Positions 1 through 64,000 of a stretch of 64,000 nt of DNA are shown in pieces. A program made the position numbers and the translations under genes. Origin of the DNA: Candidatus Micrarchaeota archaeon. GTDB taxonomy: Archaea > Micrarchaeota > Micrarchaeia > Micrarchaeales > CABMGC01. Under the pieces are notes generated by a model. It saw nothing but the letters and a program-made list of their open reading frames with translations, did no database searches and was not told the DNA's origin. The stretch spans positions 9,544 through 73,543 of the forward strand of contig JAKAVK010000018.1 of NCBI GenBank assembly GCA_021817325.1. The letters are read 5' to 3'. Position 1 is the stretch's first letter, and every line of letters starts with the position of its first letter.

Positions 1-279
1 TATCTATTATGAAAGATATATAAAGCTTATGTTTTTGATGCGTACTTCCATTATTTCTGGAAGAAGAGTAGACCTTGCAAAGCGTATGCGCATCAACCAT
101 ATACTTTGCAGTACTGGTATAAAAATCTTTCCGCGCATAAAGTAGCCTTTTGACGAGGCAAAAGCCATGCACATTCTCCGCAGTGCCAGCGATAGCGATA
201 TAAACATTCTGCGTTCCAATATTAAAAAGGCAGGCGCAATGATGATCCGCTTCCTGACAAACATTGCCAGAAGATATCC

Positions 280-789
280 ATGGAACAGATATTAATACCT
301 ATAGAGAGGGCTAAGCTCCTCGAGAAGAAGATGCTGGCCAAGGCAGAATCAAGATTGCACTGCAAGATAGGCATACACGATGAGAACCAGGTTGTGATAA
401 ACGGGAAGCCGTACGACGAGTATAATGCCAAGAACATACTGCAGGCGTTCGGCAGGGGCTTCCCATTCGACACCTCATGCAAGCTCCTCTCGGAGAACTA
501 CTACTTCAAGTACATAGACCTAAGGGACATGTTCAGGAATAAGGAGCAGGTGCGGCGCATAAAGGCTAGGATCATAGGCGAGGATGGGCGTGCCAAGGCG
601 TACATGGAGTCAATCAGTGAGGCGGACATCGCTATATACGGGGACACCATAAGCCTTATAGGTACGATAGAAGGAATACACATAGCGACCGTAGCCATAG
701 AGATACTTCTCGGAGGCGGTACACATAAGACCGCATACAAGGCAATGGAGGACGCTAGAAGGAAAGCAAAAGAGGCAGGGTTATTGTAA
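280..789 (+). CDS. KH-domain RNA-binding protein (archaeal Dim2/Pno1-like)
   Basis: 169-aa ORF. KH GXXG loop in IIGEDGRAKAYM plus a second KH-like segment IYGDTISLIGT. Size and layout match archaeal two-KH proteins. TAATG stop/start overlap with the next gene at 787-791. Confidence 0.7.
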   Translation: MEQILIPIERAKLLEKKMLAKAESRLHCKIGIHDENQVVINGKPYDEYNAKNILQAFGRGFPFDTSCKLLSENYYFKYIDLRDMFRNKEQVRRIKARIIGEDGRAKAYMESISEADIAIYGDTISLIGTIEGIHIATVAIEILLGGGTHKTAYKAMEDARRKAKEAGLL

Positions 790-2426
790 TGGCAACGACA
801 AACGCGCTGACTGCGGAAGACATCTTCAAACAGTTCAAACAGTACTCTATATCCGAGTTCTTCAGGAAGAACAGCCAGATGTTGGGTTATGCCGGGAAGG
901 TTCGCTCCCTCACTACGATAGTCCACGAATACCTGACAAACTCAATAGATGCATGCGAGGAAGCAGGCATAATGCCTGAGATCGCCGTGGAGATAAACGA
1001 GATAGGAGAGAACAAGTACAAGGTTACTGTATCTGACAACGGGCCCGGCATACCTCAGAATATAGTTGGCAAGGCCCTTGCCACAATACTTGCGGGCACG
1101 AAGTTCCACAGGTATATGCAGCAGCGCGGCCAGCAGGGCATAGGCGCCACTGGGTGCACGCTCTTCTCAGCGATAACCACTGGCAAGCCAGTGCACGTGA
1201 GGGCCAGCACGGGCCGCAGCGCGTACGAGTGCGATGTTGCGCTGGATATAAAGTCCAACAAGCCGCTGCTCACGAATATTACAAGGTTGGAGCCCGACTT
1301 CAGAGGAACTGCAATAACTGGGGAGTTTGGCGAGGTAAAGTATGAGGCCAGCGATCACGGCGTGTACGAATACGTGAAGCGGACCGCGCTTACCAATCCG
1401 CATGCAACCATAAAGCTCAGGGCCCCTGACGGGCAGGAGCACGTCTTTCTCAGATCTGTGGAGGAGATGCCAAAGAGGCCAAAGCAGATAAAGCCGCACC
1501 CGCTTGGGGTAGGCACCAACGACTTAATAGAGTTTGCCCACAGGACGGAAAGCAAAAACCTGTCCTCTTTCCTTGCAGAGTCGTTCTCAAGGGTAAGCGA
1601 TGCCAAGGTGGCCGAGCTGAAGGGTCTCGTGGACCTTGATTTCGGAATGAGCCCAAAGGACTTGGCATGGGCCGATGCAGAGAAGCTGATCAAGGCATTC
1701 AAGCAGGTGAAGTGGATAGCGCCAGAGCTCGATTCCCTCTCAACGATAGGCGAGAGCCAGATCGAGCTTGCCACAAAGAACATACTCAATCCTGTATTCC
1801 TCAGCGTGGTGGAGCGCAAGCCACGGGTATTCAGTGGAGGCGTTCCGTTCGTCGTCGAGGCCTGCATAGCATACGGTGGAAATGCAGGCAAGCAGACAGA
1901 GAACGGACGTACAGGCACGGTGCTACGCTTCGCGAACAAAGTGCCGTTACTCTTCGACGGCTCGAGCTGCGCGATAAGCGAGGCAGTCAACGGCATACAG
2001 TGGAAGCGGTACGGCATAGGCAACTTCGACGAGGAGCCGGTCAGCGTGCTAGTAAACGTCTCCAGCGTGTATATACCTTATTCTGGGGTAGGCAAGCAGG
2101 CAATCGCACAGGAGGATGACATAATAGAGGAGATAAAGCTTGCGGTCATGGACTGCGGCAGGGCGCTGCAGCGCCATATCAGCGGGGTGAGAAACCAGAA
2201 CCTGCAGGAATCCAGATACAATACCGTAATGCGCTACGTAAAGCAGATGTCGCAGGACCTCTCCGACATAACCGGCATAAGCAACACTGAGATAGAGAAG
2301 TCCCTGAATTCCCTAATAGAATCCAGATACAAGAGGGTCGAAGCGGCAGCGCCAGAAGGATCCGAAGAGACCACCGACGTAGAGGAGGGCGAGGCGCCGC
2401 CATCCGACAGTGAATCAGAAGGTTAG
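789..2426 (+). CDS. top6B: DNA topoisomerase VI subunit B
   Basis: 545-aa ORF. Bergerat-fold GHKL ATPase motifs (EYLTNSIDACEE N-box, SDNGPGIP, GQQGIGATG), a long transducer region and an acidic C-terminal tail. Confidence 0.9.
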   Translation: MATTNALTAEDIFKQFKQYSISEFFRKNSQMLGYAGKVRSLTTIVHEYLTNSIDACEEAGIMPEIAVEINEIGENKYKVTVSDNGPGIPQNIVGKALATILAGTKFHRYMQQRGQQGIGATGCTLFSAITTGKPVHVRASTGRSAYECDVALDIKSNKPLLTNITRLEPDFRGTAITGEFGEVKYEASDHGVYEYVKRTALTNPHATIKLRAPDGQEHVFLRSVEEMPKRPKQIKPHPLGVGTNDLIEFAHRTESKNLSSFLAESFSRVSDAKVAELKGLVDLDFGMSPKDLAWADAEKLIKAFKQVKWIAPELDSLSTIGESQIELATKNILNPVFLSVVERKPRVFSGGVPFVVEACIAYGGNAGKQTENGRTGTVLRFANKVPLLFDGSSCAISEAVNGIQWKRYGIGNFDEEPVSVLVNVSSVYIPYSGVGKQAIAQEDDIIEEIKLAVMDCGRALQRHISGVRNQNLQESRYNTVMRYVKQMSQDLSDITGISNTEIEKSLNSLIESRYKRVEAAAPEGSEETTDVEEGEAPPSDSESEG

Positions 2427-4868
2427 CCTGCTGAGATCTCCTGTATCAAGAGGCACTATATACTGGTACTCTATGCCCACCTTCATGAGCTCGGCCTTCT
2501 CGCCATAAGATGTGTATAGCCTCTGTATGAAATCCAGGCGTGCTTGCTCATCAATGAAGACTATGAATATTTTGTACTGGCTGCCAAGTGCAACGTCCCT
2601 CATGCCATTAATGCTCGAATATATAATCACCTGCGCCTGCGACCCTTTCTTAGTTATTGTCATGTCGACGTTCCTATCGGAGTCCAACTCGGTAAACAGT
2701 ATGGCGTTTGCCACGCAGTAATCCCTGAGCTTTCTGAAGATTACAAGGTACTCGATATCATGCCCGGAAGAGTCGATCCACTTCCTTGGCGCGTAATATC
2801 CGCCAGCTGTGACAAGATCGCCTCTGTTTACCAGCGCCGTAAGTACGTTGAGCGTATTCTGCGTGGTTATAGAGATTGGCACGTTCTCATACCTGACGCT
2901 GCTGCCAATACCGCTTCTAACCTCTTCGACTGTCAGCGGCATAAGCCTCCAGTGGTAGTAATAGTTGACAGTATCAAATATGTTGACTACTGAGCCAGGA
3001 TTCGCCTTTAGCTTTATCTTGGCGGATGCCGGGAAGTTGGGCACGTCTACAAAGTAGTCATCTGATATCGGCGCTTTGAGTATGAGATTGAGCAAGACCA
3101 CCACGAAAACCCCTATCCCAAATTCAATGTACATTGGTGGTATGCTGTTTCCAGGGGGCTGGTAAGGCGCTGTATATGTATAATTCTCTCCGAAGATATT
3201 GAAGTCAAATGTCTTGTTGCCGTAGCTTATCGCAGTATGCGCTGGCAGGTCGTAGTTAAGCATACCATCCTGCACGGTTCCATTCTGCAGATACTGCCCG
3301 CCGATGCTTGCAATGTACTTGACGTTGTTCAATGTCTGGTTATTGCTTGTAACGTAGAAATCAAAATTGTCGTTTGCGAAGTCTATTGTCTGCGGGGTTA
3401 GGTTGACCGGCGCCATGTAGAAGAGCGATGTCGCATAAGTGCGCGAGGCGATATCCTTAAGCGACGCAACATAGTATCCCGGCGGCAGCGTGAAAGCCTG
3501 GTAGTAGAGTATGTCGAAACTCTTATTGTAGAAGCCCACCGGCACCGAAGCAAGAAGCGAATGGTTCTCATCATACAGCTCCAGATGGAACGACGTCTCA
3601 TGTGAAATGTTGCTGGCCTCCATGCGGATGGGCAACGTCTGCTCCTGGCCAAAGACTGCAGGCATCGAGAGCGTGCCCGCACCCTTGTAGCGCACCGCAA
3701 ATGGCACCAGCCTCTCATAGAACTGCGAAGCATTGGCGTTATACAGCTTGATGATTATAAGCCCGTGCGAGCCATTTACCATACTTGAAGCATTTTGCGT
3801 GTTATTCAGTGCAAGTGCGCTGGTGACCAGTGGCGCGATCCCAATGCTATTGGGGCTTAATGCATTCGTATCAAGAGGAATGCTGCTGTTCCCGTAAGCT
3901 ATCCTGTCCATCCAGAATCTGCTGTTCAGCGTGGTGGCTATGTCGCCTGCAAGCTGGCTCGCATTCTTCCATCCGACATTCGGGTAATTGCTGAATACTA
4001 GAAGGGTCCCGTTTGTATAATTTACCGCGCTCACATTGCCAAAATTGTCGTAGTACGGACCAAGGGGGGTATTGCCCTTCGCAAGCCAGAAGGTAGGCGA
4101 GTTGAAGGTGAGTTCGCTCGAGTTATACTGTGCACTATAGTTCTGCGACTCTGTCATATTGTGGCTAACAGGTACTTCGATTATAGAGGCTTCGCGCAGC
4201 AGGCTTAGCGAGTTTTGAGGGGTAACGAAGATCGTCTGCCCTGATCCAAGCTCGCTGGTAAAGTTCCTGCCGACATAGACTATCGTGTCTCCCCTCTTCA
4301 TCATATCCAATATTGTGAAGTTGCCGTTGCCAGGGTGCGGCCCTTCGTACAGCGAATCGGGCAGCAGGCCTACAGGCATTAGCCCTGAAGGTATGATGAC
4401 TACCGAATCGTTTGGTATCTCAGTCAGGTTGTCAATTCCGACATAGTTCATGCTGGTGCTGTTTATTATAAAGCCGTATCTCTTCAGGTTCTTATATAAG
4501 TCGTTGTACAGCTGCCCTCCTGAAAAGCAATCCAGGCAATAATTTATCAGTCCAACCTGCGTATTTACCAGATAGATCCTCGGTGCCGGAGGGGTTGTAT
4601 AGGCAGATATCGAGATATTTGCATCAGTGGCATTGGTAAAATAATAGTTTCCCAGTACGTAGTAGACCAGGCGGGTTGCCGAATCATCTACATATACGCT
4701 CGCATTGCTTATGGAGAACTGCGCTGAAATGCTCCCTGTTGGAAGGGCCGTGCTAACTAATGAGGGGAAGATCGAACGCACATAAAGAGCCAGGGATGCC
4801 CCCGCGCCTATCGCTATGACTATTATTACAAGTACCAGTTTCAGCAGCTTCGAAGATACCATGAGCAC
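2415..4868 (-). CDS. Large bitopic surface protein rich in N-glycosylation sequons, with cytoplasmic C-terminal domain; last gene of T4SS-like locus 1
   Basis: 817-aa ORF. N-terminal signal-anchor (LLKLVLVIIVIAIGAGASLALYV) and a roughly 560-aa ectodomain with about 28 N-x-S/T sequons by my count. Second TM (MYIEFGIGVFVVVLLNLIL), then a roughly 230-aa soluble tail. Follows the upstream minus-strand genes with short gaps. Its 3' end overlaps top6B convergently by 12 nt. Confidence 0.6.
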   Translation of the reverse strand: MLMVSSKLLKLVLVIIVIAIGAGASLALYVRSIFPSLVSTALPTGSISAQFSISNASVYVDDSATRLVYYVLGNYYFTNATDANISISAYTTPPAPRIYLVNTQVGLINYCLDCFSGGQLYNDLYKNLKRYGFIINSTSMNYVGIDNLTEIPNDSVVIIPSGLMPVGLLPDSLYEGPHPGNGNFTILDMMKRGDTIVYVGRNFTSELGSGQTIFVTPQNSLSLLREASIIEVPVSHNMTESQNYSAQYNSSELTFNSPTFWLAKGNTPLGPYYDNFGNVSAVNYTNGTLLVFSNYPNVGWKNASQLAGDIATTLNSRFWMDRIAYGNSSIPLDTNALSPNSIGIAPLVTSALALNNTQNASSMVNGSHGLIIIKLYNANASQFYERLVPFAVRYKGAGTLSMPAVFGQEQTLPIRMEASNISHETSFHLELYDENHSLLASVPVGFYNKSFDILYYQAFTLPPGYYVASLKDIASRTYATSLFYMAPVNLTPQTIDFANDNFDFYVTSNNQTLNNVKYIASIGGQYLQNGTVQDGMLNYDLPAHTAISYGNKTFDFNIFGENYTYTAPYQPPGNSIPPMYIEFGIGVFVVVLLNLILKAPISDDYFVDVPNFPASAKIKLKANPGSVVNIFDTVNYYYHWRLMPLTVEEVRSGIGSSVRYENVPISITTQNTLNVLTALVNRGDLVTAGGYYAPRKWIDSSGHDIEYLVIFRKLRDYCVANAILFTELDSDRNVDMTITKKGSQAQVIIYSSINGMRDVALGSQYKIFIVFIDEQARLDFIQRLYTSYGEKAELMKVGIEYQYIVPLDTGDLSRLTF

Positions 4869-4879
4869 GCACTATCCTG

Positions 4880-5023
4880 CTATTCCTCCCTTTTGACTAT
4901 GAATCTGTCCACAAGCCTCTGCACAAAACGCGAAGCGGCATTAGTAGTATCGTGGGCTTTCTTCACCACCGTATATGTGCGTATGTACTTGAATGGCTTC
5001 TTTACCACTACCCCATACTTCAT
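4880..5023 (-). CDS. Candidate small basic ORF (47 aa)
   Basis: Below the ORF-track cutoff; hand translation MKYGVVVKKPFKYIRTYTVVKKAHDTTNAASRFVQRLVDRFIVKREE. Fills the gap between two same-strand genes (4 nt after the upstream stop, 11 nt before the downstream start). No recognisable motif. Confidence 0.25.
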   Translation of the reverse strand: MKYGVVVKKPFKYIRTYTVVKKAHDTTNAASRFVQRLVDRFIVKREE

Positions 5024-5027
5024 CAAA

Positions 5028-5753
5028 TCATTCCTTCAGCTCGAGATAGCCCTGTGCTACCATCTTGTTGAGTATCTGCTCAACCCTGGGCTGTGATACA
5101 TTGTATGTCTTCGCGAAGTCGTCTATGTCTATCGTGCTGTTGTGCACCTGTATCCAATCGCCAACCATCGACATCAGCGATTCATCGGTAAACTTCTGCA
5201 GGGCCGCAAGGTCTGCCTTGAGTGATTTATTCTCCTCGTTGAGTTGTGCGGTCTGTATGGTGAGATTCCTGTTCGCCGTTGCGTACTCCAGATCCAGTTT
5301 CTTTACCTCTCTGTATTCGTTCAACAGAGAATCGTATTTGTTGAATAAGCTGCTGTATGTCTCTGTCATCCCAGAGAGCAGATTCTCAATGACCGAATCG
5401 ACATACTGGTAGAACTTGCCTGCATCTAGCGTATACTGGTCTGATATAATGGAGAGTACCGAGAGTACATCCTTGATTACTGTTGCCCTGCGCATCCTGT
5501 CGCTGGTATCCTGCGGTATCGAGTAAATCAGGCTTATGCCATCCTTCCTGAGCTTGATTATATAGAAAAGGTACGGCTTCTTGCTGATGTTCCTGCTCTC
5601 AACTTTGACTATGGATAGTTCGTTACCGGCCTGCTTCAGGTAGTAGAACGGTATCTGAGAAAGTTTGGATTTTATAATGTCAAGGCTTCCAGTCAGCCGT
5701 CCATCAAAAACAAGTTCATCGACTTTTGGGCTAAGTGCAACCTCATCTGGCAT
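5028..5753 (-). CDS. Coiled-coil protein with C-terminal winged-helix-like domain (locus-1 accessory; paralog of 48279..48956)
   Basis: 241-aa ORF. Central heptad-like region (LNEENKSLKADLAALQ) and C-terminal HTH-like FAKTYNVSQPRVEQILNKMVAQGYLELKE. Same architecture and several alignable blocks as the protein downstream of the second ATPase. Confidence 0.6.
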   Translation of the reverse strand: MPDEVALSPKVDELVFDGRLTGSLDIIKSKLSQIPFYYLKQAGNELSIVKVESRNISKKPYLFYIIKLRKDGISLIYSIPQDTSDRMRRATVIKDVLSVLSIISDQYTLDAGKFYQYVDSVIENLLSGMTETYSSLFNKYDSLLNEYREVKKLDLEYATANRNLTIQTAQLNEENKSLKADLAALQKFTDESLMSMVGDWIQVHNSTIDIDDFAKTYNVSQPRVEQILNKMVAQGYLELKE

Positions 5754-5868
5754 TTGACATACACCGCATCCTTCATTATTATTGCCAGAGCTAGATTTAT
5801 AACACTATTTACGGCACGTAAAAAGCCGTTTCTCTGCTGTAGTGTGCCTTTATGCGCACCAAATGCCG

Positions 5869-6285
5869 CTACCTTTTCGCTTCCTTGTCTCCCCGTATGG
5901 CTTGTACATCAAGATCCGGCATGTAGTTGAGCAGGGATAAGAGGTAGAGCAGCGCAAGCACGGGCAACGTGAATAAGAGCGTACCTACGCTTGCTATCAC
6001 AAGCCCCACAACCAGAAAGACAATGCCAAGGCCAACATATATTGCCATCCTGGATACGAACCTGCTCCTCTCTTTCTTGTATTTTGGGTAGCACTCCTTA
6101 CACACGACCAGCACATTGTTCTTCTCGTTCTTTGTTATGTTCGTCTTTATCCAGCGTATGGCGTGTATGACGTGGTCATTCCTAACCGGCAGGCCGACCC
6201 TCTCATTACCGCACACTATGCAGACTCTCTGCCTGCCTTTTTGATGCATTCCCGCAGCGCGTGTTTTGCCTCTAACCATATGCAC
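5869..6285 (-). CDS. Zinc-ribbon membrane protein
   Basis: 138-aa ORF. Two CxxC pairs (CIVCGN ... CKECYP) followed by two hydrophobic helices (MAIYVGLGIVFLVVGLVIASV, LLFTLPVLALLYLLSLL). Confidence 0.55.
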   Translation of the reverse strand: MHMVRGKTRAAGMHQKGRQRVCIVCGNERVGLPVRNDHVIHAIRWIKTNITKNEKNNVLVVCKECYPKYKKERSRFVSRMAIYVGLGIVFLVVGLVIASVGTLLFTLPVLALLYLLSLLNYMPDLDVQAIRGDKEAKR

Positions 6286-6292
6286 ACCATCC

Positions 6293-6589
6293 CTATTCGA
6301 TTACCAGCTCCACTATCTTGCCATAAGTGTCGCGTATCCTCTGCTCGTCTATCATGTTAAATACATTAGTAATAGTAACGTCGTCTATCCCTATCCTCCT
6401 CAGCACATTTGCTATGTCCTCGTGTTTCAGCCCCTTCCTCTCCAGCATGCTTACGAAGAGTATCGCATTGCAGTGCCTGTGCATCTTCTCAAGGGAATTC
6501 GAGAGATCGTCTATGCTCTTGTCATTCATTCGAAATGTGGAAAGCATCTTCCTGAGCTTTATCCTGCTTACCACGAACGTTCCGGCCAA
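6293..6589 (-). CDS. Small helical protein sharing a module with the C-termini of both T4SS-like ATPases
   Basis: 98-aa ORF starting 9 nt downstream of the ATPase stop. Segment LERKGLKHEDIANVLRRIGIDDVTITNVFNMI aligns with INQGIDKNTIVNFFRKIGILDSIISKVFNFI (ATPase-1 tail) and LHGASRKEMLRALRKTGIADADIADAFAFAI (ATPase-2 tail). Confidence 0.55.
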   Translation of the reverse strand: MAGTFVVSRIKLRKMLSTFRMNDKSIDDLSNSLEKMHRHCNAILFVSMLERKGLKHEDIANVLRRIGIDDVTITNVFNMIDEQRIRDTYGKIVELVIE

Positions 6590-6598
6590 AGAAGATCA

Positions 6599-8104
6599 CT
6601 ACGATATGAAGTTAAATACCTTAGATATTATGCTGTCCAGTATGCCTATCTTCCTGAAAAAGTTGACTATCGTATTTTTGTCTATTCCCTGGTTGATCAT
6701 TATCTGCGCCATATCCCTGATATCAACAATCCTGTCCTTCTTGTCAAGCTCCTTGAAGATCCTGAGTATGATGTCTGCGCTGATCTCGCTCTCTATAAGT
6801 TTAGCGTTAAGGTCTATCCTCTCAAAGTAGTACTCCTTCTTTATACTCTGGTCGGCCTGTTCGTTGGGGGCAAGCATCTCGGCCACGTTTATCGCATATA
6901 CGTCAAGCGGCTCCTCTCCTACTATCCTGTCAAGCAGAAAGATCTCCGGGAACTGTATCGAGGAGTTGAACGACATGTCGAACGCCGCCTGCCCGACTCC
7001 GAACTTGCTAATCTCCCTGCGTATGAAGCCTGAGAAGTTGAGCGATCCCTGCAAAAAGTTCATGAACTTCTCATACCTTATTCTCAGCATTACTGTAGTG
7101 CCAACGTTAGAGAAGATTGTCTCATTAATGTCTGTTGGATTCTGCGATGCTACAAGAAGGCCGAACTGGTACTTCCTGCCCTCCCTGACTATTGTTATCG
7201 CATCGCTCCTCTCGTCGCTTGCGACCTTCCACGCCTCATCCAGAACCACCAGCGTCTTTATCCCGCGGGTGCTGGACCATCCCTCCTGCCTCATCTTCTC
7301 CTTCAGCGTCTGCAGTATGAACATGGCCGCCAGTGCCCTGAATCTCTCATCAGGCAGGCTCGAGAGGTCCAGGTCGACGAGACCAGACTGGGCCAGCTTT
7401 CCTATATCTATTGTGGACTTCTTTGCAAAATAGTCCTCTCCCTCCCTTGTGAACTGCCTAATCCTGTATATGGCGTTCTCCAGTTCCGCCGGATATTCAT
7501 ATGTGCCCTCCTGTAGCTTCTCCTCAAGCAGCTTAGTCACATCCTTTAGGGTCGGCGATTCCGTATTCGGACCAGGTACGTCTGCCAGTGCAAATCCGGC
7601 ATTCACGTAGGCCTGCTCCATTGCCTCTGCGGTAAGCCGCCGTTGTTCTGGATACTGTCCTATGTCAGTTAGTATGTCAATTGAGTTCATGATCTGCTTT
7701 GCCCTGTCTATCGGCTTCATTCCAGAGAGGTCCATTATGTTTATGTAGTCCCCTTTCGAGAGCGCAATCACCTTTCCGCCGCTCTGTTTGACCCATGCCT
7801 TGTACTCTCCGGCCCAGTCTATTATTATGGCGTTCGTATTCCAGATGTAGCTGGCCCTGACAAGGAAGGTTTTTACGAAGAAGCTCTTTCCAGCGCCTGT
7901 TATGCCGACTACTGCCAGGTGCGGGTTGGTCAGGGTGGAATAGGTCCACGTAAAGGGCACTCCGAAGAGTTTGGTCACGCCTATGAATATCGAGTTTGTG
8001 GGATCGTTGAGCAGGTATTCCTGCGGCGGCTCCGGCGGCCTGCTCAGGAAGGTCCTCTTCGCAAGTTCGTTGCTCATCACATTCTGTACCCGCAGAAGTG
8101 TCAT
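6599..8104 (-). CDS. VirB4/HerA-superfamily P-loop ATPase (CedB/TedB-like), locus 1
   Basis: 501-aa ORF. Walker A GITGAGKSFF, Walker B LVVLDEAWKV (DEAW is typical of VirB4/TrbE/TraC) and REGRKYQFGLLVASQNP (HerA/DUF87-like block). No N-terminal TM or VirB4 N-domain in this polypeptide. Confidence 0.85.
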   Translation of the reverse strand: MTLLRVQNVMSNELAKRTFLSRPPEPPQEYLLNDPTNSIFIGVTKLFGVPFTWTYSTLTNPHLAVVGITGAGKSFFVKTFLVRASYIWNTNAIIIDWAGEYKAWVKQSGGKVIALSKGDYINIMDLSGMKPIDRAKQIMNSIDILTDIGQYPEQRRLTAEAMEQAYVNAGFALADVPGPNTESPTLKDVTKLLEEKLQEGTYEYPAELENAIYRIRQFTREGEDYFAKKSTIDIGKLAQSGLVDLDLSSLPDERFRALAAMFILQTLKEKMRQEGWSSTRGIKTLVVLDEAWKVASDERSDAITIVREGRKYQFGLLVASQNPTDINETIFSNVGTTVMLRIRYEKFMNFLQGSLNFSGFIRREISKFGVGQAAFDMSFNSSIQFPEIFLLDRIVGEEPLDVYAINVAEMLAPNEQADQSIKKEYYFERIDLNAKLIESEISADIILRIFKELDKKDRIVDIRDMAQIMINQGIDKNTIVNFFRKIGILDSIISKVFNFIS

Positions 8105-8136
8105 AATATCAACATTGCAGCCAAAGGTATATAGCT

Positions 8137-8964
8137 CTATTTCTGCCCCTTGAAGAGGCCCATTACGGAGCCTGCATCAAGCAGCCTGTAATTCAGCTTG
8201 TAGAGGAAGTACAGCTCCCTGCCTACGATCCTCTGTATGCTCAAGTCGAACGCATTGAATACTGTCTGGAGCTGGGTCATCTGTGTGTCTAGGATGTCAA
8301 GGGCCTCCTTCTCGCTGATCCCAACCGAAGTAGACTCTATGTATATGATGCTGTAGAGCGGCTTCTCCCCTTCCCCTATCTTGTTCATCTTCATTTCGAC
8401 CTGGCTAATCTTCTTCTGTATTTCCTGCATGTCAACTGGATTCTGCGTGGTTGCCTGCATCAGCCTTGACATCTGGAACTCGTAATAGCCCCTCTGGCCT
8501 TCAAGCTCGTCCCTGTACTTCTGTATGTCCTGTGCCATGCTTATTATGTTAAACTTGAATGGAAAGTCGACATTCATGACTATCTTCTCCCACTTGTCCG
8601 GTGCGGCAACCATCTCGCTCTCCACCTTCTCATCCGCCTTTTCGGCCTTGAACACGTAGCTGTACAGATTGCCTGTCAGGTAGCCTGTCGCATAGTACAG
8701 ACCGTTGACATACTTGACTACGGCCTGCTGCCCGTGAGCTATTGTATAGTTCTTTGCCGGCACTATGGTTATGCGCAGCATCTTTGTAAAAAGGGGGAAG
8801 ACCAGATAGTCTGCATAATTCATTATGAGCACCAGCAGGAGCGTAAGTATCCCAAGTACTATGACCACCAAGAGAAACGGTCCGAATGCGCTTCCATAAA
8901 CCATTAGCAGCAATACTATCACCAATGCGCATCCGAGAAACAATACCTCCTCCTGGTCAACCAT
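8137..8964 (-). CDS. 2-TM plus soluble-domain protein (family X, copy 1; possible VirB3/VirB4-N-domain analog)
   Basis: 275-aa ORF. Two N-terminal TM helices, then VNGLYYATGYL, a coiled-coil stretch and C-terminal FNAFDLSIQRIVGRELYFL. Alignable blocks shared with 8966..9838 and 50061..50786. Confidence 0.65.
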   Translation of the reverse strand: MVDQEEVLFLGCALVIVLLLMVYGSAFGPFLLVVIVLGILTLLLVLIMNYADYLVFPLFTKMLRITIVPAKNYTIAHGQQAVVKYVNGLYYATGYLTGNLYSYVFKAEKADEKVESEMVAAPDKWEKIVMNVDFPFKFNIISMAQDIQKYRDELEGQRGYYEFQMSRLMQATTQNPVDMQEIQKKISQVEMKMNKIGEGEKPLYSIIYIESTSVGISEKEALDILDTQMTQLQTVFNAFDLSIQRIVGRELYFLYKLNYRLLDAGSVMGLFKGQK

Positions 8965-8965
8965 A

Positions 8966-9838
8966 TCAAATCCCCTTGTCTATCGACTTTTCCCTCAGCC
9001 TTTCGCTCACGTTTGTTACTGGTATCATATAATCCGGGTCTATGAAGTACTGCAGTTCGCTGCCGCTTGCCACAGTTGCCGTTACGCCCAGCACGGCGCT
9101 TATTCCTGCTGCGAGCTCGTCAGCCCTTGCCATTGCAAGGTTTGCTGCCTCATCCTCGGTCGAGCCAAGCGCGCTGACCGAGGCATAAGTGATAAGCGCG
9201 TGCGATTTCGCCTTTCCGACACTGTCTAGCACGTTTCTCCACATGGTAACCTCACCGCGCACCCTCTCAGCCATAGAGGACTGTTCATTATCCTTGGCGT
9301 TTTTGCCTTCGGTAAGCTGCTTGTTCAGCACGGTATTATACCTGTCCTCTGCCTCATTTAGCTTCTTGCGCACGCTTTCCATGTACTGATCCTTGTTAAG
9401 CACATACAGCTGAGAGGTCAGCTTGACAGGCTGCTGGCTCAGCGAGATAACGCGTGCGAACATGCCTGCGAAGAGCGCCTTGTCCTCGTTCTCCATCTCG
9501 GTGGCGGAGACATATATAGGTATCTTTATAAAAGAGGTAGCGTAGATGCTCTGTCCCTCTCTCACCAAGATCGCGCTGCCAGACGGACTTATTGTATAGG
9601 GATCCTCATCGTCAAGTATAACCTGCCTGTGCTTCATCCTGATGAACGGTTCATACAGGTAGGTGTAGAACCTGGTGGAGAATGCCAGTACATCAAGTGT
9701 CAGTGCGATCAGTGCGAGGATAAATTTCAGTATGTAATAGCCGCCTATGGTGACTGCGCTAAGCACTATGGCAAGCGAGGCTCCCCATAAGACTATGAAG
9801 AACACGATCTTGAGATTCAAGGCCAACTGATCACGCAA
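8966..9838 (-). CDS. 2-TM plus soluble-domain protein (family X, copy 2)
   Basis: 290-aa ORF. Two N-terminal TM helices, EGQSIYATSFIKI, a coiled-coil region and C-terminal ISAVLGVTATVASGSELQYF. One nt separates its stop from the next start. Confidence 0.65.
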   Translation of the reverse strand: MRDQLALNLKIVFFIVLWGASLAIVLSAVTIGGYYILKFILALIALTLDVLAFSTRFYTYLYEPFIRMKHRQVILDDEDPYTISPSGSAILVREGQSIYATSFIKIPIYVSATEMENEDKALFAGMFARVISLSQQPVKLTSQLYVLNKDQYMESVRKKLNEAEDRYNTVLNKQLTEGKNAKDNEQSSMAERVRGEVTMWRNVLDSVGKAKSHALITYASVSALGSTEDEAANLAMARADELAAGISAVLGVTATVASGSELQYFIDPDYMIPVTNVSERLREKSIDKGI

Positions 9839-9877
9839 TATATTGACGGGCAGCAGGCTTATAAATTATTGCTGCGC

Positions 9878-10999
9878 CTAGATTGCCCTGAACCTGCTGG
9901 AGGTCTGGCCCATGCCGCCTATGATGTTCGCTATCTGGACTACAAACGCATACGTTATGCCGCTGATCAGTGCCGGATAGAAGAGCACCGAGAGCCAGTA
10001 ACCGCTCAGGGCGCTCTTGGCATTCCCTATGTCCTCCACCAGCGGCGAGGTGGGCGATACTGCATTTGTGATCGCCCCTGATCCCGTCCCATATCTGTTG
10101 AGTGAGGCGCTTATCGCGCTCAGCGATGCGATAGGGCCCTGCGAAGTGAAATAGAACGCAACAGAGAAGAGTATCGGCATTATGAAGTAGAAGCCTATGC
10201 CTATCGCCATCATCATTCCGCCAAGCTGCCTTGTGGGCAAAAATGCCCTGAAGATAACACCAGGTATGAAGAAGGCCGGCAGTGCAGCATACATGAAGAA
10301 TAATATGGTATAGAACTCAACATTCAATGCCATGAAGCCTCCTATCGTCAGGTCAAAGAGTGCCCAGGTTGGCCAAAAGAAGCCGTACAGTACGGTCCAT
10401 TTGTATATGGGTGGGGCGAGGGCGGTGAGAAAGGTGCATTGGTCATCCACTTCCACGGCGCATACGAGCACCTGCTGCGAGGCGTAGAAATAATCAAGCG
10501 TGCCCATGTCGTACACCTGCAGCAGGACGCCGCTTGTGGCGTTTATCATGTGCGATATGTAGGTCAGCGAGGTACTGTACGGGTCTATGTTGCCAACGAA
10601 GTAGCTGGGTATCAGGCCGAACATGACTGCGGAGAGGAAGAGGAAGGCTACCACCATAAATGAGGTTGCGCTTGCCTCGTATATCTCACCGATGCCAAAG
10701 ATCCTTAGCCTGTCGTTCCTCAGTGCGACCCCGAACATGAAGATCAGAGCTCCTATCATAAAAGAGAGCATCGCCGCTGCCATGCCTATCGGCAGCCAGT
10801 TCTGCCAGATGGTCTCCGCAGCCACATTCATCTGGCTGCAGTACCAAGAGCTGGACGTAAGGGCATTGTAGGTATTCGAGTATACAATATCCTGTTTAGG
10901 GTATGCAGGGTTACAGTAGTTCTCAAGTATGCTGCCTGCAGCGTGCACTCTGGGGATGAGGAGAAGCAGGCACCCTAATACAAGCAGCAATCTCTTCAT
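9878..10999 (-). CDS. Polytopic membrane protein, paralog P6 (VirB6/CedA-like by context)
   Basis: 373-aa ORF. Signal peptide MKRLLLVLGCLLLLIPRVHAAG and N-module RNDRLRIFGIGEIYEA. Family motif PGVIFRAFLPTRQLGGMMMAIGIGFYFIMP. Confidence 0.7.
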   Translation of the reverse strand: MKRLLLVLGCLLLLIPRVHAAGSILENYCNPAYPKQDIVYSNTYNALTSSSWYCSQMNVAAETIWQNWLPIGMAAAMLSFMIGALIFMFGVALRNDRLRIFGIGEIYEASATSFMVVAFLFLSAVMFGLIPSYFVGNIDPYSTSLTYISHMINATSGVLLQVYDMGTLDYFYASQQVLVCAVEVDDQCTFLTALAPPIYKWTVLYGFFWPTWALFDLTIGGFMALNVEFYTILFFMYAALPAFFIPGVIFRAFLPTRQLGGMMMAIGIGFYFIMPILFSVAFYFTSQGPIASLSAISASLNRYGTGSGAITNAVSPTSPLVEDIGNAKSALSGYWLSVLFYPALISGITYAFVVQIANIIGGMGQTSSRFRAI

Positions 11000-11003
11000 A
11001 GCA

Positions 11004-12320
11004 TCACAGTATCCTTGTGAAAAGCGAGAGGAAGTCCATGCGCTCCCCCATGGCCCTCGAAAAATCCACTATAAATACATCAACGATAACTAAATTAAGC
11101 AGGGGTATGAAGGTCAGTCCTATCGCTACAAGTCCGCCGTATATCAAAAACGCGTTGATTATAGGAAACAGCGCGATAGGCAGCGAACCAAGCGTCAAGG
11201 CTCCGCCGACAAAGCCCCCGAGCGCAATTCCAATCATGCTGCCTAGCAATCCGGTAATCTGGTCGGTGGGAAATGCGCCGCAGCCTATGCCTCCTGGCGA
11301 AGGCCAGCCGAGTACACAGGTGAACTCCTGGCCTGCAACGGTAAGCGAGGAGTCAAGGAAGCCGTAGCTGATGGTCACCATTAGAGGATAGACGAATCCT
11401 ATCCCGATCGCAAACGCGATCATCGCATTGCCGAAGGTCCTGGTAACCCCGAATGCCCTAGCTATCAGCCCTATGGCCATGAAGATGGCGAATACTATGC
11501 CTGCTGAGGCGACCAGCAGCTCCTGCACCTGGCTGGCCACGAGCAAGATGTATATCGTATTCATGTACGGCACTATATAGAAGAAGACAGGTTCTATAGG
11601 GAGCAGGTCCAAGTTGTATGACACCCCGACATGACCGAAAGTGTAGTTCTGGAACCACGTTCCTATCCCCTGCAGGGCTCTGCCAGGGTAATTCTTATGT
11701 ATTGTCGGCGCTATGGCGCTTATTGCGGCTATCCAGTACAGCCCCTCGCTGAATGTATTAACGTTGTTGTTGAAGGTACGGTAGTCGCACAGTGAGATAA
11801 AGAAGAGGTTGTTGTAATCTGCATACTGGGTATTCGGGCCTGGAGAAGTTACCAGCGAGGGGTTTGGTGTCGGCGGCGCGTTAAGCTGCGTGTATCCATA
11901 GCACGAGTTAGGCAGGTACTGTATGCCTGATGGTCCTGTAACGCTGCCTATGCAGCCCGAAGATACTGTAGGCGGGCAGTCTGTAGGTATGAGGCCAACC
12001 GAGGCCAGCTGGTTGGCAGGCTGTATGGCAAAGATCGCCGCGCCAAACGCCGCAAACAGCATTATTAGGACTATGGTTGCAAGTTCATCGTATATCTTTA
12101 CCCTTACCCATGCCCGTATGTCATTTCTGCCAAGCGCAGGCGCAAGCGCGTATATGAGGGCGAGTATAACGATGACCATGGTTACGGCAGCCAGCACTAT
12201 CGGCAGCCATACGTCGCCAAACGGCGAGGTGATGATACCGCACAGTCCCGTGCACGCGACTGCCGCGGGACGGAGCAATCCGGCGAGTTTCAGTATGCCA
12301 AGCAGGAATAACACCATCAT
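11004..12320 (-). CDS. Polytopic membrane protein, paralog P5
   Basis: 438-aa ORF. N-module GRNDIRAWVRVKIYDEL, Cys-containing ectoloops and family motif IGLIARAFGVTRTFGNAMIAFAIGIGFVYP. 4-nt start/stop overlap with P4. Confidence 0.7.
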   Translation of the reverse strand: MMVLFLLGILKLAGLLRPAAVACTGLCGIITSPFGDVWLPIVLAAVTMVIVILALIYALAPALGRNDIRAWVRVKIYDELATIVLIMLFAAFGAAIFAIQPANQLASVGLIPTDCPPTVSSGCIGSVTGPSGIQYLPNSCYGYTQLNAPPTPNPSLVTSPGPNTQYADYNNLFFISLCDYRTFNNNVNTFSEGLYWIAAISAIAPTIHKNYPGRALQGIGTWFQNYTFGHVGVSYNLDLLPIEPVFFYIVPYMNTIYILLVASQVQELLVASAGIVFAIFMAIGLIARAFGVTRTFGNAMIAFAIGIGFVYPLMVTISYGFLDSSLTVAGQEFTCVLGWPSPGGIGCGAFPTDQITGLLGSMIGIALGGFVGGALTLGSLPIALFPIINAFLIYGGLVAIGLTFIPLLNLVIVDVFIVDFSRAMGERMDFLSLFTRIL

Positions 12321-13639
12321 ATCACCTTGCTAAGTAGTCTGTTGCTGCGCAGCGAAGGCGAGCCCAGCAAACCGCCAAGCGCCTCCAGCAGATCAAATGA
12401 TATTATGAACGCAATCACTATGCCAACGATCTCTATGATCGAGCCCGAGATATCGCTTGTAAATGTGGAAACGTTATCGTACATCGCGGACCCGAAGCCT
12501 GAAATGTCGACTACATCCAAAATGCCGCTTAAGGTGGACCATGCCTGGTTGCCAAGCTTCTGCGTGATGCTATCCACCGATGAACATACGGTGGGGCTTG
12601 ACGTGGCAGAGCTTCCGATATAAACCCCTCCTCCTCCATATGTGCTAACGTCGGTTTTATAGGCAGCCTGCGTGCCTGCGTATACCTTCACTGTGCCGCT
12701 GCCGCTTGTGAAATCATAATATCCCGGGCCGATCCAACCAACCTGGCTAGTGCTGCATATGTAGTTGACTGTGCCTGTGAGCTCCCCGGAGAAGGGATAG
12801 ACAAGGGCAGGGAAGACGACATAGAACGATATGAAGAGCGCCAGCATTGCCCCACCGGCAGCCCGCGTCCACGGGAAGGAGCGCAGCACAATACCCACAT
12901 AAAAGAAGACAGGGAAGAGGAAGTATATGACGAAAAGGAACATGACCAGAAGGCCGCCCATGCCCAGCAGGCCGAATGAGATGCCCTCCTCGCTCCACAG
13001 GGCCGTTTTAAGGGTCTGTATTCCGCCCCAAGGGCTGAACGATATGCCGAAATCGTTTGGCATGAGCTGCACCGAGAACGACACTAGTGCGTTGAATATG
13101 AAGAGGTTGGTGAAGACATAGCCGTAGTCTAAGAGATTGGTGGTTATCATCCCATTCTCCAGGTTGGTGCACGTCGCTATGAAGACGCCCTGCGAGGAGG
13201 TGAACGTCGAAGTGGGTGGCGCGGGAAGCAGTGTATTGGCGAGATGGGCCAGGAAGACCACCGAACCATCGAATATCCCAAGGCCGCCAACGAATATGAA
13301 CACGATCAGCAGGTTGGCGAAGCTCTCAAGGTACTCGTTCTTGACAAATGTGACAAGCTTCTGTATATTGAATGCAACACCTATCGCGTACACGATGCCA
13401 AGAACCGAGAGCACCATGAATACGATGAAGAGGGAAAGCTCCAGGAATACCTTGTACGTCGACGCGTCTGAGAGGGCGGTGTTTACAAGCGGAGTATATC
13501 CGGGAGACGTGGCTCCGTTAGTGAATAGGCTGTTGCAGTTGAACAGCGTTGCGGTAGGGAGGGAGGCCGCGCCTGCGAAATGCGGGATAAGGAAGAAGGC
13601 GAAAAGGCCCAGAAGCAGCATCCTAACAATAGGCATCAT
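12317..13639 (-). CDS. Polytopic membrane protein, paralog P4
   Basis: 440-aa ORF. Signal peptide MMPIVRMLLLGLFAFFLIPHFAGA and family motif VGIVLRSFPWTRAAGGAMLALFISFYVVFP. 4-nt overlaps at both ends. Confidence 0.7.
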   Translation of the reverse strand: MMPIVRMLLLGLFAFFLIPHFAGAASLPTATLFNCNSLFTNGATSPGYTPLVNTALSDASTYKVFLELSLFIVFMVLSVLGIVYAIGVAFNIQKLVTFVKNEYLESFANLLIVFIFVGGLGIFDGSVVFLAHLANTLLPAPPTSTFTSSQGVFIATCTNLENGMITTNLLDYGYVFTNLFIFNALVSFSVQLMPNDFGISFSPWGGIQTLKTALWSEEGISFGLLGMGGLLVMFLFVIYFLFPVFFYVGIVLRSFPWTRAAGGAMLALFISFYVVFPALVYPFSGELTGTVNYICSTSQVGWIGPGYYDFTSGSGTVKVYAGTQAAYKTDVSTYGGGGVYIGSSATSSPTVCSSVDSITQKLGNQAWSTLSGILDVVDISGFGSAMYDNVSTFTSDISGSIIEIVGIVIAFIISFDLLEALGGLLGSPSLRSNRLLSKVI

Positions 13640-15231
13640 ATGAATCTAGCCAGTCCAAGTATATACGTGTCTCCGCCAAGCATTGCGGATAAGCCAAGCA
13701 GTGCGGATATTGATAGCAGGACATTGAGCAGCGGTATCACGAAGCCGGCAACAGAGATTACTCCGTATGCGTTTATGATCTGGAAATCTGCCTTTGCCAT
13801 GTACGTAGGCTCAAAGCAGCGGTAATAACCTGCCAGGGCAGCCTGCGGCAAGGTGCTTGGGATCGCGGTTGTCTGGCTCAGCAGTCCGCTCAGGAAGCCG
13901 AACCCTCCTGTTGCTATGCCAAAGAAAGGTATGAGATATCGCGACGAATAGGCAATCTCCTCATTTACCAGGCTGCCTCCAGGTGGCCAGCATCCCCAGT
14001 AATTCATTATCTGGTCCACCCTGGGCATGGAGTAGAAACTGAGTTGGTAGGTGGTCATGGCCAGGCACTGCTGCATGCCTAGGGGCGAGCCTGCAGAGCA
14101 TGTGCTTGCAGGGTATGGCAGCTCGCATGGGCTGCCGGAGCCCTTGACCAGCATGCCATAGTTGTCGTACAACGGCAACTGGCAGATGGCCATGTTCGGT
14201 ATGGAGGTTGTGCCTATAGGATTTAGGCAGTTGGCGTTTGTGTTAAGAGGGCCGCAGCTTCCCGGACTCAGCGTATCGTATTCGAATATGATCAGCATCG
14301 GGTAGATTATCACGCTTGCAAGCACAAGCGCGATTAGAAAGCCTCCTATTCTCCTTGTGAAGAAGGTGACCCGCAGTATAATTCCAGCGGCAAGAAGGTA
14401 TGGCCACATGTAGATCATCATCAGTATGCCTACGGTCTGCAGGAAGAAGAGATAGAAGATCATGGTGTTGAGTATCTCTACGACGGGCAGTACGGACCTC
14501 TGGTACACGTACGCTGTGAATGGCGAGTACTCGTATGTGATACTAAGCAGCCTCTCTCCATAGAGTGGTATTGCACACTCCACAGGTATGCAAAACGTGG
14601 TTGTAGAAGTGAACGACCTGAGCCAGCCTGCCGTGCCCTCGAAGAAGTAGAGCGAATTAAGGTTGGCTGCGGTCTGGTTGGTCATGTTTGCTGCCAACAG
14701 ATAGGCGGCTCCAAGCCCATAGTCCACGTCGCTTGTAATGTGCGTGCCTCCAAGGCTGCCAGAGCCTATGACCTGCGTGCATATGATGTTGGTTGGGCTT
14801 GGCACGCCGCTAGGCGAGACGTACACGCTGTTTGACCAGTCAAGCGCGGATCCTGCCAGATACGGCCCCGTGCACATCCCCTGGAATGTGGATTTCTGCG
14901 CCAGGAAACTAGGCAGTGCAATGCCGTTCCAGAAGGTGAGAAAGCCCATAATGAGCACCACTATGAAGGCCGTGGCTACCACCTGCGTCATCTCGCTGAC
15001 TGCGCTCGCCTTCGCCCTCGAGCTGCCTGCTGCAGCCCCTGCCATGTACCAGAGCCCTACAAGAAGTATGCTCAGCGATATGGCAGCGAAAACGACAGGC
15101 AGCCAGTTTGTGAAGTTCGAATAGTTTGTCTCGATATTAGCTGCGCCAGCCGCGCCTGCAATAAGCGCAAGTACCGCTACCGAGAGGATGGCTGTCGCCA
15201 GAGATTTCCGGATAACGTCCCTTTTCATCAT
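13636..15231 (-). CDS. Polytopic membrane protein, paralog P3 (largest, Cys-rich ectoloops)
   Basis: 531-aa ORF. Signal peptide ...LALIAGAAGAAN and family motif AAGIILRVTFFTRRIGGFLIALVLASVIIYP. Long Cys-rich insert (CGPLNTNANCLNP, CELPYPASTCSAGSPLGMQQC). Confidence 0.7.
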   Translation of the reverse strand: MMKRDVIRKSLATAILSVAVLALIAGAAGAANIETNYSNFTNWLPVVFAAISLSILLVGLWYMAGAAAGSSRAKASAVSEMTQVVATAFIVVLIMGFLTFWNGIALPSFLAQKSTFQGMCTGPYLAGSALDWSNSVYVSPSGVPSPTNIICTQVIGSGSLGGTHITSDVDYGLGAAYLLAANMTNQTAANLNSLYFFEGTAGWLRSFTSTTTFCIPVECAIPLYGERLLSITYEYSPFTAYVYQRSVLPVVEILNTMIFYLFFLQTVGILMMIYMWPYLLAAGIILRVTFFTRRIGGFLIALVLASVIIYPMLIIFEYDTLSPGSCGPLNTNANCLNPIGTTSIPNMAICQLPLYDNYGMLVKGSGSPCELPYPASTCSAGSPLGMQQCLAMTTYQLSFYSMPRVDQIMNYWGCWPPGGSLVNEEIAYSSRYLIPFFGIATGGFGFLSGLLSQTTAIPSTLPQAALAGYYRCFEPTYMAKADFQIINAYGVISVAGFVIPLLNVLLSISALLGLSAMLGGDTYILGLARFI

Positions 15232-16520
15232 ATATTGCCCCAGAACGGTCCTGTGCCTATAAGCGTAGAGATGGAACCAAGCCCCTTGGTAAGGCCCTGT
15301 GCGAAGCCTATCGTTATCGCCAGGTCAAGTGCTATAAGAACTATTGATTCGAACATATACTCTGCTATCTTCACCCCAAAGCCGTCTATCACATATGGCA
15401 TTGAATAAAGAGTCTGTACGCCAGTAACGAGGAACTGGCTAAGGCCCCCTGTCCCGCTGCTGACCCCTAGCGGCGAGAAGGGAAGCTGCAGTCCTGGATT
15501 GAGATAGTTCTGCCCGCCATTGGGCAGCGCCGAGTTTTGGGGTACCGTCACCACGTTGGTTGGCACCCCAGAGAAATAGCTGTTGGTCTGCAGGTTGTTG
15601 AGAAGGTCAGGATATACAAATGAGGCGTAAGGATTGCACGCGCCTACCGTTGTTACCGGCCCTGTGCCTGCCCAGGGGTTTCCACTACAGAACATCCAGC
15701 TGATTATAAAGCTATTCATGGATATGGCAAGCGGCAATATGAAGAAGAAGGCTATGGCTATTGCGAGTATCGAGTCCGCAGCCTCCCGCAGGCGCGGCCC
15801 GCCAAACGGTAGGGTCCTGATTATCAGTGCTGTGGGCAGCATCGCAGTCAGCGCGAAAGACTGGATAACAGGGAGCAGGATCCACATCACGAAAAGCACC
15901 GCAAACGTGATGACAATAAGCCCAGTATATGTGCTTGTGAGTACGCCGCTGTATCCATAGTACACTCCCACAAGGTTGGTGTTCAGTTGCAAATCACTTG
16001 TCAGCGATATCGGAACCTCGAAGGCCGATGCGAGCTGCTCGTCGATGTTGCCCCAGAGCAGGAAGAGCGCGCTCTCAGCGTACATCTGGCCGAAGAGCTG
16101 CGAGCTCCTCTCGTACAGAAGGTTGCTTATATACGTCTGCGCATACTGCATCGGGTCAGAATATACAACGCCTGTGGTGGCGGTTGCTGACTTGGTCAGG
16201 AAAATACCGACATTGCACGTAACCGCCGCAAAGGCGGTCACCGCCATTATTATGAAGATGCTCAAAAAGGCTTGCGTGGCCTCTGTCTTAGCTGCACCTT
16301 TCAGCTTCTCCCTTGATATTGTAGGGAGAAAGCCTGCAAGGGTATAAACCAGCGAGGCGATCACCACTGCGGCAAGCACAAGGAAGACATTGATGGTTAT
16401 CCAGTTGTTGCTGTTTATCGCAGGGAAGGTACAGGCCTGCTGGTATGCCGTCGTGCCCGCAGCGTATACCCCTACCGAGAAGAGGGCCATTACAACAAGC
16501 ACGATTGTTGCTTTTCTCAT
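15228..16520 (-). CDS. Polytopic membrane protein, paralog P2 (most divergent motif)
   Basis: 430-aa ORF. Signal peptide MRKATIVLVVMALFSVGVYAAG and motif variant TALIIRTLPFGGPRLREAADSILAIAIAFFFILP. 4-nt overlap with P3. Confidence 0.65.
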   Translation of the reverse strand: MRKATIVLVVMALFSVGVYAAGTTAYQQACTFPAINSNNWITINVFLVLAAVVIASLVYTLAGFLPTISREKLKGAAKTEATQAFLSIFIIMAVTAFAAVTCNVGIFLTKSATATTGVVYSDPMQYAQTYISNLLYERSSQLFGQMYAESALFLLWGNIDEQLASAFEVPISLTSDLQLNTNLVGVYYGYSGVLTSTYTGLIVITFAVLFVMWILLPVIQSFALTAMLPTALIIRTLPFGGPRLREAADSILAIAIAFFFILPLAISMNSFIISWMFCSGNPWAGTGPVTTVGACNPYASFVYPDLLNNLQTNSYFSGVPTNVVTVPQNSALPNGGQNYLNPGLQLPFSPLGVSSGTGGLSQFLVTGVQTLYSMPYVIDGFGVKIAEYMFESIVLIALDLAITIGFAQGLTKGLGSISTLIGTGPFWGNI

Positions 16521-16526
16521 TTAATA

Positions 16527-17786
16527 TCACGCGACTTTTAGCTTCGATCCCAGGCTGAGCCTTATCGTGCCTCCAAGCAGCTTGGCAACGTTGTCTGTGA
16601 TCGTATATAGTATCAACAGGTCAAATACGAAGAGTATGAGCTGCAGTATCAGGTAGAAGCCGTAGGTCAACTCATAGTTGAGAAACGGGAACATCCCTCC
16701 GTTTGCGCCTGTTCCCCCAAATGCCTGCCAGCCCATCTCGATTACGTTTACATAGCCAGACGGCAGCACAGCTGCCAATACGTTGGTCATCTCACACATG
16801 AGCCAGCTGTTGCCTGAGGGGCAGCCGTTCCAGGTCGGGCTAAGAGAAGGCGGCGAGCCGCTAGGTCCGTATATTAGCTGGCTCATTCCATTGGTTATCG
16901 GGGCATTGAAGAAGACAAGGATGGACGGGAACACGATCGCAGCGCCAAAGCCCATGGCCACAAGCGTACCTCCTATGCCCCTCACAAACGGGAACGCCCT
17001 GAAGATCAGGCCCAACGGTATAAGAAAGCCGAGTCCAAGGGACATGAGCAGCGGCAGCGCACCTTGCAGCCCTATAAGCATGATGGTAACCGGATAGAGG
17101 ACGAACTGGGTGAGGTCGTAGATGCTGGACTCGAAGTGCTGGATGATGACGTTACCTGACTCGATCATGTAATTCTGGTACGGCCTCATCGTGAAGCCGA
17201 ACTCGAAAGCAAAACCACCGACAAATGGTATGGGTATTGGTATTGGCAGCCACAGGCCCACGGTCATGTACTGCAGCATACCTATTGCCGCGCTCTCGGT
17301 GCCAACGAAGTTCCATGCATACTTGGTGTTTGATGCTGCGGTGGTCAGGTAGTATTCGCTTTCACTATAGAGATTGCCCAGATTGCCGATGTAGGCATTT
17401 GGCCCTGTCGCAGGCGTGGTGACGCACCCTGCCTGAAGGCTGCCTGTCACAACTACTCCAAGGTTGCTTACAACGGTAAGAATGGCGTAGATGCTTATGA
17501 TCAGCATAATCGATTTGGCTAGCTCCCAGTACTCTGTATGTAGCCAGTTCTGCACGCCTGTTGTAGGGAAGGCCTTGCCAACCATGTAGCCTATCGCTAT
17601 CACAGCAAAAGAGACCATCAGGGCTATTACAGCAATTTCAATGCCGGCCTCTGGGCTAATAAGCGTTATGCCGGTGGGGTTGGGGCAGGTGGGTGTACTG
17701 GAAAAGCTTACAGCGCCCGCATACGTGCCTAAAAGCACCAATGCAGCCATGGCCAGGAGTGCAAACCGTGCCGTCGCCATAGCCAT
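16527..17786 (-). CDS. Polytopic membrane protein, paralog P1
   Basis: 419-aa ORF. Signal peptide ...AALVLLGTYAGA and family motif LGLIFRAFPFVRGIGGTLVAMGFGAAIVFP. Confidence 0.7.
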   Translation of the reverse strand: MAMATARFALLAMAALVLLGTYAGAVSFSSTPTCPNPTGITLISPEAGIEIAVIALMVSFAVIAIGYMVGKAFPTTGVQNWLHTEYWELAKSIMLIISIYAILTVVSNLGVVVTGSLQAGCVTTPATGPNAYIGNLGNLYSESEYYLTTAASNTKYAWNFVGTESAAIGMLQYMTVGLWLPIPIPIPFVGGFAFEFGFTMRPYQNYMIESGNVIIQHFESSIYDLTQFVLYPVTIMLIGLQGALPLLMSLGLGFLIPLGLIFRAFPFVRGIGGTLVAMGFGAAIVFPSILVFFNAPITNGMSQLIYGPSGSPPSLSPTWNGCPSGNSWLMCEMTNVLAAVLPSGYVNVIEMGWQAFGGTGANGGMFPFLNYELTYGFYLILQLILFVFDLLILYTITDNVAKLLGGTIRLSLGSKLKVA

Positions 17787-17819
17787 ACTTCATATCTGCT
17801 AAATATAAATGTATACTCT

Positions 17820-18554
17820 CTAATGTGAGAGCAAGGGAAACCTGCGCATATATGCCTCAGCCTGGAATATGACAAAGTATGGTATTATGAAGACTGAGGT
17901 TATCACAAGTGTTATATACGCTGCCCATGCCGCGCCTGAAGTTATAAGGATCACTGCCAGGTCTACGGCAGAGACCACTACCCAGAAGAGAAGTATCCAG
18001 ATTATGAAGTATTGGGGAGAGTTGAAGAGCAGCCTTGCGCTGTCACCAAGCGCCCTTAAGACACGCCTGCTGTCAACCACTATGGCGCTTGGCGCGTAGA
18101 AGATAAGTGCAAACAGGATGAAGCCTACAAGCGAGGTAACCAGGGCTTCCTGATTCATATAGTATCCAATTATGTTTGCCGCTATCAATATCACAGCATA
18201 TGCGAGGAGCACGATAAAGACGCGGCCTATGTACCTTTCTATGTCTGCAAGTACCCTCCTGCCTATGCGCATGTGCGTCTTTCTCGATTTGACTATGAGG
18301 CTTATCGCGACAAAGGCGAAGCTGATGAAGAGCAGGGAGATGACAAGCGCAATGGTTATTATCACAAGGCTGGCAGCACTCAGGTTTACGAAGATGCTGG
18401 CAGTCCTAAGGAAGATGGCGCCTGCGCTTACGTATGTGGGAAGGGGCGCGAGAAGCGGTATGGCGAATGCTATGATGAATGGAATCGAGAAGAGGACCAC
18501 AAGCCTGAGATTCTCCACATAGGTGTGGTAAGAGTCGCCTAATACGCTGCCCAT
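17820..18554 (-). CDS. Polytopic membrane protein (about 6 TM), unknown function, between the pilins and the paralog array
   Basis: 244-aa ORF that is almost entirely hydrophobic helices. No protease or transporter motif recognised. Same strand, 33 nt upstream of P1. Confidence 0.55.
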   Translation of the reverse strand: MGSVLGDSYHTYVENLRLVVLFSIPFIIAFAIPLLAPLPTYVSAGAIFLRTASIFVNLSAASLVIITIALVISLLFISFAFVAISLIVKSRKTHMRIGRRVLADIERYIGRVFIVLLAYAVILIAANIIGYYMNQEALVTSLVGFILFALIFYAPSAIVVDSRRVLRALGDSARLLFNSPQYFIIWILLFWVVVSAVDLAVILITSGAAWAAYITLVITSVFIIPYFVIFQAEAYMRRFPLLSH

Positions 18555-18652
18555 ATGGCACCACTATGACATGGAAACCAAAGATTAAAAGCCTATCGCG
18601 GACCAAGGGCCGCAAGCCGCCCTTACTTTAAGGACCATGCCAAGACAGGACC

Positions 18653-19030
18653 TCAGCAGCCTGCAGGTATCGAAGCAATTCCCGAAGTGCCTGAACCTGC
18701 GCTGCTGATTATAATATTTATCAGCCCAGGAGCGATGAGCACAAGTATTATGCCCACTATGCCTCCTATTATCATGCCTATGGACCATCCCTGCAGGTTG
18801 CCTCTCATATTGCCTGCTGCGGGCAGCAGGTGCGCCAGGGCGTAGAGCACTGCACCGACTATGAAGAGCAGCAGCGCTATGTAAGCAACGAAGCTGCGTA
18901 CCACCTGGACGATGGAGCAGATTGAGCTTGTAATCGGGGTTGCGGTTGCAGCATATGCAGTCATGCTGCCGGTTAGCATCAGCAGCATCGCACCATATGC
19001 TATAACCCTTGCTCTGCCAATCATAATCAT
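18653..19030 (-). CDS. VirB2/TrbC/CedA1-like pilin, copy B
   Basis: Start chosen at MIMIGRAR, giving 125 aa. Signal-like N-terminus ending AYAATA, then helix 1 ICSIVQVVRSFVAYIALLLFIVGAVLYALAHLL. Basic loop PAAGNMRGNLQGW, helix 2 SIGMIIGGIVGIILVLIAPGLINII, Gly/Ser tail ending AGC. Two-helix hairpin layout of T4SS pilins. Confidence 0.7.
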   Translation of the reverse strand: MIMIGRARVIAYGAMLLMLTGSMTAYAATATPITSSICSIVQVVRSFVAYIALLLFIVGAVLYALAHLLPAAGNMRGNLQGWSIGMIIGGIVGIILVLIAPGLINIIISSAGSGTSGIASIPAGC

Positions 19031-19084
19031 ATACTCCACTTTGAAACTTATAAAGCAATCCCTAAGATCAGGTTTGTAAACGAA

Positions 19085-19145
19085 ATAAAGGAAAAGAAAG
19101 ATAAATAAAAGAAAGAAAAAGGCAGGATGCGCTATGCACCCTGCC
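19085..19145 (-). terminator. Hairpin plus T-tract between pilin A and pilin B (putative partial terminator)
   Basis: On the minus strand, GGCAGGGTGCATAGCGCATCCTGCC (about 10-bp stem) starts 16 nt after the pilin A stop. It is followed by TTTTTCTTTCTTTTATTTATCTTTCTTTTCC; oligo-T tracts terminate archaeal transcription. Confidence 0.5.
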
Positions 19146-19160
19146 AACCAAGCTATCTGT

Positions 19161-19541
19161 TCAGCAGCCTCCGCTTATACTGGTTATAGACGTGTTACCT
19201 CCAGCGCCCACTATCAGGTTTATCAGTCCTGGAGCAACAAGCACCAGTATTATGCCTACGATTCCTCCAATCAGCATACCGATAGACCATCCCTGCAGGT
19301 TTCCCCTCAGGTTACCTGCTGCTGGCAGGAAGTGTGCTATAGCATACAACACACCGCCTATTATGAAAAGCAGCAGTGCTATGAAGGCTATGAAGGTTCT
19401 CACAACTGCGACAACACTGCATATGGCAGACGTAGCCGTCGTGGTCACCGTGGCTCCAGCAAAATATGTTGCAGCCAGGCTGCCACCTATCACTACTATA
19501 TACAGTAGTCTCAGAAATCTCATCAACTTCAATTTATTCAT
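19161..19541 (-). CDS. VirB2/TrbC/CedA1-like pilin, copy A (first gene of locus 1)
   Basis: 126-aa ORF. Signal-like N-terminus ...AATYFAGA, helix 1 ICSVVAVVRTFIAFIALLLFIIGGVLYAIAHFL and loop PAAGNLRGNLQGW. Helix 2 SIGMLIGGIVGIILVLVAPGLINLIV, tail GAGGNTSITSISGGC. About 80 percent identical to copy B over the helical core (hand alignment). Confidence 0.75.
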   Translation of the reverse strand: MNKLKLMRFLRLLYIVVIGGSLAATYFAGATVTTTATSAICSVVAVVRTFIAFIALLLFIIGGVLYAIAHFLPAAGNLRGNLQGWSIGMLIGGIVGIILVLVAPGLINLIVGAGGNTSITSISGGC

Positions 19542-19571
19542 TTTCTCAACCTGAATAAATTACCAGGTACC

Positions 19572-19581
19572 TATTTAAATA
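19572..19581 (-). promoter_or_regulatory. TATA-like box upstream of pilin A
   Basis: TATTTAAATA lies 31-40 nt upstream of the pilin A ATG in an AT-rich divergent intergenic region. The same TTTAAAT-type element recurs about 30-45 nt upstream of other first genes in this window. Confidence 0.4.
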
Positions 19582-19715
19582 CTTTTCTACGGTACAGCCT
19601 TGTTTAAAAACTCCAAATCTGTCTAAAAATTCATCATCTGCTAAGAGTGTTCTGGCCCTGCCTAACTTATCGTATATAAAGATTCTGTCTCCACTTCTAT
19701 CTTGCGTGTGATAAA

Positions 19716-21641
19716 GTGCAGGATGGAAGGAAAGGCAACGTTTATGCGATAGTGCTTCTGATAGCCTTGGTGCTGTTTATCCTGATGGACGTCCAGGCAA
19801 ACACCGTAGCTTCGATATCAGATCAAGCATTCTACATGCGTGTTATCTCTGCGGTACTGCTGTTGCTTCTTGTGTGCCTATACGCTATAAGAGAACCAAG
19901 TCAAAAAATAATATCCTATAAGTACTCCTTCTTCCTGACATTCACGGCGTTGATCGCAGCATCAGCGGCTCAGTTCATTGTCGAAAAGCAGCTATCAGTG
20001 AGCCTGCTCATAGAGACCTTCTCATTAGCGTATACACTGTATTATTACATCCCGATAATGCTGGTAACAGTACTTCTTGCGTGTGCAGGTGCATATTTTA
20101 CTTACAAGAAGAACATCCTGCTGGCGATTCTATTCCTGGTAATAGCATTTTCCATATTTATTATACAAAACTTCGTTTTTCAATACGGATATATAGCATC
20201 AGACGAAATGGTGCTTTCATATTATACCCTGCCTATCTTGGCCAATCACAGCAATCCCTATTCGTATTCTATTGCAAGCACGATGTACGGTATGGTCAAG
20301 AACCCGGGCATACACATAACGCTTACCACAACCAATCAATACAACAGTGTGATGGACTATCCAGCGCTCTTCTTCCTGTCTTCATACCCTTTCTATCTAG
20401 CATTTCCCTACGGCATGACCAGTCTGGATAAGGTCATAACCCCATTGACCAATGCAATATGGGCATTCTTATTGGTTGTCGTGCTAGCTTTCTGTCTGCC
20501 TAAAGAAGAGCTTCTGAAGCCCAAATTCGCTTTGATAGTGTTTGTAGCGCTTGTATTCCTTAGTAAGACTTCGCCTGTTGTAATACTGGGATCTGCTCTC
20601 CTAATCCTATGCTACCAGAAGCTGGACAGCAGATACTCATGGGCCTTCATCGGCCTTGCGGTTTCATTGCAGGAACAGCTCTGGTTCCCCTGCGTATTAT
20701 TACTGCTATATGCATTCAACAATACTGGTTATAAGAAAGGGTTGAGGATGACCATGTACACAATAGCGGTTTTCCTGCTCATAAATTCATACTTCATAGT
20801 CCTAAATCCTGTTGCATTCTTCAACGATGTCTTTGCTCCGCTGAACACCTATATAATGCCTAATACCGGCTCCCAAATAGGCTACTACATATTGACAACG
20901 TATCATGTGCTCACTCCTGCACTGAACAGGCTTTTCGAACTGGCCATGCTACTTCTAGCACTCTTCTTCCTGTATCTGAACAAGAAGGAGCTAGTGGGTC
21001 TATTCAGCTTTATTCCTTACTTATTCTTAAGCCATGCCTTAATACCCTACTACACGCTTCCTGCGCTCCTCTTCGCGTTCTCACTATATGCGAGGGGCAG
21101 AAAGGAGAACAGAGGATGGCTTCGCGGACTGATGGGTACTGTTGTTGCCAAATCAGCTTTCTACGCTGTTGTAATTGCCGTGTTTGTGCTATGTTGTGTG
21201 GCGATCTACTATTCACATCTGGCATACGCTTCCACATTCAATATTACAATAACAAACCAGACGATGGACTATAATGGCACTGCGGCAATATACTCTGCAG
21301 AATTACACCACAGCGGACCGGTTCCTAATGCAATATATTTCGGAGTTCTCGGTCTATCAAATTGGACGGTGTACTCATACGGCTTCTCGCTTTCCCAGAT
21401 ACTGGGGGGCAACAAAACTGGGTGTAACTCCTATTCGTGTGTGGAAGAAACAAACAGGATAACACTGACCTGGAGCAACTCATCGTATGAGATAAAGGCT
21501 ACAATACCATCAAATTCTGAGATAAGCTACATCAGACCCGTTCTTTATACCGGCGCGTATTATTACACTCCCAACGTGATCTACGGTGGCAGGAGCCCCC
21601 TAAATGCGCCTCCTCCTAAGAGTGCGACTACTTTAAGGTAG
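19716..21641 (+). CDS. Large polytopic membrane protein with C-terminal ectodomain (possible GT-C-type glycosyltransferase), paralog A
   Basis: 641-aa ORF (GTG start in the track) with more than 10 predicted TM helices. C-terminal roughly 150 aa carry N-x-S/T sequons. Paralogous to 22614..24578. No AglB WWDYG motif seen. Confidence 0.55.
   Translation: MQDGRKGNVYAIVLLIALVLFILMDVQANTVASISDQAFYMRVISAVLLLLLVCLYAIREPSQKIISYKYSFFLTFTALIAASAAQFIVEKQLSVSLLIETFSLAYTLYYYIPIMLVTVLLACAGAYFTYKKNILLAILFLVIAFSIFIIQNFVFQYGYIASDEMVLSYYTLPILANHSNPYSYSIASTMYGMVKNPGIHITLTTTNQYNSVMDYPALFFLSSYPFYLAFPYGMTSLDKVITPLTNAIWAFLLVVVLAFCLPKEELLKPKFALIVFVALVFLSKTSPVVILGSALLILCYQKLDSRYSWAFIGLAVSLQEQLWFPCVLLLLYAFNNTGYKKGLRMTMYTIAVFLLINSYFIVLNPVAFFNDVFAPLNTYIMPNTGSQIGYYILTTYHVLTPALNRLFELAMLLLALFFLYLNKKELVGLFSFIPYLFLSHALIPYYTLPALLFAFSLYARGRKENRGWLRGLMGTVVAKSAFYAVVIAVFVLCCVAIYYSHLAYASTFNITITNQTMDYNGTAAIYSAELHHSGPVPNAIYFGVLGLSNWTVYSYGFSLSQILGGNKTGCNSYSCVEETNRITLTWSNSSYEIKATIPSNSEISYIRPVLYTGAYYYTPNVIYGGRSPLNAPPPKSATTLR
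20591..20689 (+). repeat. 99-bp tract identical to 23522..23620
   Basis: atctgctctcctaatcctatgctaccagaag...caggaacagctctggttccc read identically in both paralogs. It encodes SALLILCYQKLDSRYSWAFIGLAVSLQEQLWFP. Flanking sequence is clearly diverged. Confidence 0.9.
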
Positions 21642-22533
21642 CCACAATACCGTCTATAATACCTTTTACCCCTATCCCTCCTGTGGACCTGACGCTTATC
21701 CTGTGGCTGAGGACCGGTTTTGCAAGGAATTTTATGTCATCTATGGTTGCAGTATTCCTGCCATAAATCAAAGCTCTGGCTTTTGCTGCAGCCATAAACG
21801 CTATATCCGCCCTCGGGCTGGCTCCCATCACTACGTGTATGTCTGTTCTTGTACTTGCCACTATCTTGGTAAGGTATTCAACCACGTTATCGGGCAGCGT
21901 AATCTTCTTTGCGGCATTCTGCATGGAGATGATATCCTCTGTTGTAATTATCTTTTTCACCTCTTCAGAGGATTCACTTTCCTTGAGCCTGAGCATGACA
22001 GCTTCTTCCTCCATGCTGGGATAGTCAACGTCTATCTTAATAATGAACCTGTCCGCGAGCACTTTTGGCAATGCTTCGGTACCCTCTATCCTAAGGGGAT
22101 TTTGCGTAGCGAACGCAGTGAATGGCTTCGGAAGTACAAGGTCTGCACCACCAACCGTAACCTGCCTCTCCTCAAGAGTCTCAAGAAACGCGCTCATTGT
22201 CTTAGGTGGAGCCCTGTTGAGTTCGTCTATAAGGAGTACGTTTGTAAATACCGGTCCCTTGGCCAGTTTGACCTCCTTGCCTTCCTGGTATGTCATGCCG
22301 ACTATGTCTGAGGGCATAAGGTCCGGAGTGCCTTGTATCCTCTTAAAGTCCGCCTGTATAGTGGATGCAAGTGCCTTGCACATCGTTGTCTTAGCAACAC
22401 CCGGAACTCCCTCAAGCAGTGCGTGGCCATTGGCCACCATAGTGATGAACATCAACTCTATGGTATCCGTCTTTCCTGCTATGTGTTTCTTCATCTCTGT
22501 AAGTATCTGCTGATAGGCATCTTTCGCTTCCAA
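21628..22533 (-). CDS. moxR: MoxR-family AAA+ ATPase
   Basis: 301-aa ORF. Walker A GVPGVAKTT, Walker B LLIDELNRAPPKT. Length and the C-terminal lid are typical of MoxR/RavA-like proteins. Confidence 0.85.
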   Translation of the reverse strand: MEAKDAYQQILTEMKKHIAGKTDTIELMFITMVANGHALLEGVPGVAKTTMCKALASTIQADFKRIQGTPDLMPSDIVGMTYQEGKEVKLAKGPVFTNVLLIDELNRAPPKTMSAFLETLEERQVTVGGADLVLPKPFTAFATQNPLRIEGTEALPKVLADRFIIKIDVDYPSMEEEAVMLRLKESESSEEVKKIITTEDIISMQNAAKKITLPDNVVEYLTKIVASTRTDIHVVMGASPRADIAFMAAAKARALIYGRNTATIDDIKFLAKPVLSHRISVRSTGGIGVKGIIDGIVATLK

Positions 22534-22613
22534 AATAGCACCAATAAAATCTCTCTGCTTTAAGATTTAAAACTATCGCAAGAAAAGTTATTAAAACAAA
22601 ATAACTACTATAT

Positions 22614-24578
22614 ATGGTAACTTTCATGCAAACTAAGACTAATTACGACAAGCTATACTCGCTTGAACTGTCAATTGCGATAATCATATTCCTTGTCCTA
22701 TTATTCCCCGGATTCGCGGATCAGTCAACCATATATGGGGAACTACTTACGGGTATAGTACTATATACTGTATTTCTGTTGCTTCTTTTTGCGGCGTATA
22801 CGTCAAAGCACGCATACGGCCATATTAGGGCATTCTTGTATCTATACAACGCTATATTCCTGCTTCTTCTCGTATCATTAATGTCGATTTTCCTTACAAA
22901 ACCTGCAGTACTCTCACTAGCAATGATCCTGAACATGATCATAACGCTTGCAACCCAGTATTATGGCGCTTTCCTATTTTCCGTGCTATCTATATTTATT
23001 GCATCCGTCGGCACGTATCTCCTGCGCAGTAAAAACGAACAGTTCCACAAATACGGATATATAACACTATGGCTGATACTGGTCGTACTAATAGTCGAAT
23101 GGTTTTATGTTTCACACTACGTGATTCCAGATGACGAGATGCTCCAGCCCGTATTCGCCTTCCAGGAGTTATCCCACGGCTTAAATCCATACGCTGTTTC
23201 GTTTGCCGGGAAGATGTTCAATGCGTCAAAGTATTACGGTGCGGCTGTTACCAAGCTAACTACGAATTCATATATCGGCACGTTTTCATATCCCTTCCTA
23301 TATGAAATTATATCGATCCCCTTTTTCGCCTTCCTGCCCCAAACAGTATATAATCTTACAGCAATAGATTTTCCAACAGAGTCGCTGCTATTCTTATTCA
23401 TTATGATTGTGGCACTCCTATTCAATACAAATAAAAGGAGCGTGCTGAAGCCAAAATTTACCCTCATAATCTTCCTCTCTTTCCTAATCGCTCTCAACCC
23501 GTCTCCAATCCTGTACCTTTTATCTGCTCTCCTAATCCTATGCTACCAGAAGCTGGACAGCAGATACTCATGGGCCTTCATCGGCCTTGCGGTTTCATTG
23601 CAGGAACAGCTCTGGTTCCCTTCTGCCTTGCTGATTCTCTACTACGTGAATAATAATAGTTTTCAATCTAACGCAAGAATGTTGACTGGCGTAATCGCAG
23701 TTTTCCTGCTGTTTAATGGATATTTCATATTCGCTAACCTGCCCGCATACTTGGGGTCCATATTCTCGACAGCAATATCCTATCAACTACCGAACATGAT
23801 AGCCCCAATAGGCTATTTTATACTCACGTCATACCACGTTCAGACCACTGCACTAAACGATGTATTCATGCTTGTCATGCTGTTCCTTGCCGGTGTGTTC
23901 ACATACCTTAACAAGAAGGAGTTAGTCGCGATATTCAGCTTCGTTCCGTACCTCTTTCTTCCGCATTCGCTGGTAATCTACTATGCTCTGCCTGCTCTTC
24001 TGTTTTCTTTTATTCTGTTTACCGACATGCCAAAAGAACGTACTGGCTGGTTAAGGAGACATGTACTACATACAAATAGCCTAAGATACGCATTTTACCT
24101 GTTTATTGCAATGACTTTTTTTGCGTGTATTGCAGTTATATACTATTCACATCTAAATTACCTTAATGAATTTAATTTCACTATAGTCAATCAGAGTGTA
24201 TCAATAAGCGGCAATAACACAATTTATACCGGAACTTTGTTGTATCACGAACCAGTTAAAAGTATTGTATACCTGGGCATGTACGTAGAATCGGCAAACA
24301 TAATAGACATCGGTGTGTATTTGACCGGCTTCTCGCTGTCGCAGCTATTGGCTGGAAATGCATCTCAATGCGTTTCTTACAGCTGTATGCAGAACATGAA
24401 TGAGATAAGCTTAAATGAAAGCAATTCCTCGTTCAAGATAAACGCAACATTGTCGCCATTCATGGCCAAATCCGCTAAAAACTCAACAATCCAGTTGCCA
24501 ATAAACTTTGTAAAGGTCGTAGTTTACAATGGCAGATATTATTATGCATCTAATATGTCAATGTCTAATGATACATAA
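22614..24578 (+). CDS. Large polytopic membrane protein with C-terminal ectodomain, paralog B
   Basis: 654-aa ORF with the same architecture as 19716..21641. Shared blocks KPKF(A/T)LI, FIPYLFL, YYSHL(A/N)Y and GFSLSQ(I/L)L. Confidence 0.55.
   Translation: MVTFMQTKTNYDKLYSLELSIAIIIFLVLLFPGFADQSTIYGELLTGIVLYTVFLLLLFAAYTSKHAYGHIRAFLYLYNAIFLLLLVSLMSIFLTKPAVLSLAMILNMIITLATQYYGAFLFSVLSIFIASVGTYLLRSKNEQFHKYGYITLWLILVVLIVEWFYVSHYVIPDDEMLQPVFAFQELSHGLNPYAVSFAGKMFNASKYYGAAVTKLTTNSYIGTFSYPFLYEIISIPFFAFLPQTVYNLTAIDFPTESLLFLFIMIVALLFNTNKRSVLKPKFTLIIFLSFLIALNPSPILYLLSALLILCYQKLDSRYSWAFIGLAVSLQEQLWFPSALLILYYVNNNSFQSNARMLTGVIAVFLLFNGYFIFANLPAYLGSIFSTAISYQLPNMIAPIGYFILTSYHVQTTALNDVFMLVMLFLAGVFTYLNKKELVAIFSFVPYLFLPHSLVIYYALPALLFSFILFTDMPKERTGWLRRHVLHTNSLRYAFYLFIAMTFFACIAVIYYSHLNYLNEFNFTIVNQSVSISGNNTIYTGTLLYHEPVKSIVYLGMYVESANIIDIGVYLTGFSLSQLLAGNASQCVSYSCMQNMNEISLNESNSSFKINATLSPFMAKSAKNSTIQLPINFVKVVVYNGRYYYASNMSMSNDT
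23522..23620 (+). repeat. 99-bp tract identical to 20591..20689
   Basis: See the partner repeat. Same codon phase in both genes (offset mod 3 = 2 from each start). Direct orientation, 2931 bp apart, flanking moxR. Confidence 0.9.
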
Positions 24579-24604
24579 GAATATCCGACTAAAGATGACA
24601 ACTT

Positions 24605-25306
24605 ATGGCGTATGACGATTTCACTGTTGTGCTACCCACATTAAACGAGGCCAAAAACATAGCGCCAATAATAAAGGGAATAAGGACTTACAGGAGGATA
24701 AGGATACTGGTTATGGATGATGGATCCACTGACGGAACGTGCGATATAGTTAAGAAATTAGCAAAGAAGTACAGAAACATCTCACTGGTTAATAGGAAAG
24801 AACTAAATTTACAGAAAGGGCTGACTGCGAGCGTGATTGACGGGTTCAAAAAAACAAAAACCAAATACGCAATAGTTATGGACGCTGATATGCAGCATCC
24901 TGTCGAAAAGGTGGGGGAGCTGGCATCTGCGCTGTTAGAAGGAGCGGACCTTGCCGTTGCAGTCAGGACCAAGATCTCAAACTGGCCATTCTACAGAAAG
25001 CTCATTTCAAAAATTCTGATTACCTTGGGCTATCTTGTATTACTGCTTAGAGGAGATGAGAGGTGTGGGGATATATTTTCTGGATTCTTCGGTATAAGGC
25101 GTGATGCCTTTACCAAAACGTATTCAAAGAACCACACCAGGTTCGTGCCCGGCGGATATAAAGTACTTTTCGACTTCTTGAAATGCATAAGCAGTGGGAG
25201 CCTAACCATAGCTGAAATCCCATACACATTCGGAATAAGGAAAGCCGATTCCTCCAAAGCTGGAATTAAACAAGGGCTGTTAGTGCTAAAGTCTTTTATC
25301 ACATGA
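24605..25306 (+). CDS. GT2 glycosyltransferase, dolichyl/polyprenyl-phosphate hexose synthase (Dpm1-like)
   Basis: 233-aa ORF. VVLPTLNEAKNI, VMDDGSTDGT and DADMQHP (DxD-type) motifs typical of Dpm1/GtrB-like GT2 enzymes. Confidence 0.8.
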   Translation: MAYDDFTVVLPTLNEAKNIAPIIKGIRTYRRIRILVMDDGSTDGTCDIVKKLAKKYRNISLVNRKELNLQKGLTASVIDGFKKTKTKYAIVMDADMQHPVEKVGELASALLEGADLAVAVRTKISNWPFYRKLISKILITLGYLVLLLRGDERCGDIFSGFFGIRRDAFTKTYSKNHTRFVPGGYKVLFDFLKCISSGSLTIAEIPYTFGIRKADSSKAGIKQGLLVLKSFIT

Positions 25307-25428
25307 CGGCATGGCGAATTAATCACCAGGATTAGGCACATCTCCATATCGTTGATCACACTCAAAATAACATTTCCGTCAATGGTCTTGCAAATGTATT
25401 TATCATTTAAATATTCCCAATTAAATGA

Positions 25429-26970
25429 ATGTCTATGCGGAAAGCTCTACTAAACGATAAGTTCCTAATTGCAGCCATCATAATATCAATTCTATACATG
25501 AGTTGCTGCTTCCTGCTTTATAATTACAGCTTCCAGGGCTTCGAACGTATATTTTTTGACATCGGTATAGAAACCTATAACATGTACTGGCATCTGCACG
25601 GGGCTCTGTACACGAACCCGTTCCAATTCCAATTCATTGTATTTGCTAATCACATCTCCCCATTTTTCGTCCTAATCCTGCCGCTTTTTGCACTGGACCA
25701 AAATGCAATGACACTGGTGTTTATCCAGGACATGTTTCTCGCAGCAACAAGCGTGGTGGCGTATTTAACAGGCCGTCAGTTAATCAAGAATGACCGGATA
25801 GCGTTCTATTTCTTTATCCTATTCCTATTTAGCCCAGGGATAAGTGCATTGGCCGTTTATGACTTTCACGCTGAGGCATTCGTGCCTATGTTCGTAATAC
25901 TCTCCTTCTACTTCTATACAAAGGGCAAAATCAAGTACTTTGTGATGAGCTACTTGCTGCTCTTAATGACTATTGAAGTTGCCTACTTTCTAGGCGCAGC
26001 GCTTCTTCTCGGACTGCTTGCTTATGAGATTCAATATAAAAAATATGGCGTTGAGCCTGACGCCTTAAGAGTCAGAAGGCGCCACATTCTATATGCGGGC
26101 TTTATTATGACCATCGCTACCGCCATCGCATACTACGCGATATCCGGCCAGATAAGTGCGAGTTACGCTGGAGTATCTTACTATAAACTGACCCCATATC
26201 TTCGCCTTGCAAATTATGTTTCCGGCCAGATCAACGCGATAGCCAATCCTTCGATAGTAAACACAACTATCTCCCAGACATATCCGGCAGGCCTTGCAGG
26301 AGTGACGATATTGGTTCTACAATTTGGTGGAGCTTCATTATTTTCACCAATATCAACACTACTCTTGTTATCTCCCTGGCTTGGAGAAGTTTTTATAGTT
26401 CATAATCTGAGTTTTACCGGAATACTCTACCAATATTATGGGTTTTTTGCTGGAAATTGTTTTGTCGCAGCAATTCTTGGATATCTTGTTGTCTATCGGA
26501 GGTCGGATCACCGATCAAGGTACCCTAGTCTGAAGGAGAGGATTTTGGCAAAGCTTCCCTCCACAATAATGATAATCGGCATTACGATATTCCTATATAC
26601 TGACCTCATCATCTTTGGGTACCTGCTTTCCGGAGAGCCAGCGGCAAACTCAGCATCCTTATCACTTGCCATTGCAGCAATACCCCAAAATGCGGTAGTA
26701 ATGACACAGTCAACCTTATCTACCCATATGGCAAATTTTTATCAACTAGAAATGCCGCCTACTGAATCGTTAAGATGGTTCGAGCCCAGGAACGCCAGCA
26801 ACACAGATTTGTTTTGGGCGCAGCCCCAATACATACTTATAGACAAAAATACTTACGATTATACACAGGCATTCAATACTACGCAATTTAACGTGTATTC
26901 CTATATGCGTTCCAACTATACTGAGATCTACAACTCATCAGGCGTGTATTTATACGAGATAAAACGATAA
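25429..26970 (+). CDS. DUF2079-like polytopic membrane protein (predicted GT-C glycosyltransferase)
   Basis: 513-aa ORF. N-terminal FDIGIETYNMYWHLHG and FANHISPFFVLILPLFAL resemble the DUF2079 signature. Paralog of 28699..30240, which is the same length. Confidence 0.6.
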   Translation: MSMRKALLNDKFLIAAIIISILYMSCCFLLYNYSFQGFERIFFDIGIETYNMYWHLHGALYTNPFQFQFIVFANHISPFFVLILPLFALDQNAMTLVFIQDMFLAATSVVAYLTGRQLIKNDRIAFYFFILFLFSPGISALAVYDFHAEAFVPMFVILSFYFYTKGKIKYFVMSYLLLLMTIEVAYFLGAALLLGLLAYEIQYKKYGVEPDALRVRRRHILYAGFIMTIATAIAYYAISGQISASYAGVSYYKLTPYLRLANYVSGQINAIANPSIVNTTISQTYPAGLAGVTILVLQFGGASLFSPISTLLLLSPWLGEVFIVHNLSFTGILYQYYGFFAGNCFVAAILGYLVVYRRSDHRSRYPSLKERILAKLPSTIMIIGITIFLYTDLIIFGYLLSGEPAANSASLSLAIAAIPQNAVVMTQSTLSTHMANFYQLEMPPTESLRWFEPRNASNTDLFWAQPQYILIDKNTYDYTQAFNTTQFNVYSYMRSNYTEIYNSSGVYLYEIKR

Positions 26971-27134
26971 GCTAGTAATGCTGCTATACTGTTACGTAAG
27001 TGTAGTATTACCGGGCTGATAGCCTAGGCAGCATGCGCTACTATGAAGAATAATCTTGCGGTGGTTTAATGATGCACATCAAACCGGCTGGCCGGACAGC
27101 ATGGTTTAAGCAATGTTTTGATTCAGTCTCTATC

Positions 27135-27550
27135 TTACATCTCTACACCATCAATGTAAAAAATGGAGGTAGATGAGAAGGAAAAGTAAAGGCGGGCAGT
27201 AATAGCTAATACCGCAGATCCTAAGCAGCTTGAGGCTAGGCGCTGCCCATTACGGCGCCGAGAATGCCGCAAGATCGCTGCAGGAAGAGCTCTGGTTCCC
27301 GATCGCTCTAATCATACTTTACTATGCGAATAATAATGCTAATCCAATCTCAATATGCTAATTGGAGTTACCTCACAACCCCAATGGCTTACCAAAAGCA
27401 ATAAATAATTCCTATGCGGGAGGTATAACATATCTGGAACATACATCTATGTTCCAAATGATACCCCGCGATAAACAGTATAGACCAAAACCATCAAAAG
27501 AGGAAGGCACCACATATATGGTGCTTCATATGTATCAAACCCTATACTAA
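27135..27550 (+). pseudogene. Mosaic of gene fragments: rpoF 5' region copy, pelota internal fragment, decayed fragment of the 641/654-aa paralog family
   Basis: 27135-27217 resembles 27711-27800 (rpoF upstream region, SD and first codons). 27219-27281 matches pelota 33537-33599 at 62/63 nt. From 27279 the sequence matches the distal end of the 99-bp tract (tgcaggaAgagctctggttccc) and encodes QEELWFPIALIILYYANNN before stops and frameshifts. Confidence 0.7.
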
Positions 27551-27750
27551 GTCTGGCTGAAACTGCCGTGTCTCATTAAGGTCCTTACACATAAAACCAA
27601 ATATAATGCTATCCCGTCCAACATTGGTTATCAATGTGCCTATTTATGCCCAGGGCTTGAATTTACTCCCTAGACAATATGCATTGTAGAAAGGCTTAAA
27701 TTATGCTCTATTTTATATATTTACATCCATAATATAAAGTGGAGGTAAAT

Positions 27751-28092
27751 ATGATAGGAAAAGGAAAGGCGGACAGCAGGTTAGCTACGATACCACAAGT
27801 TCTCGAGATACTTGATGCCAGACAGGAGGCCGGCGGAGAGCTGGGTTACGAACAGGAGCTCACCCACACATATGCAAAGATGTTCGCAAAAATAGATGCA
27901 AAGGAAGCGGAGAAGATGAAGAAGGAAATAGTCGAACTTGGCATTAGCGAGAAAACAGCAGTGAAAATAATAGAGATAATGCCATCAGATATAATCCAAC
28001 TGCGCCAAACAGTCATTATAGAAAAGAAGAGCGTAGATGAAGAAATCCTTTTAAAGGTAATGGAAGTCGTTAGCAGGTACAGAGGAAAGTGA
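27751..28092 (+). CDS. rpoF: DNA-directed RNA polymerase subunit Rpo4 (RpoF)
   Basis: 113 aa from the ATG at 27751, preceded by GGAGGT. LATIPQVLEILDARQE...ISEKTAVKIIEIMPSD matches the Rpo4/F family. The conserved archaeal DUF655 neighbour follows. Confidence 0.8.
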   Translation: MIGKGKADSRLATIPQVLEILDARQEAGGELGYEQELTHTYAKMFAKIDAKEAEKMKKEIVELGISEKTAVKIIEIMPSDIIQLRQTVIIEKKSVDEEILLKVMEVVSRYRGK

Positions 28093-28114
28093 ATGCAGCC
28101 ATCAGGTGATATTT

Positions 28115-28702
28115 ATGGAAGAGAGTGGGATGCGAAGGGAGGAGTTGGAGGAATATGCAGTGGTACTGGATTACCTGCCTATCGGCAGATCCTCTTCCGC
28201 AAGGGCTGAGCCGGTAGTTCAGCTACTCGGGGAAAACAAATTCACGCTCTTGGAAGCTGTTCCAAAAGGTAGTGAGTTGCGGGTAGGCGAGAGTGCATAC
28301 ATAGGCAAGGGGGAGAGAGACAAGATATCCCTAATAAAAAGCAGACTAAACTACAATGACCTAACAGAAGGTGCAAAGAAGGAGTTGCCAGAAGCAATAT
28401 CCATGATAATCAGGAAGAACGAGAAGAAGTTTGTTGACCTATTCAACAATGCATCTTCACTGAATATACGGATGCATTCTCTTGAGCTGCTCCCGAATGT
28501 CGGCAAGAAGCACCTCAAGGCAATACTCGAAGCACGCGAGGAGAAGCCATTCGAAAGTTTTGCAGATATAGCTGCAAGGGTGCCTTTGCTTCAGGATCCA
28601 ATAAAATTGATAGTGGAAAGGATAATAGAGGAGCTTAAAGGCAACAGCCGCTTCTACCTTCTTACAAAGCCGCCTGCGGCAGAGCACTACGATAGGCGTT
28701 AA
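28115..28702 (+). CDS. DUF655-family protein (conserved rpoF neighbour, putative nucleic-acid binding)
   Basis: EEYAVVLDYLPIGRS...VVQLLGENKFTLLEAVPK plus a C-terminal helix-hairpin-helix-like region. ATG at 28115; the track ORF starts at a GTG at 28106. Confidence 0.7.
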   Translation: MEESGMRREELEEYAVVLDYLPIGRSSSARAEPVVQLLGENKFTLLEAVPKGSELRVGESAYIGKGERDKISLIKSRLNYNDLTEGAKKELPEAISMIIRKNEKKFVDLFNNASSLNIRMHSLELLPNVGKKHLKAILEAREEKPFESFADIAARVPLLQDPIKLIVERIIEELKGNSRFYLLTKPPAAEHYDRR

Positions 28703-30240
28703 CTTGATATTCTCTGATATATCATCAGGCCCGACTCGTTATAAATTAGGGCATAGCTATTATTTACATAACTAAGAATCGTTGGCTGTAGTGCGCTGCC
28801 ATTTTTCATCTTCGTCGTATTTTCATAAGCCACTATGTATTCCGGTGAAAACCAATGAAGAGTCATTCCACGAGGCGAGAAAAGAGTGTCACCCACTACT
28901 ACACCAGGCTGAAATTCAATATTTCTAATGCGGTACAGATGCGGCAGTATTATATCCTGACTCATTACCGTGGCGTTTTGTGGGATTATTGCAATGCCGC
29001 TTTTAATTAGCGTGAAGTTATGCGATGGTGTATTTATTATCGTGACATAGCTCAATATCAAAGCAGATGCCAAGCCTATAGCAAGGAGAACGGATAACGA
29101 GAGTATAGTGGAAGTAATCATCACCCTCTCTCTTTTTATATCCATCTTAAACCAGAAAATGTGTTTATCTTTTTTGATTATAAGCATACCAAGTATTGCG
29201 GCCACAAAGCTACCGCCGACCACGTAAGCGTAGTATTGACTGTAATAGTTTCCGAGCACAGAGTCATGGAGGAGGAATAGACCCACGAGCCAAGGCAGTA
29301 AGAGAATAACTGCCAAGGAGGGGCGCTTTAATGATGTTATGCCAAAGCCAAAGAAAGCTATTGCTATTCCCGCTATCTCGCTGAGTAACAACTCGCTAGG
29401 ATTATACGGCACCCCTATGAAAATAGAGGACGCGATTGCCCCTAAGTTTATGAAGCTGCCGTACCTCATAAGGGGCGAAAGTTCGTAATACGGTATCTGC
29501 GGATATACAGAGACAAGATAACTTGATATAACATAATATAAGCATATGGCAAGAGCCGTAAGTACGAGTCCATTAACGAGTAATTTAAATCGCGCCGTGC
29601 GCAGCATGTCAGATGCGCCGCCATTATCATGTTTATGCGATAACTCGTAGGCTAGCAGGCCGAGCAGCAATGTGCCTGCTACAAAAGGCGCATCTTCCAT
29701 TATAGATAGCAATATAATATAGCTTGCCAGGAAGCCTACCTTCCTCCCCTTCATATAAAAGTAAAATGAAAGCACGTAGAATAGTGGCATAAACGCCTCA
29801 CTGTGGATTGGAAAATACAGCATGCCTGTCACCCCAGGATTGAGCAGATATGCGACTGCCATTGCGAACCCGATCTGGGGCATTTTTATCAGATCTTTTG
29901 TCACTACGTAAACTAAAATCGCAACGATTGTGATTGCAATGTCCTGTATCGCTATTAACGTTATTGGATACTGATACAAGTAGAACAGAGGCAGCAAAAG
30001 CATGCTGAAAGGGGAGATATGATTTGCAAATATAAGGTATTGCACTACTCCTTCAAGACCGGGGACCATCGTGCCATGCAGATGCCAATACGCACTATAA
30101 GTCCATATGCCTATGTCATAAAAATTAACTTGGTACGTGGTAAATATAAGATTGCCATAGTATATCCAGTACACAGTAAATGCCAATGTCAGAAGTGCTA
30201 CAGCTGCAAGATATCTATCCTGCAATATTTGCTTGTACAT
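28699..30240 (-). CDS. DUF2079-like polytopic membrane protein, second copy (inverted)
   Basis: 513-aa ORF. FYDIGIWTYSAYWHLHG and FANHISPFSMLLLPLFYL align with 25429..26970. Confidence 0.6.
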   Translation of the reverse strand: MYKQILQDRYLAAVALLTLAFTVYWIYYGNLIFTTYQVNFYDIGIWTYSAYWHLHGTMVPGLEGVVQYLIFANHISPFSMLLLPLFYLYQYPITLIAIQDIAITIVAILVYVVTKDLIKMPQIGFAMAVAYLLNPGVTGMLYFPIHSEAFMPLFYVLSFYFYMKGRKVGFLASYIILLSIMEDAPFVAGTLLLGLLAYELSHKHDNGGASDMLRTARFKLLVNGLVLTALAICLYYVISSYLVSVYPQIPYYELSPLMRYGSFINLGAIASSIFIGVPYNPSELLLSEIAGIAIAFFGFGITSLKRPSLAVILLLPWLVGLFLLHDSVLGNYYSQYYAYVVGGSFVAAILGMLIIKKDKHIFWFKMDIKRERVMITSTILSLSVLLAIGLASALILSYVTIINTPSHNFTLIKSGIAIIPQNATVMSQDIILPHLYRIRNIEFQPGVVVGDTLFSPRGMTLHWFSPEYIVAYENTTKMKNGSALQPTILSYVNNSYALIYNESGLMIYQRISS

Positions 30241-30330
30241 AAAAATCTATTACTGGGCATATCCAGTCTGAAAATACCTATTTAGTATAAATATCTCAAA
30301 CCAATATATACCTCTCCTAGTGCGGGTTCT

Positions 30331-30567
30331 TTAGCCGCGATGCAAGAATGGCATTTCTATATCCTTGCCAGCGACATCCGGCACCGAAGCATTATCGTTG
30401 CGCGGCAGCTTTATAAGAAGTTCGTGAAAGTCACGTTCTACTATCTCCCTATCTATGCCATGGCGTTTTCCAGAAAGGTGGCTCTTCCCTCCTTCGATTG
30501 TATATGCGACCTCCCCGCAAATAGACGTACCTGTTCTGATCTGGCATATAAAGCGTGACCGTTCCAT
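30331..30567 (-). CDS. Hypothetical small protein
   Basis: 78-aa ORF with more protein-like composition than the overlapping 72-aa plus-strand ORF. No motif recognised. Confidence 0.3.
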   Translation of the reverse strand: MERSRFICQIRTGTSICGEVAYTIEGGKSHLSGKRHGIDREIVERDFHELLIKLPRNDNASVPDVAGKDIEMPFLHRG

Positions 30568-30667
30568 CGTATCAATAGTCTCTTATTCCAAGATCTATAT
30601 ATGCTAACTCGTAAGAATTTCAAATAATTGACGAAAGATATTTATATTTTTGAATATTATCCAAATT

Positions 30668-31117
30668 ATGAGGAATCTGAAGCCACAACTAATCGAGCTG
30701 CTGAAGAGCGGCGGCTGCACGCCTAGGATATCAAAGTTAGCTAGGAATCTGCATACCCGTTCCAGTACCATCCATTACAACATAAAGTCAATGGAAAAGG
30801 ATGGAACCGTGCGCTCGTACAAGGCCGTCTTTGATTACAAGAAGATAGGGGAGGGGTTCTGCACCTTTGTCCTAATACACCTATCACCTGACGAGTATTC
30901 CGACCCGCTCAAAATAGCAAACATGCTGGCAGCATATCCTGAGATAGAAAGCATCGATGTGGTGACCGGCGAGTGGGAACTACTTATCAAGGTCAGGACA
31001 GCAAGCATAGAGGAATATTACACATTCGCAACACGTGTGCTCTCTATAAAGGGCATAGCGAGGACGCAGTCACTAAACTCGCTCAAACAGGTAAAGACCG
31101 AATTTGTGATCTTATAG
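30668..31117 (+). CDS. Lrp/AsnC-family transcriptional regulator
   Basis: About 149 aa from the ATG at 30668. N-terminal HTH (ISKLARNLHTRSSTIHYNIKSMEKDG) and a C-terminal RAM-like alpha/beta domain (IESIDVVTGEWELLIKV). Confidence 0.7.
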   Translation: MRNLKPQLIELLKSGGCTPRISKLARNLHTRSSTIHYNIKSMEKDGTVRSYKAVFDYKKIGEGFCTFVLIHLSPDEYSDPLKIANMLAAYPEIESIDVVTGEWELLIKVRTASIEEYYTFATRVLSIKGIARTQSLNSLKQVKTEFVIL

Positions 31118-31129
31118 AAAAATGATGCT

Positions 31130-31432
31130 CTACCGCTTGTCTGCGGTAAACCTTTCCAGGTACATCTGCGGTACGACAAGGCTTCTCTTGGTGGACTTCG
31201 AGACCAGCACGTCAACTACATATGCGCTGCCCCTGCTCTCAATGACAGTGCCTATCCTTCCCTTATACCTCGGGTGGGGTATGTTTTTGAAGTTGCCATG
31301 AGGTGCTATAATCACCTTATCACCTGGCTTGAAGACATTTATCAGTTTGGTTATACCAAGCTTTGATGGTTTGTCGTGCCTTGCCAGGTGCCTGGTTCTG
31401 CCTGAGAATAATCCATGCGAACGCTTGCTCAT
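31130..31432 (-). CDS. rpl21e: 50S ribosomal protein L21e
   Basis: MSKRSHGLFSGRTRHL...FKPGDKVIIAPHGN...PHPRYKGRIGTV matches the L21e family. Start set at MSKRS; the track ORF extends 8 codons further. Confidence 0.85.
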   Translation of the reverse strand: MSKRSHGLFSGRTRHLARHDKPSKLGITKLINVFKPGDKVIIAPHGNFKNIPHPRYKGRIGTVIESRGSAYVVDVLVSKSTKRSLVVPQMYLERFTADKR

Positions 31433-31549
31433 GTATATTACCTCCTGCCGCAGCATACCTAGCGGTCTAACTGACGGCTGATACTAGATACATTTAAATA
31501 CCAATATATAAATACCTTTACATAGTAGGAATAGTGCTTGAGTGATAAA

Positions 31550-31873
31550 ATGGCAAAGGCAGCAAAAAACAGCAAGAAGGTCAGTCTCCACCCGGAGTTT
31601 AAGATAGAGAACATAGTTGCCAGCGCTGATTTGGGAGTTGAGCTTGACCTTTACGGAATAGCGAAGGCCTCTCCAGATGTTGATTACGAGCCTGAGCAGT
31701 TTCCAGGTGCCATATGCAAGATACACGAACCAAAGACAGCACTACTACTATTCAAGAACGGCAAGATAATCTGCACCGGAGCCAAGACCGAAGCCGACAT
31801 AAAAAGGGCCATAGACCAGGTAATAAAGATAGTCAAGAACTACATTATCGAGCCAAGGGAGAAAACAGAATAA
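31550..31873 (+). CDS. Single-repeat TATA-binding-protein-like protein (half-size TBP)
   Basis: 107 aa from the ATG at 31550. KIENIVASADLGVELDL...YEPEQFPGAICKIHEPKTALLLFKNGKIICTGAKTEADIKRAI is one complete TBP repeat. The ORF stops at the linker where repeat 2 normally begins, and no second repeat is present in any frame downstream. Confidence 0.65.
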   Translation: MAKAAKNSKKVSLHPEFKIENIVASADLGVELDLYGIAKASPDVDYEPEQFPGAICKIHEPKTALLLFKNGKIICTGAKTEADIKRAIDQVIKIVKNYIIEPREKTE

Positions 31874-31907
31874 GTAAGATATCACTGACTACTTCTGTCT
31901 TGGTATC

Positions 31908-32032
31908 ACCATTTTGGTATGTTGTAAAACCAGCCAGCATACCGCAAGAATAAAGGAAGATTCGTGCCTGGTGGCTATAAGGTACTGTTTGATTTCCTAA
32001 AATGCCTGCTACATGGATCTTTCTTCAGCTAA
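31908..32032 (+). pseudogene. Remnant of a Dpm1-like GT2 gene (C-terminal fragment)
   Basis: Hand translation AYRKNKGRFVPGGYKVLFDFLKCLLHGSFFS* aligns with TYSKNHTRFVPGGYKVLFDFLKCISSGS of 24605..25306. No upstream catalytic domain is present. Confidence 0.6.
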
Positions 32033-32685
32033 CGCGTGCCCTTGCGGCCAGCTCCCCGTCCTGCAGCAGAGTTCCTTATCCTTCTCAATGCGTATACGTA
32101 GATCAGGTAAAGTATTATTGCGAAAACCCCTATCGCAGCAAATATCAAGGTGGCGCTAGTCGCGTTGCCAATATAATAGCCGAAGATTATAAGTGCAACA
32201 TCCCAGATCACCGTGCCTGCGAATGACGTCAGAAAAAACTTCTTCTGCGGCATCTCCGCGAATCCTGCAGGGAAGCTTATCAGCCCGCGCACCACCGGTA
32301 TGAACCTGCTTATGAAGACTGCGAACGAACCGTTGCTCTCAAACCACCTGTCAAAGGCGTCTAGTGTGCTCTGCTTGATATGGAAGAGCTTGAGATGCTT
32401 GTAGACGATATCCTTCCCTACGAAATACGCGATATAGTAATCGATCTCAAAACCTATTACGCTGCCTATTATGGCCGCCGTGGCCCCTAGTGCCATGTTC
32501 AGCTGCCCCTGTGCTGCAAGGTAGCCTATCGCAGGCAGCACGACCTCGCTGGGTACCGGAAGCGATGCTGACTCAAGCAGCATCAGTGCAAGTATGGCGT
32601 AGTACTTGTACGCCACTATCAAATGCAGAAGATATGCTGCACTGGCTGACGCTGCAGTAGCATTTACGCCAGCAAGAAATACCAT
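32029..32685 (-). CDS. DedA-family membrane protein
   Basis: LESASLPVPSEVVLPAIGY and FISRFIPVVRGLISFPAGFAEMP are DedA/SNARE-associated signatures. Start set at MVFLAG to avoid overlap with pelota. Confidence 0.75.
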   Translation of the reverse strand: MVFLAGVNATAASASAAYLLHLIVAYKYYAILALMLLESASLPVPSEVVLPAIGYLAAQGQLNMALGATAAIIGSVIGFEIDYYIAYFVGKDIVYKHLKLFHIKQSTLDAFDRWFESNGSFAVFISRFIPVVRGLISFPAGFAEMPQKKFFLTSFAGTVIWDVALIIFGYYIGNATSATLIFAAIGVFAIILYLIYVYALRRIRNSAAGRGAGRKGTR

Positions 32686-32749
32686 GCTCTTAATTAGCTT
32701 CACATGCTTATAAATGCGACGCATCACATACAATATCAGGATGATTGGC

Positions 32750-33769
32750 ATGCGCATAATACGCCTCAATGGCGTTACCAACTTCCTCAAGGTTGAGCCC
32801 CAGTCATTCGACGATCTGTATCTCCTGGCCATGGTCATCTCCACCGGAGATAAGGTGGAGGCGCACAGCTACAGGCGGTTCAAGGCAAACGAGAGGGATA
32901 CGGGAGAGCAGAAGGAGGTCTTCATAAGGCTGCATATAGAGAAGGTGGAGATAGATAAGGGCGCAGGCAGGCTGCGCCTCATGGGCAGCATACTGGATGG
33001 CCATCCGCAGGAGTTCGTGAGCATAGGTAGCCATCACACAATAAACGTGGCACCAGGCGACATCATAGACGTGCAGAAGGAGGAGTGGAAGAGCTACATA
33101 ATTCGCAGGCTCAAGCAGGCGGTCGCAGATTCCAGAAAGCCGCGCCTGGGAATTGTGGTCCTAGACGATGAAAAGGCGCTATTCTCATACGTGCGGGGCT
33201 ACGGCATAGACCTGGCAAACGAACTGTACAGCCACCTTAGCAAGAGGATGAAGGAGAAAGACTTTGCAAAGCAGCGCAGCGAGTACTTCAACGAGATAAT
33301 AGGCTATGTCAATAACATGTCTGTTGATATGGTGATACTCGCAGGCCCGGGATTCACAAAGGATGACATTAAAAGATACATATCTGATAATCACATCGAG
33401 GTCAAGAAGAGGCTCTTCTATCTTCCGGCAAGCGATGCGGAGAGATCCGGGATCAGGGAGGTTATGCGCAGCAACGCAGTCGCCGAGCTTCTTGAGAGCG
33501 AGCATGTGAAGAAGGAGTTCGAGTATCTGAATGAGTTCCTAAGCAGCTTGAGGCTAGGCGCTGCCCATTACGGCGCCGAGAATGTCGCAAGATCGCTGCG
33601 GGAGGGCCGTCCGGAAAGGGTTCTTGTGAACGACTCTGCAATAAACGAGAAGCAGGTGAGGGAAGTGCTCGACATCGCCGACAAGAAAGGAGTAAGGATA
33701 GAGATATTCAACTCCGAGGATGACGCAGGGATGCAGCTAAGGAACTTCAAGGACATTGCCTGCATCTGA
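32750..33769 (+). CDS. pelA: Pelota (Dom34) mRNA surveillance / ribosome rescue factor
   Basis: MRIIRLNG...FLKVEPQSFDDLYLL N-terminus and eRF1-like central and C-terminal domains (VILAGPGFTKDD). About 339 aa from the ATG at 32750. Confidence 0.85.
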   Translation: MRIIRLNGVTNFLKVEPQSFDDLYLLAMVISTGDKVEAHSYRRFKANERDTGEQKEVFIRLHIEKVEIDKGAGRLRLMGSILDGHPQEFVSIGSHHTINVAPGDIIDVQKEEWKSYIIRRLKQAVADSRKPRLGIVVLDDEKALFSYVRGYGIDLANELYSHLSKRMKEKDFAKQRSEYFNEIIGYVNNMSVDMVILAGPGFTKDDIKRYISDNHIEVKKRLFYLPASDAERSGIREVMRSNAVAELLESEHVKKEFEYLNEFLSSLRLGAAHYGAENVARSLREGRPERVLVNDSAINEKQVREVLDIADKKGVRIEIFNSEDDAGMQLRNFKDIACI

Positions 33770-33787
33770 CGCATTGCGGCCTGGCCT

Positions 33788-35053
33788 TCAGCAGCCTATG
33801 CTATAAGGTCCGATGTTTGTTCTGTAATACAGCGACATATTCAGCGCCTCCATTCCCATCCCGTTGGCATTCACCCAAGCCACGGCAAAATCATACAATC
33901 CAGGGCTCAAAACAACGCCGCCTCCCCACCACTGCGAGTTGACTACCTGCGGGGTTCCGCCTGTGAGTCCCCAGCTCTCTCCATCCCCATAACTACCAAC
34001 GGGCCAGTTGCTATATTGGCCCGGCGCTAGCTGGTATATCAACACATTCCACGTCATGCTGTTGACTGGCTTGTAGTATACTTGCATGTCGTCTGCGAAC
34101 GTTGAAAACCAGATGTCTGGTCCCTCCCAGTTAAAGTATGGCGGACTCTCGTAAAGGCACGGATTCGGCACATTTGCTGGGAAGTTAATGACCGTATAGG
34201 CCATCGAGAGCAACGAGTTGTAAGGCGCGCTGCTTGCCACGTGGTCGTTGTTCAGCATGGATATACTCTGCGGAAATTGCTGCATTGGCGTATCTGTATT
34301 TGGGTCATATCCTGTGGGATTGCTGTATTTGGGGAAGCTGTTGGTAGCATAGTCAAACGAGACGTAATCCAGTACGCCATACCACGGCGGCCATCTCGGG
34401 CTAGCCCCAAGGTCGTTACTCTGCACAGTGGTCTGCCACTCCCCGTTTTCTACCATGGTGTAATTTGCGGGGATGAACGGCGGGTTTACGGCGTTGTAGG
34501 GAAGAAGCTGATTTGACGGTGGGCCTTGCGCTACAAGAGCGCTGAACACCAGGCTGTAGGTTCCTGTGGCGTCTGTTACGTATGTGCCAGTGTAGATTAC
34601 GTTTGCGGTGCAATTCCCTGCATCTAGTGAGCCAACTGCGCTGTTGCACTGCTGCGCATCGACAGTGTACCCTCCCCTAACCGTGCTTCCTACATTAGGG
34701 GACTGGCTGCTGATGTTCACTATGCATGTCGTTCCTTCGCCTGGATATAAAAAGCCCGGTTCGCAGACGCCGGGATAATCCAACTGGCCAATGCCTGCAT
34801 TAAAAGAGGTTATATTCATTGGAACTTCCTGGGCATTTGTGAATTGGAACGTGAGCAGTGAGGTGAGAAAGGTGGTATTGGTATACTCATTTACATAATT
34901 GCAGTTTATGCTACCATAGGAGACGCACTGCGTCGGTATGTACGTAACGGCGCTGCTGATGATGAAGACTATGAGGAGTATTGCAATTGTGAGTATGATG
35001 AATAGAAAGGCGTAGGTTGAAAGGAACTCTATAGCAGACTGCGCCTTCATCAT
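33788..35053 (-). CDS. Secreted protein with class III (type IV pilin-like) signal peptide
   Basis: 421-aa ORF. N-terminus MMKAQSAIEFLSTYAFLFIILTIAILLIVFII carries the archaeal prepilin motif (K-A/QSAxE) and hydrophobic helix. The rest is a Cys-containing ectodomain. Confidence 0.65.
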   Translation of the reverse strand: MMKAQSAIEFLSTYAFLFIILTIAILLIVFIISSAVTYIPTQCVSYGSINCNYVNEYTNTTFLTSLLTFQFTNAQEVPMNITSFNAGIGQLDYPGVCEPGFLYPGEGTTCIVNISSQSPNVGSTVRGGYTVDAQQCNSAVGSLDAGNCTANVIYTGTYVTDATGTYSLVFSALVAQGPPSNQLLPYNAVNPPFIPANYTMVENGEWQTTVQSNDLGASPRWPPWYGVLDYVSFDYATNSFPKYSNPTGYDPNTDTPMQQFPQSISMLNNDHVASSAPYNSLLSMAYTVINFPANVPNPCLYESPPYFNWEGPDIWFSTFADDMQVYYKPVNSMTWNVLIYQLAPGQYSNWPVGSYGDGESWGLTGGTPQVVNSQWWGGGVVLSPGLYDFAVAWVNANGMGMEALNMSLYYRTNIGPYSIGC

Positions 35054-35117
35054 AGCACCATGGCTTTACATGGGCATGCGCTTTGCAAGCTTAAATAGTT
35101 TTGCAGGAGGCATCACC

Positions 35118-36149
35118 TCACGGAGGGCTGTAAGTGGCTGTCCAGGAGTTCGTATAAGACAAGATGTTGGTATTGGGATAGCCGCTGCCATCGTATGTGG
35201 TAAGGTTCTTCCCATTCCCTGAGTAGTCATTGGAATTTCCGTTGAGCGGCCACCAACCGACAAGGTGGTTAAGGCTTATGGGGGCTCCGCCAATGCCCTC
35301 AAGATAGAGGCCGTCAAGTTCATTTACTGTGAGCGTTGTATTATACACCTGCACATTTGACATGTAGCCATACCACAGGCCCTCGTCGCAGCAGCCAAGC
35401 AGGAGGGTCTGGTCAGGGGGAAGGTATCCCAGGCTCGGATTCCAAGAGATAGGCGCATGGCCGTTTCCCATGTCAAAGATCTTCCCCTTGGCCCCGACGT
35501 AGGCAGACAGCGTATTCCCATCATATTCCATAACATAGAAGTACATCTGGTTCTGCGTCAGCGGCACTGCATAGTTGCCGCACTGGCCGATCGGGTTGTC
35601 AAATTGCCAGGACGCATTCTGGCCCCAAAAAAGGACAGTCGCATAATAGTTGTCCTGGCCGTTGGTGCACACGCCGCTATACCAGAGTGCTATGTTGGGG
35701 TACGGCTGTGGGCCGAGCGGAGTCTGGTACAGCTGGTCAAGGGGCTCGTACTGCGCCAGCGTCTGCCATGCGGACTTAGGGGTCGATGCCCAGAGCGTCA
35801 CAGTGAGGCTGTTATGCCCTTCGTACGTAATCGCCGGTTCAAATTGCAGAAACGGCACCCTGGCATACCCTCCAGAGCTGGGAAAGCTGGCAACATACTC
35901 GGGAAGCTCGTTGTTGCACAGGCCGTCAAGCAATATGGGATCTACAGTACCGGGCCCGTTGGGCCTGCTTATCTGGCAAGCGCCAGGCTGTGCACGCGGC
36001 GCGAAGTCTGTCGAGTTGAAGACCCCTAGGTAATACAAGGCGGCTACCACCGCAGCTATTACCAGTAGAGCCCATCCGTAAGTGGTAAGGTACTCTATCG
36101 CGGATTGGAGCCTTGTGCCGTCCTTTGCATGCCGAGCTGCCCCTGCCAT
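35118..36149 (-). CDS. Class III signal peptide protein with LamG/ConA-like lectin domain
   Basis: 343-aa ORF. ...GTRLQSAIEYLTTYGWALLVIAAVVAALYYL prepilin-type N-terminus. C-terminal LVGWWPLNGNSNDYSGNGKN is a typical LamG-domain opening strand. Confidence 0.6.
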   Translation of the reverse strand: MAGAARHAKDGTRLQSAIEYLTTYGWALLVIAAVVAALYYLGVFNSTDFAPRAQPGACQISRPNGPGTVDPILLDGLCNNELPEYVASFPSSGGYARVPFLQFEPAITYEGHNSLTVTLWASTPKSAWQTLAQYEPLDQLYQTPLGPQPYPNIALWYSGVCTNGQDNYYATVLFWGQNASWQFDNPIGQCGNYAVPLTQNQMYFYVMEYDGNTLSAYVGAKGKIFDMGNGHAPISWNPSLGYLPPDQTLLLGCCDEGLWYGYMSNVQVYNTTLTVNELDGLYLEGIGGAPISLNHLVGWWPLNGNSNDYSGNGKNLTTYDGSGYPNTNILSYTNSWTATYSPP

Positions 36150-36287
36150 GCTATGAAATGAGATATAAGGTATAAAAACCCATCATCAGCCGCAGAAAGA
36201 ACCAGGCGCATTTCATGCCCGCCAGGAAACTGGCAAAACAATATTATATCTTGAGTCGTCCTATCTATGATAAGGAGAGGCATTTGC

Positions 36288-37505
36288 ATGTTCTTTGGAG
36301 GAGGAAAAGGCAGCAGCATAACCGAGTGTACGCCTGATCAGCTCATGCCGCTGCTCAACGAGCAGTTCAGCAGGAAGCTATCCGGCCTCGACTCCCGTTG
36401 CGTGCGCCTTGTGAACGGGATAAGTTCCTCAAGGGATGCGCTGGCAGCGGCATGCGACGATTTCGGCAACCTGGCAAGCGAACCTGACATGGAATACGCA
36501 TATGTCACCAGCACTACCTACCTAAAAGACATGAAGGGCTCATATGTAACTGCGCTCAAGAGGGTGCTGTCGTCAGGCATCGGCGAGGCTGTGCACCCTA
36601 CGAAATACCACAGATACGAAGCCGAGCTTGCTGCTGCCGAGGAGATGATCAACGGCATCCTGAGGACCAACAAGACGTTCAAACTCGTTCTGGACGGCTA
36701 TGCAAACCACCTTGACAGGTTCAAGAAGGCATTCTCAGCAATAGAGTCATACACCGGGGAACTGCGTGCACAGGTCGCATTGCACACCGCAGACAAGGAC
36801 CAATACAACGAACTGCAGGGGCGTATCGAGCATCTGGCCGCACTTACCGAAGAGCACATGCTGCTTCGCAGTCAGCTTGCGGAGCTGGGCAATTCGACAG
36901 AGCCTGACGCGGGAAGCCTGCCGGAGAGTGTGGATGCTGCAAGGAAGTCGATCGATGCCAAGAAGGCCGAGATAGATGGGCTTTCAGGAGAGATTGCAAC
37001 CGCAAGTGCCGGGGCCAGTGTCATGCTGGCCCAGATAGAGAAGGCTGCTAGGAAGCATGACCATCTCTCTGCAAGCAAGGTAAAGCTATCCTCCTTCATA
37101 GAAGACAAGAGGCTTGTGGTCGAGCACTACCAGGAGTTCCTCGTCCAGGTCGATGCGCTTGGAAAGGAGATAGATGATGGAAAGGTGGCTGTGAAGAACA
37201 AGGAGGAGGCAATGCGTGCAGTAAGGATGTTGAAGAGCGGCGGACTTATAGAGCAGCTTGAACGCGTAAAAGCCCTCGAGGACAGGCGCAGCGCCGCAGA
37301 AGCCCAGATAAGGGAATTCGAGAAGGTGGAGCGGGAGTTTTCTGCAATCGAGAGCAGAAAGAAGGAGGGGCAGGCGGCTATGCAAGGCACCAAGCTGCGC
37401 TTGGAGCGCACCGCGGAGGACATGGAAGCGGAGAAGACTGTAATAGAGCAGCTATTCGCAGGCTACTACAAGAAGCAGATAAGGATACTGCTTGCGGCAC
37501 GATAA
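36288..37505 (+). CDS. Long coiled-coil protein, unknown function
   Basis: About 405 aa from the ATG at 36288, preceded by AAGGAGAGG. Extended heptad-rich, Glu/Lys/Ala-rich sequence with no enzymatic motif. Confidence 0.5.
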   Translation: MFFGGGKGSSITECTPDQLMPLLNEQFSRKLSGLDSRCVRLVNGISSSRDALAAACDDFGNLASEPDMEYAYVTSTTYLKDMKGSYVTALKRVLSSGIGEAVHPTKYHRYEAELAAAEEMINGILRTNKTFKLVLDGYANHLDRFKKAFSAIESYTGELRAQVALHTADKDQYNELQGRIEHLAALTEEHMLLRSQLAELGNSTEPDAGSLPESVDAARKSIDAKKAEIDGLSGEIATASAGASVMLAQIEKAARKHDHLSASKVKLSSFIEDKRLVVEHYQEFLVQVDALGKEIDDGKVAVKNKEEAMRAVRMLKSGGLIEQLERVKALEDRRSAAEAQIREFEKVEREFSAIESRKKEGQAAMQGTKLRLERTAEDMEAEKTVIEQLFAGYYKKQIRILLAAR

Positions 37506-37649
37506 GCCCAATCCCTGCGCACCTGTGTCTTTTTATATCCGATGCAATATCGTAAGCATACATTATTATACTGGAAAAGGTAAAAATTTGTATCGGACAT
37601 TATAATTTCAATTGGCTAGAGCATGCACGCCAAGGAATGATGATCGGAT

Positions 37650-38162
37650 ATGGCCAATACATACGTAATACTCGCGGTCCTCGTTGTGGGCATAATACTA
37701 ATAATATACGCGTTCACCACGATCTTCCATTCAGGGGCCCAAGCGCCTTCAAAGAGCACGTCCACTCCGGTCAGCACCTCTGGCGCAGCTACTGCCACAG
37801 CGCCTCCTCCTCCTCCCGCCGTTGTAACTTTCTATGATGTTAACGTGCAATACGCATATTACGGGCCGGTATCCAAGAACGGAATAAACTGCAGCTATAC
37901 GACATATACTTACATAGACAGCCAGTCTCTGACGCTGAATGGCAGCCAGCCATTCAACCTCCAGTTCCAGCCTGGAAGCGGCCAGTGCCCATTCACAATA
38001 ACCAGCGTGGTGGTAAATACGCCTGGATTTGCTGTAACGTCAACCACACCAGGCACGCCCTTCACCCTGCCGCCTAACAGCCAGTACCAGCTGCAAGTAA
38101 ACATGAGGGCCCCAAGCACAAGTTTTTACGGGCCGCTCACGATAACAATAAACTACAGGTAA
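37650..38162 (+). CDS. Membrane-anchored small surface protein with Ser/Thr/Pro linker
   Basis: 170-aa ORF. N-terminal TM YVILAVLVVGIILIIYAF, STP-rich linker (ATATAPPPPPA), then a beta-rich domain. Confidence 0.5.
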   Translation: MANTYVILAVLVVGIILIIYAFTTIFHSGAQAPSKSTSTPVSTSGAATATAPPPPPAVVTFYDVNVQYAYYGPVSKNGINCSYTTYTYIDSQSLTLNGSQPFNLQFQPGSGQCPFTITSVVVNTPGFAVTSTTPGTPFTLPPNSQYQLQVNMRAPSTSFYGPLTITINYR

Positions 38163-38264
38163 GCTACGAAGCACGGCAGCCCTGGGCCATACCCGTTTCC
38201 CCAGATACGCGACTCTCCAGTGCATAGGCGTTACGACAGGGCAGCGAGCAAATAATAATGCTGC

Positions 38265-40151
38265 GTGCATAATAAGTGCATGCAAGCTCCGGAAAACTTC
38301 ATCTTCAGGTTCGAGAAAGCCAGGAAGAACCAGGCAATCATGATGCGCGAGATATACGGCGCACTTTCCATGCACAAGAGCATATTCATAAACGCGCCAA
38401 CCGGCATAGGCAAGACCGATGCGGCTATATCCTCATGCCTAAGCTACGCGTTGGAGCATGGCCTTAGCATTCTCTTCCTTACTCCTAAGAATTCGCAGCA
38501 CAAGATAGCGGTAGAGGTGCTTTCCGGGCTGAGGAAGAAGTTCAATCTTGACTTTAGGTACGTGGACATAGTGGGCAAGAGGAACATGTGCGTGAACCCT
38601 GATGTCAATCTCATGGAGGGCGAGGCATTCTACAAGACCTGCGAGCACAAGATGAAGAACAGGGGGTGCCAGTTCTATGAGCGTTCGAAGGATGTGGAGA
38701 CTGCGGACCAGAGCCTTGCGGAGTCGGGGATGCAGGGCCACAATGCACTATTCAGGGAATCTTTCGAGAGAGGATACTGTGCATACGAGATATCGGCCAA
38801 GATAGCCAGGGACGCGAAGTTCATAATAGCCGACTACGCGCACATGCTGAATCCCTCGGTGATGAAGGCATTCATGCGCAAGATAGGGCACGCCCTGAGG
38901 GACTCAATAGTGATATGGGACGAGGCACACAACATCACCAGCATAGCGTCGTCATACCTGAGCATGTCGCTGACAACATCTACGATAAAGAGGGCGTCTG
39001 CAGAGCTGACAGCAATAGGCAGCGGCATTGACCTTGGATATCTTGAATACATGTTAAACAGTATGGCCGATTCGAAGATCAAGAAGAAGGGCATCGGCGA
39101 GGCTTTTGTCGGGCATGGGGACATACCGGAAACCATCAAGGCGGGTAAAGAGGAGATATGCGGGCAGCTTGAGAATGCAGCCATGCAGTACATAAACAAT
39201 GCGCAGGCCAGGCGCTCTTCACTAATGCACGTGTCGCGCTTCATCAGACTGCTATCTTCATACGGCGATTCGGATGCGGTTATAATCTCAAGGTACGGAA
39301 AAGGGGTGAAGCTGTCCGTTTCCTGCCTATATCCGTCAGAGGCAATAGCGCCCATGAAAGAGGCGTATGCCAACGTATTCATGAGTGGCACTCTGCTGCC
39401 AATAGGAATGCACAAGGAAATGCTGGGCTTTCCAGACGCAATTACTGCCACATATCCAGCGCCATTCCCCAAGGAGAACAGGATATGCCTGCTGGACAAG
39501 GATGTATCTACCAAATACTCACAAAGGACCCTGGACCACTACAAGCTGATAGCGCAGCGCATCTCCGCGGTAAGGAACTCTGTCAGGGGAAATGTTGCGG
39601 TGTTCTTCCCAGGCTTCGAGGTCATGAACGCCGTCAGGCGGTATCTGAAAAACCCTGTAAGATTCGTGCAGCGCGTGGAGATGCGTAGCTACCAGGTGGA
39701 GCAGATGATAAGCGAATTCAAGGGCGGTGAGGATAACCTCTTATTCGCCGTTATGGGGGGCAGCCTGAGCGAGGGGATAGACTATGCAAACAATGTGATT
39801 AAGGGAATAATAATAGTGGGCATACCGCTTGAACACCCTAACCTTGAGCTCAGGGCCAGGATAGAGTACCTGAATAAGAAGTTCGGCATGAAGGGCAATG
39901 AGTATGCATACCTGATACCCGGCGTGGTCAAGGCCGCGCAGGCGGCAGGTAGGGCGATAAGGAGCGAGAAGGACAGGGCGTTCATACTCTTCATGGACAG
40001 GCGATACTCGTGGAGCATCTACAAATCTATAATATCAGACTTCATGCAGATAGAGGAAGGCGATGACTACCTGCCAAGGATAGTCAGGTTTATGGATGAC
40101 AGCGCGATCTTGCACGCAGGCGAAGCCGGTACCAGAAAAGAATCAGCGTAA
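38265..40151 (+). CDS. xpd: XPD/Rad3-family Fe-S DNA helicase
   Basis: 628-aa ORF. Helicase motif I NAPTGIGKT and motif II WDEAHNI. Four Cys between them (MCVNP, YKTCEH, RGCQFY, GYCAYE) fit the 4Fe-4S domain. C-terminal GRAIRSEKDRA motif VI. Confidence 0.85.
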   Translation: MHNKCMQAPENFIFRFEKARKNQAIMMREIYGALSMHKSIFINAPTGIGKTDAAISSCLSYALEHGLSILFLTPKNSQHKIAVEVLSGLRKKFNLDFRYVDIVGKRNMCVNPDVNLMEGEAFYKTCEHKMKNRGCQFYERSKDVETADQSLAESGMQGHNALFRESFERGYCAYEISAKIARDAKFIIADYAHMLNPSVMKAFMRKIGHALRDSIVIWDEAHNITSIASSYLSMSLTTSTIKRASAELTAIGSGIDLGYLEYMLNSMADSKIKKKGIGEAFVGHGDIPETIKAGKEEICGQLENAAMQYINNAQARRSSLMHVSRFIRLLSSYGDSDAVIISRYGKGVKLSVSCLYPSEAIAPMKEAYANVFMSGTLLPIGMHKEMLGFPDAITATYPAPFPKENRICLLDKDVSTKYSQRTLDHYKLIAQRISAVRNSVRGNVAVFFPGFEVMNAVRRYLKNPVRFVQRVEMRSYQVEQMISEFKGGEDNLLFAVMGGSLSEGIDYANNVIKGIIIVGIPLEHPNLELRARIEYLNKKFGMKGNEYAYLIPGVVKAAQAAGRAIRSEKDRAFILFMDRRYSWSIYKSIISDFMQIEEGDDYLPRIVRFMDDSAILHAGEAGTRKESA

Positions 40152-40619
40152 ACTTATCCTGTAATTCACAACACGCTTCATATTCCTATCGTAAACGAAG
40201 CTTCCATTAAATCTTCTGCCATTAACAACCAGCGGCAGCCAGAATAGGTCATCGTCCCACATCTTATCGTAGGGTATGCTGCCAAGATTAAACCACCTCA
40301 TTCCGCGACTCCGGCTACCAATCCCCCCAGGCACCTTTACCGAGAAGATATGGGCTTTCACAAACGGAAGCTCTGCAGTTCCTTTATAGAAATTACAGAC
40401 CCCGTGCAGGAGAGGTCTGGGCGCAACGAGTCCTACCTCCCTCTTAAGCAGAGTGGCAGCACAGTAGGCAGGATCACTATTCCTGTCTAATTCCACTGAG
40501 AGGCCAACCCACTTTCCATTGCCCATCCCTTCGGTTTCCTTCTTCAGGAGTATCCTCCTGCCATCTAAGACTTCACAAACTGCGAGCGACATCATCGATG
40601 TCATGACTGCACTTTGCAT
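40143..40619 (-). CDS. MTH1/NUDT1-like Nudix-fold protein with degenerate Nudix box
   Basis: 158-aa ORF. RRILLKKETEGMGNGKWVGL and WFNLGSIPYDKMWDDDLFWLPLV resemble MTH1-type 8-oxo-dGTPases. The Nudix box position reads LLKREVGL instead of REx2EE. Confidence 0.5.
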   Translation of the reverse strand: MQSAVMTSMMSLAVCEVLDGRRILLKKETEGMGNGKWVGLSVELDRNSDPAYCAATLLKREVGLVAPRPLLHGVCNFYKGTAELPFVKAHIFSVKVPGGIGSRSRGMRWFNLGSIPYDKMWDDDLFWLPLVVNGRRFNGSFVYDRNMKRVVNYRISLR

Positions 40620-40638
40620 GATAAGCTATAAATGGCCG

Positions 40639-41256
40639 TCAGTTACGTCTCTTGGCATCTATAAAGATATCTCTTACATAAGAAAATGTATTACTATTCT
40701 CGTCAACTCCATGGCGTAAGGAGTTACGGATAGTGGACTCGCGTATCGATGAAGGCACTCCCTCTCCGACTTCAACCTTCACTGTGCATGTGAGGCCCTG
40801 CATAGAGAGCGTGGTGGCGCCTATCTCTATGCCTTCAGGTGTCTTGGCAACATCACATCTTATCAGTTCTCCATGATTCCACGAGTAGCCCAACTCTTCT
40901 TTTTGAAATGCGATCACATGCGGCGTAATCACCAGGGTTCCTGGAATAAGATATGCAAATGTCACAGATGAATGGTATGTTGTAAGGGTGTCAGAGGCCT
41001 GATCCACGTTGCCCATGCTTAAGTATGCCCTAATTACGCCAGACAGCCGCATCTCTCTCCCAAAACCCTCTATCTGATGGCCCAAGAACTCAGCGAGTCT
41101 ACCGTCCCTCAGGAAGGCATGGTTCCAGTCCCCTGCTTCGAATCCTATTATGGAAAGCTGCTGCCTACCGTCTTTTGGCGCTGCAATTGCGGCCAGCTCA
41201 CTAGGAACAAGTGCACGTTCATAAACCCGTCGCATATAACCGGTCACTATTGGCAT
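40639..41256 (-). CDS. Hypothetical protein
   Basis: 205-aa ORF with protein-like composition. No motif recognised. Confidence 0.4.
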   Translation of the reverse strand: MPIVTGYMRRVYERALVPSELAAIAAPKDGRQQLSIIGFEAGDWNHAFLRDGRLAEFLGHQIEGFGREMRLSGVIRAYLSMGNVDQASDTLTTYHSSVTFAYLIPGTLVITPHVIAFQKEELGYSWNHGELIRCDVAKTPEGIEIGATTLSMQGLTCTVKVEVGEGVPSSIRESTIRNSLRHGVDENSNTFSYVRDIFIDAKRRN

Positions 41257-41422
41257 TCCCTGGTATTTAATTGTTGCTCCAAAAGACTATCTTTGCAATC
41301 CACATTGCCATATTGACCTGCGTCCTGCAAGACCAAAAGCACCTTGCTGATAGAGTAAATACAAATCCAAAAGAGCAGCAAAAGTTAATATAGCGGCGAT
41401 TTCTAGCAATACGTGTGGTTTT

Positions 41423-41791
41423 ATGGCAATGGAGTTATCACAGGCAGGAGGGGCAATAGCTGGAAGGAAGGGGGTAAATCTTCATCATTTGGCGCATCTG
41501 TATATCGCGGTGGAAGGCCTCCCTGTTGATCTTCACGGTGCCTTTGCAGCAAGGACAGTAAAGCCTGTTACAGGCCTTCCTGTATCAGGTTCGGCCAGTG
41601 TATCAAACGGCCTTGACGCCATATTATCAAGGGTCCAGATACCTCAGGGCGTGCCTGTAGGCGTTACAGGTGCAGTCGATACAGGTGAGGGTGCCGGCCT
41701 GCTCGCTACAGAAATTCTAGGGATTAGCAATCCAGACCTTTGGCGTAAACTTCTCGACATGAGAATGGAGGAGCTGCCAGACCGGGTGTAA
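41423..41791 (+). CDS. PurE-like protein, N-terminally truncated/degenerate (possible pseudogene)
   Basis: The C-terminal 70 aa match PurE (PVTGLPV...NGLDAILSRVQIPQGVPVGVTGAV...GAGLLATEILG). The expected IAGAGGAAHLPG reads IAVEGLPVDLHG, and the N-terminal GSxSD half is absent. Confidence 0.5.
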   Translation: MAMELSQAGGAIAGRKGVNLHHLAHLYIAVEGLPVDLHGAFAARTVKPVTGLPVSGSASVSNGLDAILSRVQIPQGVPVGVTGAVDTGEGAGLLATEILGISNPDLWRKLLDMRMEELPDRV

Positions 41792-41793
41792 TC

Positions 41794-43233
41794 ATGGCAC
41801 AGAGAGTCAGGCAAGATGCGAATACCGGGCCAAGCACATTGACAGCGATCTCCCCCCTCGATGGGAGATATTGGGGCAGGGTAAATGAGTTGTCACCATA
41901 CGTATCCGAGATGGCGCTTATACGGACGCGCATAGAGGTGGAGGCCAGGTACCTGGTTGCGCTGTCCGGGATTGGCGTTGTAAGGCCCCTATCTGGGCAG
42001 GAGAGGGAAACATTGGCAAATCTTGGTACAAGTCTCTCTGAAGGGCAAATAGAGAGGGTAAAGGAGATAGAGAATACAACCAGGCATGACGTCAAGGCTA
42101 TGGAGAGGGCGGTCCGCGAGTTCGTTTCCAGGACGAGCCTGGAAAAAGTCACCGAGATGATTCACTTTGCGCTTACTTCTGAAGACGTAAACAATCTTTC
42201 CTACAGGCTGATGTTAAAGAGGGCGATTGCCAAAGTATGCGTGCCTGCACTCGACAATATTGTTGACGCCTTTGCAGCCATGGCAAAGGAATACGCGAAT
42301 GTCCCGATGCTCGCAAGAACGCACGGCCAGCCAGCAGTGCCAACCACGCTGGGAAAGGAGATGGTGAACATAGCCGTAAGGCTGAATGCGCAGGTGAGGT
42401 CCCTAGAGGAAGCTGAAATAACTGGCAAACTGACCGGTGCTGTGGGAAACCTCAATGCGCATCGACTGGCTGCCCCTGAAGTCGACTGGATCAATTTCTC
42501 AAGCGAGTTCGTTAAGAGTCTTGGATTAAAACCAAACATGTTCACCACGCAGATAAATCCATATGATGACATGATAGCCGTTTTTCAGGCATTCCAACGC
42601 GTAAATGGTGTTATTCTGGATGCCGATCAGGATATGTGGAGGTACATAAGCGATGACTGGTTCAAGCAGCAGGCTAAGAGCGGCGAGGTCGGTTCCTCAA
42701 CAATGCCACAGAAGGTCAATCCGATAGATTTCGAGAACAGCGAAGGCAACCTGCAGGTGGCCAACAGCCTCCTCGAGGGCTTTGGTAGGAAGCTCGCAGT
42801 TTCAAGGCTGCAGAGGGACCTATCAGACAGCACCACAGTCAGGAATGTAGGGGTCGCGCTGGCATACGGTCTGCTGGCTTACAAGAACACTCTCGCAGGC
42901 CTGGGAAGGGTATCGGCAAACACGGATCTGATCAAGGAAAGGCTCAATGAGAACTGGGCAATATTGACCGAGGGCGTGCAGACTATCCTAAGAAGGGAGG
43001 GGACCAGGGATCCATATTCCACTGTAGCTGCGCTGTCGCGGGGGCAGAGAATCGGGCCTGACGACTGGCGGGAATGGCTAGATGGCATACCAACGGAAGG
43101 TCAGGTGCAGAGGAGGCTCAGGGAGATGACTCCGGAATCATACACAGGATATGCTGAAAGGCTGGTCGGCATGGCGCTTGAGGAGATCGCAAGGTCGAGG
43201 GAACGCGCTGCAGATACTAGCCCGATGCAATAG
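41794..43233 (+). CDS. purB: Adenylosuccinate lyase
   Basis: 479-aa ORF. ISPLDGRYW N-terminus, HFALTSEDVNN, and the fumarate-lyase signature region GSSTMPQKVNP. Confidence 0.9.
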   Translation: MAQRVRQDANTGPSTLTAISPLDGRYWGRVNELSPYVSEMALIRTRIEVEARYLVALSGIGVVRPLSGQERETLANLGTSLSEGQIERVKEIENTTRHDVKAMERAVREFVSRTSLEKVTEMIHFALTSEDVNNLSYRLMLKRAIAKVCVPALDNIVDAFAAMAKEYANVPMLARTHGQPAVPTTLGKEMVNIAVRLNAQVRSLEEAEITGKLTGAVGNLNAHRLAAPEVDWINFSSEFVKSLGLKPNMFTTQINPYDDMIAVFQAFQRVNGVILDADQDMWRYISDDWFKQQAKSGEVGSSTMPQKVNPIDFENSEGNLQVANSLLEGFGRKLAVSRLQRDLSDSTTVRNVGVALAYGLLAYKNTLAGLGRVSANTDLIKERLNENWAILTEGVQTILRREGTRDPYSTVAALSRGQRIGPDDWREWLDGIPTEGQVQRRLREMTPESYTGYAERLVGMALEEIARSRERAADTSPMQ

Positions 43234-43620
43234 GGGCCATGTGTGTACAATAGTATTATTTGCAGTTTTGCAGTATCTCTCCCTGCCAAATCCAAATCTC
43301 GTAACTAAGCACCTGCAAGAGGCCCTGTTTCATCCCAGCGATTCCATAAACTGCAAGAGATTGTGGCACAAAGGATTGCTTAACAACAATATTTTGAAAT
43401 CTTCATTGTACCTAGTAAGATTTTTGATATGGGCTTTCCTAATGGTTGCTTTAGCAGTACGAATGCCAATATTAATTGATAATGCTAATTTTGGCTCCTT
43501 AGGCTCGAAGGGATTCTTAGATTCGATTTTAATATTATCAATGTGGGATTGGTTTACGTTGGCGGCTTTATCCTATAACAATAGCATGTCTGATACCTGG
43601 GCATTACAAAGTGCACAGAA

Positions 43621-44115
43621 TCACTCTTTAGGAATTACAAGTCCTCCAATAAAATCATGGAAAAAGGCCCGTTCTCCTTTATGCCCAATCTCTTCACTGC
43701 CAGTAAACCTAGATATGTTTCCATTCAAATAACTATGGTACTCCCAATCTCCTTCCTTAAAGAATTTCTGGCCTCTTGGCTGGAACTGCCCTGTTTTTTC
43801 GCCGCTCTTAAGGGCTTTCTTTAAGAACTCGAATGTTTCCTGTGCAAATTTAGTGTCTTTGGTGTACTTCTCCTCCATCCCACCGCCGTAATTCTGCACC
43901 CATACTTGCTTGCCTTTATAAAAAATTGTTTCGGTGCCCCACGATCGAAACCATCCTGTATATCTGTCTTGATAACTCCAATCGCCTTTTTTGTAAGCCA
44001 ATACCTTGTAACCATTTTCAGAGATTCCCGTCATTCCACCAGCGTAAGTAGACTTAGAGGCTTCTCCAAGAAATAGGTTCAATTCTCTCAAGAACTCTTG
44101 CGTATCCGATGGCAT
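43621..44115 (-). CDS. DUF5680-like protein
   Basis: 164-aa ORF. FLGEASKSTYAGG...YKKGDWSYQDRYTG...VWVQNYGGG...FLKKAL...RGQ...EGDWEYH...FTGSEEI follows the DUF5680 pattern as I recall it. Isolated in an AT-rich, ORF-poor segment. Confidence 0.6.
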   Translation of the reverse strand: MPSDTQEFLRELNLFLGEASKSTYAGGMTGISENGYKVLAYKKGDWSYQDRYTGWFRSWGTETIFYKGKQVWVQNYGGGMEEKYTKDTKFAQETFEFLKKALKSGEKTGQFQPRGQKFFKEGDWEYHSYLNGNISRFTGSEEIGHKGERAFFHDFIGGLVIPKE

Positions 44116-44626
44116 AAGATCAAATAGATTATTGGCAAGTTACAATCATAAATCTATTGCTCTGTTCTTAGGAGTTCAGCTGCGATTGCACTTTCCCTCT
44201 CACTTAAAAACATGCTTCGAGCTTGTAGCAAGTATTACGTATGATAAAAGTAAAGTTGTACCCCCCCGAAAATATCCTAATGCCTCTCTTGCCAGATCTT
44301 ATGCCTCTAATTGTAATTGTATGCGTTCTGACAGAGCAAAATTATACCTAAAACTGCTACCCTGAAGCTGCTTTTCCATTGCCTGCTCTGACCATCTTGC
44401 TCATAAAAAATTCTCATTGACGTTCATTGTGGCGAAGTACAGCTGCACCAAAATCTTTTCCATCAGGAACCGTACCACGTGCCGTCACTCGCATATAATC
44501 ATAATTATTTGGTACCTCTCTCTCGCTTAAAATTTGGTTCTAAATCAGACTGTGCACATTTCAATCTTAATCAACACATTAAAACTGTTCAAAATATAGA
44601 TCCTTTATATAACCCCAATAGAAAAA

Positions 44627-44700
44627 CGGGGAGTCCGTGATTTGAACACGGGTCACCACCTCCCGAAGGTGGTAGCCTAACCAGACTAGCAGAACTCCCC
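44627..44700 (-). tRNA. tRNA-Pro (anticodon CGG)
   Basis: The reverse complement folds as a cloverleaf. Acceptor GGGGAGT/ACTCCCC, anticodon arm CCACC-TTCGGGA-GGTGG, T arm CCGTG-TTCAAAT-CACGG, discriminator G. One U-U mismatch in the D stem. Confidence 0.8.
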
Positions 44701-44701
44701 T

Positions 44702-45799
44702 TCAAAGTATCTTGCAACCGTTCTTCGTAACTACAATGTCGTCTTCTATCCTGGCACCTCCAAAGCCAGGTATGTAGATACCCGGTTCGACAGAGCTCAC
44801 CATGCTCTCCTTTAGGATCAGATTGGAACTCGGACCAAGGAATCTGCCTGAGCCGTCATGCACTTCCACGCCTATGGAATGCCCAAGCGAATGGCCGAAA
44901 GTGCCTTTGTATGCGCCTCCATCTGCACTGTCTATATAGTCCTGGACAATCATATGTACCTTCCCGCCGTTTGCTCCTGCCCTTATGGCAGCCATGGCCT
45001 TCTTCTGGGCTGCAGCCACAACCTCTATGACTCTCGCTTTCTTTCCATAGTCCTTTATCCTCTTCCTGTCGTTGCCGAATATGATCGTTCTAGTGACATC
45101 CGAGCAATAGTTCCTCACCTTCACTCCAACATCGATCAGCACAAAATCGCCATACTTCAACCTTGTGTTGTCCGGGGAGTGGTGAGGTATTGCAGCGTTC
45201 CTGCCGAAACATACTATGCTCTCAAATGAATTTCCATCAGCCCCTAGTTTCATTATCAGATCGTCAAAGAAGCGCGCAGCCTCCTTTTCGGTCATACCAA
45301 CCTTCAGGTTTTTCTGTGTAACTAGTATAGCCTTTTTTGTTATGCTGTTTGCCTTGCTTATCCTTTCAAGCTCATACCTTTCCTTGACGCATCTGGCCTT
45401 CTCGAGTGATTCGGTCACATCAACCAGCGCTTTAGGCTTCCACTTCTTGTTTATATCCCTGTATTTGAGATAAGGAATGAAGCTGCCGTTTATCCCTATG
45501 CGCTTTCCCTTGACCTTGTTTATCAGCACTTCTACCTTCTTCTTGCTGTCTAATTCAACAATCCGCATTCCCTGTATCCTCTCCTTCAGCGCGCCTTCAT
45601 ACTCCCGCATATCGGTAAATAGTGTGACCCCAGCCCTCTCCACGAAAAGGAAGCTGTCCTCGTAGAGTCCGCCCCTGAAGTCTGTCAGGTAGACAAAATT
45701 GGCATCCTTAAAGCCGGTGTTCAGCAGGAGTATGCCATCTATGCCTTTTGCAGTGGCAAACTCTCTAGCCAGCTTGGTTTTCAGATCTTTTGGATCCAT
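44702..45799 (-). CDS. M24-family Xaa-Pro peptidase (prolidase/aminopeptidase P-like)
   Basis: 365-aa ORF. Metal-ligand blocks DVGVKVRNYCSDVTRT, HSLGHSIGVEVHD and SVEPGIYIPGFGGARIEDD. Confidence 0.85.
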   Translation of the reverse strand: MDPKDLKTKLAREFATAKGIDGILLLNTGFKDANFVYLTDFRGGLYEDSFLFVERAGVTLFTDMREYEGALKERIQGMRIVELDSKKKVEVLINKVKGKRIGINGSFIPYLKYRDINKKWKPKALVDVTESLEKARCVKERYELERISKANSITKKAILVTQKNLKVGMTEKEAARFFDDLIMKLGADGNSFESIVCFGRNAAIPHHSPDNTRLKYGDFVLIDVGVKVRNYCSDVTRTIIFGNDRKRIKDYGKKARVIEVVAAAQKKAMAAIRAGANGGKVHMIVQDYIDSADGGAYKGTFGHSLGHSIGVEVHDGSGRFLGPSSNLILKESMVSSVEPGIYIPGFGGARIEDDIVVTKNGCKIL

Positions 45800-46250
45800 A
45801 CAAACAGCTCCTTATTCTATTTAAGATGAGCCTTTCATTAATAAAAACGTTGGTATAGTTGATCCCTTTCGTAATCTCATCGAAAGTGGCCCATCTGTAT
45901 CCAGAGTTCTCGTAGTTCACCTTTATCTCATCAGTGTCGGACCTGAAAATGAACATATAGTTGTACCACTTAAACTTGCTCCTCCTGTCGAACATCCAGA
46001 CCTTGAAGCCCTTGCCTAGGGGCTTCAGGTGCGTCCTGGTAAGCGATACTTCCTCTTCAATTTCCCTGTACGCTGTGTCTATGTATCGCTCCGCACCGCT
46101 CTTACCTCCAGTTACAAAAGACCATATATCCCTGTTCGTCAGGAAAGGCAGGTTTCTCCTCTTCAGCAGGAGCACCCTGCTTTTGTATATGATTACCATT
46201 ACAGCCCCAGGAGCCCGGTGCACCCTATACCCGTTTGCTTTTTTCAACAA
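45765..46250 (-). CDS. Nudix hydrolase
   Basis: 161-aa ORF. Intact Nudix box GGKSGAERYIDTAYREIEEEVSL. Confidence 0.75.
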   Translation of the reverse strand: MLKKANGYRVHRAPGAVMVIIYKSRVLLLKRRNLPFLTNRDIWSFVTGGKSGAERYIDTAYREIEEEVSLTRTHLKPLGKGFKVWMFDRRSKFKWYNYMFIFRSDTDEIKVNYENSGYRWATFDEITKGINYTNVFINERLILNRIRSCLYGSKRSENQAG

Positions 46251-46296
46251 CTCAACCTTTTATATTCTGCAAACAAAATGCTCTTAAGTTGTTACG

Positions 46297-47508
46297 ATGT
46301 CAGGCAGCATGAATGTAGTGCGCAGCACGGCCGTCTACCATAATATGGATAACCCTGCGCTGCTAAAGTATTACTACCGTTTCAAGACAATCACCCAGAT
46401 TCGGAACAACGAGGTATATGGCTCCTCGCCCCCTGATCTGTTTGTAGGCAGGCACGGATACCCATACGTGTACGTAGGTCCACTCGTGCCTCCGCAGCTT
46501 GGCGATACCTCGATAATGAGCACGCCGGAGCGCTGGGTCGGGATGACGATACCTGATATAGTCGAGATGCGTTCAAACCTCGTGAGAGGTATGTACAGGA
46601 CAAAGGTCACCAATGCCGATAATGGCAGGATAGAGGAGATGCTCAAGGAGCTTGCCCTGGCGGATAAGTCTGGCGATGTGGAGCAGAAACTTTCCAGGCG
46701 CCCTGCAACTAACATGAGCTTCTCAGAGTACAGCCAGCCGTACGGGCCCAGTGCACCTCTCACCGACATGTGGATAGGCAACATAAAGGCCAACCAGCAG
46801 GTGGAGAAGGCGTATTCTGACACCAGCATGAAGGCAGGCGATGCTATAGTGGAGCTGTACCGGAAGGGAACCCTTGTGTCAAAGATCCAGAAGGCGCTGG
46901 CAGGCGGCCTGCTCGGGACCGGACAGAGGAGGAGATTTGTACCCACCCGATGGAGCATAACCGCAGTGGACGATACGCTGGGCAGGCACCGGCTAGAGAC
47001 GGTCAAGCAGAACGCTCCGATAGACGGGGTAAGGATATATACGGACGTTGCGCTTGACAACAGGTGGATAGTGCTGATGCTGCCTGGCTCGTGGGAGTAC
47101 GAGCTGGTAGAGGCGTGGTATCCAAACACCACCTGGAATCTGGATAGCCCAGACATACAGATATTCTCTTCCTACGAGCCGTATGAGGGAAGGTCAAAAT
47201 ACGCTGAGATAGGCGGATGCTACTATGCGGCAAGGCTGGCGTCGTCAGAGCTGCTTGACGGGATACAGGGGCAGGCAAAAGTCGTGATACTGCGCGAGGC
47301 GCATCCTGGCTATATAATGCCTGTCGGCGTATGGAATGTGAGGGAGCACGTCAGGGAAGCCCTGAGGCACGAGCCTGTGCATCTGGATTCACTTCAAGAC
47401 GCGCTACTATACGTTTCAAAGATGATGGACATACCAATACCGGTCTGGATAAAGAACAGCGCCCTGTTGAGGAGATCGCTCTACCAGAAAACCCTCAAAA
47501 CATCATAG
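46297..47508 (+). CDS. Nre-family protein (archaeal DNA repair-associated, COG1602-like)
   Basis: 403-aa ORF. YGSSPPDLFVGRHGYPYVYVGPLVPP matches the conserved Nre N-terminal block as I recall it. The N-terminal Cys cluster seen in many Nre proteins is absent. Confidence 0.55.
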   Translation: MSGSMNVVRSTAVYHNMDNPALLKYYYRFKTITQIRNNEVYGSSPPDLFVGRHGYPYVYVGPLVPPQLGDTSIMSTPERWVGMTIPDIVEMRSNLVRGMYRTKVTNADNGRIEEMLKELALADKSGDVEQKLSRRPATNMSFSEYSQPYGPSAPLTDMWIGNIKANQQVEKAYSDTSMKAGDAIVELYRKGTLVSKIQKALAGGLLGTGQRRRFVPTRWSITAVDDTLGRHRLETVKQNAPIDGVRIYTDVALDNRWIVLMLPGSWEYELVEAWYPNTTWNLDSPDIQIFSSYEPYEGRSKYAEIGGCYYAARLASSELLDGIQGQAKVVILREAHPGYIMPVGVWNVREHVREALRHEPVHLDSLQDALLYVSKMMDIPIPVWIKNSALLRRSLYQKTLKTS

Positions 47509-47704
47509 CATAATATGCGAGGTAGATGTAAGCTGCGCACGATATGAAGAAGAGCACTGTAAAGCCTACTGCTTTCCCGTCCAGTTTATCAAGGAACTCA
47601 GATCCTATGAAGGCCTTGTTCACCAGCACAATGTCGAGCAGCACCATTGACGCAATGGCGCTTGCCACGAGCAGCTTGTGCACTATTCCGACAATCACCT
47701 GCAT
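47495..47704 (-). CDS. Small 2-TM membrane protein (last gene of T4SS-like locus 2)
   Basis: 69-aa ORF with two hydrophobic helices. 10-nt overlap with the upstream gene. Confidence 0.45.
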   Translation of the reverse strand: MQVIVGIVHKLLVASAIASMVLLDIVLVNKAFIGSEFLDKLDGKAVGFTVLFFISCAAYIYLAYYAMMF

Positions 47705-48282
47705 ACGCCTATCACCTCCAGCCTGTTATCCAGCATGAGCGACAGAAGGATTGCCGATGCCCTGTCGGAATTTAATACCGCATCATAAAGTTGCATAGGG
47801 TCATAGACTACTACCCTAACGTTCTTTCCAAGCGGTTTGCCTCCTACCGCGTGCTCCGCAAGAGAACTTAGCTGCACAAGGCCGCTTCCAGAAGAAGTCT
47901 GCCTGCCCCGCCTTGCATACTTGCCGCTGATTATGGAATCATCATATGCAATTTCGTCGAATATTGCCTTCTTGATGTTGTCTGTCGCAGCTGCATAACC
48001 TCCCCAAACATTCAATCCACCTGTATCGTAGAACGCAAAAACATCGTGTCCCAGCACTTTTAGCGCTGCAGGATCCAAGTCCAGGCCGCTGTAGTGCAGG
48101 GTCATGCGGCCTTCTAACGCAAGCACCCCATGCTGCCTGGCGACAGTCCTGCCCGCTCCGTGCTCCCCTATGATCCTTATCCTTCCCAGCGCTAGCTTCA
48201 ATGACATCAAAAGCAGCATTATCGCTACCCCTGCTATCAAAGGGGCGAATTGTGCCAAGTACTGCGCCGCTTCCTGATTCAT
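47695..48282 (-). CDS. N-terminally anchored protein, unknown function (locus 2)
   Basis: 195-aa ORF. TM PLIAGVAIMLLLMSLKLAL followed by a soluble domain. ATGA start/stop overlap with the upstream gene. Confidence 0.55.
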   Translation of the reverse strand: MNQEAAQYLAQFAPLIAGVAIMLLLMSLKLALGRIRIIGEHGAGRTVARQHGVLALEGRMTLHYSGLDLDPAALKVLGHDVFAFYDTGGLNVWGGYAAATDNIKKAIFDEIAYDDSIISGKYARRGRQTSSGSGLVQLSSLAEHAVGGKPLGKNVRVVVYDPMQLYDAVLNSDRASAILLSLMLDNRLEVIGVCR

Positions 48283-48956
48283 GTCCTCACCAGGTTAAAC
48301 CTTCCAGCGCCTCCGACGAATGCCTTATAGCCTAGCATGTGCATATGGGCCAAGGCGTCCAGGACCTCCTGCCTGTCCAGTCCATTATCGGCAACTACCG
48401 TTTCGATGCTGCCGCTGCTCCCGTATCTGCCCAGGATCAGGGAGCATATGGCTTTGTGATGTGCATTTTCCAGCCTGGATTGCCTCTCCCTAAGTTGCCT
48501 ATTCTCTTCAAGCAGGCTATTTATCCTCCTTGCCAGGGTAATATCCGAGCCACTGCCCGTATGCTGGCGCTGCATATTGGCAACGTGCCCTACCAGATCG
48601 TTCCTGGCCAGCAGCTCTACAAAATAAGGAAGGAGCGACCTGGACTCAACCTCATAGTCGTCAGCGAGCAGTCGCAGTATACTGGCCAGCCTCAACAAAG
48701 ACTCAGACATCAGATAAGCTGGCGGCATCTTGGAAAAGAGCTCCAACGTTATCGTGTCTTGCCCCAGGTGCAATACATAGAAATGGTCATTAAAGTTGTC
48801 TGAGACCAGACTATATCTGGACGTATCCTCCCCTCCAACCAAGCGCATGCCAGGATATGCCCTCATAGTTGCGGTCACGGCTTCGCGTGAGCTCAGGAGC
48901 CTGGCCCTGATCGGGATCCTGTTCATGAGGTAAGAGCCATGCCTATCGCCTATCAT
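48279..48956 (-). CDS. Coiled-coil / winged-helix accessory protein (paralog of 5028..5753)
   Basis: Start uncertain (48956 or 48926). HFYVLHLGQDTITLELFSKMPP, LRLASILRLLADDYEV, INSLLEENRQLRERQSRLE and the C-terminal LDRQEVLDALAHMHMLGYKAF parallel the blocks of the locus-1 protein. Confidence 0.6.
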   Translation of the reverse strand: MIGDRHGSYLMNRIPIRARLLSSREAVTATMRAYPGMRLVGGEDTSRYSLVSDNFNDHFYVLHLGQDTITLELFSKMPPAYLMSESLLRLASILRLLADDYEVESRSLLPYFVELLARNDLVGHVANMQRQHTGSGSDITLARRINSLLEENRQLRERQSRLENAHHKAICSLILGRYGSSGSIETVVADNGLDRQEVLDALAHMHMLGYKAFVGGAGRFNLVRT

Positions 48957-50064
48957 CTCCAATACCCATATGCAATATTGCGAAGGCAAACGCATCTGCG
49001 ATGTCGGCATCTGCAATGCCGGTCTTCCTGAGTGCCCGCAGCATTTCCTTCCTGCTCGCGCCATGCAACACCAACTGCGATACAAGCTCATCTAGCTTCA
49101 CGTATCCTGCCTCCCTCGCAGCTGATATTATCTGCTCCGAGCCATTCCCTTCGCACAGTTCTTCAACAAGTTTGGAAAAGGCATCCATACTGGTCTCTAT
49201 ATCCATCCTATCACCAATCCTAATCGCGATAATCTTCGGTACCCTGATCCCACGTATCTTGCGTATGCAAAATGACCGTACCCCTCCCTTGTGTAGCTGC
49301 ACCAGCAAGCAGCTGCCTACTTCCAAGTTCTTTATCTCCTCAATCTGCTTGCCTGTCAGGCCGTAATTCCCTGCTATCCTATCAAGTGAGGCGTCGTTCT
49401 GCACGCGGAATATGAATACAGTGGCTATGTTTGAGAGGAAGGTTGCATTGATATCTTCCAGCAGCTGCGTTGCAAGAACCATTCCAACCCCATATTTTCT
49501 ACCCTCCCTTATGATGGTTTCGAAGGATGAGCTCTCCCGCATCAGCTTCCATGCCTCGTCAAGTATGACAAAGAGCCGCCTATTCTTCCCAGAGGCGCTC
49601 CTGGCTCGCATCGACACCGCAACTCTATCGAGCAGTTTCAGCGCCTTGCCTATCTTGTCCTTTTCTCTCATTCCTTTAAGACCAACGTAAACGATTCCGC
49701 TCTCGTCTAAAGAAAAGGCGGCATGGCTATTCTCAATTTCGCATCCCGCAGCCTCTGCAAATTCCCTGTACTCTCCGGTGAAGTCCACCAATACCACCGC
49801 AGCGTCAAGTATGCCGTAAAGCTTGAGCATCAGGTTTCTTGCCAAATAAGTCTTTCCGGCTCCTGTTATGCCGGTTACAAAAATATGCGGATTGATTAGC
49901 CTTTCAAAGTCCAGGAATATCGGAGTGCCATAAATCTTCCCCGGCCCTAGGTATATGCCATTTTTCGATGCGGCTGTCATTTGCGCTGCATCAGGCTCAA
50001 TCCCAGCATCAATGCACATGATATTGGCCATCTTCAACGAACTTACAAGGTCTTTGTTCATCAT
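48943..50064 (-). CDS. VirB4/HerA-superfamily P-loop ATPase, locus 2
   Basis: 373 aa from MMNKD (ATGA overlap with the upstream stop). Walker A GITGAGKTYLARN, Walker B FVILDEAWKLM and REGRKYGVGMVLATQ. C-terminal helical module shared with ATPase-1 and the 98-aa protein. Confidence 0.85.
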   Translation of the reverse strand: MMNKDLVSSLKMANIMCIDAGIEPDAAQMTAASKNGIYLGPGKIYGTPIFLDFERLINPHIFVTGITGAGKTYLARNLMLKLYGILDAAVVLVDFTGEYREFAEAAGCEIENSHAAFSLDESGIVYVGLKGMREKDKIGKALKLLDRVAVSMRARSASGKNRRLFVILDEAWKLMRESSSFETIIREGRKYGVGMVLATQLLEDINATFLSNIATVFIFRVQNDASLDRIAGNYGLTGKQIEEIKNLEVGSCLLVQLHKGGVRSFCIRKIRGIRVPKIIAIRIGDRMDIETSMDAFSKLVEELCEGNGSEQIISAAREAGYVKLDELVSQLVLHGASRKEMLRALRKTGIADADIADAFAFAILHMGIGDDRR

Positions 50065-50786
50065 ACCACATCCAATGCCTTCATGAGCGCCTCTCCCCTG
50101 AGGATCTCGCAATCCACGCCAAGATTGGCCGAGAAGAGGTTCGTCATATGAGCAAGGCTCCTCGCGGAGAGCCTTGTAGCTTCTATCTCGTTTGCTGATT
50201 TCGCAATTGCCCTGAGCCTAATCACCACATCAAAAGCCTTTCCATCGTCCCTGATGCTGGCGATCTCCCCTCCCAGGATATCCAGTTGGCGTTTCGTCTC
50301 ATTTATCTTCTGGTACGACCTCTCTGCGATCCTGGACATGGCTATCTCCCTCATCTTCCGCTTTGTTTCAAGGGCCTCCAGCATCTCTCCCTTGTCTATC
50401 TCGAAGGCCGAGACGCTGAATTCGAAGGACTCCGTTAGGTTCTCTAAGATGGGTTTTAGGGATACACTGCTCATCTCCGAATCCTTCCTAAGCCTCAGCC
50501 TGGCGATGGAGACCCCGTAATAGGTATTCCCCACCTGCTTGTACGCGCCCGCCAGGTCATCGCTCAATGTGTATCCATTCCATATTTCTATGACATTAGA
50601 ATGCCGCAACAACAGGTTGCTGAGCAGGTGGCCGGTGCTCTGAAATGCGGCTGCAAGTAGCAGCATGGCGCAGGCCGCAATGAATATATAAGCGTTATAA
50701 AACATTAGCGCTGCAACGATTGCCGCTACAAAGCCGCAGTAGAATGCATAGGAGTAAACCTTGTTCTTCAACTCATATTCTTCCAT
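50061..50786 (-). CDS. 2-TM plus soluble-domain protein (family X, copy 3)
   Basis: About 241 aa from MEEYEL. Two TM helices, VGNTYYGVSIARL, a coiled-coil stretch and C-terminal FSANLGVDCEILRGEALMKAL. Aligns with 8137..8964 and 8966..9838. Confidence 0.65.
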   Translation of the reverse strand: MEEYELKNKVYSYAFYCGFVAAIVAALMFYNAYIFIAACAMLLLAAAFQSTGHLLSNLLLRHSNVIEIWNGYTLSDDLAGAYKQVGNTYYGVSIARLRLRKDSEMSSVSLKPILENLTESFEFSVSAFEIDKGEMLEALETKRKMREIAMSRIAERSYQKINETKRQLDILGGEIASIRDDGKAFDVVIRLRAIAKSANEIEATRLSARSLAHMTNLFSANLGVDCEILRGEALMKALDVV

Positions 50787-50790
50787 ATTC

Positions 50791-51840
50791 TCACAAAACG
50801 GCCAGGATATCAAATGACGTGTCAGATCCGAGCAGGCTTGACAGCTCCCTTATCGAAATACCCGTAATTACCAGGCTAAATGCCGGAAGTATGAACGTGT
50901 AGACAATGAGATATGCTACCGCAGAGAAGAGGCTGCTTACAATGCCCTGGAACGCATCAGCCAGCGAGTTAAGCGGGCTTATGAAATCCGAACCTATGCT
51001 ATACAGCATTGAGTTAGTCGCCACCGGGTGCAGATTTCCAAGAGCGGTGCTCTCCACAGAAGCTGCGCTTACCGTCAGCTGCTGTACGCCTGTCGAGTTG
51101 ACATTGACAGAGTAGGAATTCGCAATTGTGGCATCAAGCACATAAGAGAGAGGCAGCACCACATACAGTCCTATAACCAAGGCAATCAGGAAGCCGCCGA
51201 GCTTTCTTGTCGGATAGAAAGATCTAAGTATCAAGCCTGCAGGCAATATAACGCTAAGCGAGCTAACCGATATGAAGATGAGTATCGATGACTGGACAGT
51301 AGCGCCTATTGCTACGGTGCTGAGTATCCTGATCAGATACTGTACCTGCGAAAGTATCGGATTTACGACCTGTGCAAAAGATATAGTCACTACAAGGATG
51401 CTCAGTTTAAGGCCTCCTATCATCCCTAGCACCGTACTCAGGCCAAGAAGCGCGGTTATCATGACTAGGGTAGCGGATAGTATCGAAGGATGGTAAGTAT
51501 TGGAAAGCGTGTAGCCTGAACCAGCAAGGTAATTATAGGCAAAGCATATCGCCGCATTCTGGAAGAGATACGCAGGGCACTGCATGCTTACTCCATTACT
51601 CATTGTAGCGGCATATATGAACCGGCTTACTATGCCATTTGCGGAGAAGGCCGCGAGCAGGCCTCCGACCAAGGCGCCGTTTATCACCGCCTGGTATACT
51701 TCTCCCCTGCCAAATTCCCTGAGTCGCTTATCATTCAAGGCATAGCCCAATCCCAAGGCAATTCCGCTCAAAGCCAGCATTATGCCTATCACGCCTATTG
51801 CAATGCCGTAGCCGTACGCACCAAATGGCTGATCCAGCAT
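50791..51840 (-). CDS. Polytopic membrane protein, paralog P7 (single copy in locus 2)
   Basis: 349-aa ORF. N-module NDKRLREFGRGEVYQAVING and family motif AGLILRSFYPTRKLGGFLIALVIGLYVVLP. Lacks the cleavable-looking signal peptide of P1-P6. Confidence 0.7.
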   Translation of the reverse strand: MLDQPFGAYGYGIAIGVIGIMLALSGIALGLGYALNDKRLREFGRGEVYQAVINGALVGGLLAAFSANGIVSRFIYAATMSNGVSMQCPAYLFQNAAICFAYNYLAGSGYTLSNTYHPSILSATLVMITALLGLSTVLGMIGGLKLSILVVTISFAQVVNPILSQVQYLIRILSTVAIGATVQSSILIFISVSSLSVILPAGLILRSFYPTRKLGGFLIALVIGLYVVLPLSYVLDATIANSYSVNVNSTGVQQLTVSAASVESTALGNLHPVATNSMLYSIGSDFISPLNSLADAFQGIVSSLFSAVAYLIVYTFILPAFSLVITGISIRELSSLLGSDTSFDILAVL

Positions 51841-51844
51841 GGTC

Positions 51845-52231
51845 TTACCCTGTAGTCAAGTTAGGGGTGCTATTGCTTAGGAGATGCGCAGAGGTTACGG
51901 CAAGGCCTGTGGAGGCTACGGACAGCACTGCGACTATTATCGCCCCGATTATTATGTCTATTGCCATGGTGTGCAGGGAAGCCCTTTTGTACGAAGGTAG
52001 CAATTGCCCAAGCGCGTAAAAGATGCCTGCGGTTATGAACAGTACAGTGCTTAGTATGGGGCCTATCTGCATCAGGAGCTTCTGGATGGTATTTAGCGTG
52101 CCCACGATATCCAGACCCACGCCAGCCGCCTGCGATGTGTGCTGGATTCCTGCCGCCAAGACAAGCATAAACAACGGCACCCTAAACACGCTATTCAATA
52201 CCCAATTTGTTATATCCATATACACAACCAT
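51845..52231 (-). CDS. VirB2/TrbC/CedA1-like pilin, locus 2
   Basis: 128-aa ORF. Signal-like VPLFMLVLAAGIQHTSQAAG, helix 1 LNTIQKLLMQIGPILSTVLFITAGIFYALGQLL and basic loop PSYKRASLH. Helix 2 TMAIDIIIGAIIVAVLSVAS, then a Ser/Thr tail. Divergent in sequence from pilins A and B but with the same layout. Confidence 0.65.
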   Translation of the reverse strand: MVVYMDITNWVLNSVFRVPLFMLVLAAGIQHTSQAAGVGLDIVGTLNTIQKLLMQIGPILSTVLFITAGIFYALGQLLPSYKRASLHTMAIDIIIGAIIVAVLSVASTGLAVTSAHLLSNSTPNLTTG

Positions 52232-52264
52232 ATACTTTAGTAAACAATTTTATATCTGAATATA

Positions 52265-52274
52265 TATTTAAATC
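52265..52274 (-). promoter_or_regulatory. TATA-like box upstream of the locus-2 pilin
   Basis: ATATTTAAAT lies 34-43 nt upstream of the ATG at 52231 in the divergent intergenic region. A second element, ATTTAAAA at 52301-52308, faces the plus-strand prenyltransferase gene. Confidence 0.4.
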
Positions 52275-52354
52275 TTTCTCTAGGGAAGTGCTTACCGCAA
52301 TTTAAAAGGGAAAAAATCGCAAAGTGTTTTAAACTTGGAGCAGATAATTTACTC

Positions 52355-53251
52355 ATGCTCAGGTATTACCTGCAGGAGCTATTCGAGCCTACATTGCTCT
52401 ACAGCCTTGCCCTTGCAGTTCTTGGCATCTCTGCCGCATATTACTACGGGAGGTTCTCAATCTACGCGGCGGCCTTGGTAATAATCGGCAGCGTGATGGC
52501 TCAAATATCTGTAAATGTTATAAGCGACTACTTTGATTACGCCAGTGGGTTGGACAAGGAACTAGCCAAGTCAAAGTCCGGAAACCTCGCCGGAGGCAGC
52601 TCTCTTTTAGCAAGGGGGCTCATAAAGCCCGGATACACCCTGGCAGCAGGGCTTGCAGTATACCTATTTGCTGCGACCATAGGTATATACTTCTTGATCA
52701 TGCAAATACAACTGCTTCCAATACTGGTTGTAGCCAGCCTATCGATTCTGCTCTATGCACGTTTTGCTAAGAAGGTGCCATATCTCTCAGAGCCCCTATG
52801 CACGCTTAATTATGTGCTGATAGCGTTCGGAAGCTTTATCGTGGTTGCCGGCTTCAATCAGCTCTCCCATGCGCTGATCTTCTCGCTAGTACCAGCCGGA
52901 ATCATGCTGGGCGGGAACTCTCTTTTCATAAACGAGATACCTGATAGGGGGGTGGACAGGAAATACGGGGTAAAGCATAGCGCAGTCATGCTGAAGACGA
53001 GCAAGAGAATAGCGCTGTACTACCTTTCCTTCCAGGCAGCCGCATACCTGATACTCGTATCCGGCCTGATCCTCAGGCAGCTGCCGCCTGCCGCAGCAGT
53101 GGCGCTAGCAACGCTTCCGATCACCCCGTACATATTCTACGGCATATACAATGCACGCACAAGAAAATACGGCAGGTACCTTGCGTTTCAGACAGCTGCA
53201 TCCTTTATATTTGCAGTGCTCTTATCTGTTGTATATATAGTGGCAGTATGA
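52355..53251 (+). CDS. UbiA-superfamily prenyltransferase (MenA-like)
   Basis: 298-aa ORF with about 8-9 TM helices. First Asp-rich motif NVISDYFDYASGLD is typical of MenA/UbiA enzymes; a second motif lies near NEIPDRGVDRKYG. Confidence 0.75.
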   Translation: MLRYYLQELFEPTLLYSLALAVLGISAAYYYGRFSIYAAALVIIGSVMAQISVNVISDYFDYASGLDKELAKSKSGNLAGGSSLLARGLIKPGYTLAAGLAVYLFAATIGIYFLIMQIQLLPILVVASLSILLYARFAKKVPYLSEPLCTLNYVLIAFGSFIVVAGFNQLSHALIFSLVPAGIMLGGNSLFINEIPDRGVDRKYGVKHSAVMLKTSKRIALYYLSFQAAAYLILVSGLILRQLPPAAAVALATLPITPYIFYGIYNARTRKYGRYLAFQTAASFIFAVLLSVVYIVAV

Positions 53252-53261
53252 AGGTGATACG

Positions 53262-53951
53262 ATGAGCGAGAGAGTCTATAGTATATTCTCACAGGTCTAC
53301 CGGAACTACGATGCAGTAAACACGATATGCAGTCTGGGAACCATAGTGCAGTGGCGCAAGGTAGGCGCGCAGGCAGCGCTTGTCGACAAAGAGCATTACA
53401 AGTTGCTTGATATAGCCACGGGTACCGGGGAGTTTGCAATAGCGCTATACAGGGAGGCGAGGAGAAACGGCAAGCATGTGGATATAACCGCCATGGACTT
53501 TGCAGAAAACATGCTAATGGTGGCTGTGCAAAAGGCGCAGCACAAGCACATAAAGATAAACTTCGAGCATGGGGATGCGATGCATCTAAGGTACGCGAAC
53601 AATTCCTTCGACGTAGTCACCTCTTCATTTGCGTTGAGGAATGTCGATGACCTCGGTAAGTTCTCAAAGGAGGCCTACAGGGTGCTCAAGAAGGGTGGCA
53701 AATTCGTATTCATGGACATGGCGAGGCCTGACAATGCCGCAAGCAGGGCATTCCTGAAAGCATTCTGGGTGGCGACCAGCGGCGTAGGCAACCTCTCGGA
53801 AAACAAGGACGCATTCAAATGGCTCATGGAGAGCATAGAAAGATTCGACAAGAGGAAATTCGTCAGGATCTTAAGAAAAGCGAAGTTCAAGGGCATACGG
53901 ATGAGAAACCTGAGATCCGGAGCCGCATTCATGGTTACTGGCCACAAGTAG
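53262..53951 (+). CDS. UbiE/MenG-type SAM-dependent methyltransferase
   Basis: 229-aa ORF. YDAVNTICSLGTIVQWRK (UbiE N-block), SAM motif I LLDIATGTGEF, and FALRNVDD. Confidence 0.75.
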   Translation: MSERVYSIFSQVYRNYDAVNTICSLGTIVQWRKVGAQAALVDKEHYKLLDIATGTGEFAIALYREARRNGKHVDITAMDFAENMLMVAVQKAQHKHIKINFEHGDAMHLRYANNSFDVVTSSFALRNVDDLGKFSKEAYRVLKKGGKFVFMDMARPDNAASRAFLKAFWVATSGVGNLSENKDAFKWLMESIERFDKRKFVRILRKAKFKGIRMRNLRSGAAFMVTGHK

Positions 53952-53980
53952 GCGGTTTCTTGGGGGACTGGAATTCTGAG

Positions 53981-54640
53981 ATGTATACTGAGGCCCATAG
54001 GGATTACGACTCCACAAACAGCCTCCTGAGCTTCCATACCGATTCTAAAATCAGAAAGGACGCTGCAAGGATGGCGATTGGCGTGCACCCGTCAAAAGTC
54101 CTTGATGTGGCTACGGGAACCGGCGATCTTGCCATCTACATATCTGAATTCGCAAAACGTTCAAATGTCAATGCGAAGGTGGTCGCCATAGATACAAACC
54201 ATGACATGCTGGGAATTGCCAAATCAAAGGCCGCAGAAAGCACAACGAGCGTGGAATTCGAGGTCGGCGACGTGTACAATATCAAATATCCAAACGGATA
54301 TTTCGACGTAGTCACATGCTCATTCGCAGTCAAGAATTTCGAAGTGCAGGAAAGAGCTATACAAGAAGTTAGGCGCGTGCTCAAGAAGGGCGGTACGTTT
54401 ATCATAGTCGACATCTCAAAACCGAAAGGCCTGCTTGGGGGAACTGCGTTTGGCATATACTGGATGTACATGTGGTTATTCGGGGTATTTACCAGAAAAA
54501 AACTGTACAAGTGGCTTCCTGGAAGCACGAGCGATTTCGACAGAGATAAGTTTGTCGAGACAATTAGGAAAAACGGATTTGGGGAGATAGGAATAAAGGA
54601 GTTCCTGTTCGGCATCGCCTACATCATAAACTGCAGATAA
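53981..54640 (+). CDS. Class I SAM-dependent methyltransferase (second UbiE-like copy)
   Basis: About 219 aa from the ATG at 53981. YDSTNSLLSFHTDSKIRK, VLDVATGTGDLA and FAVKNFE. The track ORF start at 53819 overlaps the previous gene and is less likely. Confidence 0.7.
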   Translation: MYTEAHRDYDSTNSLLSFHTDSKIRKDAARMAIGVHPSKVLDVATGTGDLAIYISEFAKRSNVNAKVVAIDTNHDMLGIAKSKAAESTTSVEFEVGDVYNIKYPNGYFDVVTCSFAVKNFEVQERAIQEVRRVLKKGGTFIIVDISKPKGLLGGTAFGIYWMYMWLFGVFTRKKLYKWLPGSTSDFDRDKFVETIRKNGFGEIGIKEFLFGIAYIINCR

Positions 54641-55022
54641 AATAGGCGGGATCTTAACTTAAATCCATCAAAGCAGCACAGATTGATATGGGTGGGTCTA
54701 CGTGTCATGGCTTGGACTGTAGACTCCGTCAGCTACACTGATCAGGATGCCTCTGTAAAGAACAAGTGATGCCATGTACCTGGCTCCCACACCTGCCTTT
54801 TTCAGTTTGCGGTCAAGTACGCTTGCTGTGTTGTCCCGGTTTATATTCCTGCTACTCATTCTATCGCGTGCCTGAGAGACCAGAGCGCCTCATGTCCACT
54901 TGGGAAGGTACAGCCATTTGAGCTTATCCTCTTGAAGATATTATAAGCGTTTAGCGCACACGCCGCCCAGGCCCCCCATTGGCTCGGGACCTCCAGGGTG
55001 TCCCATTGAACACAGATGCGTA

Positions 55023-55093
55023 TGGAGGCAAGGAGAATTGAACTCCTGTCTGCAGAATGTCAATCTGCTATCCTACCACTAGACTATGCCTCC
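55023..55093 (-). tRNA. tRNA-Val (anticodon GAC)
   Basis: Reverse complement: acceptor GGAGGCA/TGCCTCC, anticodon arm GCAGA-TTGACAT-TCTGC, T arm AGGAG-TTCAATT-CTCCT, discriminator A. Confidence 0.8.
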
Positions 55094-55115
55094 CGCTTAA
55101 ACAATAAGCGCTTAT

Positions 55116-56006
55116 CTAAATAAATGTATTGTATCCGTCATTGGCCAGCGTCGTGTCTTTGAATATCCTCTTCGCCTCAGCCTCAAGCTGCTGCGTGGTC
55201 TTGTAGCGAGCGCTGAAGTGTATGAGGACCAGGCGCGATACCTTTGCCTTCTTTGCAATCTCAGCGGCCTCCATCGCTGTCGAGTGCTTCCTCTCAACTG
55301 CAAGTTTCCTCTCTGTTTGTGCGTATGTTGCCTCGTGTATTAGAAGATCTGCTCCCTGCGCAGCATTTACGGTATTCTTCGAGGGCCTGGTGTCTGCGGC
55401 ATAGACTATCTTCTTGCCTCTCTGCAGGTGAGTCACGCTCTCCAGGTTGACCATCCTCTTGCCTATCCGGATCTTGCCCCTGCTCTGAAGTTCTGAAAAC
55501 ATCGGTCCCTTGAGCCCTGCAGCCTTGCTCTTTGCGCTGTCAAACTTTCGCCTGTCGTTTATCCTGAATATGTATCCGTATGTTGGGATAGTGTGGTCCT
55601 CTTTGAACGCGGAGACCGTGAAATCCTTGCCCTTGTAGACGGTGCCCGCATGTATGCCGACTACCGCGATCGGATACTCAATGACAGTCCTGTCAAATAC
55701 TATCAGGCTGCGTATCACGTTCTCATATCCCTTCGGAACAAAGATGCTCAGCTGCGTCTTCCTTCCGTTGAGTCCCAGTGTCCTTATCAGTCCGGCGATT
55801 CCTATTATGTGGTCGCCATGCGCATGGCTTACAAAGATCGCCCTTATCCTGGAAGAGTTTATTCCATACCTAAGCAGCTGCATCTGCGTGCCTTCTCCGC
55901 AGTCAAAAAGGAGCACATCTCCTTCGTGGACCAGGGCCACGCTGGTGAGATTGCGCTCCTTCGTAGGCGAAGCGCCCGATGTGCCTAGTACAGTCACTCT
56001 CTCCAT
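55116..56006 (-). CDS. rnz: Ribonuclease Z (tRNA 3' endonuclease)
   Basis: 296-aa ORF. Metallo-beta-lactamase motif VSHAHGDHIIGIAGL and a short-form RNase Z layout. Sits directly upstream of tRNA-Val. Confidence 0.85.
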   Translation of the reverse strand: MERVTVLGTSGASPTKERNLTSVALVHEGDVLLFDCGEGTQMQLLRYGINSSRIRAIFVSHAHGDHIIGIAGLIRTLGLNGRKTQLSIFVPKGYENVIRSLIVFDRTVIEYPIAVVGIHAGTVYKGKDFTVSAFKEDHTIPTYGYIFRINDRRKFDSAKSKAAGLKGPMFSELQSRGKIRIGKRMVNLESVTHLQRGKKIVYAADTRPSKNTVNAAQGADLLIHEATYAQTERKLAVERKHSTAMEAAEIAKKAKVSRLVLIHFSARYKTTQQLEAEAKRIFKDTTLANDGYNTFI

Positions 56007-57185
56007 TCAAATCTCCATCTTCACTATCTTATTCTTTAAGTCTATCTCTTTTATCTTGATTTCACCAAATTCCTTCCTGACATCTTCCAGGGTCGCCCTC
56101 TTATTCTCCCGCATATACGCAATGACTGAATTGATCAGGTTCATGTTCTCAAATATCCTGTGGGCTGCTGCGGCATAGTTTACGGCATCTGCCTTCGTCT
56201 GCTCTGCCAGTTCCATCTGCCTCTTGATGTTGGCGTCGATCTCCTCCAGTGCCTTGTTTTTGCCCTCTTCTCCGCCTGCAAACCTGCCTTCGGAATGCAG
56301 TGCATCCAGCAGCTCGCAAAGGCTGCCGTATTCACGCTTCTCAAGCCCTTCGTACTTCCTTATCGGCGCTATCGCATAATCTACAAATGCACCATCCTTC
56401 GAATAAGTCAGTGGTTCGGGGCGGCTTATCATCCTTGCAAAGCTGGTCAGTCCTTCGGCAAGGGCCTCTGCCTCCTTGTCCGTACGTATCGTGCCCCGTG
56501 GGTCCATGCCTGCCCTGAGTATTATGTCTTCCAGGTAGAGGGGGCCTATGTTTATGTGCCTTGACAGTTTGGATATAAGCTTGCCATCGTCCTTGCGTAT
56601 TTCATCGAGCATAGCCATCGCATCCTCCATTCCAAACCCCTCTATCTCCATACTGCTGCTTTTGGGTAATGCGTATTGTGTGCGCGGCTTAACCACCCTC
56701 TCCCTGTATGACGCCAGCGTATAAGCGAGCTCTGTTATGCCTTCCCCGTCAACCAGCACCATGTTGCCCTTTCCGAACATCTCTATAATCAGCCTATGCT
56801 GCAAACCCTTCCCCTCAAGGTCCATGACTATTATCCTGTCAGCCCCGTGCTGGTACAGCCGCAGCAGCCTGAGACCCTCTATCCTCCTTCTCATTGCAAT
56901 TGCAAACTGCGTGGCCTGTCCTCCTGTCTCAACATACATGGTCTCGTTGAAGGTGATGAGCAGTTTGCAGTAAACCGCCACATTCCTGCCCTCCCTGTAG
57001 AATCCAAACCTGAACGCCCCGCCTCCCAAATCATAGAATTTTCTGAGGAAGCCACCCTCTATCTTTGCCTTGAGCTCATTTATAAGCACTCTCAACTCTG
57101 ACGAGGTAAGTTCCCTCAATGCCACACCATTATACTGCTCAGGCCTTCCGTTTCCTGAGCCCTTCTTCCTTGACGATGCGCGCAA
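56007..57185 (-). CDS. NFACT-family protein (Rqc2/NEMF/FbpA-like), short form
   Basis: 392-aa ORF. N-terminal LINELKAKIEGGFLRKFYDLGGGAFRFGF resembles the NFACT-N domain and is followed by a coiled coil. Shorter than typical archaeal homologs. Overlaps the 3' end of the upstream gene by 47 nt, so the true start may be internal. Confidence 0.5.
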   Translation of the reverse strand: MRASSRKKGSGNGRPEQYNGVALRELTSSELRVLINELKAKIEGGFLRKFYDLGGGAFRFGFYREGRNVAVYCKLLITFNETMYVETGGQATQFAIAMRRRIEGLRLLRLYQHGADRIIVMDLEGKGLQHRLIIEMFGKGNMVLVDGEGITELAYTLASYRERVVKPRTQYALPKSSSMEIEGFGMEDAMAMLDEIRKDDGKLISKLSRHINIGPLYLEDIILRAGMDPRGTIRTDKEAEALAEGLTSFARMISRPEPLTYSKDGAFVDYAIAPIRKYEGLEKREYGSLCELLDALHSEGRFAGGEEGKNKALEEIDANIKRQMELAEQTKADAVNYAAAAHRIFENMNLINSVIAYMRENKRATLEDVRKEFGEIKIKEIDLKNKIVKMEI

Positions 57186-57930
57186 AGTGGCTTATCTGCC
57201 TCTTCACGCTGCCGGCCTTCTCAATCGCGGTGCCTATCTGCACGCCGTCAGCTCCGCTGCGTATCGTGGATGCAAGCGACTTGCCATCCCTTATCCCGCC
57301 AGCCACGATGTACGGCACGCTTATCACTGCCTTAACCGCCCTGATCATCTCTGGGGGGACGGGCCCGTTGCCCTGCAGCTGCGGGTTCGATCCAACATCC
57401 GTTATTATCAGCCTGTTGCCCAGGTATTCTCCTGCCAATGCAAGTGCTGAGGCGATCTTCGGTTTCGTGCGCGGCACAACGTTAACGTCTCCTACCCAGC
57501 CCACCGTGCCTCCAGGAGCGACAACTATGTATCCCACTGAGAGGGGTTCTATACCCAGGTGCTTTATCATCGGCGCCGAGAGCATCTGAGCCTGTGTTAT
57601 CCAGTAAGGGTTCCTTGCATTGAGCAGTGACATAAAGTACACGGCGTCGGCATACCTTGTCAATGTTGCTATATTGCCTGGAAAGAGTATTACAGGCCTG
57701 TCAGTAGCGTCCTTGATGCCCTTGGTGACATAGTCAAGCAATTCGCCCTGAGCGCCTATGCTGCCTCCTATGAGCACCGCATCCGCGCCTCCCCCTACCG
57801 CATCGCCTCCCGCGCGCACCGCGTGGTCTGGAGTATTGTAATCAACCGGGTCTATCAGGGTGAGCAGTACGGCACCCTTGTCTTCTATCCTCTCATTTAT
57901 ATATCGTTCAACCTTCCCGATTCTAGCCAA
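57139..57930 (-). CDS. Geranylgeranylglyceryl phosphate synthase
   Basis: 263-aa ORF. LTLIDPVDY, ADAVLIGGS, PVILFPGN, MSLLNARNPYWI and VAGGIRDG blocks match the GGGPS/PcrB TIM-barrel family. Confidence 0.85.
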   Translation of the reverse strand: MARIGKVERYINERIEDKGAVLLTLIDPVDYNTPDHAVRAGGDAVGGGADAVLIGGSIGAQGELLDYVTKGIKDATDRPVILFPGNIATLTRYADAVYFMSLLNARNPYWITQAQMLSAPMIKHLGIEPLSVGYIVVAPGGTVGWVGDVNVVPRTKPKIASALALAGEYLGNRLIITDVGSNPQLQGNGPVPPEMIRAVKAVISVPYIVAGGIRDGKSLASTIRSGADGVQIGTAIEKAGSVKRQISHFARIVKEEGLRKRKA

Positions 57931-57938
57931 TGAAACAC

Positions 57939-59072
57939 CTATTCTGTTGCCGTCGCCTCCTTCCTGTGGGTGGCCAGGTACGCCCGTATCATATCATAGC
58001 TGCCTTCCTTTATGCCTATCTTAGGGGAGAAGCCCAGCTCGCGGTTTATTAGAGAGATATCCAGTGCCCTGTCGCTTGTCAGGAACCTAAGCTCGTCACC
58101 GTCGATTCCATGGCTCTTTGCAAGCACCTTCACGAGTATCGGGCTCACACGGCGCATCGGCCGCGGAACCCCAAGCGTATCAGCAACCATGTTGTATAGG
58201 TACTGCTGCGTGTACTCGTGGCCGTCGGAAAGGTTGTAAGTCTTCCCCTTTGACATTCTCTTCGCTACAGCAAGGCCGAATGCATCTGCTGCATCACTGA
58301 CATGCACAAGTGCGAGGCGGTTCTGGCCGTTCCCGATGATATAAGCCTTCTGCTCCTTGATAAGCCTTATCACCTTGAAGAATGACTCTTCGAATCCGGG
58401 CCCATACAGCGTCGCTATCCTGAACACCGTTGACTCTATAGAAGCCCTATATTCGTTTATAACTCTCTCAGCAAGCATCTTGCTGTATCCGTACTTGTCA
58501 GTGGGCCTCAGAGCAGACTGCTCGGTCAGTACGCCGTTCCTGTATCTGCCGTACACGTCAACAGTGCTGGAGAAAAGGAAATGCTCTATCCTGAATCTCT
58601 CGCAGGTGTCCAGCAGGCTGCGCGTGCCCTCAACGTTAGTGCTGATCAGCCTTTTAGTGTCGCTCTTGTATTCGCTGACTATGGCTGCGAGATGGACAAC
58701 TATGTTTGCGCCATCGCACGCATTCGCCATAAGCTCCTTGTCCTTAATATCGCCGACAAACGGGACGACCCCTGCAGGCAGGCTCGTCAGCTGGTGCCTG
58801 CTCTGGACAAGGCCCCTAACCACGTATCCTTCCTTAAGGATCCGCGCTGCGACTACCCTGCCCAGCCGCCCTCCACAGCCTGTTATGAAGACGACTCCCT
58901 TGCCTTTTCCGGAATTCATTATCCTGTGCACATGTCTGTGCCTCTCATGGACCCGGTCCGCCGCTGTGCGTGCCACCCTGCTTGCAGCAGTATGTTTAGG
59001 CCTGCTAGTTATTTTCCTATGTACCTTGATCCTACGTTGCACCTTTATTCTGCGCGTGTATTTCGCCATCAT
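57939..59072 (-). CDS. NAD-dependent epimerase/dehydratase (SDR) with basic N-terminal extension
   Basis: Rossmann motif VVFITGCGGRLG with YSKMLAE-type Yx3K. The full 377-aa ORF begins with an ATGA overlap on the upstream stop and encodes a 51-aa Arg/His/Lys-rich leader (RRIKVQRRIKVHRKI). An internal ATG at 58919 would give a canonical 327-aa enzyme. Confidence 0.75.
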   Translation of the reverse strand: MMAKYTRRIKVQRRIKVHRKITSRPKHTAASRVARTAADRVHERHRHVHRIMNSGKGKGVVFITGCGGRLGRVVAARILKEGYVVRGLVQSRHQLTSLPAGVVPFVGDIKDKELMANACDGANIVVHLAAIVSEYKSDTKRLISTNVEGTRSLLDTCERFRIEHFLFSSTVDVYGRYRNGVLTEQSALRPTDKYGYSKMLAERVINEYRASIESTVFRIATLYGPGFEESFFKVIRLIKEQKAYIIGNGQNRLALVHVSDAADAFGLAVAKRMSKGKTYNLSDGHEYTQQYLYNMVADTLGVPRPMRRVSPILVKVLAKSHGIDGDELRFLTSDRALDISLINRELGFSPKIGIKEGSYDMIRAYLATHRKEATATE

Positions 59073-59896
59073 GCACCACCCTGGCTCCCTGACTCGCTCA
59101 GGAGCTTACTTGCAAGGAACCGCATATAGCCTTCCGGCACGTTGTTCATCGCATATGCCTCCCATTCCTTGCCAAATGGCATGTATATGCTTACTTTCGC
59201 GCCCCTTTTCATCGCCTTCCTTATCTTCTTATTGCTGTATCCAAACCTGAATTCGTATACCACTGACTTGTTCAGTTTCTTTGAGAGTATCTCCCAGAGC
59301 GTCTCATCTGGCGTAGAGAAAAGGACCATGTTGCTGACCATGCCGGATAAGAAATCAATATCCTTCACCAAAGCCGAGTAGGGTTTCTTCTTAGTTCCTT
59401 GCGTATTGAGCATAACCTTGATCGGCCTTGCGCGTTTGTGCTTCTTAACGTATTTTACTGCGTCAGCCACATCGGCCGCTATGCCGACCCCCCTGAACTT
59501 CTCAAAACAGTCAAAAATGCCGTTCTTCGCATCGCCGACTTCAGCCCAGACAAAGATGCCGTACTTGTTCGCCACCTCGACTATGCTTCTAAGGTTTTCC
59601 ACTGCGGCATCCTCGTCGAACGCGAAGCCGATCTGATCGACAGGTATCTGTATGCTGGCCTTGAGGCCCAGGCGCGAGAGCTGCCTTACAAGTTCTATGT
59701 AGGTTGTTGTCACATAGCGTGCCTTGGCCCTGTTCGCTATGTTGTTGCTGAGGAAGGTTATCGAGACTGGCATCTTCTTGCTGTTGAGCTCCTTGGTCTT
59801 CGATATCGCAGAACTCATCGTAGGTCCTGAGATATGCTTCCTAACAAGCCTATAGAGTATGCGTTCCACAAAAGACTCGTCAGCCAAATATATCAC
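59069..59896 (-). CDS. Proline dehydrogenase-family TIM-barrel protein (tentative)
   Basis: 275-aa ORF. The C-terminal block KVSIYMPFGKEWEAYAMNNVPEGYMRFLASKLL resembles the PRODH C-terminus (Y-x-P-x-G..W..Y..RR..E). Assignment is from memory of the family pattern. Confidence 0.45.
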   Translation of the reverse strand: MIYLADESFVERILYRLVRKHISGPTMSSAISKTKELNSKKMPVSITFLSNNIANRAKARYVTTTYIELVRQLSRLGLKASIQIPVDQIGFAFDEDAAVENLRSIVEVANKYGIFVWAEVGDAKNGIFDCFEKFRGVGIAADVADAVKYVKKHKRARPIKVMLNTQGTKKKPYSALVKDIDFLSGMVSNMVLFSTPDETLWEILSKKLNKSVVYEFRFGYSNKKIRKAMKRGAKVSIYMPFGKEWEAYAMNNVPEGYMRFLASKLLSESGSQGGA

Positions 59897-59986
59897 ATAT
59901 GCTAATCGTTATACACTTATCTTTTGCATTGCCCATTATATATAGCTAACAGATACAATACGAAAGTTTATAACAGTTGATAGCAT

Positions 59987-61216
59987 ATGCTGACCCTGTC
60001 TAAGTGCGAAGGAAGCGGCGGGCGGATTAAAGGCACTCCAGAAGGCTTCGTGGTAAAGGAGATAACTGCCAACGGTACGGTTCTTGTGCCTGGAAGAAGC
60101 TACGCGTGCGGCGAGTTGGGCTACGCGAATGCAGAGTCTGGCAGGTTCTCTACCTTCGTGATGCAGAAGACCAACTGGAACACTATACAGGCGCTGCTAA
60201 GGATCTCAAAGCTGCTCGGGCACGGAAAGGGTGCGATAGGCTACTGCGGTGTCAAGGACAGGACATCAGTCTCTGTCCAGCTCGCCAGTATCTTCGGCGC
60301 AAAGCCGCAGGACCTGCTGAGGCTGCGCATAAAGGACATAAGCATAAACGGCGCATGGCTCTCCTCCGGCCCGGTTGAGATGGGCAGCAACCTCGGCAAC
60401 GCGTTCGAGATTGCAGTAGAGGACATCAAGAGTCCGCAGAGCGTGGGGAAGGCGATAGAGGAGCTGGGAGGGAGCATGCCAAACTATTTCGACAGGCAGC
60501 GGTTCGGCTCAAGGCTAAACAACGCCAAGATAGGCATTGCCATAATCGGCGGCGACTTCGAAGCAGCCGCAATGCACGTGCTCCTTGATACTGATTGGGA
60601 GGAGGACAGGATCGCAGTCGAGGCCAGAAGACAGCTGGCGTCGGACCGCGACTTCGCCAAGGCGCTGTCGTATTTTCCGGGATACCTAAAAGGGGAACGG
60701 TCCGTACTTGCGCACCTCTCCACTCACAGCAAGGACTACGCAGGCGCGCTGCGCAAGCTTCCCAGAGGCATAACCATCATGTTCATACACGCTGTCGAGG
60801 CCCTGGTATTCAACATGGCACTCGAGGCACGTATAAGAGGGGCAGATTTCGACTGCCCGGCAAGCTGCGGCTCAAACTTCTATGGCTTTCCCGACACAAC
60901 TACCATATCTGCGCACGGAGAATACGGGCTCTCACCCCTGATCGGTTATCAGACTGACGATAGCCACATAACAAGCTACGAGAGCAATGCGATGGGGAAG
61001 ATAGGCGTATCCAAAGAGGACTTCAAGATAAAGGGCATGCCGGAGCTGAGCATGAAGGGCGCACTAAGGCCGCTTCTTGCGCCTGTAAAAGATATCGCCT
61101 ATTCCTTTGACCACGGTACCAAGGTATCCTTCTCCATACCCGCTGGTTCCTATGCCACTGTATTCATGAACGAGATCACGAAGCGCGACGATCTCAACCT
61201 CGAGAGATTGAGATAG
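59987..61216 (+). CDS. truD: tRNA pseudouridine synthase TruD/Pus7
   Basis: 409-aa ORF. Catalytic-Asp motif YCGVKDRTSVSVQ (GxKD), FVVKEI N-terminal strand and NYFDRQRFG block. Confidence 0.8.
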   Translation: MLTLSKCEGSGGRIKGTPEGFVVKEITANGTVLVPGRSYACGELGYANAESGRFSTFVMQKTNWNTIQALLRISKLLGHGKGAIGYCGVKDRTSVSVQLASIFGAKPQDLLRLRIKDISINGAWLSSGPVEMGSNLGNAFEIAVEDIKSPQSVGKAIEELGGSMPNYFDRQRFGSRLNNAKIGIAIIGGDFEAAAMHVLLDTDWEEDRIAVEARRQLASDRDFAKALSYFPGYLKGERSVLAHLSTHSKDYAGALRKLPRGITIMFIHAVEALVFNMALEARIRGADFDCPASCGSNFYGFPDTTTISAHGEYGLSPLIGYQTDDSHITSYESNAMGKIGVSKEDFKIKGMPELSMKGALRPLLAPVKDIAYSFDHGTKVSFSIPAGSYATVFMNEITKRDDLNLERLR

Positions 61217-61220
61217 AGTG

Positions 61221-61319
61221 CGCCGGGGTAGGGATTTGAACCCTAACTTCCTTGCGGAAACCAGATCTCGAGTTTCGCCTGAATGCAACTGGCGCGTTAC
61301 CGGATTCCGCCACCCCGGC
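61221..61319 (-). tRNA. tRNA-Ser (anticodon CGA) with putative 15-nt intron at a non-canonical position
   Basis: Reverse complement: acceptor GCCGGGG/CCCCGGC, discriminator G, long variable arm TTCC-GCAA-GGAA, T arm TAGGG-TTCAAAT-CCCTA. The anticodon region CCAG[TTGCATTCAGGCGAA]A-CTCGAGA-TCTGG folds canonically only if 15 nt in the 5' anticodon stem (about position 30/31) are removed. Confidence 0.65.
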
Positions 61320-61344
61320 ACAAAGTAGTATTAAAACACCAGCG

Positions 61345-61354
61345 ATATTTAAAT
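61345..61354 (-). promoter_or_regulatory. TATA-like box upstream of tRNA-Ser
   Basis: ATATTTAAAT lies 26-35 nt upstream of the tRNA 5' end, the expected archaeal TATA-to-TSS spacing. Confidence 0.5.
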
Positions 61355-61500
61355 GTTTGACTTGATATACTCATGTGTGCTATGTCATTCATTTGGATAC
61401 GCGGATCGCAGAATGGAGATACGTGATATGTAAAAGCGAACGGTCCGTAAACAGATTAATATAAAAAGGCATAAACCAATTGATTAAAGAGAAAGTTCAT

Positions 61501-63066
61501 ATGACGATTATCATGCAGCGCATAAGCAAGCAGTTCCTGATGAGGCTCTCAACCGTTTTGCTCTTCACATTCCTCGCTGCGCTCGGAGTACTGTTCTCAG
61601 TGTATCTAGTGATCAGTGCAAACTCGCTGTACATGTACCTTGTTGCCTTCTGCTTTATACTACTTGCGCTGATCTCGGGCTTCTTCAACATAGCCACTTC
61701 GTACTGGTACTACCGCTCGTACTTTTACGATGCGTATCTGAGGGAGATAAGGAGCAGACTGAAGCCTCTTACGCACTTCCCTGCGGTGGCTATTGCAATG
61801 CCAGTCTTCAACGAGAGCCCTGAGGTCGTGGAGAAGAATATGCTCAGGCTCATGGACATGAACTATCCAAAGAACAAGCTCGTGTTCTATCTGCTGGACG
61901 ATTCGACCAGCGACGAGGTCAAAAGCAGACTCAGCAAGTTCTCCTCTACGCACGGCATACGGTACATACATAGGGAGAGCAGGAAAGGATTCAAGGCAGG
62001 CGCGCTCAACAACATGCTCAGGGAGTCAAATGAGGACTACGTCGCAATATTCGATTACGATGAATACCTTACCAACATAAACTTCCTGAAGGACACGCTG
62101 CCCTATTTTGCAGACGAGGAGCTTTCATACATACAGACGACCAAGCGCTATGCGAAGGGCACGTTCTTCTCAGATACAGTCGCACTATTCGACGCTTTCT
62201 TCTTCAGGTTCGTGCAGCCCGCAAGGGCCCTGAACAACACCGCAATATTCGCAGGCTCATGCGGCATAATAAGGAAGGCATCGCTTGACAAGATCGGCGG
62301 CTTTCCCGAGTATATAATCGAGGATACATTCTTCAGCTTCGAATCTGATCTGTCAAAGTTCAAGAGCCTATACGTACCAAAGGTTTATGCACTTGGCGCG
62401 CCTGTTACTAACTTCAGCCAGGTTGCAAAGCAGCAGTGGCGCTACAACTACGGCGACACCCAATTCCTCATGTATTTCTTCTCGAGGAAGAGGAACGGCA
62501 GAAAGACAAAGCCTCTATCACCGCTCTCAAACATGGACTACATGACGCACGGCTTCGGTTTCAACTACCTGTCCATAATAGTGATAATGTTCACCCTGAC
62601 CTCGATCCTCGTTGTCTATTCATCCAATCCGATAGCGCATATAACTCCGAGCCAGATCTTCAGCTCAAAGTACATCAACTTCGACCTTGAGCTTTTCGGA
62701 ATAAGTGCATTCCTGTTCTCGTTCCTGACACCCGTCATACTCACAAAGATCTATTTCGGGTCCTTCAAGAAGGGCTTCATGGTATTCATGATAAATTTTG
62801 CCCTGGCATTCATCAGGTCGAAGGCGGCGTTCAGTGCGGTGCTAAACCGCACACCTAAGGCGGGCTGGATAAGAGCAAGGCTGGGTATGGACAAGAAGGC
62901 ATTCATTGCGGCCAGGCACTCGTTCGTGGAGATTCTCTTCTCCATACTCCTGCTAATACTAGGGGGATTTGCAATAGTGATAGACAACTTCTCGGGCGGG
63001 CTGTGGCTACTGTGGTACGGAATGCTATACAGCACCACGTTCTACTTCTTCTACAAATACGGGTAA
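61501..63066 (+). CDS. Processive family-2 glycosyltransferase (cellulose/chitin/hyaluronan synthase-like) with flanking TM domains
   Basis: About 521 aa from the ATG at 61501. N-terminal TM pair, VAIAMPVFNESPEVV, YLLDDSTSD, IFDYDE, IIEDT and Q-x-x-R-W-like QQWRYNYG. Multiple C-terminal TM helices. Confidence 0.8.
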   Translation: MTIIMQRISKQFLMRLSTVLLFTFLAALGVLFSVYLVISANSLYMYLVAFCFILLALISGFFNIATSYWYYRSYFYDAYLREIRSRLKPLTHFPAVAIAMPVFNESPEVVEKNMLRLMDMNYPKNKLVFYLLDDSTSDEVKSRLSKFSSTHGIRYIHRESRKGFKAGALNNMLRESNEDYVAIFDYDEYLTNINFLKDTLPYFADEELSYIQTTKRYAKGTFFSDTVALFDAFFFRFVQPARALNNTAIFAGSCGIIRKASLDKIGGFPEYIIEDTFFSFESDLSKFKSLYVPKVYALGAPVTNFSQVAKQQWRYNYGDTQFLMYFFSRKRNGRKTKPLSPLSNMDYMTHGFGFNYLSIIVIMFTLTSILVVYSSNPIAHITPSQIFSSKYINFDLELFGISAFLFSFLTPVILTKIYFGSFKKGFMVFMINFALAFIRSKAAFSAVLNRTPKAGWIRARLGMDKKAFIAARHSFVEILFSILLLILGGFAIVIDNFSGGLWLLWYGMLYSTTFYFFYKYG

Positions 63067-63116
63067 TCCTCTTGCCGAAGATATATCTCAAGAGCTATGT
63101 GACCGAGAAGGGCACA

Positions 63117-63389
63117 ATGATAGCCATGTGCGATGCTGAATTGATAGGCAAGGTACTGAGCGAAGGCAAGATGGAGCTAAATCTCGACAGGTATGCAGAT
63201 TTCTACAAGGGCCAGTTGCTTGAGCCTGCGGAAGCGGAGAGGAACATAAAGGAGGAACCATCCATATACTCGGCAAATGTAGTCGGGAATAGATCAGTCA
63301 ACATACTGATAAAGAACGGGATAGTGGGTAAGGAAGACGTCAAGCAGGTCGAAGGTGTGCCGTTCGTACATCTATACAATGTACTCTGA
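63117..63389 (+). CDS. DUF424-family protein
   Basis: IAMCDAELIGKVLSEGKMELNLDRYADFYKG matches the DUF424 pattern. An in-frame TTG at 63072 (giving MPKIYLKSYVTEKGT...) may be the real start. Confidence 0.6.
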   Translation: MIAMCDAELIGKVLSEGKMELNLDRYADFYKGQLLEPAEAERNIKEEPSIYSANVVGNRSVNILIKNGIVGKEDVKQVEGVPFVHLYNVL

Positions 63390-63454
63390 GTACCCCCTCC
63401 TTGCGTATTATAGCACTCGTTGTCTCCCCTGCCACGCAGGTGGCATGGCGCCAG

Positions 63455-63805
63455 TTACTGGGGCTCCTGTAGCTTCATTATCGCTTCTGCGATATCCCCA
63501 TTCGACTCCTCCAAAGCGTTCCTGGCAGCGTCGCTATCGCTTATGCCGGCTCTCTCCATGACCATCCTTACATCCTCGTCGCTGATCTCCGCCTTATCCT
63601 CGGTTTTTTGCTGCTCGCTGACTTCTCCGCTGATCTGGAAGCTTCTCATCCCCTGCGCCTCTATCATCGTCACCTGTGCAGGCTGTATGACTATATTCTT
63701 GTCCCTCCCCTCGATAACGACCCTCTCAGCGTCGATCTCGGTATTCTTTATGCCCATCCTTTCCATCATCTTCTTCAGGGCGCGGGGATCCATGTTAGGC
63801 ATCAT
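63455..63805 (-). CDS. nac: Nascent polypeptide-associated complex protein (archaeal NAC)
   Basis: 116-aa ORF. NAC domain (ERVVIEGRDKNIVIQPAQVTMIEAQGMRSFQISG) plus C-terminal UBA-like DAARNALEESNGDIAEAIMKL. Confidence 0.85.
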   Translation of the reverse strand: MMPNMDPRALKKMMERMGIKNTEIDAERVVIEGRDKNIVIQPAQVTMIEAQGMRSFQISGEVSEQQKTEDKAEISDEDVRMVMERAGISDSDAARNALEESNGDIAEAIMKLQEPQ

Positions 63806-63837
63806 AAACTCATCAGAGATATCTAACGGTGAACATA

Positions 63838-63846
63838 CATTTAAAT
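63838..63846. promoter_or_regulatory. Shared TATA-like element in a divergent intergenic region
   Basis: ATTTTAAAT lies 33-41 nt from the nac ATG (minus strand) and 30-38 nt from the plus-strand ATG at 63876. Confidence 0.35.
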
Positions 63847-63875
63847 TGGTGCCCTGAGACTTATTGATAGGTTAA

Positions 63876-64000
63876 ATGGCAGTTGACATATGGGATTCTG
63901 CGCTGAAACTTGCCTCTGACAACCTGCAAGCATTTGTAATACTGATGCTTGTATTCCTAATGATATACTTCGTCGTGCTCGAGCTATTTGACCTGGCGTT
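63876..64000 (+). CDS. 5' end of a membrane protein gene (truncated by the window edge)
   Basis: ATG at 63876; translation MAVDIWDSALKLASDNLQAFVILMLVFLMIYFVVLELFDLA contains a TM helix. The ORF is open to the end of the window. Confidence 0.35.
   Translation, partial: MAVDIWDSALKLASDNLQAFVILMLVFLMIYFVVLELFDLA

Follow-up and report, generated by a model that had tools for sequence, protein, structure and literature searches.

Genomic setting and composition of the spacer upstream of rpoF

The 64-kb window (the whole stretch of DNA analyzed here, to which all coordinates refer) contains rpoF on the plus strand (ATG at 27751), encoding an Rpb4-family protein that one source names RNA polymerase subunit F, and upstream of it a 770-bp spacer (26971-27740) bordered on its own upstream side by DUF2079a, a DUF2079 membrane-protein gene (25429-26970; Pfam). 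The preliminary description of this DNA had proposed a comparison with related genomes to recover the ancestral order. In the nearest relatives, which are Micrarchaeota (DPANN) MAGs, that order is MoxR(-), rpoF(+), DUF655(+) ... L21e(-), TBP(+), VTT(-), pelota(+) across about 25 loci, with MoxR adjoining rpoF from 47-280 bp upstream. In the window, an island has been inserted at this point: MoxR-rpoF adjacency in the relatives and Pfam matches delimit a lineage-specific insertion of 5.2 kb (22534-27740, plus strand) that comprises p654, which encodes a 654-aa protein, GT2, DUF2079a, and the spacer. DUF2079b and AsnC are inserted after DUF655 in the window compared to the relatives, and the sister species L091 carries a GT2 gene upstream of rpoF instead. 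Judged by gene content and order, the scar described below sits in a variable, insertion-prone island of membrane and glycosyltransferase genes between MoxR and rpoF. A remnant of the ancestral rpoF promoter left beside MoxR was considered and rejected, as the spacer at 22534-22613 lacks the AAAGGCTTAAAT motif.

The protein encoded by p654 belongs to a 641/654-aa family that has no Pfam match even at an E value of ≤1 and takes its "glycosylation" label only from its neighbors (GT2 and DUF2079). The paralogous 641-aa gene (19716-21641, plus strand) overlaps the 3' end of MoxR with its own 3' end; its homologue in relatives lies on the minus strand between a 244-aa gene and MoxR, which points to a local inversion of the 641-aa gene in this lineage. 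The paralog proteins are only 39% identical, and their genes share a 99-bp tract (20591-20689 and 23522-23620) with 100% identity, best read as the product of recent gene conversion between the paralogs. The tract encodes the most conserved motif of the family (ALLILCYQKLDSRYSWAFIGLAVSLQEQLWFP), and its two copies form direct repeats flanking MoxR. Elsewhere in the window, two adjacent small minus-strand ORFs (~125 aa each), tandem paralogs, contain a 177-nt direct repeat with 77% identity (18717-18893 and 19219-19395), and ARAGORN predicts a 100-nt tRNA at 61220-61319 with an undetermined four-base anticodon (tcag), probably a misparsed intron-containing archaeal tRNA.

The preliminary description had seen in the spacer a mosaic assembled from three genes located elsewhere in the window, with every piece keeping the orientation of its source. 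The self-blastn that it suggested as a check, in which the spacer was queried against the 64-kb window, indeed returned three significant matches, all plus/plus, to which we refer as pieces 1, 2, and 3. Their scores of 50, 113, and 44.6 bits all lie above the best score obtained with 200 dinucleotide shuffles of the spacer (maximum, 39.2 bits; mean, 27.7; standard deviation, 2.2), and all three matches thus exceed chance.

Piece 1 (27128-27216, plus strand) is a diverged copy of the rpoF 5' region, slightly offset from the 27135-27217 originally assigned to it. It matches positions 27706-27797 (5' UTR, Shine-Dalgarno [SD] sequence, and first 17 codons) in 71 of 95 alignment columns (75%; E = 4e-8), so that the copy runs from just 3' of the TATA box through the SD to about 17 codons, possibly extending to 27102 through a weak similarity (48% identity). 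The copy now carries indels and a stop (MRRKSKGGQ followed by the stop codon). Its source, defined by orthologue alignment, is the resident promoter, 5' UTR, SD (GGAGGT), and first codons at 27689-27797 on the plus strand; a conserved AGAAAGGCTTAAAT at 27688-27701 is invariant in the window, L091, L092, and L011 and has one exact occurrence in the window. In the promoter alignment, the derived sequence GGCGG(G/A)CAG is common to piece 1 and the resident rpoF and does not occur in L091, L092, or L011. Piece 1 shares this derived state with the resident rpoF only and was therefore copied within this lineage. Earlier, piece 1 had been described as a copy of the rpoF promoter together with the SD and first codons. 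The 5' region, SD, and first codons are present, but the copy has AGCAATGTTTTGA where four species have an invariant BRE/TATA motif, AGAAAGGCTTAAA, upstream of rpoF. This alteration makes a transcript from the "duplicated promoter" doubtful, and by its sequence, the duplicated promoter is probably dead.

Piece 2, the pelota patch (27216-27285, with a core at 27219-27281; plus strand), was delimited by blastn and strain comparison and copies pelota codons 275-297, whose source tract (FLSSLRLGAAHYGAENVARSLRE) lies at 33534-33603 on the same strand. The two are identical at 67 of 70 positions (E = 4e-27), and between the core and 33537-33599 there is exactly one mismatch, at 27267, in agreement with the count given in the preliminary description. 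A blastx search of the spacer likewise recovered pelota residues 274-297 (E = 2.6e-8). The pelota gene itself aligns over its full length with orthologues in relatives.

Piece 3 (27279-27340, plus strand; blastn and blastx) is a p654-like patch with the conserved motif (S)LQEELWFPIALIILYYANNN. As had been proposed, it continues from 27279 with the end of the 99-bp tract and downstream codons of the 641/654-aa family: positions 27279-27337 match 45 of 59 positions at 23599-23657 (plus strand) in the 654-aa paralog (E = 2e-6), and 27279-27300 match 21 of 22 positions at 20668-20689, the end of the tract in the 641-aa paralog. The segment at 23599-23657, which overlaps the end of the 99-bp tract, is the closest extant source-like sequence, and none of the 641/654-aa family members searched was closer to piece 3 than p654. 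By blastx, the spacer matches p654 residues 326-349 with 75% identity over 24 aa (E = 1.5e-7). Piece 3 is in frame with the pelota piece, giving the fused reading ILSSLRLGAAHYGAENAARSLQEELWFPIALIILYYANNNANPISIC followed by a stop; this in-frame continuation from pelota to paralog is a one-in-three coincidence.

For the rest of the spacer (27341-27688; searched as 27341-27705), no blastn, blastx, or tblastx match was found in the window or in relatives, and the spacer had no match among plasmid and phage sequences. An older tandem duplication inside the spacer (27018-27059 versus 27301-27339), hinted at by a repeat search, was discarded when its local alignment proved no better than those of shuffles. 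The unexplained part contains a near-perfect palindrome at 27432-27459 with 12-bp arms (ATCTGGAACATA and TATGTTCCAAAT) and a 4-nt loop; a strain single nucleotide polymorphism (SNP) at 27432 affects the outer base of its left arm.

A fourth fragment lies outside the spacer. When all ORFs were compared with the 64-kb window by tblastn, only three intergenic gene fragments emerged, two in the spacer and one GT2-like, all in one 5-kb neighborhood. The GT2-like patch (GRFVPGGYKVLFDFLKCLLHGS; 31937-32041, plus strand) shows 63% identity over 35 aa (tblastn; E = 2e-9) and, at the DNA level, 79% identity over 31958-32005 versus 25139-25186. It is flanked by TBP and VTT, which are convergent, and overlaps the 3' end of VTT. 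TBP and VTT are adjacent in about 12 related genomes, and since this adjacency is ancestral, the GT2 fragment is an ectopic patch rather than a gene wrecked in situ. At ~50-100 nt, it falls into one class with pieces 1 and 3, in both kind and age. With four patches of 50-110 nt, all sense oriented, in a 5-kb interval, the locus could conceivably be subject to a repair activity of its own that copies patches, such as that of a primase-polymerase.

Junctions, strain variation, and the 70-bp direct repeat

Both ends of the pelota patch lie on short shared sequences. At the left junction, rpoF CAAGTTCTC meets pelota GAGTTCCTA, and AGTTC is common to both (contexts: rpoF ...CCACAAGTTCTCGAG, pelota ...AATGAGTTCCTAAGC, mosaic ...CCGCAGATCCTAAGC). 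The mosaic now reads AG(A)TCC at this point, and the change from AGTTC to AGATC needs one later substitution, at 27218. At the right junction, pelota CGCTGCGGGA meets paralog CATTGCAGGA, and the two overlap in TGC at 27279-27281, with GGA following after one base, as the preliminary description had read it (contexts: pelota ...GATCGCTGCGGGAGG, paralogs ...TTTCATTGCAGGAAC, mosaic GATCGCTGCAGGAAG). Two marks of filler DNA are thus present: at both junctions, the recipient ends share microhomology with the flanks of the template, and the insert is nearly identical to a sequence elsewhere in the genome (67/70 today and 62/62 in the ancestral core).

The exact RpoF protein is found on 22 public contigs. 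The order DUF2079a-mosaic-rpoF is contiguous in L001-L004, L009, and L010, which derive from different ENA samples and an NCBI MAG and are 98.6-99.99% identical; these at least six independent assemblies carry strain-specific SNPs in and around the mosaic, and both copies of the pelota repeat lie on a single contig in L004. The pelota patch is present in all strains found and is fixed in the species. Beyond this species, the mosaic is absent from all others found: the loci of the RpoF homologues at 77% (L091) and 67% (L092) identity have short spacers without it, homologues of DUF2079a are only 46-47% identical and occur in other contexts, and scans of JGI metagenomes with the repeat core and with RpoF returned nothing close.

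Among strains, the tract within the pelota gene is invariant. The copy in the spacer has acquired clade-private substitutions, namely, 27233 A>G and 27276 C>T in L004 and L009 and 27267 T>C in the clade of the window, and two of these three would change an amino acid (S to L and R to G). An invariant gene tract beside a copy with clade-private changes indicates that the copy has drifted freely since the strains split. Just before strain divergence, the core of the ancestral patch was identical to pelota at 62 of 62 positions. The adjoining spacer has a strain SNP density of 3.2%, the highest in the region. Positions 26588-27233 are free of strain SNPs; this block includes the last 380 nt of DUF2079a, and because it starts inside that gene, it is a low-diversity haplotype block rather than evidence of constraint. 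For the same reason, we dismissed constraint on piece 1 as an explanation of the absence of SNPs from 26971-27216 (P = 0.003). DUF2079b (28699-30240, minus strand) has 41 variable sites (2.7%) and a 3-nt indel among strains, compared with a diversity of 0.7-0.9% in rpoF and DUF655 and 0.65% in DUF2079a; a divergent allele, recombination, or diversifying selection may underlie this excess in the membrane protein.

The patches differ in their divergence from their sources. Identity is 75% for piece 1, 76% for piece 3, and 79% for the GT2 patch, compared to ~97-100% for the pelota piece, which differs from piece 1 with a P value of 2e-4 and from piece 3 with a P value of 1e-3 (Fisher). Piece 1, piece 3, and the GT2 patch are each more diverged than the pelota patch (P = 2e-4 to 7e-3), and there is no difference among those three. 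On this sequence divergence, the pelota patch is young and the rpoF, paralog, and GT2 patches are older, and the preliminary description's view that events of different ages are superimposed here is upheld by these comparisons and by the 62-nt identity of the ancestral core.

The pelota patch and its source form a direct repeat of 70 bp (27216-27285 and 33534-33603) on either side of a 6.3-kb block with the core genes rpoF, DUF655, L21e, and TBP and most of pelota, and several assemblies contain recombinant junctions at this repeat. L005, a k141 contig of 6,459 bp whose ends overlap by 141 bp, closes the block via a hybrid repeat, forming a 6,318-bp circle or a tandem junction; the chimeric 309-aa pelota of L005 is found on one contig only. 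The reciprocal deletion junction, which skips the block, occurs in L102 (a 90-kb MAG contig; GCA_027363435.1) and in L103 (556 bp, from a different strain and sample), with a crossover that falls after 27233 and before the equivalent of position 27276, and the Logan contigs L006-L008 break at the repeat. The recombinant junctions could represent either real recombination or mis-resolution by the assembler. That the 70-bp repeats really recombine in natural populations, with both reciprocal products captured in assemblies, seems doubtful to us; if they do, the consequence would be copy-number heterogeneity or an excised circle with essential genes in a DPANN archaeon. In either case, the repeat makes assemblers or cells skip or circularize a block with rpoF, TBP, L21e, and pelota, and MAGs of this species may falsely seem to lack these four genes, as L102 does.

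Function and origin of the mosaic

Fixation in all strains seen, the joining of the pelota frame to the paralog frame, and the 67/70 complementarity that a putative minus-strand transcript would have to pelota mRNA could together be taken to indicate a functional element, whether a chimeric small protein (a 43-aa ORF at 27230-27361), a sense decoy RNA, or an antisense RNA against the pelota, rpoF, p641, or p654 mRNAs. We regard such a role as very improbable. The 62-nt pelota patch has taken up its three clade-private substitutions, two of them amino-acid changing, the BRE/TATA motif has been lost in the copy, and the element is absent outside this species. Spacer ORFs are short only and are called as genes in no full-length public assembly, the 43-aa ORF, which starts with TTG and has no SD, included. 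Searches of the spacer with Rfam covariance models gave best E values of 0.37 and 0.47, far below gathering scores and with no family assigned, and no tRNA was found in it; RNA folding of both strands was nothing unusual (z-scores of -1.33 and +0.21). The spacer mosaic shows no sign of function and reveals no new gene, RNA, or system.

From the three homologies, their common orientation, the microhomologies at the junctions, the difference in age, fixation in the species, and the drift of the pelota copy, all of which are observed, we infer a repair mechanism and an accompanying deletion. The spacer region is probably a nonfunctional patchwork scar, consisting of filler DNA left by microhomology-mediated repair or template switching. 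We propose that a break or stalled fork arose between two older patches shortly before the present strains diverged. The 3' end ...CAGTTC would then have annealed to GAGTTC in pelota, on the same strand and 6.3 kb away, and ~65 nt of pelota would have been copied by microhomology-primed synthesis until the new end ...GCTGC re-annealed on the TGCAGGA of the paralog patch. The result would be a templated insertion generated by synthesis-dependent microhomology-mediated end joining (MMEJ) or template switching; the DNA that had separated the older patches was probably lost. Earlier events of this type probably also produced the older patches (the ~90-nt rpoF 5' end and the ~60-nt p654-like piece) and the GT2 patch (31937-32041). 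All four patches are in direct orientation, which is consistent with same-strand template switching, and the position of both junctions on microhomologies fits the microhomology-mediated illegitimate recombination or template switching that the preliminary description had suggested. Against this account, it is somewhat surprising that independent events should place three pieces side by side, and the left microhomology requires the later substitution at 27218. The deletion and the order of events are also not observed, as no preinsertion allele or intermediate state was found (all strains have the patch, and the nearest other species lack the whole spacer).

An alternative hypothesis is decay in situ: the site would once have held a duplicated rpoF and, as part of a cassette, a third p654-like gene, and successive deletions would have reduced them to the fragments now seen. 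Related to this is the link drawn in the preliminary description between the mosaic and the loss of a third glycosylation cassette. Two paralog pairs (p641/p654 and DUF2079a/b) occur at the locus, the island differs from species to species, piece 3 is the family motif in a form closest to p654, and filler DNA likewise assumes a deletion between pieces 1 and 3. However, the homology of piece 3 extends over ~60 nt (~24 codons) with sharp ends, and the next 365 nt (27341-27705) are unmatched even though piece 3 itself still retains 76% identity. This sharp stop at about 27340, with nothing beyond it, is what short patches would leave rather than the wreck of a lost cassette. Homology to the other sources breaks off abruptly as well. 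The GT2 fragment, 4.6 kb away between the ancestrally adjacent TBP and VTT, is ectopic and cannot derive from the decay of a cassette in situ, and no relative has a gene at this position. We therefore consider decay in situ rather unlikely and do not retain the link to a lost cassette. A single event of fork stalling and template switching/microhomology-mediated break-induced replication (FoSTeS/MMBIR), in which a nascent strand switched serially from rpoF to pelota to p654 and laid down all pieces at once, would explain why the pieces abut in direct orientation, with 3-5-nt microhomologies and sources all within ~7 kb. It is nevertheless unlikely, for it predicts equal ages, in conflict with identities of 75-76% versus ~97-100%, unless pieces 1 and 3 were copied from unseen templates.

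The same conflict burdens a tandem duplication of the 6.3-kb rpoF-to-pelota block, joining pelota codon 297 to 27279, after which the first copy would have lost everything between rpoF codon 17 and pelota codon 275. This topology gives the exact order of piece 1, pelota piece, and 27279...rpoF, and a tandem or circle junction was assembled in L005, but piece 1 and the pelota piece should then be of equal age, and the predicted homology of 26971-27127 to the sequence upstream of the resident promoter is absent (against 27279-27705, 81 of 500 shuffles do equally well). In L005, the hybrid repeat more plausibly resulted from the 70-bp repeat than gave rise to it, and we hold this duplication to be quite unlikely. 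Least probable of all, to the point of being very nearly dismissible, is a chimera made by the metagenome assembler, an artifact that the preliminary description had considered. The source is metagenomic, and the 70-bp repeat does yield alternative junctions in L005, L102, and L103; yet L001-L004, L009, and L010, which stem from different samples and have strain SNPs of their own, all show the mosaic together with both flanks, and L004 spans both copies. Two further candidates were rejected. A diversity-generating retroelement would not account for an ancestral core without differences and for present changes (T>C, A>G, and C>T) confined to the noncoding copy; no reverse transcriptase was found among the neighboring genes scanned, which cover part of the window. 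An att-bounded mobile element is at odds with a block (rpoF-DUF655-...-L21e-TBP-VTT-pelota) whose order is conserved in ~12-25 relatives and in which no integrase was seen.

Comparison with known repair products and repeats

The mosaic is a real, fixed, nonfunctional scar of recombination and repair. It belongs to a known kind, can be dated well, and is unusually tidy. Read as filler DNA, it would provide a clean natural example of microhomology-primed templated repair, dated by strain data, in an uncultivated DPANN archaeon; the DNA-repair behavior of DPANN archaea is essentially unknown.

The closest likeness is to templated insertions at MMEJ junctions, as in synthesis-dependent MMEJ and polymerase-theta scars of eukaryotes and in archaeal cases. 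Like these, the pelota patch is a short cis tract from a nearby locus in direct orientation, with 3-5-nt microhomologies on both sides, nonfunctional and then drifting. Polymerase-theta insertions are usually under 30 nt. At ~65 nt, the patch is longer than these typical insertions and than the 1-2-bp indels of Saccharolobus, and its template lies 6.3 kb away. MMEJ has been experimentally established in archaea (Haloferax volcanii; PMC12281630), and the archaeal primase PriSL of Saccharolobus anneals 2-4-nt microhomologies and polymerizes across discontinuous templates (PMC12019639). Repair products in S. islandicus are mostly 1-2-bp indels (PMC12019639), and templated insertions of ~65 nt in archaea are not reported in either study (PMC12281630 and PMC12019639). 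In contrast to these systems, any link to an enzyme in DPANN archaea would be putative, and all strains found already carry the pelota patch.

The mosaic also resembles the products of FoSTeS/MMBIR in that segments from loci a few kilobases apart are concatenated at microhomologies. FoSTeS/MMBIR is a serial replicative template switching that produces complex rearrangements. Unlike such products, the segments of the mosaic differ in age, which requires more than one event, and measure tens of nucleotides rather than kilobases, with no fixed copy-number change of large blocks. Gene relics in reduced genomes are similar in being short, stop-ridden coding pieces in a spacer, but the pieces of the mosaic come from three genes that are still intact nearby and are not collinear remains at an original site. 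Finally, the 70-bp near-identical direct repeat around a 6.3-kb block, with circle- and deletion-type junctions in assemblies, recalls the att repeats of integrated elements; in contrast to these, it encloses a block of core genes in ancestral order, with no integrase seen, and the repeat copies an internal segment of pelota.

Follow-up and report, generated by a model that had tools for sequence, protein, structure and literature searches.

TBP is a textbook pseudo-symmetric protein, thought to have been duplicated and fused from the gene of a homodimeric ancestor, and archaeal TBPs are highly symmetric, with near-symmetric two-repeat forms in Methanococcales and Thermoplasmatales. To our knowledge, experimenters have never had the ancestral one-repeat state to work with as a functioning general transcription factor. 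Split protein-coding genes are also known from DPANN archaea such as Nanoarchaeum equitans. Stand-alone single TBP domains have been described in Archaea by Brindefalk et al. 2013 (PMC3597702), whose monopartite TBP-domain proteins are the halobacterial TbpA and a "significantly diverged" Thermococcales class. Here we analyse a single-repeat TBP gene in a 64,000-nucleotide stretch of DNA from a Micrarchaeota archaeon (hereafter the window). The protein resembles TbpA and the Thermococcales class in being a stand-alone single TBP domain in Archaea, but TbpA is an extra copy beside full-length TBPs, whereas the half-gene of the window sits at the canonical tbp locus; the Thermococcales proteins are distant from TBP and co-exist with a normal TBP, whereas the window protein is a close TBP relative. 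The half-TBPs described here differ from both in forming two conserved, unlinked families (G1 with its sister group G1b, and G2), with no two-repeat TBP among the assemblies listed. Two unlinked pieces for a one-chain protein in a reduced DPANN genome recall N. equitans, although the pieces there are consecutive and dissimilar, whereas G1 and G2 are homologous to each other. In near-symmetric two-repeat TBPs the repeats are almost interchangeable but covalently joined; the window protein represents the unlinked state, and two tandem genes discussed below look like a secondary re-linking. Single-domain TBPs were known before; the present case stands apart through its close kinship with TBP and its canonical position, a second unlinked family, and collapsed, duplicated and re-fused states in one phylum. 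We found no description of a half-size or single-repeat TBP from DPANN in the full-text literature searched, where Brindefalk et al. 2013 was the only related paper; a report outside that literature is possible. The A_DKE supplements contain no usable expression or annotation data.

The window ORF is a real, conserved gene made of exactly one complete TBP repeat (Table 1). It starts with ATG, with an in-frame TTG at 31538, and its product gives a single match to PF00352 that spans the full profile (1-85 of 85, residues 16-98; E 1.8e-30; 105 bits against a curated cut-off of 22.9 bits). A preliminary description of this DNA had called it one complete TBP repeat encoded as a stand-alone 107-aa protein, and both the single full-length match and a structural model of one repeat bear this out. 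It had also stated that no second repeat lies downstream in any frame, and this holds for all six frames of the 64-kb window, where a tblastn search with the window protein as query found only the gene itself at E<=10. TBPs in the PDB match the protein at E 3e-45, both repeats of M. jannaschii 2z8u align with it about equally (78.6 and 78.3 bits), and its identity is 44-48% to solved archaeal TBP repeats and 55-70% to DPANN TBP repeats. An AlphaFold2 model built from a deep alignment (pLDDT 88.3; a shallow alignment of G1 alone gave an unusable pLDDT of 44) has the topology S1-H1-S2-S3-S4-S5-H2, and in Foldseek superpositions it fits a single repeat of TBPs from human, yeast and archaea with an rmsd of 0.8-1.2 Å over 83-86 residues and a TM score normalised by target of ~0.46, i.e. 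half a TBP. N21, F51, F68 and T76, like the stirrup YEPEQFPG (Y46-G53), do not vary among 22 orthologues and line up with the corresponding residues of solved TBPs. We take N21 (the S1 Asn), F51 and F68 (the intercalating, DNA-kinking Phe pair) and T76 (the S5 Thr) to be DNA-contact residues and the stirrup to be TFB-binding; the Phe pair, the central Asn and Thr, and the stirrup are retained in both G1 and G2. In fold, family, stirrup and DNA-contact residues the protein is like canonical archaeal TBPs (P. woesei 1PCZ/1AIS, M. jannaschii 2Z8U), but these carry two PF00352 repeats in tandem in each polypeptide, whereas the window protein has one, and its saddle needs two chains.

Table 1. Features of the window discussed in the text, with coordinates counted from the first nucleotide of the window.
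Feature	Coordinates	Strand	Basis or remark
Half-TBP gene (group G1), 107 aa	31550..31873	+	Pfam PF00352, PDB TBP matches, AF2 model, conservation
Domains of the 107-aa protein: Lys-rich N-terminal tail, residues 1-15; TBP repeat, residues 16-98; short C-terminal tail
TATA-box-like motif ATATATAAATACCTTT, about 40 nt 5' of ATG	31504..31519	+	Conserved in orthologues; putative promoter element
Shine-Dalgarno-like GAGTGAT, 4-10 nt 5' of ATG	31540..31546	+	Same-position motifs in orthologues; putative function
Ribosomal protein L21e, divergent neighbour, synteny anchor	31130..31456	-	Pfam PF01157
DedA/VTT-domain membrane protein, convergent downstream neighbour	32029..32685	-	Pfam PF09335, E 1.9e-19
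Pelota (eRF1-like)	32714..33769	+	Pfam eRF1_1/2/3; synteny conserved
GT2 gene, intact, 6 kb upstream	24605-25306		Sole GT2 nearby
DUF2079 gene	25429-26970	+
DUF2079 gene	28699-30240	-
78-aa ORF	30331-30567	-
Lrp/AsnC	30650-31117	+
tRNA-Pro	44627-44700	-	ARAGORN
tRNA-Val	55023-55093		Rfam
tRNA-like gene, 100 nt	61220-61319	-	ARAGORN

The identical 107-aa protein is encoded in a constant neighbourhood on 17 independent contigs; these derive from at least 9 samples, one source being the NCBI MAG GCA_027363355.1. Its G1 relatives form about 20 further orthologue clusters of 103-130 aa that are 79-95% identical to it, and a comparison of 22 clusters shows hardly any change at residues 17-95, in contrast to the two tails, which vary freely. 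Pairwise NG86 comparison of the core gives a median dN/dS of 0.055, with dS saturated. Between the window gene and its orthologue at locus L011, dN is 0.031 and dS 2.2, and identity is 95% over the TBP core but only 63% over the neighbouring L21e. The preliminary description had pictured, as the mark of a truncated pseudogene, a short form lacking orthologues in relatives and evolving under relaxed selection; what we see is about 20 G1 clusters with a near-invariant core, and a dN/dS of about 0.05, which is strong purifying selection. The TATA-like elements that it had reported upstream are present as well, the relevant part being the motif in Table 1. Roughly 18 of 21 orthologous G1 loci have a motif of the ATATATAAATACCTTT type at the same distance from the start, despite divergence of the remaining spacer and of synonymous sites; its exact 13-mer core, TATAAATACCTTT, occurs once in the 64-kb window, and ATATATAAATACC is the gene's own upstream motif. 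GTGAT/GGTG-type motifs occupy the position equivalent to that of the Shine-Dalgarno-like element in most G1 loci. We regard these conserved upstream motifs as putative promoter and Shine-Dalgarno signals.

The position of the gene is that of tbp itself. Sister Micrarchaeia (loci L017 and L019) have a 182-aa two-repeat tbp divergent to an L21e-RpoF-DUF655 cluster, and L21e stands beside a two-repeat tbp in 24 of the 28 Micrarchaeota/Iainarchaeota loci listed. The window gene, too, is divergent from L21e with RpoF and DUF655 nearby, so it shares its position with the canonical tbp of other Micrarchaeota and is its positional orthologue. This arrangement recurs across the family: among the loci listed, G1 adjoins L21e in 41 of 56 and DedA/VTT in 46 of 56, and G1b adjoins L21e in 27 of 37. 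Since the half-gene and the two-repeat tbp occupy one and the same locus, the half-gene is probably not an extra copy. The proposal that this is a functional single-repeat TBP paralog that could homodimerise or heterodimerise is supported by conservation, strong purifying selection, conserved expression signals and the ancestral locus, but "paralog" has to give way to positional orthologue. On the downstream side, the spacer between the TBP and DedA/VTT genes is 155 bp in the window species as against 3-11 bp in relatives, and neither this spacer nor the small plus-strand ORFs there have any Pfam match. The GT2 remnant that had been placed immediately downstream is absent from this spacer; what follows is an intact DedA/VTT gene, in an arrangement shared with other species.

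Some features of the neighbourhood are peculiar to the window species. The two DUF2079 membrane-protein genes bracket RpoF-DUF655, and DUF2079, the 78-aa ORF and the Lrp/AsnC gene part RpoF-DUF655 from L21e. In other G1 species (L011) RpoF-DUF655 and L21e are contiguous, and the Lrp gene beside the L21e/TBP pair is specific to the window species.

One-repeat TBPs are widespread in Micrarchaeota. A TBP scan of one genome per GTDB species, a sparse sample that yielded at least 80 loci, found single-repeat TBPs at 52 of the 80 loci listed from species-representative genomes; the window's own species is absent among the matches listed, the best of which is 90% identical. G1b is the sister group of G1 (56-66% identical), and G2 is a second single-repeat family, about 50% identical to the window protein and to G1. 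G2 lies in a context of its own, with an FAD-oxidoreductase gene on the minus strand, the TBP gene on the plus strand and a GT4 gene on the minus strand; GT4 is present in 66 of the 78 loci listed and L21e in none of the 78. The best 120 database matches to the G2 profile are all single-repeat proteins of 90-144 aa, on contigs of up to 0.94 and 1.2 Mb. Both half-TBP families go by "hypothetical protein" in PGAP/NCBI annotation, so that marker-based surveys of DPANN genomes may record TBP, in error, as absent or incomplete. Sources of G1 genes are labelled Micrarchaeota, Micrarchaeaceae or Marsarchaeota, the last probably a mislabelling, as these genes group with Micrarchaeota. Genes of the G2 type are carried by two contigs labelled Acidoferrum (L045, DATJLP010000005.1) and Methanothrix (L100, JAVYSI010000001.1), probably through bin contamination.

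A neighbour-joining tree of repeats, without bootstrap, has several single-repeat clades interleaved with two-repeat clades. The residue before YEPEQFPG is Asp in all 41 of 41 repeats of G1, G1b and G2 and Glu in 69 of 70 other Micrarchaeota/Iainarchaeota repeats, and this shared derived Asp indicates that G1, G1b and G2 all descend from one ancestral repeat within the lineage. Scored against N- and C-repeat profiles of canonical Micrarchaeota TBPs, neither G1 nor G2 has an N- or C-repeat signature, both being slightly C-like, so there is no clear sign that they arose as two halves by fission of one gene; an origin of G1 from the N-half and of G2 from the C-half, or the reverse, gave no signal in this scoring. 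At the S1 position NIV[A]S, Val is found in 119 of the best 120 G2 matches listed versus Ala in 56 of 56 G1; in either repeat of the 95 two-repeat relatives the residue is Ala, Ser or Cys (Ala/Ala in 86 of the 95).

Further single-repeat clades, mostly L21e-adjacent, are L038/L043/L046, L081/L087/L062/L072/L082, L090 and L057/L091. A partner family for them was not found among the loci listed, and they may have been reduced to one repeat independently of one another. Another pair of unlinked single-repeat TBP genes occurs in one MAG, that of Ca. Iainarchaeum AUK171 (L042 and L077; JAGGYF010000007.1 and JAGGYF010000044.1), one adjacent to L21e and the other elsewhere; both are of the Glu type and not of the Asp type of G1 and G2, and this is apparently an independent case. 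At L092 (CAZLMI010000001.1) a two-repeat TBP is frameshifted into two overlapping ORFs, which could be a sequencing error or a gene breaking up.

G1 and G2 co-occur in related MAGs. G1 next to L21e, together with G2 on another contig, was found in three MAGs of two species (GCA_049967555.1, GCA_975254265.1 and GCA_050749785.1), by way of an L21e profile search that led to the L21e proteins ACP5RT_01905 and ACREBF_03310, the G2 genes of the same assemblies being ACP5RT_00410 and ACREBF_00560. In GCA_049967555.1, contig 20 carries Pelota-VTT-TBP(94 aa)-L21e-DUF655 and contig 3 carries thermosome...TBP(101 aa)-GT4. The G1 proteins of these MAGs share 84% and 77% of their residues with the window protein, and the paired contigs agree in GC and in tetranucleotide composition (r 0.93 and 0.89; cross pairs give 0.53 and 0.76). 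In Mia14 (Micrarchaeaceae), whose genome is closed, there are two members of arCOG01764 (TBP) and one TFB (PMC5498576, Suppl. Data 4). Across two independent samples, genomes and metagenomes, the ratio of G1 plus G1b to G2 is about 1:1 among the loci listed (19:22 and 70:50). None of 38 assemblies among the species-genome matches listed holds both G1/G1b and G2, no locus-tag prefix is common to G1 and G2 proteins among the NCBI matches listed, the contigs of the two sets of matches listed have no length in common, and the SecY-anchored neighbourhoods of L011 and L101 each lack the other half-gene. Mutual exclusivity of G1 and G2 is contradicted by the three MAGs that have both, and these absences reflect sparse samples. 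The 64-kb window itself contains no G2 gene, and P0224 and P0205, considered through sample overlap as the G2 partner of the window species, belong to other species. Because the three MAGs, the Mia14 count, the ~1:1 ratio and the Iainarchaeum MAG all fit co-occurrence, the window's genome quite probably carries G2 outside the 64 kb.

One repeat makes half of a DNA-binding saddle, so a second repeat is needed in trans. The reading that we prefer, and to which sequence comparison lends about an even chance, is that the window protein is one half of a two-gene TBP and acts as a G1-G2 heterodimer with an unlinked G2. The gene would then encode a functional one-repeat TBP descended, at the original locus, from the canonical two-repeat tbp of Micrarchaeota, and its most likely partner would be the unlinked product encoded between the FAD-oxidoreductase and GT4 genes. 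A non-covalent G1-G2 heterodimer would restore the saddle with its ten strands and would bind the TATA box and bend it; the single TFB would be brought in via the conserved YEPEQFPG stirrup, with promoter polarity presumably set by TFB and the BRE as in other archaea. That archaeal promoter polarity is set in this way makes a symmetric or split TBP mechanistically plausible. The heterodimer is favoured by the co-retention of two constrained half-genes in genomes of ~1 Mb, by the single TFB and, weakly, by the change from Ala to Val at S1 in G2, an asymmetry that is weakly compatible with specialised halves. As G1 and G2 lack an N or C identity and share a derived residue, they look as if a gene reduced to one repeat had then been duplicated, or as if a homogenised gene had been split, and not like products of simple fission. 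The window genome probably has no two-repeat TBP at all. More broadly, we lean slightly towards a clade without any two-repeat TBP, in which separately encoded one-repeat proteins come together non-covalently to form the saddle universal to archaea and eukaryotes, whether as G1-G2 heterodimers, as homodimers or as both, and in which repeat number is labile through collapse, unlinked duplication and G1-G1 re-fusion.

The main rival, less likely in our view but a serious one, is that two copies of the 107-aa protein make up a symmetric working TBP by themselves, with G2, where present, forming its own homodimer as a paralogous TBP, or with mixed dimers as well. Nature seems to have made the covalent version of such a dimer: two L21e-adjacent genes nested in the single-repeat G1 clade, L181 (VFSW01006961.1) and L122 (Ga0326727_10533559), are in-frame G1-G1 tandem TBPs, with repeats that are 93-95% identical in amino acids and 85-88% in nucleotides (dN/dS about 0.03, dS 0.7-1.0). 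They look like a secondary tandem re-duplication of the half-TBP gene, and with purifying selection acting on them G1 can evidently pair with G1. The nearest two-repeat TBPs are in effect covalent homodimers as well, the repeats of the DPANN proteins P0002, P0003, P0004 and P0063 being 85-94% identical. At two-repeat loci L017, L035, L050 and L053, dS between the N and C repeats is 0.5-1.0, below the between-species dS, which suggests recurrent homogenisation (gene conversion) or re-duplication and likewise suits a symmetric dimer. So do the Ala/Ala pair at S1 that prevails in two-repeat relatives, with Ala in G1 too, and the other Micrarchaeota clades whose L21e-adjacent one-repeat TBP has no second family among the loci listed. 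Nor would a symmetric protein be out of place mechanistically, given the high symmetry of archaeal TBPs: polarity is reportedly set by TFB and the BRE, and the TBP of M. jannaschii is said to be able to recruit TFB through either stirrup. What speaks against homodimers is G2. It is kept beside G1 in three MAGs and is about as frequent as G1 across samples, Mia14 combines two TBP-family genes with a single TFB, and it would be unusual for a genome of ~1 Mb to maintain a conserved pair of paralogous general factors.

Compared with either dimer, we consider it improbable that the half-TBP is an accessory or regulatory protein that modulates an undetected canonical two-repeat TBP, in the manner of TbpA or by serving as a decoy for TFB or DNA. 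Single-domain TbpA does exist beside full TBPs in Halobacteria (PMC3597702), the window genome is seen over 64 kb, and the collection scans were pattern-limited and sparse, all of which leaves room for a hidden full-length gene. But the half-gene occupies the very locus that holds the canonical tbp in sister lineages, a two-repeat TBP appears in no G1, G1b or G2 assembly among the scan matches listed, the closed Mia14 genome has only two TBP-family genes, and constraint on the half-gene is stronger than on a ribosomal protein. A truncated pseudogene or rearrangement remnant is most improbable: the single repeat and the long downstream spacer would fit it, but the frame is intact and identical on all 17 contigs, orthologues with a dN/dS of about 0.05 exist in many species, the promoter-like and Shine-Dalgarno-like motifs are conserved, and synteny is kept on both sides with no GT2 remnant, so that the earlier idea of a truncated paralog left by a rearrangement is to be rejected for a gene conserved, with its neighbours, across species. 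Just as improbable is an assembly artefact in which short-read assemblers collapsed near-identical tandem repeats, for although related two-repeat TBPs can have very similar repeats, dozens of independent assemblies show the one-repeat gene, some of them on contigs of 242-659 kb (L024 and L026, whose MFD names suggest long reads), short-read assemblies do resolve the G1-G1 tandems, and the cores differ between species, yet every species invariably has just one.

If the two-gene, heterodimeric reading or its broader form proves correct, this clade of Micrarchaeota would be a living model of the postulated single-repeat, dimeric ancestor of TBP. Natural proteins would then be at hand with which one could ask whether a symmetric or split saddle binds and bends TATA DNA, and polarity and TFB recruitment without covalent asymmetry would become testable. 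The course of repeat fusion and fission might be tested too, with collapsed, duplicated-unlinked and re-fused states in one phylum.

A last observation concerns other genes of the window. Besides a tRNA-Pro, ARAGORN calls a tRNA-like gene of 100 nt whose "anticodon" has 4 bases and which may be an archaeal tRNA with an intron; neither call reaches the Rfam gathering score, which is reached by a tRNA-Val (Table 1).
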